Of a stretch of 34,160 nucleotides of DNA, positions 1 to 34,160 are shown in pieces (within the stretch, counting starts at the first letter, position 1; the number at the start of each line of letters is the position of its first letter). A program made the translations under genes and the position numbers. The notes under the pieces are model-generated. The model was not told the DNA's origin. It made no database searches and saw only the letters and a program-made list of their open reading frames with translations. Origin of the DNA: Minisyncoccia bacterium (GTDB lineage: Bacteria > Patescibacteriota > Minisyncoccia > Phycocordibacterales > Phycocordibacteraceae); the NCBI GenBank assembly GCA_049298935.1, contig JBAQWN010000031.1, positions 1-34,160 on the forward strand. The letters run 5' to 3'.

Positions 1-2
1 TG

Positions 3-359
3 CCGTTCACCGTTGACTGTATGTATTCGGACAATGGAAAAGAGTTTAAAGGAGCTTTTAAAGCATTGTGCAGAAAGAACACCATCGTTCAGAAGTTCAC
101 CAAGCCATACACGCCACAGACGAACGGAAAGGCGGAGCGGGTCATCAAGACCATCAAGACTGAATTGCTGAAAGGTCACTCGCATCTTTCTCGAGAAGAA
201 CGCCGTCGCCACCTGTATGCGTTTGTTCGCTGGTACAACCAAGTGCGTCCACATCAATCCCTTGGAAACGTTTCTCCCATGACGTATCTAGAGGCGTATG
301 TCGCCCAAACCAAAACGGAGTTGAAATCACTCAAAAGTGTCACTAACGCGTTGACTTAG
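3..359 (+). mobile_element. IS481-type DDE transposase (integrase-core/rve fold), C-terminal portion; 5' end lies outside the window
   Basis: The frame is open from base 3 (PFTVDC precedes the listed Met). YSDNGKEF (second catalytic Asp), PYTPQTNGKAERV (catalytic Glu) and RWYNQVRPHQSLG..SP are the classic IS481/retroviral-integrase-like core motifs. The IS terminus could not be identified. Confidence 0.8.
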
Positions 360-370
360 TACATTGGGGC

Positions 371-398
371 TTGACTTTATAATAGTTTCGTGTATTAT
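371..398 (+). promoter_or_regulatory. sigma70-like promoter of the SPFH cassette
   Basis: TTGACT (371-376), 16-nt spacer, TATTAT (393-398). AAGGAGG (452-458) lies 6 nt before the ATG at 465. The -10 context GTGTATTAT (390-398) is identical to 28268-28276. Confidence 0.55.
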
Positions 399-464
399 GC
401 GTCCTAGAACGCAGTTCTTTGCTGCGACATATAAAACAACAAACAAACGCTAAGGAGGCGTATC

Positions 465-1544
465 ATGAGTCACACATCGGTAGAACATAACCCTACACCA
501 ATCAGACCCGACCCGAAGCTGTACATAGCCCTCTGGTACTGCGGTATCGCAATCATCGTCACTATCATAACGGCCTCATGGCTATTGTGGGGTACATTGT
601 TCTTCGGCGGAAATTTCGACACGGGACAAACGATGCTAATTGTTGCGGCGCTTTATCTCTCCATTTCTGTTAAAGAAGAACGGGAGAATGAGGTTGGCGC
701 GGCATTCTGCTACGGCAAAGCTCTTGTCGAACTGCCTTCCGGTTTGCATTTCATCCCACTCTGGCTTATGCAGATCAGAACGGGTCCTCGAACTGTCAAA
801 GAGTTCCAGTGCCCTGGCGATCCAGAAATTGTCCAGAAAACAGATGACAAAGAACAACTCAAGGAAGGAATGGTTCGACCAATCCGCGTCGTCACTGGAG
901 GGAAAAAAGAGGATAATACTGATATCCTGAATGCTCGAATGACGATAAGTTTGTCATTCTTCGTTCGATGGGCAATTACGGATGTACTCACGTACGCATC
1001 AAACTACGGAAGCCCTGACGAAATCGAGAAGCAAGTGCGCGACATCGGTGAGGCTGTCCTCGCTGAAGACGCAGTTAAACACACGCCGTCAAGTTTTATA
1101 GACGGCCTGTTAACCATCAACAACCACCTCACTGAACAGGTCGCTGGACGCTTCGCAAATGCAGGCATACGCATCATCTCGACTCGACTCATATCACCCG
1201 ACGTGAGTCACGAAGTCAGTATGGCTCTCGCCGATATCCCAAAAGCGCGAGCTGCAGCGGAAAAAGCTATGATCCTGGCCGAGGGTGAGAAAGTGAGGCG
1301 CACGAAAGAGGGCGAAGGCGATGCTGCAGCTATAAAGACCAAGCTTTTCGCCGAAGCCGAAGGCAGAAAAGAGATGATGAAGAAACTCGGTATTGATGGT
1401 CATGCTGTACTTGCCTCTGAAGCCGTCAAGAACATAAATGACAAGGCTGATGTTGTTGTGCTTGGCCAAGGAGGAATTGCAGATGCTATTGGACTAGTAA
1501 AAGCGGCCCAAACCATTCTCAACCCAAAGAAGAAAGAAGGGTAA
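465..1544 (+). CDS. SPFH/band-7 (stomatin/flotillin/HflKC-like) membrane protein
   Basis: Two N-terminal hydrophobic helices. SPFH core begins VKEERENEVGAAFCYGKALVELPSGLHFIPLW and continues ..ARMTISLSFFVRWAITD... A C-terminal Ala/Glu/Lys-rich coiled-coil segment (KARAAAEKAMILAEGEKVRR..EAEGRKEMM) is typical of the family. Strong SD upstream. Confidence 0.8.
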   Translation: MSHTSVEHNPTPIRPDPKLYIALWYCGIAIIVTIITASWLLWGTLFFGGNFDTGQTMLIVAALYLSISVKEERENEVGAAFCYGKALVELPSGLHFIPLWLMQIRTGPRTVKEFQCPGDPEIVQKTDDKEQLKEGMVRPIRVVTGGKKEDNTDILNARMTISLSFFVRWAITDVLTYASNYGSPDEIEKQVRDIGEAVLAEDAVKHTPSSFIDGLLTINNHLTEQVAGRFANAGIRIISTRLISPDVSHEVSMALADIPKARAAAEKAMILAEGEKVRRTKEGEGDAAAIKTKLFAEAEGRKEMMKKLGIDGHAVLASEAVKNINDKADVVVLGQGGIADAIGLVKAAQTILNPKKKEG

Positions 1545-1545
1545 T

Positions 1546-2241
1546 ATGTCATCGATTACGATCGCCATCCTCATCACAATCTTCGCGGTCTGGATGTATT
1601 CGAAGTACGTGAACAGTATTCTTGCAGGAGCAGGTAAGGCATCTGGATGGCTGCGTGGTAGTGACGCATCTTTCAAGACCGCCATCACGACATTGCTCGC
1701 CCTCGCTGGCATCGGACTGGTTATCTGGTTTATCTATTCCCCACCAAGTCTGGCGGGTGTGATAAAACTCCAGACTTGGTGGGGTGCAATCCTAATACTC
1801 TGTGTAGCTGGACTCATCGCAGTCCCGTTCTACTCAAAAAAGTTAGGAGGAGCGGCACCAGCATTCGAGTGGGTGCTGTGGGGAGTCATGCTCACATTCA
1901 CCTTGCTCATCCCAGGGTTCGAGTATTTCCGAGAGATTGGCGCTACTGCTCGTTCTGCGCATAGCACAGCCTCAGCAAGCACGGTGCCATCAGGACCGGT
2001 TTGGACAAAGATTACTCTGCCAGCAGGGGGGAAATCGGGAAGCATTCCACTTCCGTTCCACAAACACCCTGTGATTGACCGGATTGGTATTGAGACCCAT
2101 CTCCAATACCAGGACGGCGATGAGTGTGAATTCACGACCGATAGATACGATTGTCCGAGTGGAGACATTCCTTCCGTGTATTTCACGAACGAGGGAGAAA
2201 CGGAGAAGACATTCTCTTATTCTTTCGCTGAGAAATACTAG
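1546..2241 (+). CDS. hypothetical polytopic membrane protein with a roughly 90-aa C-terminal soluble domain
   Basis: The ATG lies 1 nt after the SPFH stop (TAA 1542-1544), with GAAGG upstream, consistent with translational coupling. About four hydrophobic helices, then a Cys-containing tail (DGDECEFTTDRYDCPSGD). No family recognised. Confidence 0.6.
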   Translation: MSSITIAILITIFAVWMYSKYVNSILAGAGKASGWLRGSDASFKTAITTLLALAGIGLVIWFIYSPPSLAGVIKLQTWWGAILILCVAGLIAVPFYSKKLGGAAPAFEWVLWGVMLTFTLLIPGFEYFREIGATARSAHSTASASTVPSGPVWTKITLPAGGKSGSIPLPFHKHPVIDRIGIETHLQYQDGDECEFTTDRYDCPSGDIPSVYFTNEGETEKTFSYSFAEKY

Positions 2242-2254
2242 AAAAATGCAAAGA

Positions 2255-2290
2255 CCGCCCGGCTTATACCTGGCGGCCTTTTTTTATTTT
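2255..2290 (+). terminator. intrinsic terminator closing the SPFH cassette, shared with the convergent pilin array
   Basis: CCGCCCGG / CCTGGCGG stem (8 bp, one mismatch), loop CTTATA, followed by CCTTTTTTTATTTT. It sits between convergent genes ending at 2241 and 2289. Confidence 0.6.
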
Positions 2291-2570
2291 ACATCCACCT
2301 TCCTGCCCCAATCATCGGAATTTGTTTAATACCAAACGTGCCGAGGGCGAGATTGATAATGCCATAGGCACCAAAGATGATCACAAGCCCGACAAGGCTC
2401 CACAAGATGACTTCCTTTCCCTTTCCACGCTCTGTCTCATTTCCCGCATGTATCACAAACTGGAATACACCCCACAAGAAGACAGTACACGCGACAGCCG
2501 TCAAAAGCAGAATAATCGGATTGATTATCTGCACGACGACCTTACCAAGAAACTCGTTAAGAACGGACAT
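2289..2570 (-). CDS. small two-helix membrane protein, VirB2/TrbC-like pilin paralog 6 (no signal peptide)
   Basis: Starts directly at helix 1 (INPIILLLTAVACTVFLWGVFQFV), then charged loop GNETERGKGKE, then helix 2 ILWSLVGLVIIFGAYGIINL. Same core as the four genes upstream. Confidence 0.6.
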   Translation of the reverse strand: MSVLNEFLGKVVVQIINPIILLLTAVACTVFLWGVFQFVIHAGNETERGKGKEVILWSLVGLVIIFGAYGIINLALGTFGIKQIPMIGAGRWM

Positions 2571-2573
2571 TTA

Positions 2574-2951
2574 CTACCCGCCGATCTGAACACCCGCCTT
2601 CGGTGTGCCGCCCGTGATCCCAGAGTTATTCCCGAAGCTGACCGAGCCCGTGAGAATGTTCACAAGACCCCACACCGAAACCATCACGAAGAAGCCGATA
2701 AGACCCCAGAGCATCAGACCCTTGCCCTTTTCTTTTGTTTCATCAGACCCTTGCCCAAGAATAAATACTTGGAATGCGCCCCAGACGAAGACGATGAACG
2801 CGACGGCAAAGATCACGGGGACGAACACATTGTTGATCGTACTGATAATAAACGAACCAACGTCTGATATGTTACTAACGGCCGCAAGAGAAACGAGCGG
2901 TACGGCAAATGCGGCGATAACTCCAGAGGTGATGGTGAGTGCTTTTTTCAT
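2574..2951 (-). CDS. small secreted two-helix membrane protein, VirB2/TrbC-like pilin paralog 5
   Basis: Signal peptide MKKALTITSGVIAAFAVPLVSLAA. Core VPVIFAVAFIVFVWGAFQVFILGQGSDETKEKGKGLMLWGLIGFFVMVSVWGLVNIL. Gly-rich tail. Confidence 0.65.
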   Translation of the reverse strand: MKKALTITSGVIAAFAVPLVSLAAVSNISDVGSFIISTINNVFVPVIFAVAFIVFVWGAFQVFILGQGSDETKEKGKGLMLWGLIGFFVMVSVWGLVNILTGSVSFGNNSGITGGTPKAGVQIGG

Positions 2952-2976
2952 ACTATAAGAAATGATTAATAGGTTA

Positions 2977-3004
2977 ATTGTAGCGTCTTGGCTGTATCGG
3001 TCAA
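2977..3004 (-). promoter_or_regulatory. internal sigma70-like promoter inside the pilin array
   Basis: On the minus strand: TTGACC (3004-2999), 16-nt spacer, TACAAT (2982-2977). It lies in the only sizeable gap (92 nt) of the array, 25 nt upstream of the ATG at 2951. Confidence 0.5.
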
Positions 3005-3043
3005 TACTCTCTCAGGCGATGTGGGGATAATCCAACACCCTCC

Positions 3044-3415
3044 CTAGAGCGTTGGCGGAGTTATAGCCTTACCACCTAGAGAGAGACCGAAGGTGCTGCC
3101 TACAAGAGTAACGAGGCCCCAGAAAGCGAAGATGACGACGAAACCAACTATTCCCCACATAATGAATTGTTTGCCTGTTGTGCGCGCCCCTTCATCGTCT
3201 GCCCCATAAATGAAATATTTATATACTCCAATAATAAAGGTGAAGAAGGCAATGGCGATGAGTGCCGGAACGAGAGCCTCGTTGATGAGGGTGGAAATTC
3301 CCTTGGTATACGGGGTTATCTTGTTTGTATCAATCCCTGTCTGTGCAAATGCAGTAAATGGCAGAGAGAGGGTCGACACTACTGAAGCGAGAAAAGCAAG
3401 GATGGTTCTTTTCAT
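3044..3415 (-). CDS. small secreted two-helix membrane protein, VirB2/TrbC-like pilin paralog 4
   Basis: Start moved to the internal ATG at 3415 (MKRTILAFLASVVSTLSLPFTAFA/QTG signal peptide), 4 nt after the upstream stop. Core LVPALIAIAFFTFIIGVYKYFIYGADDEGARTTGKQFIMWGIVGFVVIFAFWGLVTLV. Confidence 0.65.
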   Translation of the reverse strand: MKRTILAFLASVVSTLSLPFTAFAQTGIDTNKITPYTKGISTLINEALVPALIAIAFFTFIIGVYKYFIYGADDEGARTTGKQFIMWGIVGFVVIFAFWGLVTLVGSTFGLSLGGKAITPPTL

Positions 3416-3419
3416 GGAG

Positions 3420-3869
3420 CTAATATGAGGTTGGTGTTGGCGGAGCGCCAAAACCACCGAGCCCAAAGGAGTTTGAGACGACATTTACCAAGCCCCAGAG
3501 CGACACCATCACAACAAAGCCTATGACACCCCAGAGAATGGTCTGGTGCCCTGACGACACCTCTCCAGGGTCACCGTGAGAGTAGATGTACGTCTTAAAG
3601 ACCCCGTAGAGGAACACGATAAAAGATACAGCGAAGAGGAGCGGGACCAAGACTGAATTAATGATGTAGATAAATGTCATCGCAACGGTACAAATAGTAT
3701 TTGCTCCACACCCGCCACCCATCGCACTTCCCCCTCCAAAGCCGATTCCTATATTAAAGCCATTACCTGAAACATTAAGGCCTCCGGATACCGCAGCAAG
3801 GGCGACTGGTGGTAGGAAGAGGGTGATAATAATGGCGAGGATTGGGACGATATATATTATACGTTTCAT
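3420..3869 (-). CDS. small secreted two-helix membrane protein, VirB2/TrbC-like pilin paralog 3 (Gly-rich insert)
   Basis: Start moved to the ATG at 3869 (MKRIIYIVPILAIIITLFLPPVALAA signal peptide). Gly-rich insert with a Cys pair (GFGGGSAMGGGCGANTIC). Core VPLLFAVSFIVFLYGVFKTYIYSHGDPGEVSSGHQTILWGVIGFVVMVSLWGLVNVV. Confidence 0.65.
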   Translation of the reverse strand: MKRIIYIVPILAIIITLFLPPVALAAVSGGLNVSGNGFNIGIGFGGGSAMGGGCGANTICTVAMTFIYIINSVLVPLLFAVSFIVFLYGVFKTYIYSHGDPGEVSSGHQTILWGVIGFVVMVSLWGLVNVVSNSFGLGGFGAPPTPTSY

Positions 3870-3898
3870 ATGAGCCAAGCGTAGCATGTTATGTACTA

Positions 3899-4159
3899 TC
3901 ATTTAATACCCGGATTAATGCCGAGAGTGGATAACAACAGATTTAAGACGCCCCAGAATGAGAACATCAATACGATACCGACGAGGCCCCAGAGGATAAA
4001 CTGCTTCCCTTCCTCACGCGACTTCTCTTCACTGCCATGAAAGATGAAGTGGCTCAAGACGCCCCAGATAAATGCGGCGGCGGCGAGAGTGAAGATGGTC
4101 GGGATAACGACAAGATTAAGTGCGCTAATAATACTAGCGACGAATTGGGCGAAGGTCAT
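3899..4159 (-). CDS. small two-helix membrane protein, VirB2/TrbC-like pilin paralog 2 (no signal peptide)
   Basis: ATG at 4159 is preceded by GGGAGGAGG-ctaat. That SD is encoded by the VGGG* tail of the upstream gene, so the TTG start at 4177 was rejected. Core VIPTIFTLAAAAFIWGVLSHFIFHGSEEKSREEGKQFILWGLVGIVLMFSFWGVLNLL. Confidence 0.65.
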   Translation of the reverse strand: MTFAQFVASIISALNLVVIPTIFTLAAAAFIWGVLSHFIFHGSEEKSREEGKQFILWGLVGIVLMFSFWGVLNLLLSTLGINPGIK

Positions 4160-4160
4160 A

Positions 4161-4538
4161 TTAGCCTCCTCCCACAAGAGCCTTTACGGTCGCCTGGATG
4201 CCCATCGAGATGCCCTGCGCGCCGAGCAGGACGAGCCCTCCGATAAGGGTCCATTTCAGCATTTCTCGTGCTTTAGTGATTTCACCCGGCTCGCCTTTTG
4301 CCATGACAAATTTATATCCGACAAAGACAATCATCAAGATGAGGACGATCGTACCCATACGGATCACAAAGACGATGATACTTGCAAGAAATGATTCTAG
4401 ACTTCCTCCTCCTTGGAGAGGGTTGATGAGAGTGGTGCCGTTATTATCACCTTGCGCATGCACAGCGGGTGCAGCGCCCGCCGTGCCTAGAAGGAGCGCA
4501 ATGCCAATCAGAGAAATTACAAAGAATCGCTTGGTCAT
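4161..4538 (-). CDS. T4SS-pilin-like (VirB2/TrbC-type) secreted small membrane protein, paralog 1
   Basis: Signal peptide with AxA site (APAVHA/QG). L-I-N-P-L motif. Helix 1 FLASIIVFVIRMGTIVLILMIVFVGYKFV, loop AKGEPGEITKAREM, helix 2 LKWTLIGGLVLLGAQGI. This layout matches CPR/Gram-positive conjugative-pilin-like proteins. The ATG overlaps the upstream stop (ATGA, 4535-4538). Confidence 0.65.
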   Translation of the reverse strand: MTKRFFVISLIGIALLLGTAGAAPAVHAQGDNNGTTLINPLQGGGSLESFLASIIVFVIRMGTIVLILMIVFVGYKFVMAKGEPGEITKAREMLKWTLIGGLVLLGAQGISMGIQATVKALVGGG

Positions 4539-5836
4539 TTTTGTAGAAGCGCAGTGAGCGCGGCACCACCTGTCGTGAGTGCAGTATTAGGTGTCAGGCG
4601 TCCACTTATCACACTGTTAATCATACCTGAAAAAATTGCGTCTGTATCAGCAGGTAAAGGGGATAACCAACCAGCTGTATATAGCGCTTCGGTATAAGCA
4701 ACGGCCCCTGCGGGGTCTGAAGGAACCTCTGCGAGGGGTGTCAGACTCGCCGGCGCGAGCCCAAACGCCGAGGCGGCAACAGTCTGTGGCCCATTACCAG
4801 TGAGGAGAGCCGCCGCCTGATATGCCCCACTCTGGTTACGCGCCCCGTGCGGGATCATAAAGGCATATATGTTGCCGTAGGTACTCTTCAACGTTGCTGT
4901 CGCTAGCTGTGGCAAGAGCGACACTTGTAGATCGAGATTCGGGTTCGCCACCCTGAGGTATCGCGCTTCGGATACATAACCGATATAGAGCGCCAGATCA
5001 CCGGCGAGAAATGCTTGTTGAGAATTAGGAAGAGATGCGTTCCAAGTGTACGAAACCTTCGACGGATCGGCGAACTGGGTATAGAAGTTAAGTACCGCTT
5101 GCCCAGGCGTCGCTCCAGACGAATGACCACTCAAGTCGGCAACTAGTATGCCATTTTTATAAGAAGCAATAGGGACTCCTGTTTGAAGAAAGAATGAAGA
5201 GAGGATCGCGCGCGCGTTGCGAATATTGTCATAGGTGCCAAGAGCGACAAGGCCGCGCGTAACCTGTTTTGTGGGAGTGAAGAGTGCCGTCCTCGGGACG
5301 AGACCAGTAAATGCCTCCCAAGTCGCAGGAGGCATCGTTACACCACTCGAAGAAAGAATGGCGCGATTCGAGAAGAGAACAAGAGGATCAACGAGAAATG
5401 GAATACCGTAGTAACCGGCTCCACTAGGACTCATGAAGATTTCTCCGCCACCAATGAAAGTAGAAGTATATGCCGACACTGGGAGAGTCGAGAGAGGTAT
5501 GGGCTCAATAAACTTCGACAGAACGAGCAGACTCTCTTGCGAAGCGAGCACGAGGTCTGGTGGAGACCCAGAGGCTATCGCCGAAGTGAGGTCGACAGAG
5601 AGCGTGCGTTCATCTTTCTGTACATATGAGACGTCCTTCATAGACGGATTGTCGCGCGCAATACCAACAAGAATGTTTTGCATCTCTGTCTTCGGCAAAA
5701 CTCCCCATATAACGACCGTACCTATACCGCCTGAACCAGAATTACTACTGTTGTGTGTCGCGAAGACAAATAAGCCAATAAACGCACTGAGGCCGAAAAC
5801 ACCGATTAAAATAACTCGGAACAATGACATTTTCAT
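4535..5836 (-). CDS. membrane-anchored extracellular solute-binding protein (ABC family-1 SBP-like), orphan
   Basis: N-terminal uncleaved-looking anchor (no lipobox Cys). TVVIWGVLP...IASGSPPDLVLAS...GIPFLVDPLVLFSNR...WEAF resembles sugar/oligosaccharide SBPs. No permease or ATPase gene is adjacent. ATGA overlaps at both ends. Confidence 0.65.
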   Translation of the reverse strand: MKMSLFRVILIGVFGLSAFIGLFVFATHNSSNSGSGGIGTVVIWGVLPKTEMQNILVGIARDNPSMKDVSYVQKDERTLSVDLTSAIASGSPPDLVLASQESLLVLSKFIEPIPLSTLPVSAYTSTFIGGGEIFMSPSGAGYYGIPFLVDPLVLFSNRAILSSSGVTMPPATWEAFTGLVPRTALFTPTKQVTRGLVALGTYDNIRNARAILSSFFLQTGVPIASYKNGILVADLSGHSSGATPGQAVLNFYTQFADPSKVSYTWNASLPNSQQAFLAGDLALYIGYVSEARYLRVANPNLDLQVSLLPQLATATLKSTYGNIYAFMIPHGARNQSGAYQAAALLTGNGPQTVAASAFGLAPASLTPLAEVPSDPAGAVAYTEALYTAGWLSPLPADTDAIFSGMINSVISGRLTPNTALTTGGAALTALLQK

Positions 5837-6369
5837 GGTGCTGTAAAGATTACCCCGTAATGATGTGGCCCTGCACGAAATGATTTCACTTTGTGAAAGC
5901 CGCCATTGATAAAAAATGCCTCAGCTTCATGTTCTGGAACCACTTTATCTTTCGCAGGACCCATCCCGCCGTAGCTCCCCGCCCAATCAACAACCAAGAG
6001 TTTGCTCCCCGGCGCTAGAACGCGCAGAGCCTCTTTTAAGAGTCCGTGACGATTTTCAACTTGAAAGAAGGTATTGGCTAGAATGCCCGCGTCGAGTGAC
6101 GCGTCGCGCAGCTTGGTACCACGAGGCTTTTCAATATCGCCCCAAACCGTCTCAATGACTCGTTGGTGGTGCTGGTGACTGTTCAATTTCAAATGCTTCA
6201 AAACATCTTCCTGTACATCAATCGCATACACTTTCCCACTATGCCCAACGATAGCTGCCGCCACGCGCGCATAGTGCCCCGAGCCAGCGCCAAAATCGCC
6301 GACCTTCATCCCATCATGGAGACCCATCTGCAGCACGTTCTCGTGTGGAGAACTAAAATGTGTACTCAT
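5833..6369 (-). CDS. class I SAM-dependent methyltransferase
   Basis: Motif I VGDFGAGSGHYA, then acidic AIDVQ and post-I/II elements (LAPGSKLLVVDW). Start placed at the ATG at 6369; the track start at 6381 is TTG. The stop overlaps the SBP start (ATGA). Confidence 0.8.
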   Translation of the reverse strand: MSTHFSSPHENVLQMGLHDGMKVGDFGAGSGHYARVAAAIVGHSGKVYAIDVQEDVLKHLKLNSHQHHQRVIETVWGDIEKPRGTKLRDASLDAGILANTFFQVENRHGLLKEALRVLAPGSKLLVVDWAGSYGGMGPAKDKVVPEHEAEAFFINGGFHKVKSFRAGPHHYGVIFTAP

Positions 6370-6397
6370 AATCCTGAGCAAGTCGAAGGACTCATAC

Positions 6398-6435
6398 TAT
6401 ATAAAATACCATGCGCGGGCCGCCTCGGCCCGCGC
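6398..6435 (-). terminator. intrinsic terminator after gyrA
   Basis: 9-bp GC stem GCGCGGGCC / GGCCCGCGC (6413-6435) with a 5-nt loop. On the minus strand it is followed by ATGGTATTTTATAT. It separates gyrA from the methyltransferase-SBP-pilin operon. Confidence 0.6.
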
Positions 6436-6454
6436 AATCAACAGTAGCGAATTT

Positions 6455-8950
6455 CTACAACGCAACCATGGAGGCGATAGAGTCCCCCTCACGCATTTTC
6501 ATAATACGGACGCCCTGCGTTGCGCGGGAGAGCAGTGAGATCGAGGCGACTGACGTGCGGATCACCTGCCCCTTCTTTGAAACGACAACGATTTCTTCGC
6601 TGTCTTGATTGCTTGTGACAACCTTTGCACCAATAATCTCACCAGTCTTCGGCGTTACCTCAGCCGTCTTGATACCCGAACCACCACGACCCTGCACTTT
6701 ATATTCAGACATCTTAGTGCGCTTGCCGTAGCCCTTGCTCATAATAACGAGGAGTGACGCATCTTTCGCCTCGAGAGCAGGAATGACTTCTGCCGAGACG
6801 ACATGATCGCCCTTCTTCACACTCATACCACGCACACCGCCAGCCGTACGACCCATTTCGCGCACCTCTTCAGTATCAAAACGTATCGACTGCCCTTTCG
6901 ACGTCACGATCGAGACTGTGTCACCCTCTGACGAGTGATTCGCTGAAATAAGCCTGTCACCCTTTTTCAAATTAATCGCAATGATGCCCGAGCGACGCAC
7001 ATCGGCAAATGACTTCGCCGCAACACGTTTCACCACTCCCTGCTCTGTTACGAAAACGACCGCTGAAGCGTCGAGTGCTGCACCCTTCGGCACCGGCAGT
7101 ATCGACGTCACTTTCTCGTCGCCAGCAAGCGAGAGGAAGTTCATAATACTCTTGCCCTTAGTCGCGCGACGACCCTCGGGAATCTCATACATCTTGAGCT
7201 GATACGCCTTACCGAAATCAGTAAAGAAAAGCAAGTCGCTGTGAGCTGAAGTGACGAGGAAGTGCGTCACGATGTCTTCTTCTTTTGTTGCAATATCAAC
7301 AACACCGACGCCACCGCGCTTCTGACTCTTGTATTCATCAGGATTCGTTCGCTTCACATACCCGCCCTGTGTGAGGAGCAACATCGAATCTTCATCGGGC
7401 ACCAAATCTTCAACGGAGATATTCTGCACACCACCCTTCACTATCCTCGTGCGACGATCATCGCCATATTTCTCTGAAAGCTCTTCAAGCTCCTTCTTCA
7501 CTACCGCAAGAATCTTCTTAGCCGACGAGAGAATGTCTTTCAATTTCTTGATAAGAGCTTGGATTTCAGAAAGCTCTTCTTCGAGCTTCGCGCGTTCGAG
7601 ACCTGCAAGCTTTGAGAGACGCATCTCGAGAATAGCCGCCGCTTGGAGCACCGAGAATCCAAATTTCTTCTGGAGCGCCGCACTTGCTGAAGGTACGTCT
7701 GCCGATTTCTTGATGATGGCGATGACCTCATCAATATGGTCAAGTGCCTTACAAAGACCAAGAAGAATATGTTCACGAGCCTCTGCTTGACGCAAATCGT
7801 ATTCGGTACGACGCTTCACAACCTCTTGGCGATGATGAATAAAGTGATTAAGTATTCCCTGAAGCGACAGCATTTCTGGAACTCCTTCAACAAGGGCGAG
7901 CATGTTGTAGTGGAAAGTGCTCTCAAGCTCAGTGTGCTTATAGAGAGCGTTCAAAACCGCTTGCGGATGTGCCGTACCCTTTAGCTCGACGACGATGCGA
8001 ACGTCGGGCATACCCCTCTCGTCTCCTGCCGATTCGTCACGCAAATCACGAATGCCTTCGATCTTCTTATCCTGCACCAGATCAGCGATACGGACAATGA
8101 GATCTGACTTGTTCACCCGATATGGGATTGAAGTAATGATAATGCGCGAATCCTTTTTGCCATCATCAACAATCTCTGCTTCTCCACGCACAACTACTGG
8201 ACCCTTGCCGGTACTGTACGCGTGTCTGATGTCTGCATTATTAAAAGCAACACCGCCAAGAGGAAAATCGGGCCCCTTCACAAACTGCAAAAGATCTTCG
8301 GTTGTCGCTTCTGGATTTTCGATAAGATGAACAGTCGCAGCGACAACTTCGCGCAAGTTGTGTGGTGGGACGTTGGTCGCCATACCGACAGCGATACCGA
8401 GTGTCCCGTTCAAGAGCAAGTTAGGGAGCGCTGCCGGGAGCACGTTCGGCTCCTCGCGTGTCGCGTCGTAGTTCGGATTCCATTTAACCGTCTCCTTTTC
8501 AAGATCGGCGAGAAGCGCTTCAGAGATGCGCGACATCTTCGCCTCGGTATAACGCATTGCGGCCGGCGAATCGCCGTCGATACTGCCGAAGTTTCCTTGA
8601 CCGAGCACGAGCGGATAGCGATGAGAAAATGACTGCGCCATCTTCGCCATTGAGTCATAGACAGCAACATCGCCGTGCGGGTGATATTTACCGAGCACTT
8701 CGCCGACCACTGTAGCACTCTTGCGAAACTTTGCGCTTGGCATAAGCCCCATATCTTTCATCGCGTAGAGAATACGACGGTGCACCGGCTTCAAGCCGTC
8801 ACGCACATCTGGCAAGGCGCGACCCGTAATGACGGTCATCGCGTAGTCGATATATGACTGACGCATCTCCGAAACAATCGGCTGCTCAATCACATTTGCC
8901 GCGATTGGCGTCACTATTTCTTTATCTGTATCTCCTTTACCGCGTGCCAT
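6455..8950 (-). CDS. gyrA: DNA gyrase subunit A
   Basis: 831 aa. N-terminal [12 protein letters not shown] and AAMRYTE (active-site Tyr region), plus C-terminal beta-pinwheel repeats. Confidence 0.97.
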
Positions 8951-8969
8951 AATAAGTCAGTATTAAAAA

Positions 8970-9317
8970 TTAGAACGGAAGTATCGTCTGCTCGTATTGA
9001 CTCTTCGCTGGTGCAGGCGGCGCTGTATCGACGACTTCAATATATGCTGGCACATTGGTGTCTCGTACCGCCGCGGCCGCACCGGCGAAACCCTCATCAG
9101 AAATAGCATTACTCTTCGGGACAACAGACGGCGCCTGGCCTGAACTCTCTGCGAAATTGCTTCCATGAATAGCAAATGCTCCCGTTGCGAGACTACCCGC
9201 AAACCATACCAAAGCAACAAGAGCACTGCCGAACGCCGCAGCACTAAAGGCGATCTTCTTACGAATATGGTGCGGCTTCCCTCTTACGTGCTCAATGTGG
9301 TCAAAGATGTTCTTCAT
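8970..9317 (-). CDS. hypothetical membrane-anchored protein
   Basis: 115 aa with a single hydrophobic helix (AFSAAAFGSALVALVWFAGSLATGAFAI). Tightly packed between the MBL-fold gene and gyrA. No family recognised. Confidence 0.5.
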   Translation of the reverse strand: MKNIFDHIEHVRGKPHHIRKKIAFSAAAFGSALVALVWFAGSLATGAFAIHGSNFAESSGQAPSVVPKSNAISDEGFAGAAAAVRDTNVPAYIEVVDTAPPAPAKSQYEQTILPF

Positions 9318-9323
9318 ATATTA

Positions 9324-9977
9324 TTACGCAGTCACTACCAGTATACTCCCATCACGCCCGATAAGGTCCTTCTTTTTCAGAGTAAGTTTATCAACTTTCT
9401 CACTACCGTTGCCTGAATCCTTGAGAAACTTCTCAAGCGACGAAGGCTCACCGATACCGCTCCAATGCATCGGGATAATAATCTTCGGTTCAAGCGAGAT
9501 AGCGAGCTCGTGCGCCCTCGCTGGTGTTAACACACTCTCTGCTGAAGAACTGCCTCCAACGGGTACAAAAAGTACGTCTATTTCACCAATACTCTCACGA
9601 GCCTCTTTTGATAATTCATGATCAGAGAGCGCACCGAGATGAACGAGGGTCATGTCTTCGAGTCCGACACTATAAATAGTATTCACCGCCTCGGTCGCTC
9701 CTTTAGCTAAACCGTATTTACTCTTAGAGAGAAACCCTTGAACCACAACACCCTGTCTCTCGTATTCGCCAGGACCAGTAATAGCGAAAGGTACTTTGTC
9801 GCCATAGGTTACTTCGTCAACACCATTCATGTCAGGATGATCGCGCGAGACGAGCGCAATATCGGCACCAAAGCGTACTGACGGGAGAGTCGCCCCTTTC
9901 GCAATAGGATCAAAAACAAGCGTCAGATCGCCAAACGTTATCTTGAAACATTGTCCGCCGTGGTGCGTGATAACCAT
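9324..9977 (-). CDS. metallo-beta-lactamase-fold hydrolase (UPF0173-like), degenerate metal motif
   Basis: MVITHHGGQCFKI..LVFDP... and ..IIIPMHW match the small MBL-fold family. The HxHxDH position reads SRDHPDM, so the first and last His appear replaced. Confidence 0.65.
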   Translation of the reverse strand: MVITHHGGQCFKITFGDLTLVFDPIAKGATLPSVRFGADIALVSRDHPDMNGVDEVTYGDKVPFAITGPGEYERQGVVVQGFLSKSKYGLAKGATEAVNTIYSVGLEDMTLVHLGALSDHELSKEARESIGEIDVLFVPVGGSSSAESVLTPARAHELAISLEPKIIIPMHWSGIGEPSSLEKFLKDSGNGSEKVDKLTLKKKDLIGRDGSILVVTA

Positions 9978-10110
9978 TGCACATATTCTAGCATTTTCTG
10001 AAGTTGTTTGCTATAGTGCAACTATCGTGTGCGAGAGAAGTACGGATCAGCTAACCCTCAGTACCGCAAGGTACGAGTACTGATTTCGAAAATCTCCACC
10101 GCTTATATAT

Positions 10111-11235
10111 ATGTCTGAAGAGAAGTCTGCTGTAAAGGCCGCTCCAATACCGACGATCCATCTTACCGAAGGGCATCCGATGGCGTCTATGATTGACTCG
10201 ATCCCAACACCTCCAACCTCTGGAGATCTTGTTGAAGGTACGATTATCGCGATTAGTCGCGGCCGTGTCTATATCGACCTCCACCCTTTCGGCACCGGCC
10301 TCATTTATGGTCGCGAATATCTCAACGCCGCCGACGTATTGCGCAAGGCAAATGCGGGCGACATTATTAGTGCAAAAGTTGTCGACCCTGCTGGGCGCGA
10401 TGGCTATTTCGAACTCTCGCTGAAGGAAGCGCGCCAGGCAGCTATCTGGGGAGAAGCAGAGCAAGCTATTCTTTCAGGAACACCATATTCACTAACGGTT
10501 GAGGGAGCAAATAAGGGCGGTCTCACTCTATCGTGGCAAGGCATACAAGGATTCCTCCCAGCGTCACAACTCGCAAATGAGCACTACCCACGTGTGCCCG
10601 AAGGCGATAAAGACAAGATTCTCGGAGAACTCATGCGCCTCGTCGGTCACCCTCTCTCGGTGCGCATTATCACCGCTGACGCGAAGGAGAGTAAACTCAT
10701 ATTCTCAGAGCGCATGAGCAACGAGTCTGAAGAGAAGTCATCCCTTATTGACAAATACCATGTGGGTGACGCTGTCGAAGGCGAAGTCACAGGCATTGTC
10801 GACTTCGGTGTCTTCGTGAAGCTTGAACAAGGACTCGAAGGGCTCGTGCACATCAGCGAGCTTGATTGGGGACTTGTTGAAGATCCTCATTCCCTCTTTA
10901 ACGTTGGTGACAAAGTGCGCGTCAAGGTTATCGAGATTAAGGACGGTAAAGTGTCGCTCTCTATCAAAGCCCTCAAAGAGAATCCGTGGCACACTGCCGC
11001 CGATCGTTATAAGAAGGGGGTCGAGGTACCGGGCGTTATTATCAAGTACAACAAGCACGGTGCGCTCGCTTCGATCGAAGAGGGTGTTGCAGGCCTCGTA
11101 CACGTGAGTGAATTTGCTTCACCACAAGAACTACGCGAGACGCTCGAACTCGGTAAGACATATCCCTTCACTATTTCCCTCTTTGAACCAAAAGATCAGC
11201 GCATGACGCTCTCCTTCGCAGGAAAGAAGAAGTAA
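10111..11235 (+). CDS. rpsA: ribosomal protein S1-like protein (four S1 domains)
   Basis: Repeated S1/OB modules (GDLVEGTII..., VGDAVEGEVTGIVDFGVFVKLEQGLEGLVHISEL, GVEVPGVIIKYNKHGALASIEEGVAGLVHVSEF). Shorter than the six-domain proteobacterial S1. Confidence 0.8.
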   Translation: MSEEKSAVKAAPIPTIHLTEGHPMASMIDSIPTPPTSGDLVEGTIIAISRGRVYIDLHPFGTGLIYGREYLNAADVLRKANAGDIISAKVVDPAGRDGYFELSLKEARQAAIWGEAEQAILSGTPYSLTVEGANKGGLTLSWQGIQGFLPASQLANEHYPRVPEGDKDKILGELMRLVGHPLSVRIITADAKESKLIFSERMSNESEEKSSLIDKYHVGDAVEGEVTGIVDFGVFVKLEQGLEGLVHISELDWGLVEDPHSLFNVGDKVRVKVIEIKDGKVSLSIKALKENPWHTAADRYKKGVEVPGVIIKYNKHGALASIEEGVAGLVHVSEFASPQELRETLELGKTYPFTISLFEPKDQRMTLSFAGKKK

Positions 11236-11241
11236 TCTCAG

Positions 11242-11284
11242 AAAAACACCCTCGCGGCGTTGCGCCGCGAGGGTGTTTTTGTTT
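11242..11284. terminator. bidirectional intrinsic terminator between convergent rpsA and pth
   Basis: 13-14-bp perfect stem ACACCCTCGCGGC(G) / (C)GCCGCGAGGGTGT flanked by AAAAA on the left and TTTTTGTTT on the right. Confidence 0.8.
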
Positions 11285-11287
11285 CTA

Positions 11288-11884
11288 TCAACGAGTATTC
11301 GCGAACATTGTTGCCACATCAACACCTTCAGAAGCAAAGAGGTGTGTTGCTTCAGCAACTTTTTTCAAAACTTTTTTCACGACCGCTTCTTCTATAGGTT
11401 TCCATTTGCCGATAACCAGCTTAATAACTTTTTCTTCACCAGAAACCTTCTTCGCCTGATTCTTCTTCCCTACTCCTGAAATTCCAATACGAATACGAGC
11501 GAAATCTTTTGTCTTCACCGCACGCATAATGCTCTCAACGCCTTTATGTCCACCGCTTCCGCGACCAAACACCATTTTCACCGTACCAAGCGGCAAATCG
11601 AGATCATCATGGATCACTAAAAGACTCTTTGCTGCTTTCGGCGCCTTAATAAACGTACTGACGGCTTTACCGGAAGCGTTCATCATCGTCTCAGGTAAGA
11701 CTAGTATCGCACTCTCACCCGCAAGATTGCCCTTCGTCATGAGCGCCTTACTTGTTTTGTTAAAAATAAACTCTGCAAAACCCTCATTCTTAGCAACAAG
11801 CTCGACAGCACTCCTCCCTGCGTTGTGCCGCGTCTTCTCGTACTCCTTCCCTGGGTTACCCAGGCCGACTATAACGAGTGTCAT
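11288..11884 (-). CDS. pth: peptidyl-tRNA hydrolase
   Basis: Start placed at the ATG at 11884 (MTLVIVGLGNPGKEYEKTRHNAG, the canonical Pth N-terminus). The 49-aa upstream extension in the track runs through the inverted repeat. Confidence 0.93.
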   Translation of the reverse strand: MTLVIVGLGNPGKEYEKTRHNAGRSAVELVAKNEGFAEFIFNKTSKALMTKGNLAGESAILVLPETMMNASGKAVSTFIKAPKAAKSLLVIHDDLDLPLGTVKMVFGRGSGGHKGVESIMRAVKTKDFARIRIGISGVGKKNQAKKVSGEEKVIKLVIGKWKPIEEAVVKKVLKKVAEATHLFASEGVDVATMFANTR

Positions 11885-11891
11885 GCGCCTG

Positions 11892-11900
11892 ATAGTACCA
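11892..11900 (-). promoter_or_regulatory. extended -10 promoter element for pth (possibly leaderless mRNA)
   Basis: The minus strand reads TGgTACTAT, then 7 nt (caggcgc), then ATG. There is no SD and no room for a leader. Confidence 0.4.
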
Positions 11901-11906
11901 CAATGA

Positions 11907-11982
11907 GCACCGAGACTCGCATTTCGGAGAGTGTGCCAAGTGCAGCGAAGCGAAACGCTCTCCGAAATGCGAGTCTCGGTGC
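11907..11982. repeat. perfect 25-bp inverted repeat with 26-nt spacer in the pth/lepB divergent intergenic region
   Basis: GCACCGAGACTCGCATTTCGGAGAG (11907-11931) is the exact reverse complement of 11958-11982. Spacer is TGTGCCAAGTGCAGCGAAGCGAAACG. Confidence 0.9.
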
Positions 11983-11999
11983 GAAGAAGTGTCAAAAAC

Positions 12000-12027
12000 T
12001 TGCGTGCGTTTACAACACGCGTACAAT
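12000..12027 (+). promoter_or_regulatory. sigma70-like promoter for lepB (possibly leaderless mRNA)
   Basis: TTGCGT (12000-12005), 16-nt spacer, TACAAT (12022-12027). The ATG at 12034 is only 6 nt after the -10 and there is no SD. Confidence 0.5.
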
Positions 12028-12033
12028 ACACTC

Positions 12034-12621
12034 ATGAACGATACTGTGAAGGGTCTTCTGAAGGATCTTTTTACGCTCGCATTCCTTATTGTAGTAGTAG
12101 TGATACCTGTTCGCATCTTTATTATCTCTCCCTTCGTTGTTGACGGAGAGTCCATGCATCCCACGTTCAAGAATCTCGATTATCTCATCATCGACGAGGC
12201 AGTTTATTACTTTAAAGATCCTGCGCGCGGCGACGTTATCGTGTTCCGGTATCCAGGCAATCCATCTATCTTCTATATCAAGCGTATTATCGGACTTCCC
12301 GGAGAAACGGTCTCGATTGATCATGGCAATCCAACCATTACAACCGAAAACGGAAAGATTCTCACACTCGCTGAACCATATATCGTAAATGAAGACGCAA
12401 CATATACAAAGAAAGTTTCGCTGGGCGATGGTGAGTATTTTGTCATGGGAGACAATCGCCCAAACAGTTCTGATAGTCGCGTATGGGGAATTCTTCCACG
12501 CAAAAACATAATCGGACGCGTCGACCTTCGTCTACTCCCTGTCAATCAAGGAGGATTCCTCCCTGGTGCAACGATCTACGAGAGCGTAACCGCCTCAACC
12601 ACACTGTCCCCAGCACTATGA
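12034..12621 (+). CDS. lepB: signal peptidase I
   Basis: Start at the internal ATG at 12034 (MNDTVKGLL.. then a TM helix). Catalytic Ser box GESMHPT, Lys box YIKRIIGLPGE, and GDNRPNSSDSR. Confidence 0.9.
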   Translation: MNDTVKGLLKDLFTLAFLIVVVVIPVRIFIISPFVVDGESMHPTFKNLDYLIIDEAVYYFKDPARGDVIVFRYPGNPSIFYIKRIIGLPGETVSIDHGNPTITTENGKILTLAEPYIVNEDATYTKKVSLGDGEYFVMGDNRPNSSDSRVWGILPRKNIIGRVDLRLLPVNQGGFLPGATIYESVTASTTLSPAL

Positions 12622-13763
12622 TACGCGAAACTATTCCCGCTGAAGAGGTATTGAGCAGAGCTCACTCCGTCGGTCAATATTATGGATTCACCCCACTCTC
12701 CACAATCACCGCAAAGATGCGTGGACTTCCTCGAGTAAAAAAGGAGTACCCAGACGTGCCAGCTACACTATCGCTCGATTCCACTGCTGAAACAATAATG
12801 AGCCTATTGGGACAATGCCGACAGACTGAGCCAGTGCCGTCACAGAGACAACCACTCTTCGTCTGGCACACCAATCTCGCACCAGGTCGCCCAGTCCAGA
12901 AAAAGACAACTGTTCAATTCCATGCACTCGGTGCCGACCGCGCTCTTGCTGACGTAGTTGTTATACGCGCCCTTATCGCACTCGTGCGCGACCTATTCCA
13001 CGAAGATCCTGTTGTCCGACTCAACTCAATGGGCGACAAAGAAACTCGTGCACGATATGCACGAGAGCTCGGTGTCTTCTTTAGAAAAAATGCAGGAAAC
13101 CATCCCGAAGAATATACAACTCGCGCTAAAGACAACGTTTTCGACGCGGCAGAATTTATTCTCGCGCAAGGAGGAGCTGAAGACCTACCTGCGCCGACCG
13201 AACATCTATCAGATGCAAGCCGAAAGCGTTTCGAAGATTTACTTGAATACCTTGAGATGACCGAGACTCCCTATGAGCTCGCACGTGGACTTATTAGTCG
13301 CCACAATGTATGGAACGACATGTGTTTCGAACTACTGATAGGAGGAAAGCGCGTCGCATGGGGCTCTCATTATAATGACCTCTTTCGACACTTCTTTCCT
13401 TCATCTACCAGCGCGACTGGAGCCATACTTACTATCGCGAGCAGTGGTGCTCTCGTGAAGCCAGTCCCTCAGGCACGCATCCGCTTCTCTTTCGTTCATA
13501 TCGGCGATGAGGCAAAACGTATATCTATTCGCCTCGCCGAAGACTTCCGGAAAGCCCGTGTCCCCCTCTCTCAATATATCGGCACCGAATCACTCACCGA
13601 ACAACTCGGTCTCGCTGAGAGAGACAATAACCCTTATCTCCTTATTGTAGGGCGCAAAGAAGCACTCGAAGGCTCAGCTATCCTCCGCAATCGCGCTACC
13701 CAAGTCGAAACACTTCTTCCTCTCTCAAATCTCATCGAACGCCTAAAGCTCGTAACTGTTTAA
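12618..13763 (+). CDS. histidyl-tRNA synthetase-like protein (HisS/HisZ family) with degenerate active-site motifs
   Basis: Start at the ATG at 12618, overlapping the lepB stop (ATGA). It appears collinear with HisRS: RETIPAEE (cf. RDxLPxE), YYGFTPLST, VRLNSMGD (cf. LELNSIGS), ARGLISRH (cf. RGLDYY), GSHYNDL (cf. GGRYDxL). A C-terminal anticodon-binding-like domain follows (FVHIGDEA...LLIVGRKE). Confidence 0.75.
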   Translation: MIRETIPAEEVLSRAHSVGQYYGFTPLSTITAKMRGLPRVKKEYPDVPATLSLDSTAETIMSLLGQCRQTEPVPSQRQPLFVWHTNLAPGRPVQKKTTVQFHALGADRALADVVVIRALIALVRDLFHEDPVVRLNSMGDKETRARYARELGVFFRKNAGNHPEEYTTRAKDNVFDAAEFILAQGGAEDLPAPTEHLSDASRKRFEDLLEYLEMTETPYELARGLISRHNVWNDMCFELLIGGKRVAWGSHYNDLFRHFFPSSTSATGAILTIASSGALVKPVPQARIRFSFVHIGDEAKRISIRLAEDFRKARVPLSQYIGTESLTEQLGLAERDNNPYLLIVGRKEALEGSAILRNRATQVETLLPLSNLIERLKLVTV

Positions 13764-13811
13764 GACTCAAATTCTAGACAGCGCACCCTGACCTGTGCTA
13801 AGGTATACCGT

Positions 13812-14081
13812 ATGACAACGTCAGCAAGCATACGAGTCGAAGTGAAGCGCGGAAAGGTAGAAAGCTCTACTGCGCTTATTCGACGTTTTACCCGACGCTC
13901 ACAAGGGCTCGGCATCGTACGTGCCGTCCGCAACAATCGGTATTGGAAGCGCCCCGAGTCAAAAAACGTCACCCACAAGCGCGCGCTCGTCTCTAAGGTC
14001 CGCCGTGAAAATTATAATGAGCAGGTCAAGCTCGGCAAGATAGATCCAGCAGCGCGTAAGAACTCGCGCACCAAGCGTTAA
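13812..14081 (+). CDS. rpsU: ribosomal protein S21
   Basis: VEVKRGKVESSTALIRRFTRRSQGLGIVRAVRNNRYWKRPESK follows the S21 pattern (V.V......AL.RF.R......R....Y.KPSE) and has a basic tail. The position upstream of ybeY is common. Confidence 0.75.
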   Translation: MTTSASIRVEVKRGKVESSTALIRRFTRRSQGLGIVRAVRNNRYWKRPESKNVTHKRALVSKVRRENYNEQVKLGKIDPAARKNSRTKR

Positions 14082-14085
14082 ACGA

Positions 14086-14556
14086 ATGGGAGTCGAGATA
14101 CGGAATCTCACACGACGCAAGCTGTCACTTCCCCAACTGGAAGACACGTATGCGACCGTCGCCGCAACCGTCCTACCGAAATGGGATATCTCACTCGTTT
14201 TTGTTGGGCCAAAGAAAGCACAGGAGTTAAACAAACATCTTCGGAATAAATCCTACATCCCAAACGTACTCTCCTATTCGCCTGGCGAAAAAAGCGGAGA
14301 GATATTTATTTGTATACAAGAAGCAGAACGACAGGCACCTAAGCACTCTATGCAAGACGTAGAATTCATCCTCTATTTGTTTATCCACGGATTATTGCAT
14401 TTGAAGGGATGGGCTCATGGCAGTATGATGGAACAATGCGAACGAAAACTCACTGCGCGATTCTACGCGCCACCTACTCATGGCGCGACGCATAGCAACC
14501 GGCATCGACATCGGGACATACCAAGTGAAAGTGGTAATCGTCGAAGAAGTCGCTGA
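14086..14556 (+). CDS. ybeY: rRNA maturation endoribonuclease YbeY
   Basis: Zinc motif HGLLHLKGWAHG (H..LH..G..H). The last ~25 codons overlap ftsA and encode a basic low-complexity tail. Confidence 0.85.
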   Translation: MGVEIRNLTRRKLSLPQLEDTYATVAATVLPKWDISLVFVGPKKAQELNKHLRNKSYIPNVLSYSPGEKSGEIFICIQEAERQAPKHSMQDVEFILYLFIHGLLHLKGWAHGSMMEQCERKLTARFYAPPTHGATHSNRHRHRDIPSESGNRRRSR

Positions 14557-15637
14557 CAAGAGCGGCGGTCGACAACTACGCATTATCGGTACGGGACTTG
14601 CTGAGTCAAAGGGCTTACGCAACGGCTACATCGTCAACAAAGAAGAAGTGTCTGCCAGTATTATCAAAGCAAAGAAGCAGGCGGAGTCTGTCGCGCACAT
14701 AGAGATACGTTCCGCCTTTCTTGCGATCGGTGGAATCTCACTCGATGAAGCTCGCGCCTCCGGCTCTGCTATTATTTCGCGTGCCGATCAGGAGATCACC
14801 CTCCTCGACCTTGATAAGGCGGCAAAGGTTGCCCGAGAAGCTGCAGCTCCAGGATTCTTAAATCGCCGCGTCCTACACAGCATCCCGCTCGAATACCGGG
14901 TTGATGGTACGAAGGTGCTTGGCGACCCTGTTGGCATGAAAGGTGTCAAACTCGAAACCGACTACCTCTTCGTGACCTGCCTCTCTCAACACGAAGACGC
15001 GCTTACCAAAGCGGTCGAGGACACAAATATAGAAATCATTGATCGCATGGGTTCCCCGCTCGCTGGCTCATATGTACTTCTCGACGGTGAACAGAAGATG
15101 CGCGGATGCGTCCTTGCGAACATTGGTGCCGAGACTGTCTCTATCGTTGTCTACGATGAGGGGATCCCCATATCGGTCAAAGTGTTCCCCGTAGGCTCAA
15201 GTCACATCACTGACGATATTGCACTCGGCTTCCGGATCTCGCTCGAAGAAGCTGAACGCGTTAAGCTCGGCAAACTCTCGGGACAAATGTATCAACGGAA
15301 AAAAATCGATGACCTCGTCACGTCTCGACTCGTCTCGATGTTCACCATCATCGACAAACATCTCAAATCACTCGGTCGTCGTGGACCTCTCCCTGCCGGC
15401 ATTATTATCTCTGGTGGCGGCGCGGGTATCGGAAGCATCAGTGACATTGCGCGAGGGTCCCTCAAGCTTCCTTCACGGCTCGCTGAATTTAAAATTTCTT
15501 CGAGCACAAAAATCTACGATGCCACATGGGCAGTCTCCTATGGTCTCGCACTCTGGGGGCTCACCGGCGACACCAATACACCGAAGAGAAGTTTGCGCGC
15601 AGCCTTCGGTAAATTCTTCCAACAATTTCTTCCTTGA
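14480..15637 (+). CDS. ftsA: cell division protein FtsA
   Basis: Actin-fold N-terminus IATGIDIGTYQVKVVI, later GAETVSIVVY and IISGGGAGI. Located immediately upstream of ftsZ. Confidence 0.9.
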   Translation: MARRIATGIDIGTYQVKVVIVEEVADKSGGRQLRIIGTGLAESKGLRNGYIVNKEEVSASIIKAKKQAESVAHIEIRSAFLAIGGISLDEARASGSAIISRADQEITLLDLDKAAKVAREAAAPGFLNRRVLHSIPLEYRVDGTKVLGDPVGMKGVKLETDYLFVTCLSQHEDALTKAVEDTNIEIIDRMGSPLAGSYVLLDGEQKMRGCVLANIGAETVSIVVYDEGIPISVKVFPVGSSHITDDIALGFRISLEEAERVKLGKLSGQMYQRKKIDDLVTSRLVSMFTIIDKHLKSLGRRGPLPAGIIISGGGAGIGSISDIARGSLKLPSRLAEFKISSSTKIYDATWAVSYGLALWGLTGDTNTPKRSLRAAFGKFFQQFLP

Positions 15638-15746
15638 GAAACACCAAGCGTGTTTGAGCGAACATTTCTTCGAAATATTTTAGACTAGTGTCAATATTTG
15701 CATAAAACGCTGTTCTGCTATTATAAGCGAACGCATCCCCCTTACT

Positions 15747-17018
15747 ATGTCAAAACGCGTTGAGCCAGAGATCGAGACATTTGCACGCATCCGTGTCGTT
15801 GGTGTTGGTGGTTCAGGAAAGAACGCTATTAACCACATGATCTCGTCGAAGGTGCGTGGCGTTGAGTTCGTCGCTATCAACTCTGACGCACAAGACCTCC
15901 ACCGCTCCCTCGCGAAGCGCAAAATCCATATCGGAAAGAATCTCACTCGTGGACTCGGCACCGGAATGAACCCTGAGCTCGGCAAGCGCGCGGCTGAAGA
16001 GACTCGTCAAGAGATCCAAGAAGCACTCACCGGAAGCGACATGGTCTTTATCACCTGTGGTATGGGTGGCGGTACGGGCACAGGCGCATCAGCAGTTGTC
16101 GCAAAAATCGCAAAAGAAATCGGCGCTCTCGTCATAGCAATCGTGACCAAGCCATTTGCCTTTGAGGGTGCCCAGCGCAAAGAGATCGCTGAGCGAGGTC
16201 TCGCTGAACTCAAGAAAGAAGTAGACGCTTTTATCGTCATCCCTAATGACAAACTTCTTGCGGTCGTCGATTTAAATACATCCGCACGAAGCGCCTTCGC
16301 TATGTGTGATGAGATACTGCGCCAAGCCGTCGAGGGTGTCTCAGACATCATCACGACACCAGGTGACATCAACACTGACTTCAACGACATCAAGGCGATT
16401 ATGGAAGGTGCTGGCCCTGCCCTTATGGGTATCGGTATTGCTGATGGCGACGATCGAGCGGCCGTCGCGGCGAAACAAGCAGTCAATTCCCCACTGCTCG
16501 ATGTGTCTATCAGTGGTGCAAAGGGTATTCTCTTCGTCGTCGCGAGCTCCGATGAGCTCGGTATCATGGAAGTGCAGGAAGCGGCAAAGGTTATCAACGA
16601 ATCCGTCGACAAGAATGCGCGAATTATCTTCGGTATGATGCGCGACGAGAAGCTCAAGAAGGGTCATATTCGCATCATCGTTATCGCTACTGGCTTCCCT
16701 GAAAGCGCCTCTCACGCTTCACATACAGGACCAGAACGATCCCTCTTTGCCCTACCGGTCGAGAGACGCGAAGAAGAGCGTAATCGTATTTATCATGAAG
16801 TCCTCAAGCGCGATGTAAAGGAAGAAGAAGTGAAAGTAAAAAATGAAGTGAAGACTCTATCCGTTACCGCAGAACGAGAGAAGCCGGTGATACATATCGC
16901 AAAAGAAGAACCTGTCGTCACCGCCTTACCCCACAAGCGCGATGAAGTAACTCCTATTCCTGAAGATGACGAGGCGTGGGGTGCTATTCCTTCTTTCCTG
17001 CGAAGACACAAAAAGTAA
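15747..17018 (+). CDS. ftsZ: cell division GTPase FtsZ
   Basis: IRVVGVGGSGKNAINHM and the tubulin signature GMGGGTGTGA. Long charged linker and C-terminal peptide (AIPSFLRR). Confidence 0.97.
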   Translation: MSKRVEPEIETFARIRVVGVGGSGKNAINHMISSKVRGVEFVAINSDAQDLHRSLAKRKIHIGKNLTRGLGTGMNPELGKRAAEETRQEIQEALTGSDMVFITCGMGGGTGTGASAVVAKIAKEIGALVIAIVTKPFAFEGAQRKEIAERGLAELKKEVDAFIVIPNDKLLAVVDLNTSARSAFAMCDEILRQAVEGVSDIITTPGDINTDFNDIKAIMEGAGPALMGIGIADGDDRAAVAAKQAVNSPLLDVSISGAKGILFVVASSDELGIMEVQEAAKVINESVDKNARIIFGMMRDEKLKKGHIRIIVIATGFPESASHASHTGPERSLFALPVERREEERNRIYHEVLKRDVKEEEVKVKNEVKTLSVTAEREKPVIHIAKEEPVVTALPHKRDEVTPIPEDDEAWGAIPSFLRRHKK

Positions 17019-17029
17019 CAGAGGAAACG

Positions 17030-17056
17030 CGGCGCCGAGGGCGCGCCGAGATTTTT
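17030..17056 (+). terminator. possible intrinsic terminator after ftsZ
   Basis: CGGCGC / GCGCCG 6-bp GC stem (17030-17048) followed by AGATTTTT. Confidence 0.4.
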
Positions 17057-17131
17057 AACGAGCGAAGCGACTATAAAAATCCAAGTGTACTTGTGCTCAA
17101 GGTGCCCGCGTTCTGTTATACTACTTTCACT

Positions 17132-18055
17132 ATGCTCGATTTAATAATTATCGGTGGCGGACCTGCCGGAGTAGCCACAGGCATTTATGCAGCACGCAAA
17201 CAATTAAAAACAGCGCTTATCGCCGAAGAGATCGGCGGACAATCAACCGTCTCAGAAGGTATCGAGAATTGGGTCGGCTCGGTGAAAATCAGTGGTGCCG
17301 ATCTAGCCAAATCATTTCGCGCGCATCTCGACGCCGTAAAGGGTGACTCCGTGACACTCGAGCTCGGCGAGCGTGTCGTATCACTCGTGAAAACTGGCGA
17401 CAGCTTTTCTGCAAAGACAAAGAGCGGCAAAGAATTTACCGCAAAGGCCGTACTCATCGCTTCAGGCGCAGGGCGACGCAAACTTTCTGTCCCTGGTGCT
17501 GATACCTTTGAGAACAAGGGTGTCACCTACTGTGCCTCGTGTGACGGCCCTCTCTTCTCAGGTATGGACGTTGCGGTCATTGGCGGGGGCAATGCCGGCT
17601 TTGAGACAGCACTCCAGCTCCTCGCCTACGCAAAGTCAGTCACTCTTATCCATCGGCACGCTGATTTTAAGGCAGACGAAGTAACGGTCGCAAAGGCGCG
17701 TATGCACCCAAATATGCATATCATCACGCACGCAGAGCTCACCGAGATAAAGGGCAGTCAATTTGTCACCGGCCTCGCCTATCTCGACAAAGATACGAAT
17801 GAAGTAAAAGAGATTTCTGTCTCCGGCGTTTTCGTCGAGATGGGAGTCCTCCCAAACACTGATTTTGCAAAAGACATTGTCACTCTTAATCCCTCAGAAC
17901 ACATCATCGCCGATCCACGTTCCCAGCGCACAAGCGTCGAAGGCATTTGGGCAGCTGGCGACTGTACTGACGAGCTCTATCACCAGAACAACATCGCCGC
18001 GGGCGACGGCTGTAAAGCGATCGAAGACCTCTACCTTTGGCTCAAAAAGCGATAA
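17132..18055 (+). CDS. trxB: thioredoxin-disulfide reductase
   Basis: Start at the ATG at 17132 (MLDLIIIGGGPAGVATGIYAARK, FAD GxGxxG). Redox-active CASCDG, NADPH site VIGGGNAGFE, and GIWAAGDC. Confidence 0.9.
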   Translation: MLDLIIIGGGPAGVATGIYAARKQLKTALIAEEIGGQSTVSEGIENWVGSVKISGADLAKSFRAHLDAVKGDSVTLELGERVVSLVKTGDSFSAKTKSGKEFTAKAVLIASGAGRRKLSVPGADTFENKGVTYCASCDGPLFSGMDVAVIGGGNAGFETALQLLAYAKSVTLIHRHADFKADEVTVAKARMHPNMHIITHAELTEIKGSQFVTGLAYLDKDTNEVKEISVSGVFVEMGVLPNTDFAKDIVTLNPSEHIIADPRSQRTSVEGIWAAGDCTDELYHQNNIAAGDGCKAIEDLYLWLKKR

Positions 18056-18064
18056 TCGTATCGC

Positions 18065-18799
18065 ATGTCGAATGCACCCATCATCTCAATAATCATCCCG
18101 ACACTCAGAGAGGGTGCGTTTCTAGAACGTACATTAAAAAACTTTGAGACACTCAGGATGCCTCACGAGATTATTATTGCTGACGGCGGGAGTACTGATG
18201 AGACACTTGATATTGCACGCCGTTATACCGACAAGATTGTCGTCTGGGACAAGTCGCACCGGCAGACATTCGGCGAAGCAAAGAACGCTGGTGCCGCACT
18301 CGCTACGGGAACATACTTAGTATTTATCGACGCAGACGTGATTGTCCCCGACCCTCAAGTATTTTTTGAGAAAATGATCTCGACATTCAACGTAAATGCA
18401 AAACTCGCCGGACTTACCGTACCACTCAAACCATGGCCAGAAAATAACTCTCTGGCGGACGCTTTTTTCAGTGCACCACTCAATTGGTTTATGATTATTT
18501 CAAATAACGCGCTCCGAGTAGGAACTTCTTCTGGAGAATTTCAAATGATTCGTGCCGATGATTTCAAAAAATCTGGCGGATTTAGCGAACATCTTGCCGC
18601 AGGAGAAGACAACGATATGTTCCGCCGCCTCGCGACACAGGGCCGGACATTGTCTTATTGGAGACTGAACGTACGACACTCTCTACGGCGCGCTCACAAG
18701 CTCGGATGGCTCCGTCTCTATGGTATCTGGATCAAGAACGGTCTCTCAGTGATGCTCCGCGGCAAAGCCGCCTACAAAGAATGGTCAGTGGTGAGATAA
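18065..18799 (+). CDS. family 2 glycosyltransferase
   Basis: ISIIIPTLREG...IIIADGGSTDETL...FIDAD (DxD) is the typical GT-A/GT2 N-terminal domain. Confidence 0.8.
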   Translation: MSNAPIISIIIPTLREGAFLERTLKNFETLRMPHEIIIADGGSTDETLDIARRYTDKIVVWDKSHRQTFGEAKNAGAALATGTYLVFIDADVIVPDPQVFFEKMISTFNVNAKLAGLTVPLKPWPENNSLADAFFSAPLNWFMIISNNALRVGTSSGEFQMIRADDFKKSGGFSEHLAAGEDNDMFRRLATQGRTLSYWRLNVRHSLRRAHKLGWLRLYGIWIKNGLSVMLRGKAAYKEWSVVR

Positions 18800-18801
18800 G
18801 T

Positions 18802-19806
18802 CTAGACAGAAAACACATTTTTGATAAACACCTCGACTGAATGTTCCCAGCCATATTGCTCGGCTTTTGCTCGACAAGCGTCGCGCGAGAGATCGAGACA
18901 CTTGAGAGCCGCTTCTTGAAGATTTTCACTCAGATAACCATCTTTCCCCTCGGTAATAACATCACAGGGGCCCATGACGTCGTGAGCAGCAACAGGAACG
19001 CCACAGGCGAGAGCCTCAAGCGCGACGAGCCCAAAAGTCTCAGTCATCGACGGGAAAACGAAGACGTCAGTAAGTGAGAGCCAATCGACAAGTTCTTGCC
19101 CACGTTTATAACCGACAAACTTATTTTCTTTTCCATATTTCCTTTCAAGACTCACCCGAGATGGCCCATCACCTATCACCAGCTTCGTGCCAGGGAGTTT
19201 AAGTTTTAAAAATTCTTCTGGACTTTTTTCTGGTGCAATACGGCTAAAATAAGCAAAGACCGGCTTCGGCAGAGGTGGTAAAGGAGGATTCGGATTGCGA
19301 ACGAAAAGTTTTGTATCGACACCGAGCGGCATGATGACCAAGTTCTTAAAACCAGTCGACTCGAGCTCCCTTTTCAAACTCATAGTAGAAACCATCGTCA
19401 CTGTTGCAACAGAATGGAATCGCCGTATATACGCATATACAGGGCGCATAAAACCGCGAAGACGCATATCGACATATAGCTGAAGATGCGTGTGATACCA
19501 CGAGACAAAGGGTATATTGCGTTGCAAACACACTGAGCGCGCCGCCCACCCAAGAGGACCTTCGGTCACAAGACATACAGCATCGGGCTGTAATTCTTTA
19601 ATAACCTTCGCGATCCTGCGACGCGGAAAAAGAGCGAGACGAATCTCTGGGTAGAACAGAAGCGGTATCGTTTTGAATTGCCCCGGCTCAATAACCACGA
19701 CCTCGTAACCACGCACGGCAAGAAGCGGTATAAGCGCACTCAATACACGAACAACCCCATTGACCTGAGGCGACCACACGTCGGTGACCAACAACAGCTT
19801 CTTCAT
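18802..19806 (-). CDS. GT-B glycosyltransferase (family 4/group 1)
   Basis: MKKLLLVTDVWSPQVNGVV N-terminus. C-terminal EX7E-like region VFVFPSMTETFGLVALEALACGVPV. Confidence 0.8.
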   Translation of the reverse strand: MKKLLLVTDVWSPQVNGVVRVLSALIPLLAVRGYEVVVIEPGQFKTIPLLFYPEIRLALFPRRRIAKVIKELQPDAVCLVTEGPLGWAARSVCLQRNIPFVSWYHTHLQLYVDMRLRGFMRPVYAYIRRFHSVATVTMVSTMSLKRELESTGFKNLVIMPLGVDTKLFVRNPNPPLPPLPKPVFAYFSRIAPEKSPEEFLKLKLPGTKLVIGDGPSRVSLERKYGKENKFVGYKRGQELVDWLSLTDVFVFPSMTETFGLVALEALACGVPVAAHDVMGPCDVITEGKDGYLSENLQEAALKCLDLSRDACRAKAEQYGWEHSVEVFIKNVFSV

Positions 19807-20420
19807 ACGGGCATGTCTTCTATTTTTTTATCAGTCGTGAGGAACTTTTTACGCATGTACAAACTCATCACATAATATACAGAGATTGCGACGGCAACGA
19901 ATGCAATAGTATATTGTATATTGTTAATCATCCGCACTGCACTCCCCCCGAGTGACGCTCCTAAGAAGTACCCTGCGAGAAGAAGGGTGCCATATTGAAG
20001 AATGGCAACACATATGCCGTATGTAAGAAAAGAACGGAAGGGCATCTTGACCATCCCCGCGACCACGATAAACGCCGCCGCGATACCATAAGAAAGTTTC
20101 CCAATAAACATCGTCGTCCCGGGACGCTCCGCCCACAAAATGCGCACCCGACCAAGATGATCGTCGGTGATGCCAATTTTCGCAAGCATGCGCTCAGCAA
20201 AGGCGGTACGGCCGCCGAAATAGCCAATAGAGTAATACACACAGTCGAGCCCGACATCACGGACAAAAAAGAGTATGGCGAGAAGGTATACATTGAAAAG
20301 ACCAGCCGAAGCGAGCGTACCTGCGACAAGGGCGACGATAGGCCCTTCAATAAAGGTAAGAGGAATAAGTATCCAATAGCGATACTGGAGAACAAGCTGG
20401 GTTATAAAATCGAGCGACAT
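19803..20420 (-). CDS. DedA/SNARE-associated family membrane protein
   Basis: YWILIPLTFIEGPIVALVAGTLA and GR...RILWAERPGTTMFIGKLSYG fit DedA. ATG at 20420 is preferred to GTG at 20426. The stop overlaps the GT4 start (ATGA). Confidence 0.8.
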   Translation of the reverse strand: MSLDFITQLVLQYRYWILIPLTFIEGPIVALVAGTLASAGLFNVYLLAILFFVRDVGLDCVYYSIGYFGGRTAFAERMLAKIGITDDHLGRVRILWAERPGTTMFIGKLSYGIAAAFIVVAGMVKMPFRSFLTYGICVAILQYGTLLLAGYFLGASLGGSAVRMINNIQYTIAFVAVAISVYYVMSLYMRKKFLTTDKKIEDMPV

Positions 20421-20453
20421 TATCACCAGCTTACCACTTCACCAAGACCCTTG

Positions 20454-20540
20454 CGGAGGCGGGAGGATTCGAACCTCCGATACCCTTTCGAGCATACTAG
20501 TTTTCGAAACTAGCGCATTCGACCACTCTGCCACGCCTCC
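20454..20540 (-). tRNA. tRNA-Ser (anticodon CGA), type II with long variable arm
   Basis: The reverse complement folds as: acceptor GGAGGCG/CGCCTCC; anticodon stem CTAGT/ACTAG with loop TTCGAAA; 6-bp variable arm with a GAAA loop; T arm GGAGG-TTCGAAT-CCTCC; discriminator G. No encoded CCA. Confidence 0.9.
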
Positions 20541-20592
20541 AATACTGACTATCCTAGCATTTCAGCGTGAAAATGATAAGGTTTACATAACG

Positions 20593-20612
20593 CCTGCCTG
20601 CCGGCAGGCAGG
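20593..20612. repeat. perfect 20-bp GC-rich palindrome abutting the tRNA-Glu 5' end
   Basis: CCTGCCTGCC|GGCAGGCAGG. The last base is position +1 of tRNA-Glu. Confidence 0.9.
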
Positions 20613-20683
20613 GCCCTATCGTCTAACGGTTAGGACAGCGCCCTTTCACGGCGTAAATCGGGGTTCGATTCCCCGTGGGGTCA
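20612..20683 (+). tRNA. tRNA-Glu (anticodon UUC)
   Basis: Acceptor GGCCCTA/TGGGGTC (two G-U pairs); anticodon stem GCGCC/GGCGT with loop CTTTCAC; T arm CGGGG-TTCGATT-CCCCG; discriminator A. No encoded CCA. Confidence 0.88.
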
Positions 20684-20690
20684 CAAAGGC

Positions 20691-20719
20691 AAAAACTCTG
20701 CACTGCTGCAGAGTTTTTT
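20691..20719 (+). terminator. intrinsic terminator after tRNA-Glu
   Basis: AAAAA-CTCTGCA-ctgc-TGCAGAG-TTTTTT: perfect 7-bp stem, extendable by A/T pairs, followed by a T6 run. Confidence 0.75.
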
Positions 20720-20886
20720 GCACTTTGTGATCGCGGAACGATGTTTTTCTTCCGAGAAAAACCGTGAGCGGGGGTCGAGAATGCTTAGCGGATTGCGAAT
20801 ACGTGGAGCAATCCGGTTAGCAATTCGTGACACAAAAGCGGAGTTGAAAGTTTCGATAAGCGTACTCGTGGTTCCCTGTGGGGTGC

Positions 20887-20916
20887 TTGACAGATAGTAT
20901 ATGCATGTGCTAGACT
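20887..20916 (+). promoter_or_regulatory. sigma70-like promoter with extended -10 for the orphan gene at 20989
   Basis: TTGACA (20887-20892), 18-nt spacer, TGcTAGACT (20908-20916). GAAGAAGGGG SD lies 5-15 nt before the ATG at 20989. Confidence 0.45.
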
Positions 20917-20988
20917 GCATACAGTATATTGTTCCTTGTTATCTGGCAACAATCTTGTTGCTTAACTCTAAATGAAGAAGGGGAAATT

Positions 20989-21612
20989 ATGGAAGACAGA
21001 GAAATGCCAAACATGATGGCATTATGTTTGATCATCTGCACGACAGCCCTCTCAGGGCTCAGCGGAAATGCGATGTACATGGCATTTGGGATTCCGGCGG
21101 GAATATTGGTCTACCTATGGCTTGATTTAAAGATCATTCTCAAGAATCTCGATCTGGCGCGCATGGACAGGAAGGACGAAGTATCCGCCTTCTTCTCTGG
21201 AAAGACATGGGGCCGGTATGACCGCCATTTCCCAACTAATCTATACTGGAAAACGGTAAGAGCCGTCATGATGGTATGGATGACAGTTGGAGCGTCCCTG
21301 GCCATGATAGCCTTCTCATGTAACTTAATCATGGACATCATGGTCGAGCACAGCATTGTGTATAGGGTACTGTTCGTACTCAATGTAGCGAGCACCACTG
21401 TATCAATTATCTCAATCACCATTGCGGCATTCACTCCCCACCTCCTCATAAAGAAGGCCGGGGTGGAAGACTACAGAAACTTTCTGAAGGGCGAAGCCAG
21501 ACTCGGCCGAATCCTCCAAAACTGTAACTTGGCTGACTTTTTATCAACGATCATCAGACCTTTCTGGCGTAAGAGTGACGAGCTTACGGCAGATAACAAT
21601 CTGGTGAGGTAA
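20989..21612 (+). CDS. hypothetical polytopic membrane protein (orphan, tRNA-adjacent)
   Basis: Start placed at ATG 20989 with an SD; the track start at 20929 is TTG. About five hydrophobic segments. No recognisable family. AGA/AGG, TTA and CTA codons are used, unlike neighbouring core genes. Confidence 0.6.
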   Translation: MEDREMPNMMALCLIICTTALSGLSGNAMYMAFGIPAGILVYLWLDLKIILKNLDLARMDRKDEVSAFFSGKTWGRYDRHFPTNLYWKTVRAVMMVWMTVGASLAMIAFSCNLIMDIMVEHSIVYRVLFVLNVASTTVSIISITIAAFTPHLLIKKAGVEDYRNFLKGEARLGRILQNCNLADFLSTIIRPFWRKSDELTADNNLVR

Positions 21613-21625
21613 AAGCCCCCTAAGA

Positions 21626-21681
21626 CCGTGCGGTTCTTGTTAGCAATCAAATTGCTGATAAAGAACCGCACGGCTTTTTTT
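21626..21681. terminator. long compound hairpin terminator between the orphan gene and convergent murF
   Basis: 13-bp stem CCGTGCGGTTCTT / AAGAACCGCACGG enclosing an inner AGCAAT-caa-ATTGCT hairpin, followed by C-TTTTTTT (21675-21681). Confidence 0.75.
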
Positions 21682-21683
21682 AT

Positions 21684-22994
21684 TTATCCAACAAACGCAG
21701 GCTTGCGTGAAGGTATCAGAGATCTCTTCTTCCACTCTCTCTCTTGCCTCACAAGACGCGAAGCGTCGGCAGGGTCAGCAAGAAGTTCTTTTACAATATG
21801 TTCCGTGCGGATTGACTGAGAACCTTTTATCAAGACGACATCTCCTGGGCGGACCAGATCAATAAGCGCTTGTGCCGCTTCGCGCGCATTATCAAATAGA
21901 ATAACTTCAGCACCCCCCTCTGCCAGAGCAAAAGCACGAGTACGGATACCGACAGCAACGACAATGTCAGCAGAATCACGAGCAAGGATACCCATACGCT
22001 CATGTTCGGCTACTGAGTAGCGTCCGAGTTCAAGCATGTCACCCAGAACTGCGATACGCCTGCCTGACGCATGCGGAAACTTCTTCAATGTCGAGAGCGC
22101 TTTCTCGACCGCGACCGGTGAAGCATTGTAAGAATCATCAATGATAAGCGACCCATTCTTCCCTGCGAGCAAACGCCCGCGCCCAGGTGGCGGGTCATAG
22201 CTCTCAAGCGCCTCTATCGCGTCAGGAATCGATATGTCAAAGGCGAGCGCTACAGCAAGAGCAGCGGCGGCTGGTGAGATCTGAGTGCTCCCTACCGAAC
22301 CTTTCACCGAGAGATCTACTTGTTCATCGCCAACCGAAACATGAGCTTTCATACCTATAACCTTCCCTTCTGATTTATAAAAATCAATAGCGCTAACTCG
22401 TACCGTAGAATCTTTTGCAATGCCATAAGAAATAATGCGCGCAGGCGTGCGCGCCACCGCGTGCCGCGCATACGGATCATCAGCAGAGATAATAAGTGGT
22501 GCAGAAGGCGGAAGCGCATAGGCAGGAGAAAATTCTTCTTCTTGCACTGCTCCGGGAGATGTATATGCCTCAACGTGCACGGGTATCTCAGGCAATCGTG
22601 TCACGACAACAGCATCCGGCACGGCGATACGAAGGATTCGGGCAATATCGCCAGGGCGATCTGCTCCGACTTCGAGCACAAGCATATTCGGATACTGATT
22701 TGGCAACACAAGAAGAGCGATTGAACTCTTAATGAGCGCGAGCCACGCGATCGAATTGTGCCACGGATTCTCCACACCTAAAATCGTAAAGGGGACACCA
22801 AACTCACTATTAAAACTCTTTTCACTCTTCCTGACTAAAAAACGGGTGGCGAGTACAGCCGCAACCGCGTCCTTTGTTGAAGTCTTCCCTACCGAGCCAG
22901 TCACCATAACGATACGTGGGCGGTACCGACGTACAACCGCGCGTGCGAGGAGTGCAAGAACAAAGGCGACAATAGGTCTCAAAATGTTTTTCAT
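21684..22994 (-). CDS. murF: UDP-N-acetylmuramoyl-tripeptide--D-alanyl-D-alanine ligase
   Basis: Mur ligase P-loop VMVTGSVGKTSTKD, DDSYNASP, and GDMLELG near the C-terminus. Follows ftsI in the dcw block. Confidence 0.85.
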   Translation of the reverse strand: MKNILRPIVAFVLALLARAVVRRYRPRIVMVTGSVGKTSTKDAVAAVLATRFLVRKSEKSFNSEFGVPFTILGVENPWHNSIAWLALIKSSIALLVLPNQYPNMLVLEVGADRPGDIARILRIAVPDAVVVTRLPEIPVHVEAYTSPGAVQEEEFSPAYALPPSAPLIISADDPYARHAVARTPARIISYGIAKDSTVRVSAIDFYKSEGKVIGMKAHVSVGDEQVDLSVKGSVGSTQISPAAAALAVALAFDISIPDAIEALESYDPPPGRGRLLAGKNGSLIIDDSYNASPVAVEKALSTLKKFPHASGRRIAVLGDMLELGRYSVAEHERMGILARDSADIVVAVGIRTRAFALAEGGAEVILFDNAREAAQALIDLVRPGDVVLIKGSQSIRTEHIVKELLADPADASRLVRQEREWKKRSLIPSRKPAFVG

Positions 22995-24733
22995 AAGCTA
23001 GTTGCCGTAGAGGTCGAAAAGCCACGATCAGGCGGCACCTTGTAATAATCAATGAGGAAGTGCGTAAGGTCAAGGAAGGTTGAATCAAGCGTTTCTGAGG
23101 CATACTCAACATGCTTTGGATCATTGGTATATAGCAAGATAATGAAGCGTGGATTATAGGAGGGGAAAAATCCAACAAAAGAATGGAAAAAACGATTGTC
23201 ATAATACCCCCCATGCCCGTCTGTGAGCTGAGCTGTGCCTGTCTTTGCCGCAACAGACATGGTCGGTATTTTCGCCTTCCCATTTTCAAGCTTCACGTCG
23301 ACCATCTCAGTCATCATCTGTGCTGTCGCACGCGCCGCTTCAGCTGAAAAAACGGGTACCGTCTTGCTCCAATCGATCGGGCGCGTAATACCTGAGTCGA
23401 GCCTAATCGCACTCACCAGATGTGGCTCAACCATCACGCCGCCATTAGCGAGAGCGCCGAGTGCTCGAATCATTTGAACCGGAGTCAGAGCGATACCCTG
23501 ACCGAACGACATATTGTCAAAGTTTACCTGTTGTGTCGTCGAAAGATTACTTAGAAGTGCGCGTCCTTCATTTGGGAGATCGATACCTGTCTTCTGCCCA
23601 AACAGCGTAGTGAAATATGCGCGGAATTTTTCCTGACCAAGGAGTGTCGCGACCCACGCAGCGCCGACGTTTAGCGACTGCATGATGATCTGCTTCATAG
23701 GGACCACTCCGCGCGCTTTCAAATCCCAATTGCAGATAACTCTCGTATCGACCGTGATGCAACCAGTATCGTTATAAGTCGTCTGTGGAGTGATAGCACC
23801 AGCATCAAGCCCCGAGGCCATTGTGATTGGCTTCATAATAGAGCCGAACTCATGTACCGACTCAACAAGCGGATTCCCGAGCAAGACCGGATTAACGCTC
23901 TGCCTATTATTCCCGTCATAGGTCGGATACGTGGCAAAGGCGATAATAGCACCAGTCGCAGGGTCCATAATAATGCCACCCGACTCCTTACTCGAATACT
24001 TCTCATTTACTTTCGCAAGATCGTGTTCAAGACGTATCTGCACCTCTGGTTCAATAGTAGTCACAACAGAACCTTCGTGTGCATCTTTTGCATTTACGAG
24101 CAGATTTCCGACATTTGAAAAAAGCTCCGCAAAGAAATTTTTGTACAGGGAGTCTCCTGAGCGTGCGAGTGTACCATCATATTCCGCCTCGAGACCGGTC
24201 TGACCAATAAGAGTGTCTCCGGAACCATAAGAAACGATACCGATCGACTGAGCCGCAAGTGAACCCCCAGGATAATACCTCCACCTTTCGCGCAATACCT
24301 GGACACCCGGAATAGCGAGCGCAGAGAGTGATTGTCCACCCTCTTCAGTAACATGATGCGCAACCTCTATGTATACCTGACCTTTCTTCGCGGCCGCCGC
24401 GAGAAACGCGCTGTGAGATATTGTGGTCGAAGCGATTGAAGAAATCTTAGCGTATGCAGATTCTGGGTCCTGAATCGTTTGCGGATTTATCGCAATAAGG
24501 AAACCTGCCGCGAGCGTTGCAGCTGAAATTACGGTGCCATCTTTATGAGTAAAGTAGATCGCACCTCGGTCAAAGAGACCGCTCCCGCCAGAAGCAAATT
24601 GACGATCCGCTTTCTGCGCATAATATTGCCCATGAACAATCTGAACGAAATAAAGTCGAGTGAGGATAAGCAGGGCGGCAAGCACGATCAATACCAAGAC
24701 GATCCTGATACGAAAACGGAATCGTGCACGCAT
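22991..24733 (-). CDS. ftsI: class B penicillin-binding protein (division transpeptidase FtsI-type)
   Basis: N-terminal anchor. SxxK (GSIMKP), SxN (SLNVG) and KTGTA motifs. Located between the ftsL-like gene and murF. Confidence 0.85.
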   Translation of the reverse strand: MRARFRFRIRIVLVLIVLAALLILTRLYFVQIVHGQYYAQKADRQFASGGSGLFDRGAIYFTHKDGTVISAATLAAGFLIAINPQTIQDPESAYAKISSIASTTISHSAFLAAAAKKGQVYIEVAHHVTEEGGQSLSALAIPGVQVLRERWRYYPGGSLAAQSIGIVSYGSGDTLIGQTGLEAEYDGTLARSGDSLYKNFFAELFSNVGNLLVNAKDAHEGSVVTTIEPEVQIRLEHDLAKVNEKYSSKESGGIIMDPATGAIIAFATYPTYDGNNRQSVNPVLLGNPLVESVHEFGSIMKPITMASGLDAGAITPQTTYNDTGCITVDTRVICNWDLKARGVVPMKQIIMQSLNVGAAWVATLLGQEKFRAYFTTLFGQKTGIDLPNEGRALLSNLSTTQQVNFDNMSFGQGIALTPVQMIRALGALANGGVMVEPHLVSAIRLDSGITRPIDWSKTVPVFSAEAARATAQMMTEMVDVKLENGKAKIPTMSVAAKTGTAQLTDGHGGYYDNRFFHSFVGFFPSYNPRFIILLYTNDPKHVEYASETLDSTFLDLTHFLIDYYKVPPDRGFSTSTATSL

Positions 24734-24738
24734 ATGTC

Positions 24739-25032
24739 TTATCGTAACGCCGTCACACTTCTTGCTGGCACAAATATCTTTGCGAGAGGTGCCCTATAGC
24801 CACTCGCGTGATAGTCCAAAGTCTCAATGCTCGCCACATTCTTAAGGTATTGCGACTCGAGTACCGCGACCGCCGCTTCGTCATTTTTAACCGATTGAGA
24901 AAACTCGACTGTCAGAGCCGCATAACTCATCACAACGGCAATGAGGCCGATATAGGTAATTATCAAAACACCAATAGCACCTGAAAACAGCGACACGACA
25001 GAAAATGGGAGGTGAGGGCGTATGTTATGCAT
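24739..25032 (-). CDS. FtsL-like small bitopic division protein (assigned by position)
   Basis: 97 aa from ATG 25032 (8-nt overlap with the rsmH stop). One TM helix (FSGAIGVLIITYIGLIAVVMSYAAL) plus a short periplasmic segment, in the rsmH-ftsI slot. No sequence motif supports the call. Confidence 0.4.
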   Translation of the reverse strand: MHNIRPHLPFSVVSLFSGAIGVLIITYIGLIAVVMSYAALTVEFSQSVKNDEAAVAVLESQYLKNVASIETLDYHASGYRAPLAKIFVPARSVTALR

Positions 25033-25978
25033 AAGAAAAATGTGACTTAAGTGCATTCGCCTGCTCACCTTGAGCGACGATCGTACTGCGCTCGAACACA
25101 CGAAGCTTCGCACTTCGTGCGCGTCGATTTACCAAGATTTCTGCACGAGAAGGCACAATTGGCTTCTTTGATAACACTGTTCCGAGTTCGGCCTGTGCCG
25201 CGTCACGCAATACATTCTTCACGATGCGATCCTCGATACTATGAAATGAAATGACGGCGAGATGCCCGCCCGGAGCGAGCGCGCTGAGCGCCGCCGCGAG
25301 CCCTTCTCGCAAGCTCCCCACCTCATCATTGACCGCAATGCGAAGAGCTTGAAAAGTCTTAGTCGCCGGATGAATCTTGCGCTCGTGATACCAGACAGGA
25401 GTGCCAGCCTTAATCGCCTCAACCAGCGCACCAGTCGTGAGAATCCGCCCATTGGCACGGGTAGCAACAATCGCACGCGCGATGCCACGCGCAAACCGCT
25501 CTTCACCATACGTGAAGATGATATTCGAGATATCCTCCTCAGTCGCGCTATTCACAATGTCAGCCGCCGTCTCACCACCTTCGCCATAGGTCATCAGGAG
25601 TGGCTCATCATTTTGAAATGAGAAACCGCGCGGTGCGGCGATCTGATACCCGCTCCAACCAAGATCAAGAAGTATTTTGTCGACATGCCCAATGCCGAGC
25701 CGTTCAAGGACGCGCGCGAGATTACGAAAATTGTCATTAACGAGGTGCGCGACCGGGCGATCTTGCCGGCGATCAAGAGCATATGCCGCACGAGCCCTCT
25801 CAACCGCCGCAGGGTCAGCATCGATACCAACAATCACGCCGCCCTCTCTGAGGGCGGCGAGCATCTGCGTGAAGTGTCCTGCTCCCCCAAGTGTCGCGTC
25901 TACGACCGTGTCACTCGACTTTACTGAAAGTGCCTCGAGCACTTCATTCATCAAGACGCTGTCGTGACGTGCTTCCAT
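25025..25978 (-). CDS. rsmH: 16S rRNA (cytosine1402-N4)-methyltransferase
   Basis: Start at ATG 25978 (MEARHDSVLMNEVLEAL..VDATLGGAGH). DLGWSGYQ and SFHSIEDRIVK are RsmH/MraW signatures. Confidence 0.93.
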   Translation of the reverse strand: MEARHDSVLMNEVLEALSVKSSDTVVDATLGGAGHFTQMLAALREGGVIVGIDADPAAVERARAAYALDRRQDRPVAHLVNDNFRNLARVLERLGIGHVDKILLDLGWSGYQIAAPRGFSFQNDEPLLMTYGEGGETAADIVNSATEEDISNIIFTYGEERFARGIARAIVATRANGRILTTGALVEAIKAGTPVWYHERKIHPATKTFQALRIAVNDEVGSLREGLAAALSALAPGGHLAVISFHSIEDRIVKNVLRDAAQAELGTVLSKKPIVPSRAEILVNRRARSAKLRVFERSTIVAQGEQANALKSHFSYA

Positions 25979-25979
25979 A

Positions 25980-26420
25980 TTACTTTTTGTTGCCCCCACT
26001 CGTATCGAGTGTCTCGGCAAAAGCATCGGCATCACGCTCAATGCCAGCGGTATATTTCTTCCACGCGCTTTCTTCCCAAATCTCGACCCGATCAGCAACA
26101 CCTGCAATGATCGCCATCTCTTTAATCGAGGCAAATGATTTCAAATGTTCAGGGATCAACACGCGACCCGAACGATCGACTTCAGCTTCAGAAGAGCCCG
26201 AGAGAAAGAGTCGCGCGAGCCCGCGACGCGCCGCACTCCCATTGACCTCAGCAGCATAGGCTCGCGCTTCCTTCTCCCACGCTTTGCGCGAATACACATT
26301 CAGACAATGATCAAGGCCGCGCGTCACCACGACCACGCGACCTAAATCTTTACGGAATTTCGACGGAATCGAAATCCTGTTTTTAGAATCAAAAATGTGT
26401 AGATATTCTCCGAGGAACAT
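25980..26420 (-). CDS. mraZ: transcriptional regulator MraZ
   Basis: Start at ATG 26420 (MFLGEY..). Two DxxxR SpoVT/AbrB-like repeats (DSKNRISIP and DRSGRVLIP). Confidence 0.93.
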   Translation of the reverse strand: MFLGEYLHIFDSKNRISIPSKFRKDLGRVVVVTRGLDHCLNVYSRKAWEKEARAYAAEVNGSAARRGLARLFLSGSSEAEVDRSGRVLIPEHLKSFASIKEMAIIAGVADRVEIWEESAWKKYTAGIERDADAFAETLDTSGGNKK

Positions 26421-26454
26421 AAGGTAAGGTGGTCGCGCGATAGAGGGGCAGGCA

Positions 26455-26519
26455 ACCACTCCCATCCCCCACTCTGCTGACCGTTGTTGGATTATATCCC
26501 ACTCTTCCCCACTCACCTA
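26455..26519 (-). promoter_or_regulatory. mraZ promoter with TGGGN (MraZ-box-like) direct repeats
   Basis: The minus strand reads AGTGGGG-aagag-TGGGA-TATAAT. The TGGGN boxes are at 26511-26507 and 26501-26497 (10-bp period, 5-nt spacer), and the second abuts the -10 TATAAT (26496-26491). Further TGGGG/TGGGA/TGGTT boxes lie at 26473-26455. Confidence 0.55.
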
Positions 26520-26525
26520 TTTACG

Positions 26526-26534
26526 TTATCCACA
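26526..26534 (+). promoter_or_regulatory. perfect DnaA-box consensus TTATCCACA
   Basis: Exact 9-mer in the lysK/mraZ intergenic region, just upstream of the mraZ -35 area. Confidence 0.5.
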
Positions 26535-26540
26535 CATACC

Positions 26541-26573
26541 GAAACAGGCGCGGCCGAAGGCCGCGCCTGTTTC
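26541..26573 (-). terminator. 15-bp perfect hairpin after lysK (terminator-like, no U-tract)
   Basis: GAAACAGGCGCGGCC-gaa-GGCCGCGCCTGTTTC. On the transcribed (minus) strand the apex reads C(UUCG)G. It starts 13 nt after the lysK stop. Confidence 0.55.
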
Positions 26574-26585
26574 GCAAAACACTGA

Positions 26586-28154
26586 TTATTTCACCGCTTC
26601 GTGCAGACGGGCGATGACGAAGTCGCGCGGGAGACCGGCGAGGAACCAGCCAGCCTTAGGGCCTGAGTCGCGGTTAAGGAAGATGCGATAGATTGCTTGG
26701 AAGAGTTCTTTGGGGCTGATGGAGACACTGGTTTTCATCTCATGTAGAAGTGCATGAATGTCTTCACCCGAGCGCTCGTCGCTTTGCATAAAATCGCAGA
26801 GAGCGCCAAGTGCCTTTTTTTGAATATCTGAAAGTTCAACGTCCGGCATTTCTTCTTGCAATACATATTTAAATTCTTCAGGTGCATAGGTCGCGAGCCA
26901 AAACTTCGCATACCGCGCGCGCTCTTTGAGCGCGCGCGCCTCATCTTCAGTGAGTTGACCCCCCTTCACGCGCCCAGCTTCTTCTTCAAGTGAGAGGTGC
27001 GCCATTTGCACGACAAACGCCACCTCACGAAACCGCATCTGCCAGAGAGCAGTAAGACCCGCACGGTCAGCGGGAAGCTCGCAAAGGGCGTAGAGTCGCG
27101 TATGATCGTCAGCCGCGCCTGAACGCACCTCCTCAGCGAGCTCGTCATACCAGTCGTAGAGGCGCGGCACCGACTCGCCTGCTGGATCAACGTCGATCTG
27201 CTCGCGAATATCCTTTCCGATAAGCGTGAGACGGAACAATTGCGGCGGGAAAAGATCGCACATGTCCTTTGCACTACTCCCGCGACCTTTTGACGATGAC
27301 ATCTTCTTCCCGCCGACCAGAAAAAATTCATAGGGAATATCAAATGGCGGCTTTGTGTTAAAGATCTCCTGACATATATGCTTCGCAACATCGCGCGAAC
27401 CGCCCTTGGTCGAATGGTCTTTGCCGCCTCCCTCAATATCAACGCCCAGCGCGACCCACTTCGCTGCCCAATCTACTTTCCAAAAAAGTTTTGTCTTTCC
27501 TCCCCACGGCGCGACGCGCCCCGAGTGTCCACAACTCTTCGCCTCATCTGGATTCTTGTCACACGAATACCCAATCGTCTCGCCGTCATAGTCATAGGCG
27601 CGCGTCGTCATAATCTTGCCACACTGCTCACACACGACTGATACCGGGAGCCAGGACTCGTCTTTTACTGACCCAGACACTTCTTTCAAGATGCGACGCA
27701 CGTCGCTTGCGCGCTCAAGAGCAATCTTGATGAAAGAATCCATCTTGCCTGATTGGTAGAGCTCAGTTGCACGATAATAATTCGGAATAAAGCCCGCCTT
27801 TGTATGTACACCAACGAATTCAGCACCAAAATATTCCGCATAATTTTTGAAACCAGCTTCTGGACTCGGCACTAAATAAAGAGGTTTCCCTAGATGCTCA
27901 CGAAAAATCTCAGCATCAAGATATCCCGGTATCGAATCGAAGGGATCGAAGTCGTTCAGCTCGTAACGATATTCATTTGCGATACCATATTCAGAGAGAA
28001 TCTCAGATATGAGACCATGCGCCGCTACACCGCGCATACTGCCGACGTGTACACGGCCTGAAAGTGTCTTCTCATCACGAATAAGGAAAGTCTTCCCGTC
28101 GCGGGGCGTGCAGGTATCTCGTATTTCACTCGCTATGCGATCAGCCCATAACAT
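26586..28154 (-). CDS. lysK: class I (archaeal-type) lysyl-tRNA synthetase
   Basis: MLWADRIASEI.. N-terminus, HIGH-like SGRVHVGSMRG and KMSKS-like KMSSSKG. Length and layout match class I LysRS rather than the class II LysS. Confidence 0.9.
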   Translation of the reverse strand: MLWADRIASEIRDTCTPRDGKTFLIRDEKTLSGRVHVGSMRGVAAHGLISEILSEYGIANEYRYELNDFDPFDSIPGYLDAEIFREHLGKPLYLVPSPEAGFKNYAEYFGAEFVGVHTKAGFIPNYYRATELYQSGKMDSFIKIALERASDVRRILKEVSGSVKDESWLPVSVVCEQCGKIMTTRAYDYDGETIGYSCDKNPDEAKSCGHSGRVAPWGGKTKLFWKVDWAAKWVALGVDIEGGGKDHSTKGGSRDVAKHICQEIFNTKPPFDIPYEFFLVGGKKMSSSKGRGSSAKDMCDLFPPQLFRLTLIGKDIREQIDVDPAGESVPRLYDWYDELAEEVRSGAADDHTRLYALCELPADRAGLTALWQMRFREVAFVVQMAHLSLEEEAGRVKGGQLTEDEARALKERARYAKFWLATYAPEEFKYVLQEEMPDVELSDIQKKALGALCDFMQSDERSGEDIHALLHEMKTSVSISPKELFQAIYRIFLNRDSGPKAGWFLAGLPRDFVIARLHEAVK

Positions 28155-28231
28155 AGACGTATCGTATCATGAACGCCCGAGCACTGTTGCTGTGGCACCA
28201 GACAGGACAAGAATATGAGCTACTATATGAC

Positions 28232-28240
28232 TTATCCACA
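28232..28240 (+). promoter_or_regulatory. perfect DnaA-box consensus TTATCCACA
   Basis: Exact 9-mer, same orientation as 26526-26534, in the divergent lysK/orphan-gene intergenic region. Confidence 0.5.
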
Positions 28241-28248
28241 GGTACCCC

Positions 28249-28276
28249 TTGCTTTTATTTGGTTTAGGTGTATTAT
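28249..28276 (+). promoter_or_regulatory. sigma70-like promoter for the orphan gene at 28329
   Basis: TTGCTT (28249-28254), 16-nt spacer, TATTAT (28271-28276). GGGAGGAGG SD (28314-28322) lies 6 nt before the ATG. Confidence 0.55.
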
Positions 28277-28328
28277 ACGAAAGGGTGTTCTTTACTTATA
28301 GACATAACTTAATTGGGAGGAGGTGAGA

Positions 28329-28688
28329 ATGAGAACCGTCTTGAAATCGAGGGACTTTAAAATCGCCGCCGTAACAACGTTCATTACGACGATAACCCTG
28401 TCCATCGCAATCCTTGATTGGCGTTTGCCAAATGAGCAATTGCACCAGCTATCGCTATTTCTATGGATGATGACTATCGCAACATGGCTATTTGTAACGG
28501 CTTCAATAGTCGTTAAGCACGCTTCGGCACTTAACGAAGTGACTGAACAGATTGCTGACTACTTCTACTACACACCGACCGAAGCGAGTCTGGTACCAAC
28601 AAAACCAACCATCCGAGAGACGGTAAAATCAACACCGAAACAAATCGCTGAAGTCAGCAAGAAAAATCCAGCAAGAAGACATAGATAA
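28329..28688 (+). CDS. hypothetical small membrane protein (orphan)
   Basis: ATG at 28329 after a strong SD. Two hydrophobic helices, then a polar/basic tail (..KQIAEVSKKNPARRHR). AGA/AGG-rich codon usage. No family recognised. Confidence 0.6.
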   Translation: MRTVLKSRDFKIAAVTTFITTITLSIAILDWRLPNEQLHQLSLFLWMMTIATWLFVTASIVVKHASALNEVTEQIADYFYYTPTEASLVPTKPTIRETVKSTPKQIAEVSKKNPARRHR

Positions 28689-28705
28689 AGTCAGAAGAGA
28701 TGCTC

Positions 28706-28733
28706 CCGGCGGCCACATGGTCGCCGGTTTTTT
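28706..28733 (+). terminator. intrinsic terminator after the orphan gene, in the convergent gap with greA
   Basis: CCGGCGGCC-acat-GGTCGCCGG (9 bp including one G-U pair) followed by TTTTTT. The T-run ends 2 nt before the greA stop codon. Confidence 0.75.
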
Positions 28734-28735
28734 AT

Positions 28736-29209
28736 TTACGCCACCTTTTCTATTGTGTAGGTCTGCTTGCCTGAGGGAGTGTCGAAGGTGAAAGTGTCCC
28801 CTTTCTTCTTACCCATGAGCGCATTGCCGAGTGGTGAGACGTGCGAAAGCTTCTTTACGCGCATGTCGGCCTCTTCACTCCCGACGATCGTGTATTCATG
28901 CATCTCGGCACTCGCCTCTTTTTTTATAGAAACTTTTGAGCCAAAGCTTATCTCGCTCTTTCTCTTCCCGTCCGTGATAATTTTAGTATTCTTAACGAGA
29001 TCCTCGAGCTTCTTGATACGTTCCTCCGTTGCGGCCTGCAAATCGCGCGCCTCCTGATATTCAGCGTTCTCAGAGAGATCGCCTAGCGAACGAGCGTATT
29101 CAAGGTTCTTCGCAATTTCAGTACGACGTACCGTCTTCAAGTGTTCGAGCTCTTTTATCATCTCATCAAATTTTTCTTGCGAAACGACAACGTCTTGTGT
29201 ATCAGTCAT
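28736..29209 (-). CDS. greA: transcription elongation factor GreA
   Basis: N-terminal coiled coil with the acidic tip (GDLSENAEY) and a C-terminal globular domain (VSPLGNALMGKKKGD). Confidence 0.93.
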   Translation of the reverse strand: MTDTQDVVVSQEKFDEMIKELEHLKTVRRTEIAKNLEYARSLGDLSENAEYQEARDLQAATEERIKKLEDLVKNTKIITDGKRKSEISFGSKVSIKKEASAEMHEYTIVGSEEADMRVKKLSHVSPLGNALMGKKKGDTFTFDTPSGKQTYTIEKVA

Positions 29210-29250
29210 AAATATTTATTGGCTAGTGAGTGCATTGTACGCGAGCACTG

Positions 29251-30942
29251 CTAGAGCGCAATAGACGTCGTAGTAGTGCCTCCAACATAGGGAGAATGTT
29301 CGACATAGAGTGAGTCAAAAAGCTCTCGCATAACGTTCACTGATTGTTCCCCCATTCCTTCGGGACCGCGCTCGAGCACAACGATAAAAGCATAGCGAGG
29401 ATGCTCATAGGGAAAGAATCCCTCAACCCACGAATTGTCATATTGATTGTGCGTACCCGTCTGTGCCGTACCAGTCTTTGCCGCGACACTGACATACGGG
29501 AGATCGAGTTCTCTCGCGAGAGCTCCTGTAACACTGGCGCGCATACCCTCGCGCACTACAGAAAATGCTGAAGCATCGACAGGCACCCACGTAAACGCGG
29601 GTGCCTGTCCCTTGATGAGGGTCGGGGTGAGGAGTTTTCCCCCATTTGCGACTGCCGCCGTCGCACGAACTGCCTGTATCGGCGTCACCAGCATCGAGTA
29701 CTGCCCAATCGCAGTAAAATAAGTGTCACCAAGATACCAAGGTTCACCCAAGACCGACTCTTTCCACGATGGAGTTGGAATAAGGCCATCCGCTTCTCCG
29801 GGCAAGTCGATGGCGGTCGTACTACCAAAACCAAATTGGCGATACCAGTAATCAAGGCGATCGATACCGAGACCTTTCTGGGCTTTGAACCCACCACCAA
29901 CGGTATAAAAGAAAACGTCTGACGACCAGGCAATGGCCTTTCGCACATCGACAGCACCAAGCGCTTTCCACCCCTTATACACATAAACCTTTCCAGGATG
30001 ATACGGATCTGGCAACGAGATAAATCCTGGATCATCGATAATCGTGTTCGGTGTAATAATTCCGTCAGTAAGAGCTCCGAGCGAAATAAACGGCTTCACG
30101 ATTGACCCTGGAGTATAGACTCCTTGCACGACATGATCAAGAAAAGGATGTCCGCGGTCAGTGTAGTATGCTGAAATAGTGCTCGCAGGACCGCCATTCG
30201 ACATAACATTTGAGTCATAGGTCGGATATGAGACAAGTGCGTGTATCGCGCCCGTCTGCACATCCATAATGACGCCAGCGCCCGCGATAAACCCCTTACT
30301 GTCCACGACGTCAGATATTGCACGAGCAAAGAGCCGCTCAAGATTTGCGTCAATAGATATAGCGAGTGTCTTCCCTTCTTCTGCGGGAACAACCGTACCT
30401 TCAGATCGAATTTTCCCCTTCACGTCAGCCTCTGTGAGACTCTGTCCATTCTTCCCCGTAAGCGAGCTATTATAGCGAGCCTCAAGCCCCGTGACCCCCT
30501 TCTCAATCGTCTCATAATAAATTCCTTTTGAATCTTTCTTTGGGTACGAAACATAGCCGATGATATGACTAAGTGCAGGCATCGAGTATTGACGCTTCAC
30601 ACTTCCGTCAGGTGTCTGAATATTTTCAGCAAGTACCACACCATTGCGATCGGTGATCGTTCCGCGCGGCGCAAAAATGGTTGTTATAGTAAGACTGTTA
30701 TTAGCACTCTCCGCCGCATAGGCAGCTCCGTTTTTTATCTCAATATTCCACGCACGGACAACGAACGTAATAAAGAGAATTGAGAGTCCTGTCGCAAGCA
30801 AAAAGAATGATGAATTCGGAAGAGGCTTCTCGATTCGCCCCTCAAAGCGTTGCCTGTCGAAACCGGGAGCATTTGAAGCGTCAAGAAATATCTCATCCGG
30901 CGCAATCTCAAAATCATTCTTCCTTCTGCTTCTCCACTTCAT
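29251..30942 (-). CDS. mrdA: class B penicillin-binding protein 2 (elongasome transpeptidase)
   Basis: SxxK (GSIVKP), SxD (WSSDVF) and KTGTAQ. Immediately downstream of mreBCD. Confidence 0.85.
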   Translation of the reverse strand: MKWRSRRKNDFEIAPDEIFLDASNAPGFDRQRFEGRIEKPLPNSSFFLLATGLSILFITFVVRAWNIEIKNGAAYAAESANNSLTITTIFAPRGTITDRNGVVLAENIQTPDGSVKRQYSMPALSHIIGYVSYPKKDSKGIYYETIEKGVTGLEARYNSSLTGKNGQSLTEADVKGKIRSEGTVVPAEEGKTLAISIDANLERLFARAISDVVDSKGFIAGAGVIMDVQTGAIHALVSYPTYDSNVMSNGGPASTISAYYTDRGHPFLDHVVQGVYTPGSIVKPFISLGALTDGIITPNTIIDDPGFISLPDPYHPGKVYVYKGWKALGAVDVRKAIAWSSDVFFYTVGGGFKAQKGLGIDRLDYWYRQFGFGSTTAIDLPGEADGLIPTPSWKESVLGEPWYLGDTYFTAIGQYSMLVTPIQAVRATAAVANGGKLLTPTLIKGQAPAFTWVPVDASAFSVVREGMRASVTGALARELDLPYVSVAAKTGTAQTGTHNQYDNSWVEGFFPYEHPRYAFIVVLERGPEGMGEQSVNVMRELFDSLYVEHSPYVGGTTTTSIAL

Positions 30943-31193
30943 CCTTCAATAATACTCGCCTTTAGTCTACTGCGCACGAAGACGATAGCAATGGTCACCG
31001 CAGCTCCCGAGAGGGTAAAAAACGGAAGGGCTGTTTCGTGAGGTGTGTAATAGAGAGTGTCGGCAAATAGGCCAATGGCAAATGCCACAATAGGTTCAAA
31101 AAGAGACATGCCGAGCGCAAGACATGCGGTGAGCGGCCAGGGGAAAAATATGACCGAGAGAAATGCTACGAAGGTAATCGCTAGACGCATCAT
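30939..31193 (-). CDS. mreD: MreD-like rod-shape membrane protein (assigned by position)
   Basis: 84 aa, three hydrophobic helices. The ATG at 31193 overlaps the mreC stop (ATGA) and the stop overlaps the mrdA start (ATGA). Assignment rests on the mreC-mrdA synteny slot only. Confidence 0.45.
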   Translation of the reverse strand: MMRLAITFVAFLSVIFFPWPLTACLALGMSLFEPIVAFAIGLFADTLYYTPHETALPFFTLSGAAVTIAIVFVRSRLKASIIEG

Positions 31194-32023
31194 AACCCAC
31201 GTGTTGATGTCGCAAACGCCACCGGGACAATACCCGTCGCGCGCAAAGTAACCCACGCTATCGAAAACGGATTGGATGCTGGCATGATACGCAAAATAAC
31301 TCCTGGAGAGAGCGGAGAGGTGTCAACGCGCACGACACTCCCGATCGGGAGTTGCCCCGGACCAGGAACAAAAACAATATCTCCTACGACGACATTAGCG
31401 GAACGTTCAACAGAAGATTGCAAGACGCCCGCGCCCGCGCCCGTGATAGTGAGTGGCACATTCCTCTTCCCAACCCAACCGCCAGTCACCGCACCCGGAG
31501 CAGAAAAAAGAGTCACTCGTGAAAAATCGTGGAGAACCGCTGAGACAATACCAATAGGGACGCCACCGTCCCCAAATGCTTCCATGCCAAGCAAGACACC
31601 CTGCGCTTCTCCTGCAGCAATGGTCAGTGTGTCATATGGGCTCATGGGCGGACGAGCGACGACACCAGCGAGAATGCCCGAGATATCTTTCTGGGGGTCC
31701 GAAACACCGAGAAGTGCAGAGACATTTTCAATCTTACGTTGGAGAGCCTGATTCTCACTCGCAAGTGCAATATTTTTTGCCGTCAGTTTTTCATTCTCTA
31801 GCGCAACTTTCTCAGCATCACTAAATCCAGTAAAGAAAGAATGGCTCTCAGAAGTGATTGTGTCTGATATTCGAAATACCGGAGTGAAAACATACCAAAA
31901 GAAGTTTGGAGCGAGTACTCGCACAAGGAGCGCAAGAAGAGGAAACGCAAGGGCATACACACCCCACGAGACACCTCGGTTTAATAACAGCGCATTACGC
32001 CTCGCTAAGAATGTCTTCTTCAT
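31190..32023 (-). CDS. mreC: rod shape-determining protein MreC
   Basis: N-terminal anchor, coiled-coil (LENEKLTAKNIALASENQALQRKIE), then a Gly/Val-rich beta domain (..GGVPIGIV.., GDIVFV..G..P.G..VG). Confidence 0.85.
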   Translation of the reverse strand: MKKTFLARRNALLLNRGVSWGVYALAFPLLALLVRVLAPNFFWYVFTPVFRISDTITSESHSFFTGFSDAEKVALENEKLTAKNIALASENQALQRKIENVSALLGVSDPQKDISGILAGVVARPPMSPYDTLTIAAGEAQGVLLGMEAFGDGGVPIGIVSAVLHDFSRVTLFSAPGAVTGGWVGKRNVPLTITGAGAGVLQSSVERSANVVVGDIVFVPGPGQLPIGSVVRVDTSPLSPGVILRIMPASNPFSIAWVTLRATGIVPVAFATSTRGL

Positions 32024-33047
32024 CGATGAAAAAATCTACGTAGGGCTCAGGATTCTCGGTCACGATACCCGCACCGCGCACGACCGCTGTGAGCGGGTCT
32101 TGCGCGACCATCACCGGCACACCCAGCATCTTCGCCAGCATCTGTGGCAACCCGCGCAAGAGCGCCCCACCGCCAAACACTGTCACACCGCGCTCAAGCA
32201 CGTCAGAGAGAAGCTCAGGCGGGGTTGCCTCGATAACTTCTTTCATAGCATCCATAAGCGCGTCGAGTGACGGCGTAATAGCTTCACGGATGTGATGGTC
32301 AGAGAGTAATATTTCACGTGGAAGTCCTGTCGCAAAGTCGCGTCCGCGCACGTGATAGGAGAGCGTTTCTGCGAGCGGTGTCACTGAGCCAATATTTATT
32401 TTAATATCTTCAGCGGTCCGCTCCCCGATACCCAGTTTGAAATCACTCCGCACATAATCAATGATGTTTTCATTAAAGCGATCGCCAGCAACATGTGTAC
32501 TCTTTGACGCGACGACGCCCTTGAGCGCGATGACGGCGATGTCGGTCGTACCGCCACCAATGTCGAGCACCATCGTCCCGACCGCTTCAGAGATCGGCAG
32601 TTTTGCCCCAATAGCTCCGGCGACAACCTCTTCAAGAATAAGAGCCTCGCGAGCGCCAGCATTTCGCGCTACATCGCGCACCGCACGACTCTGCACATTA
32701 GTCACGCCAGTCGGCACACCGATCACGACCCGCGGACCGAAGAGCCGATTGCGCCCGTTCTGCGCTTTGTTGATAAAATATGCCAACAGCTCTTCGGTCA
32801 CTTCAAAGTCTGAAATAACGCCGTGCAACAGGGGGCGCACAACGCGAATGTGCGCCGGCGTCTTGCCAAGCATTGCCTTCGCCTCCTTCCCCACCGCGAC
32901 GACCTGATTCGTCTTGTCATTGACCGCGACAACCGACGGCTCGTTGATCACTACACCCTTGCCGCGCACATACACGAGAGTGTTCGCCGTACCAAGATCG
33001 ATCGCAATATCGTTACTGAAAAATACGCTCTTTGAGAATCGCGCCAT
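31995..33047 (-). CDS. mreB: rod shape-determining actin homolog MreB
   Basis: IAIDLGTANTLVY, VIGVPTGVT, VLDIGGGTTDIAVI and VFGGGALLRGL are canonical MreB motifs. Confidence 0.97.
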   Translation of the reverse strand: MARFSKSVFFSNDIAIDLGTANTLVYVRGKGVVINEPSVVAVNDKTNQVVAVGKEAKAMLGKTPAHIRVVRPLLHGVISDFEVTEELLAYFINKAQNGRNRLFGPRVVIGVPTGVTNVQSRAVRDVARNAGAREALILEEVVAGAIGAKLPISEAVGTMVLDIGGGTTDIAVIALKGVVASKSTHVAGDRFNENIIDYVRSDFKLGIGERTAEDIKINIGSVTPLAETLSYHVRGRDFATGLPREILLSDHHIREAITPSLDALMDAMKEVIEATPPELLSDVLERGVTVFGGGALLRGLPQMLAKMLGVPVMVAQDPLTAVVRGAGIVTENPEPYVDFFIDEEDILSEA

Positions 33048-33049
33048 AC

Positions 33050-34159
33050 CTACCTAACTCTGATGGAAGAAAGAATTTCTTCACGCGACTTCTTCGTCAC
33101 GACTCCAGTTGCACGCTCGACTACCTCAAAAGCGCCAGTTGCAACAGCGTCTTTCCCGACCACAATCCGAATCGGCATACCGAGCAAGTCGCTCTCAGCA
33201 AATTTTTCACCCGCTCGCGCATCACGATCATCATAGAGCACTTCGGCGCCTGATTTCACAAGATCAGCATAGAGCGCATCTGCTGTCTGTGAAATTTCAT
33301 CTCCAGCCTTCCCCAGTGACACGAGGTGATACTTAAATGGTGCAACTGCTTCAGGCCACACGAGCCCTTTATCGTCACTGAAAGTTTCTACGATCACACC
33401 CATAAGACGCGAAATGCCGATACCAAAACATCCCATGATCGGGTGCTGATCCTTGCCCTCCCGATCTTTATACGTAAAAGAAAAATCTTGAGAATACTTC
33501 GTCCCGAGATCAAAAATATTGCCGACTTCAGAGGCCTTTGCCCGAGCGAGCAAACCAGTACCACAACGCGTACACATACCTCCTTCTTTCTGATCGCTTA
33601 TTTCAGCATTAACGCAATAGGGACACGTGTCACAATAAAGAATGTCGTCTTCACCTGCACTGGTCAACACCATAAATTCGTATGAGAGTTTCTTTGTGAA
33701 TGCTCCACCCGATGCCTCAGTCGCTTTCGCGACAAGACAGAGCCGTGCATAGATTTTCAAATACGATTCTTTTGCAAGAGTATAGAAACGATCGAAATCT
33801 TCTTGTGTCTCATGGAAAGAATACATGTCTTTCATCGTGAACTCTCGTCCGCGCATGATCCCTGACTTCGCGCGTAGCTCATCACGATACTTCTGACCTA
33901 TTTGATATATCGCAACCGGCAGGTCTTTGTAGGACTGAATATATTCCCGCGCAATCGGTGTCACAATTTCTTCTTCACTCTGCCCAATCGCATACTCCTT
34001 CTCAGTACGACTTTGTATCTTGAAGAGGACATCCACACTATCCCATGCACCAGTCTGTTTCCATGGCTCTGATGAATGCAGTGTCGCCATCCGGATCTCT
34101 TGACCACCCATTGCATCCATTTCTTCACGCACAACCCGTTCAATCTTCTCGAGCACTCT
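33050..34159 (-). CDS. proS: prolyl-tRNA synthetase, bacterial-like but lacking the INS editing domain; N-terminus outside the window
   Basis: The frame is open to the window edge (..RVLEKIERVVREEMDAMG). Class II motif 2 region (RDELRAKSGIMRGREFTMKD), motif 3 (GCFGIGISRL), and a C-terminal anticodon-binding domain. Confidence 0.92.
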   Translation of the reverse strand, partial: RVLEKIERVVREEMDAMGGQEIRMATLHSSEPWKQTGAWDSVDVLFKIQSRTEKEYAIGQSEEEIVTPIAREYIQSYKDLPVAIYQIGQKYRDELRAKSGIMRGREFTMKDMYSFHETQEDFDRFYTLAKESYLKIYARLCLVAKATEASGGAFTKKLSYEFMVLTSAGEDDILYCDTCPYCVNAEISDQKEGGMCTRCGTGLLARAKASEVGNIFDLGTKYSQDFSFTYKDREGKDQHPIMGCFGIGISRLMGVIVETFSDDKGLVWPEAVAPFKYHLVSLGKAGDEISQTADALYADLVKSGAEVLYDDRDARAGEKFAESDLLGMPIRIVVGKDAVATGAFEVVERATGVVTKKSREEILSSIRVR

Positions 34160-34160
34160 C

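Follow-up and report, generated by a model that had tools for sequence, protein, structure and literature searches.

Tandem arrays of diverged VirB2-like pilins were noted in Patescibacteria in 2018 (10.1101/258137), and 441 such arrays in 383 assemblies were catalogued by Quinonero-Coronel et al. in 2025 (PMC12102498). In the available parts of that report, the arrays consist of 2–11 tandem PF18895/PF04956 genes with a mean identity of ~25% and a maximum of 54%, are most abundant in Microgenomatia and Saccharimonadia, and are suggested to provide versatility towards hosts; T4SS genes are scattered in many genomes, and no more than 1135 of the 1948 assemblies carry a pilin gene near virB4. The array of Ca. 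Southlakia epibionticum ML1 contains six tandem, same-strand PF18895 genes (SEML1_0014–0019), which encode proteins of ~100–185 amino acids that are structurally alike and divergent in sequence. It is placed directly beside VirB6-like and VirB4 genes, with no solute-binding protein (SBP) gene in front, and all six genes are essential (Wang 2023, PMC10633639). In CPR of the Paceibacteria type, PF18895 pilins rank near the top in expression among genes of unknown function (PMC10936435). The T4SS of Patescibacteria was essential for epibiotic growth in the one species tested, its function being called completely unknown (PMC11665869).

VirB2 of the Agrobacterium Ti plasmids and TrbC of the IncP plasmids, both belonging to PF04956, are the major pilins of the T-pilus and the P-pilus, respectively. 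They are small, cyclised proteins with a long leader cut at AxA↓Q and two hydrophobic helices separated by a short loop, and their genes occur in single copy within the virB/trb operon of diderms. A two-helix protein of the Mbov_0395 family (NF045849) is part of the monoderm (MPF-FATA-type) conjugation system of a Mycoplasma ICE, where its gene is single-copy and carried on the mobile element. Several tandem virB2 copies, thought to serve antigenic or host-range variation, occur in the T4SS of the host-dependent Bartonella and Anaplasma. To our knowledge, no pilus made of the patescibacterial proteins has been seen in any CPR bacterium.

The array described here is made of six tandem open reading frames, G1–G6, on the minus strand at positions 2289–4538 of the 34,160-nt stretch of DNA that was analysed (the window). 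This is probably the entire contig, as its proteins are assigned in the database to a contig of 34,160 bp. The spacers within the array are −4 to 92 nt. With its tandem PF18895 genes, low identity and patescibacterial host it fits among the arrays of PMC12102498, as far as these are described in the available parts, and as is often the case there its pilin genes lie away from virB4. Like the Southlakia array it contains six same-strand genes in a CPR host, but it is located apart from the machinery, behind an SBP gene and in a Paceibacteria-type genome. The kind of array is thus already published and the window adds another example, so that its novelty was overrated in the first-pass annotation. 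New here are the linkage to the SBP, the ancient positional orthology of the paralogs and a conserved promoter for G5–G6 with a DnaA-box-like motif; no mention of the conserved paralog order or of the internal promoter was found in the available parts of PMC12102498.

G1 (4161–4538) encodes 125 amino acids and represents a divergent pilin class. Its signal peptide ends AVHA↓Q, and the protein further carries an NPL motif, an FV.AQG loop and, at the C terminus, GGG as in VirB2; these class-specific motifs are kept in 21 orthologues. G2 (3899–4159; 86 amino acids, or 92 from a TTG at 4177) begins with MTFAQF and has no signal peptide, and a GGAGG motif is placed 7 nt upstream of it, within the 3′ end of G1. 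G3 (3420–3902, with an alternative start at 3869), the start of which overlaps the G2 stop (ATGA), encodes 160 amino acids comprising a signal peptide and a Gly-rich N-terminal insert with a Cys pair, and two Cys residues 2–4 residues apart are kept in its orthologues from close relatives. G4 (3044–3415; 123 amino acids) has a signal peptide ending AFA↓Q, G5 (2574–2951; 125 amino acids) is the candidate major subunit, and G6 (2289–2570), which starts 3 nt after the G5 stop and is the last gene of the array, encodes a short protein of 93 amino acids without a signal peptide.

A hydropathy scan of the six proteins revealed two long hydrophobic segments in each, with a short charged loop between them. 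An additional N-terminal hydrophobic segment ending AxA is present in G1, G3, G4 and G5 and absent from G2 and G6. The first-pass annotation was accurate on these points: six minus-strand genes each encoding helix, charged loop and helix, four copies with signal peptides and two without, and the motifs quoted for G1 (LINPL, KWTLIGG) and G3 (GGGCGANTIC) are all present, the NPL and the Cys pair being kept in the respective orthologues. The AF2 model of G2 is a hairpin of helices 3–40 and 45–79 (pLDDT 83), while that of G5 contains helices 28–65 and 70–103 preceded by a signal-peptide helix. The comparison of predicted structures with VirB2/TrbC hairpins, suggested in the first-pass annotation, could not discriminate: a Foldseek search of the PDB with the two models gave nothing at E < 1, only generic helical hairpins and no pilin-specific match, and a profile search of PDB sequences gave no match.

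All six proteins exceed the gathering cut-off of PF18895 (T4SS_pilin, 26.6 bits), with scores of 28.4, 28.7, 30.4, 39.0, 44.2 and 33.9 bits for G1–G6, which is far more than chance, and 123 of 124 array members from related loci match the same family. For PF04956 (TrbC/VirB2, cut-off 27.9 bits) only G4 is listed (19.1 bits, E 0.0015), and none of the six passes, yet 32 of the 124 related-locus members match it at E <= 0.01 (best E 9.7e-8). Six annotated alphaproteobacterial VirB2/TrbC proteins were also combined into an HMM, which matches array members directly, the best matches (E 3e-8) being G1-class members of other loci. In hhalign comparisons with the same six proteins, A1 gave E 0.0028 at 11% probability, with the cleavage site and both helices aligned, and A2 gave E 0.054, matches to this small alignment being weak overall (probability 1–11%). 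The NCBIfam model NF045849 of the Mbov_0395 pilin-like proteins gave sub-threshold matches for five of the six, with a top score of 37 bits for G4 against a cut-off of 40. The T4SS_pilin search proposed in the first-pass annotation came out positive for every copy. The proteins also differ from VirB2 and TrbC in that two of them have no leader. Taken together, the reading as VirB2-like T4SS pilins of a CPR bacterium is supported. An assignment to type IV pilins (PilA-like) was rejected, as a class III leader (G↓F/M-x-x-x-E) is present in none of the six and the window contains no T2SSE, T2SSF or peptidase A24 gene.

The gene directly preceding the array (4535–5836, minus strand) encodes an orphan, membrane-anchored SBP of carbohydrate type with 433 amino acids, which scores above the Pfam cut-off for SBP_bac_1 (58.4 bits, E 1.6e-15) and SBP_bac_8 (53.1 bits). 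Its closest relatives of known structure, all remote, include the oligosaccharide-binding SBPs 4r9f (E 5e-6), 7c0r and AcbH. The SBP stop overlaps the G1 start (ATGA), and the SBP start is in turn overlapped by 4 nt by the stop of a class I SAM-dependent methyltransferase gene (5833–6381, minus strand; Methyltransf_11, E 9e-14), the first gene of this tightly packed unit. The pilin array is co-transcribed with the orphan SBP in a predicted operon. Pilin genes directly follow members of this SBP subfamily in all 42 evaluable related loci and the SBP is the conserved partner of the array, while in 28 of 37 loci the methyltransferase gene comes immediately before that of the SBP. By Pfam scans, no permease or ATPase gene of an ABC transporter (BPD_transp or ABC_tran) stands beside the SBP in the window, and none does so in the seven related loci with Pfam gene tables. 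No mention of the SBP–pilin link was found in the literature, including the available parts of the main text and supplements of PMC12102498.

SBP-fold lipoproteins that lack their own permease are encoded alongside a monoderm T4SS on Gram-positive conjugative plasmids, namely PrgZ of pCF10 and TraC of pAD1. These belong to the oligopeptide type (family 5) and have a regulatory function, the capture of pheromone. The SBP of the window, in contrast, is of carbohydrate type (family 1); its gene stands immediately before the pilin genes, with translational coupling to G1. In the related locus L042, one ABC_tran gene is located ~9 kb from the SBP gene.

The last two genes of the array have a predicted promoter of their own. 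A sigma-70-type sequence, TTGACC-N16-TACAAT, is located at 2977–3004 (minus strand) and agrees with the consensus at 10 of 12 positions; in seven of nine close relatives the hexamers are near-identical and likewise 16 nt apart, with a spacer of varying sequence. Upstream of it, at a fixed spacing, lies a DnaA-box-like motif, TTATCCCCA (3022–3030, minus strand), a 9-mer with three copies in the window, all of them intergenic. The pattern T[ATG]TCC[AC]CA is present upstream of G5 orthologues in 18 of 18 regions, as compared with 2.7% of random windows, and in the 14 loci with a recognisable promoter its start lies 25–26 nt ahead of the −35 hexamer. The array is closed by an intrinsic-terminator-like hairpin between convergent genes (2250–2281, minus strand), one of its sides being rich in A and the other in U, with an RNA fold of −21.1 kcal/mol (z −3.6; none of 200 shuffles folds as well). 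After gyrA, a strong terminator-like hairpin (6436–6412) separates that gene from the methyltransferase gene.

The copies are strongly diverged, with pairwise identities of 17–46% over the whole array. In BLASTP against the six-sequence database, G2–G6 are 30–46% identical to each other (E 1e-11 to 1e-23) while G1 shows 17–33% identity to the other five (best E 1e-6), which bears out the earlier remark that the first gene is more divergent; the W, G and G of helix 2 are invariant in the alignment. Such low identity, along with the Bartonella/Anaplasma virB2 analogy offered in the available parts of PMC12102498, would suit interchangeable, fast-diversifying major pilins that match host strains or evade defence. 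However, each position has its own orthologue elsewhere, in the same order, and carries its own class-specific marks, such as the NPL of G1, the Cys pair of G3 and the missing signal peptide of G2 and G6. The G1-to-G6 order is kept in relatives with 81–93% identical GyrA, the closest loci coming from Minisyncoccia, Paceibacterota and Kaiserbacteria MAGs with SBP and GyrA at most 70% and 93% identical, respectively. Identity between orthologues (41–79%) is generally above that between paralogs, amounting in close relatives to 68–79% for G5 and 41–70% for the other five genes (48–63% for G2 and 57–70% for G6 in L002–L011), and G5 is 65–84% identical to 110 database homologues. An independent sample, SRR28011556, yields a Logan contig with the same array in which no more than 2 of 5377 bases are different (99.96% identity), and the six Southlakia genes are individually essential. 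Judged from these comparisons, the six paralogs are positional orthologues of ancient origin rather than rapidly diversifying copies, and unlike the virB2 copies of Bartonella and Anaplasma they are conserved across genera; where the accessible text of PMC12102498 suggests versatility towards hosts, the window data indicate ancient, fixed paralogs. Surface variation is already largely refuted by the positional orthology and is considered improbable. As the paralogs are ancient, ordered and non-redundant, a heteromeric structure is favoured over antigenic variation, with G5, the most conserved member and one with its own strong promoter, probably the major subunit.

Pfam scans of 40 further ORFs of the window detected no VirB4, VirB6, VirD4, PilB, PilC, PilT or prepilin peptidase, and T4SS-cluster proteins of related loci had no tblastn match there, in agreement with the first-pass annotation, which had found no such genes in the 34 kb. 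An operon with virB3, virB4 and virB6 is likewise missing at 40 of 43 related loci, and at these 40 the 10 kb around the array yielded no T4SS machinery. For much of the Paceibacteria, the loci reveal a pilin module that is vertically inherited among core genes (gyrA, ftsZ and mur neighbourhoods), apart from virB4. The module could be independent of any T4SS, its VirB2 ancestry being only historical, with the hairpin proteins forming a heteromeric membrane ring or channel of fixed stoichiometry that works with the sugar-type SBP in host-carbohydrate uptake or sensing. The invariable SBP (42 of 42 evaluable loci), which has no ABC permease or ATPase beside it, the separation by more than 10 kb from every detected VirB4 at 40 of 43 loci, the setting among vertically inherited core genes and the six positions conserved like complex subunits would agree with this. 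So would natural fusions of 2–8 hairpin units in a single polypeptide, which suggest a side-by-side bundle of defined composition and fit less easily with a classical pilus assembled one subunit at a time. Nevertheless, the same SBP–pilin module is embedded in a PrgI/TraC-like/VirB4 cluster in three distant lineages (L037, L038 and L041), where it is flanked by VirB4 (P-loop_TraG), PrgI and TraC-like genes at one end and by peptidoglycan-hydrolase-like genes at the opposite end, and the Southlakia array lies within an essential T4SS locus. T4SS genes are moreover often dispersed, as the 1135 of 1948 assemblies in the accessible part of PMC12102498 illustrate, and transport by an SBP together with two-helix proteins has no precedent, which makes a T4SS-independent module unlikely. 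Still less credible are small secreted or membrane-active proteins that form no filament, such as T4SS effectors, holins or bacteriocin/immunity proteins. Sec-type signal peptides occur in four of the six, TM7x papers describe the array as 'Sec-secreted' and its genes as 'putative effectors', and G3 shows a chance-level match to microcin V (E 0.14). Yet two long hydrophobic helices make soluble effectors unlikely, the PF18895/TrbC homology is consistent, and the locus is vertically inherited and kept in its core-gene setting. Arrays standing consistently beside holin, bacteriocin or immunity genes, the situation named in the first-pass annotation as contrary to a pilin role, were not encountered: no such genes, and none for lysis or bacteriocin export, are present in the 43 loci. 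This explanation is regarded as highly improbable.

It is therefore considered likely that the six genes encode VirB2-family (T4SS_pilin) subunits of the T4SS typical of Patescibacteria, in a CPR host of the Paceibacteria/Minisyncoccia type, and most likely that their products are subunits of a heteromeric T4SS pilus or conduit, the machinery of which is encoded elsewhere. The proteins would insert in the cytoplasmic membrane as helical hairpins whose charged loop faces inwards and whose two ends face outwards, and G1, G3, G4 and G5 would be cut at their AxA sites by type I signal peptidase, a gene for which is found at 11989–12621 of the window. The subunits may then be extracted by a T4SS driven by VirB4, the genes of which would be located on another contig or more than 30 kb away, and be built into a wall-spanning, heteromeric pilus or conduit in contact with the host cell. 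Beside G5 as the probable major subunit, G1–G4 and G6 probably occupy specialised positions, e.g. base, initiator or tip. The SBP may serve as a dedicated extracytoplasmic partner, either a host-glycan adhesin or receptor or an assembly factor.

A further-reaching proposal, put forward tentatively and with considerable doubt, is that the carbohydrate-type SBP and the five or six ordered, ancient VirB2-like paralogs make up one conserved extracellular module of the patescibacterial T4SS. The SBP would then be a pilus-associated host-glycan receptor or adhesin, or would hand host-derived molecules to the conduit, and the DnaA-box-like site at the G5–G6 promoter may tie synthesis of the major subunit to the cell cycle.

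The conserved promoter and its upstream motif offer a testable handle on regulation, and ordered, non-redundant paralogs with one candidate major subunit point structural biologists to the subunit to seek. The conserved SBP partner is an experimental handle as well, since its ligand bears on whether the structure serves adhesion, sensing or import of host material. If the SBP and the pilins do form a single module, it would mark the first case of an SBP incorporated in a T4SS pilus, and give a hint that the essential T4SS of these bacteria performs uptake from the host and not export.

ORF calling in the region 2289–4538 yields six consecutive minus-strand genes, named G1 to G6 in order of reading: G1 (4161–4538, 125 aa), G2 (3899–4159, 86 aa), G3 (3420–3902, 160 aa, with an alternative start at 3869), G4 (3044–3415, 123 aa), G5 (2574–2951, 125 aa) and G6 (2289–2570, 93 aa). 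Hydropathy analysis finds in all six proteins two long hydrophobic segments with a short charged loop between them. G1, G3, G4 and G5 possess an N-terminal hydrophobic leader with an AxA end, whereas G2 and G6 lack a leader and have helix 1 at the very start. The ORFs and hydropathy segments confirm the first-pass annotation, which had described six tandem two-helix genes, four with leaders and two starting at helix 1, and every motif quoted there is found in the sequences. G1, regarded there as the more divergent copy, is indeed only 17–33% identical to the other five, as compared with 30–46% pairwise identity among G2–G6.

The G1 start overlaps the stop codon of the preceding gene as ATGA. 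G1 and G2 are separated by 1 nt, G2 and G3 overlap by 4 nt, and the spacing is 4 nt for G3/G4 and 3 nt for G5/G6; the sole real gap in the array, of 92 nt, lies between G4 and G5. The same array is present in the independent Logan assembly SRR28011556, with 2 differences over 5377 bases. Its GC content of 0.48 is unremarkable against ~0.50 for the window, and this value, together with the deep synteny with gyrA, led to rejection of a recent horizontal acquisition.

Judged by sequence, the six genes are members of the T4SS_pilin family (PF18895) by Pfam’s own criterion. PF18895 is matched by 123 of 124 members of homologous arrays in related loci, the TrbC/VirB2 family (PF04956) also by 32 of the 124 (best E 9.7e-8), and any other family by at most four. 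The array proteins do not reach the curated cut-off for TrbC/VirB2, with a sub-threshold match for G4, and five of the six give sub-threshold matches to NF045849, a Mycoplasma ICE pilin-like family. An HMM derived from six VirB2/TrbC genes annotated on alphaproteobacterial plasmids matches array members directly, with E values to 3e-8, mainly those in the first (G1-class) and last (G6-class) positions. G1 resembles VirB2 in having an AxA cleavage site followed by Q and a C-terminal GGG, and an hhalign comparison with the six-sequence alphaproteobacterial VirB2/TrbC alignment is congruent in topology, although statistically weak. Remote homology to TrbC/VirB2 is supported at the family level, as far as profile comparison can indicate. 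The VirB2-like pilin reading of the first-pass annotation is supported by the PF18895 membership and by the TrbC/VirB2 matches in homologous arrays. Type IV (PilA-type) pilins were rejected, as there is no class III leader.

AlphaFold2 predicts helical hairpins for G2 (pLDDT 83) and G5 (pLDDT 73). A Foldseek search of the PDB with these two models returned no T4SS pilin, all matches being generic helical hairpins with E > 1, and a profile of the six genes found nothing relevant among PDB sequences. The two-helix hairpin is too simple for the Foldseek test, so structure speaks neither for nor against a pilin identity. The family is very large, the six-gene profile retrieving 22,199 clusters (50% identity, E ≤ 1e-3). 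Many of its members are “poly-pilins”, single chains of 2–8 tandem hairpins joined by linkers of 20–40 residues and devoid of internal signal peptides; examples from a search of representatives are P0285 (820 aa), P0265 (555 aa), P0241 (336 aa), P0287 and P0271. Their sequences imply that hairpin units would lie side by side in the final structure, which is hard to fit with pilus growth by one subunit at a time.

The gene directly upstream of G1 (4535–5836) encodes a membrane-anchored SBP_bac_1/8 solute-binding protein (SBP), whose closest solved structures are oligosaccharide-binding proteins. A search with this protein, covering one genome per species, gave 36 SBP loci with 24–70% identity, from Minisyncoccia, Paceibacterota, Kaiserbacteria, Nomurabacteria and Moraniibacteriota MAGs. 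In 35 of them the SBP gene is directly followed by 2–7 same-strand pilin genes, mostly 5–6, and the remaining one is cut at the contig end. For each of seven more distant homologues, from Berkelbacteria, Doudnabacteria, Falkowbacteria and unnamed lineages, 1–5 PF18895 genes come after the SBP gene, so that the order SBP-then-pilin holds in 42 of 42 evaluable loci. At none of these loci does the SBP gene have an ABC permease or ATPase gene beside it. The string gyrA–methyltransferase–SBP–pilins is conserved in ~25 loci, flanked by IF-2/RbfA, ClpB, NusA, trigger factor and ClpP. The association is not universal, as the array of Ca. Southlakia epibionticum ML1 is preceded by a VirB6-like gene instead. 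An SBP partner is apparently missing from Saccharimonadia. The searchable full-text literature contains no mention of an SBP link to CPR T4SS pilins; PMC10936435, the one paper retrieved, makes no such link, and no SBP terms occur in the available portion of the supplements to PMC12102498, a 2025 catalogue of these arrays.

In L043 (19663–21425) the SBP is followed by one pilin gene only; at least four further PF18895 genes form a second array 8 kb downstream, past recA, efp and ribosomal protein genes, indicating that arrays can be split. In L044, a groundwater Parcubacteria contig, the gene at 6241–9903, upstream of the SBP-pilin module, is a gyrA encoding a 1220-aa protein with an intein (Intein_splicing inside DNA_topoisoIV).

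In three loci, L037, L038 (Berkelbacteria) and L041, the SBP-pilin module is embedded in a T4SS cluster. The order in L038 and L041 is a ~1300-aa protein, PrgI (VirB3), a TraC-like protein, VirB4 (P-loop_TraG), a ~530-aa protein with a PEGA domain, the SBP, four pilin genes, two proteins of ~600 and ~330 aa and one more pilin gene. L037 shares a core of a 1459-aa protein, VirB4, a 462-aa protein, the SBP, pilin genes and a final pilin gene, and also has an amidase/M23 peptidase gene; its Pfam scan covered ORFs other than those at the PrgI and TraC-like positions. No homologues of the machinery genes of these clusters were found within 10 kb in the other 40 loci. Most simply, the SBP-pilin block can be read as a T4SS module that in Paceibacteria-type genomes came to lie apart from the ATPase module. 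This agrees with the count published in PMC12102498, by which just 1135 of 1948 assemblies have pilin genes close to virB4. Type IV pilus/T2SS genes neighbour the T4SS genes in L038 and L041, where a T2SSE/PilB-type ATPase gene (16350–17888 and 16728–18266, respectively, both on the minus strand) and the last pilin gene of the cluster converge.

The window itself is a core-gene neighbourhood, with genes for an SPFH protein, the methyltransferase, gyrA, S1, pth, signal peptidase I, ybeY, ftsA, ftsZ, a thioredoxin-reductase-like gene, glycosyltransferases, a Mur ligase, PBPs, mraZ/mraW, class I LysRS, greA, mreC and mreB. VirB4, VirB6, VirD4 and type IV pilus machinery are absent from it, and tblastn with the T4SS-cluster proteins of related loci finds no match there. 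The lack of secretion or pilus machinery reported in the first-pass annotation is therefore borne out by Pfam scans and tblastn, and relaxed Pfam scans and tblastn also led to rejection of T4SS genes hidden in unannotated ORFs. The window is probably the whole contig, since its proteins are entered in the database under a contig of 34,160 bp, and the missing machinery thus tells nothing of the remaining genome.

The pilin of IncP plasmids is matured by a LepB-like peptidase, TraF. In the window, a gene for a type I signal peptidase (Peptidase_S26, E 7e-44; 11989–12621, plus strand), 7.5 kb away from the array and with its synteny kept in 10 related loci, likely encodes the enzyme for the AxA leaders of G1, G3, G4 and G5. 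The lysyl-tRNA synthetase (26586–28154, minus strand) belongs to class I (tRNA-synt_1f, E 3e-84), the less frequent class among bacteria. At the left contig end (1–365), ORF 21–359 on the plus strand is an IS-type integrase fragment (rve_3, E 1e-20). The SRR28011556 contig, otherwise 99.96% identical, departs exactly at position 366 and runs into an Asp/Glu racemase gene, which indicates that the IS-type insertion is strain-variable; it probably broke the assembly.

The array order G1-G2-G3-G4-G5-G6 is nearly always kept, by best match, in the close relatives L002–L011 (GyrA 81–93% identical where the locus includes it). Orthologue identities in these loci, 41–65% for G1, 48–63% for G2, 51–67% for G3, 43–55% for G4, 68–79% for G5 and 57–70% for G6, are generally above the inter-paralog values of 17–46%. 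In more distant relatives G1 and G2 still come first and G5 and G6 last, with one or two middle copies between them. Each class carries its signature: NPL and FV.AQG in G1, MTF.QF without a leader in G2, C-x2-4-C (two Cys 2–4 residues apart) with a C-terminal PTSY in G3, a C-terminal YPTL in G4, NN(L/I)SDVGSFIINTINN in G5 and GAYGI without a leader in G6. G5 shows 65–84% identity to 110 database homologues. Positional orthology, class signatures and G5 conservation favour six subunits that are not redundant over copies diversifying rapidly to match hosts or to evade them, consistent with all six genes of the PF18895 array in the Southlakia T4SS locus being essential (PMC10633639).

The G4/G5 spacer contains, before G5, a near-consensus promoter, TTGACC-N16-TACAAT (3004–2977, minus strand). 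Seven of nine close relatives have near-identical hexamers at 16-nt spacing with a variable spacer sequence, and more distant loci have TTGACG-N16-TATTCT or TATGCT. A DnaA-box-like motif, T[ATG]TCC[AC]CA, is present in all 18 loci examined, as opposed to 2.7% of random windows; in the 14 with a recognizable promoter it starts 25–26 nt upstream of the -35 hexamer. DnaA or another regulator may bind there. Promoter and motif together occupy 2977–3030 (minus strand), with equivalent spacers in L002–L030; the motif reads TTATCCCCA in the window and TTATCCACA or TTGTCCACA elsewhere. The 9-mer TTDTCCMCA has only two other copies in the window (26526–26534 and 28232–28240, plus strand), both exact TTATCCACA and both intergenic: one precedes mraZ, and the other is found between lysS and ORF 28323–28688. 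The motif may thus be associated with promoters more generally in this organism.

A strong hairpin (6436–6412) lies 3' of gyrA and another (2250–2281, minus strand, -21 kcal/mol) closes the array. With the two hairpins and the G5 promoter, the region can be read as one unit, comprising the methyltransferase gene (5833–6381), the SBP gene and G1–G4, plus a separately driven G5-G6 pair, which is probably strongly driven. Its separate promoter and conservation make G5 the best candidate for the major subunit. In Paceibacteria-type CPR parasitising methanogens, PF18895 genes rank with the genes of unknown function that show the highest expression (PMC10936435).

The array proteins are probably subunits of a heteromeric T4SS pilus or conduit, which would be assembled by machinery encoded elsewhere and would have the SBP as its dedicated extracytoplasmic partner. 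We infer polymerization into a pilus; no CPR bacterium has been observed to carry a pilus made of such proteins. A membrane complex of SBP and hairpins independent of any T4SS would also suit the strictness with which the SBP gene adjoins the pilin genes, the distance from VirB4 and the naturally occurring chains of 2–8 fused hairpins, but this is an unlikely explanation, given the modules embedded in T4SS clusters in some loci. Antigenic or host-range variation is contradicted by positional orthology and is less probable still. Least credible are the effector, holin and bacteriocin readings, for which the context offers no support: the first-pass annotation had named arrays beside holin, bacteriocin or immunity genes as evidence against its pilin reading, and no such neighbours were found across 43 loci.

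The first-pass annotation rated the novelty of the array too high, as similar CPR arrays have been published. Arrays of 4–6 small signal-peptide proteins related to VirB2 were described in Saccharibacteria in 2018 (10.1101/258137), and the 2025 catalogue gives 441 arrays of 2–11 pilin genes, with a mean identity of 25%, in 383 assemblies (PMC12102498). A 2025 review highlights the patescibacterial arrays as the only VirB2-like pilins in monoderm T4SSs. What the present analysis adds to these known arrays is modest but testable: an SBP as partner, the age and order of the paralogs, and an internal promoter that is conserved.
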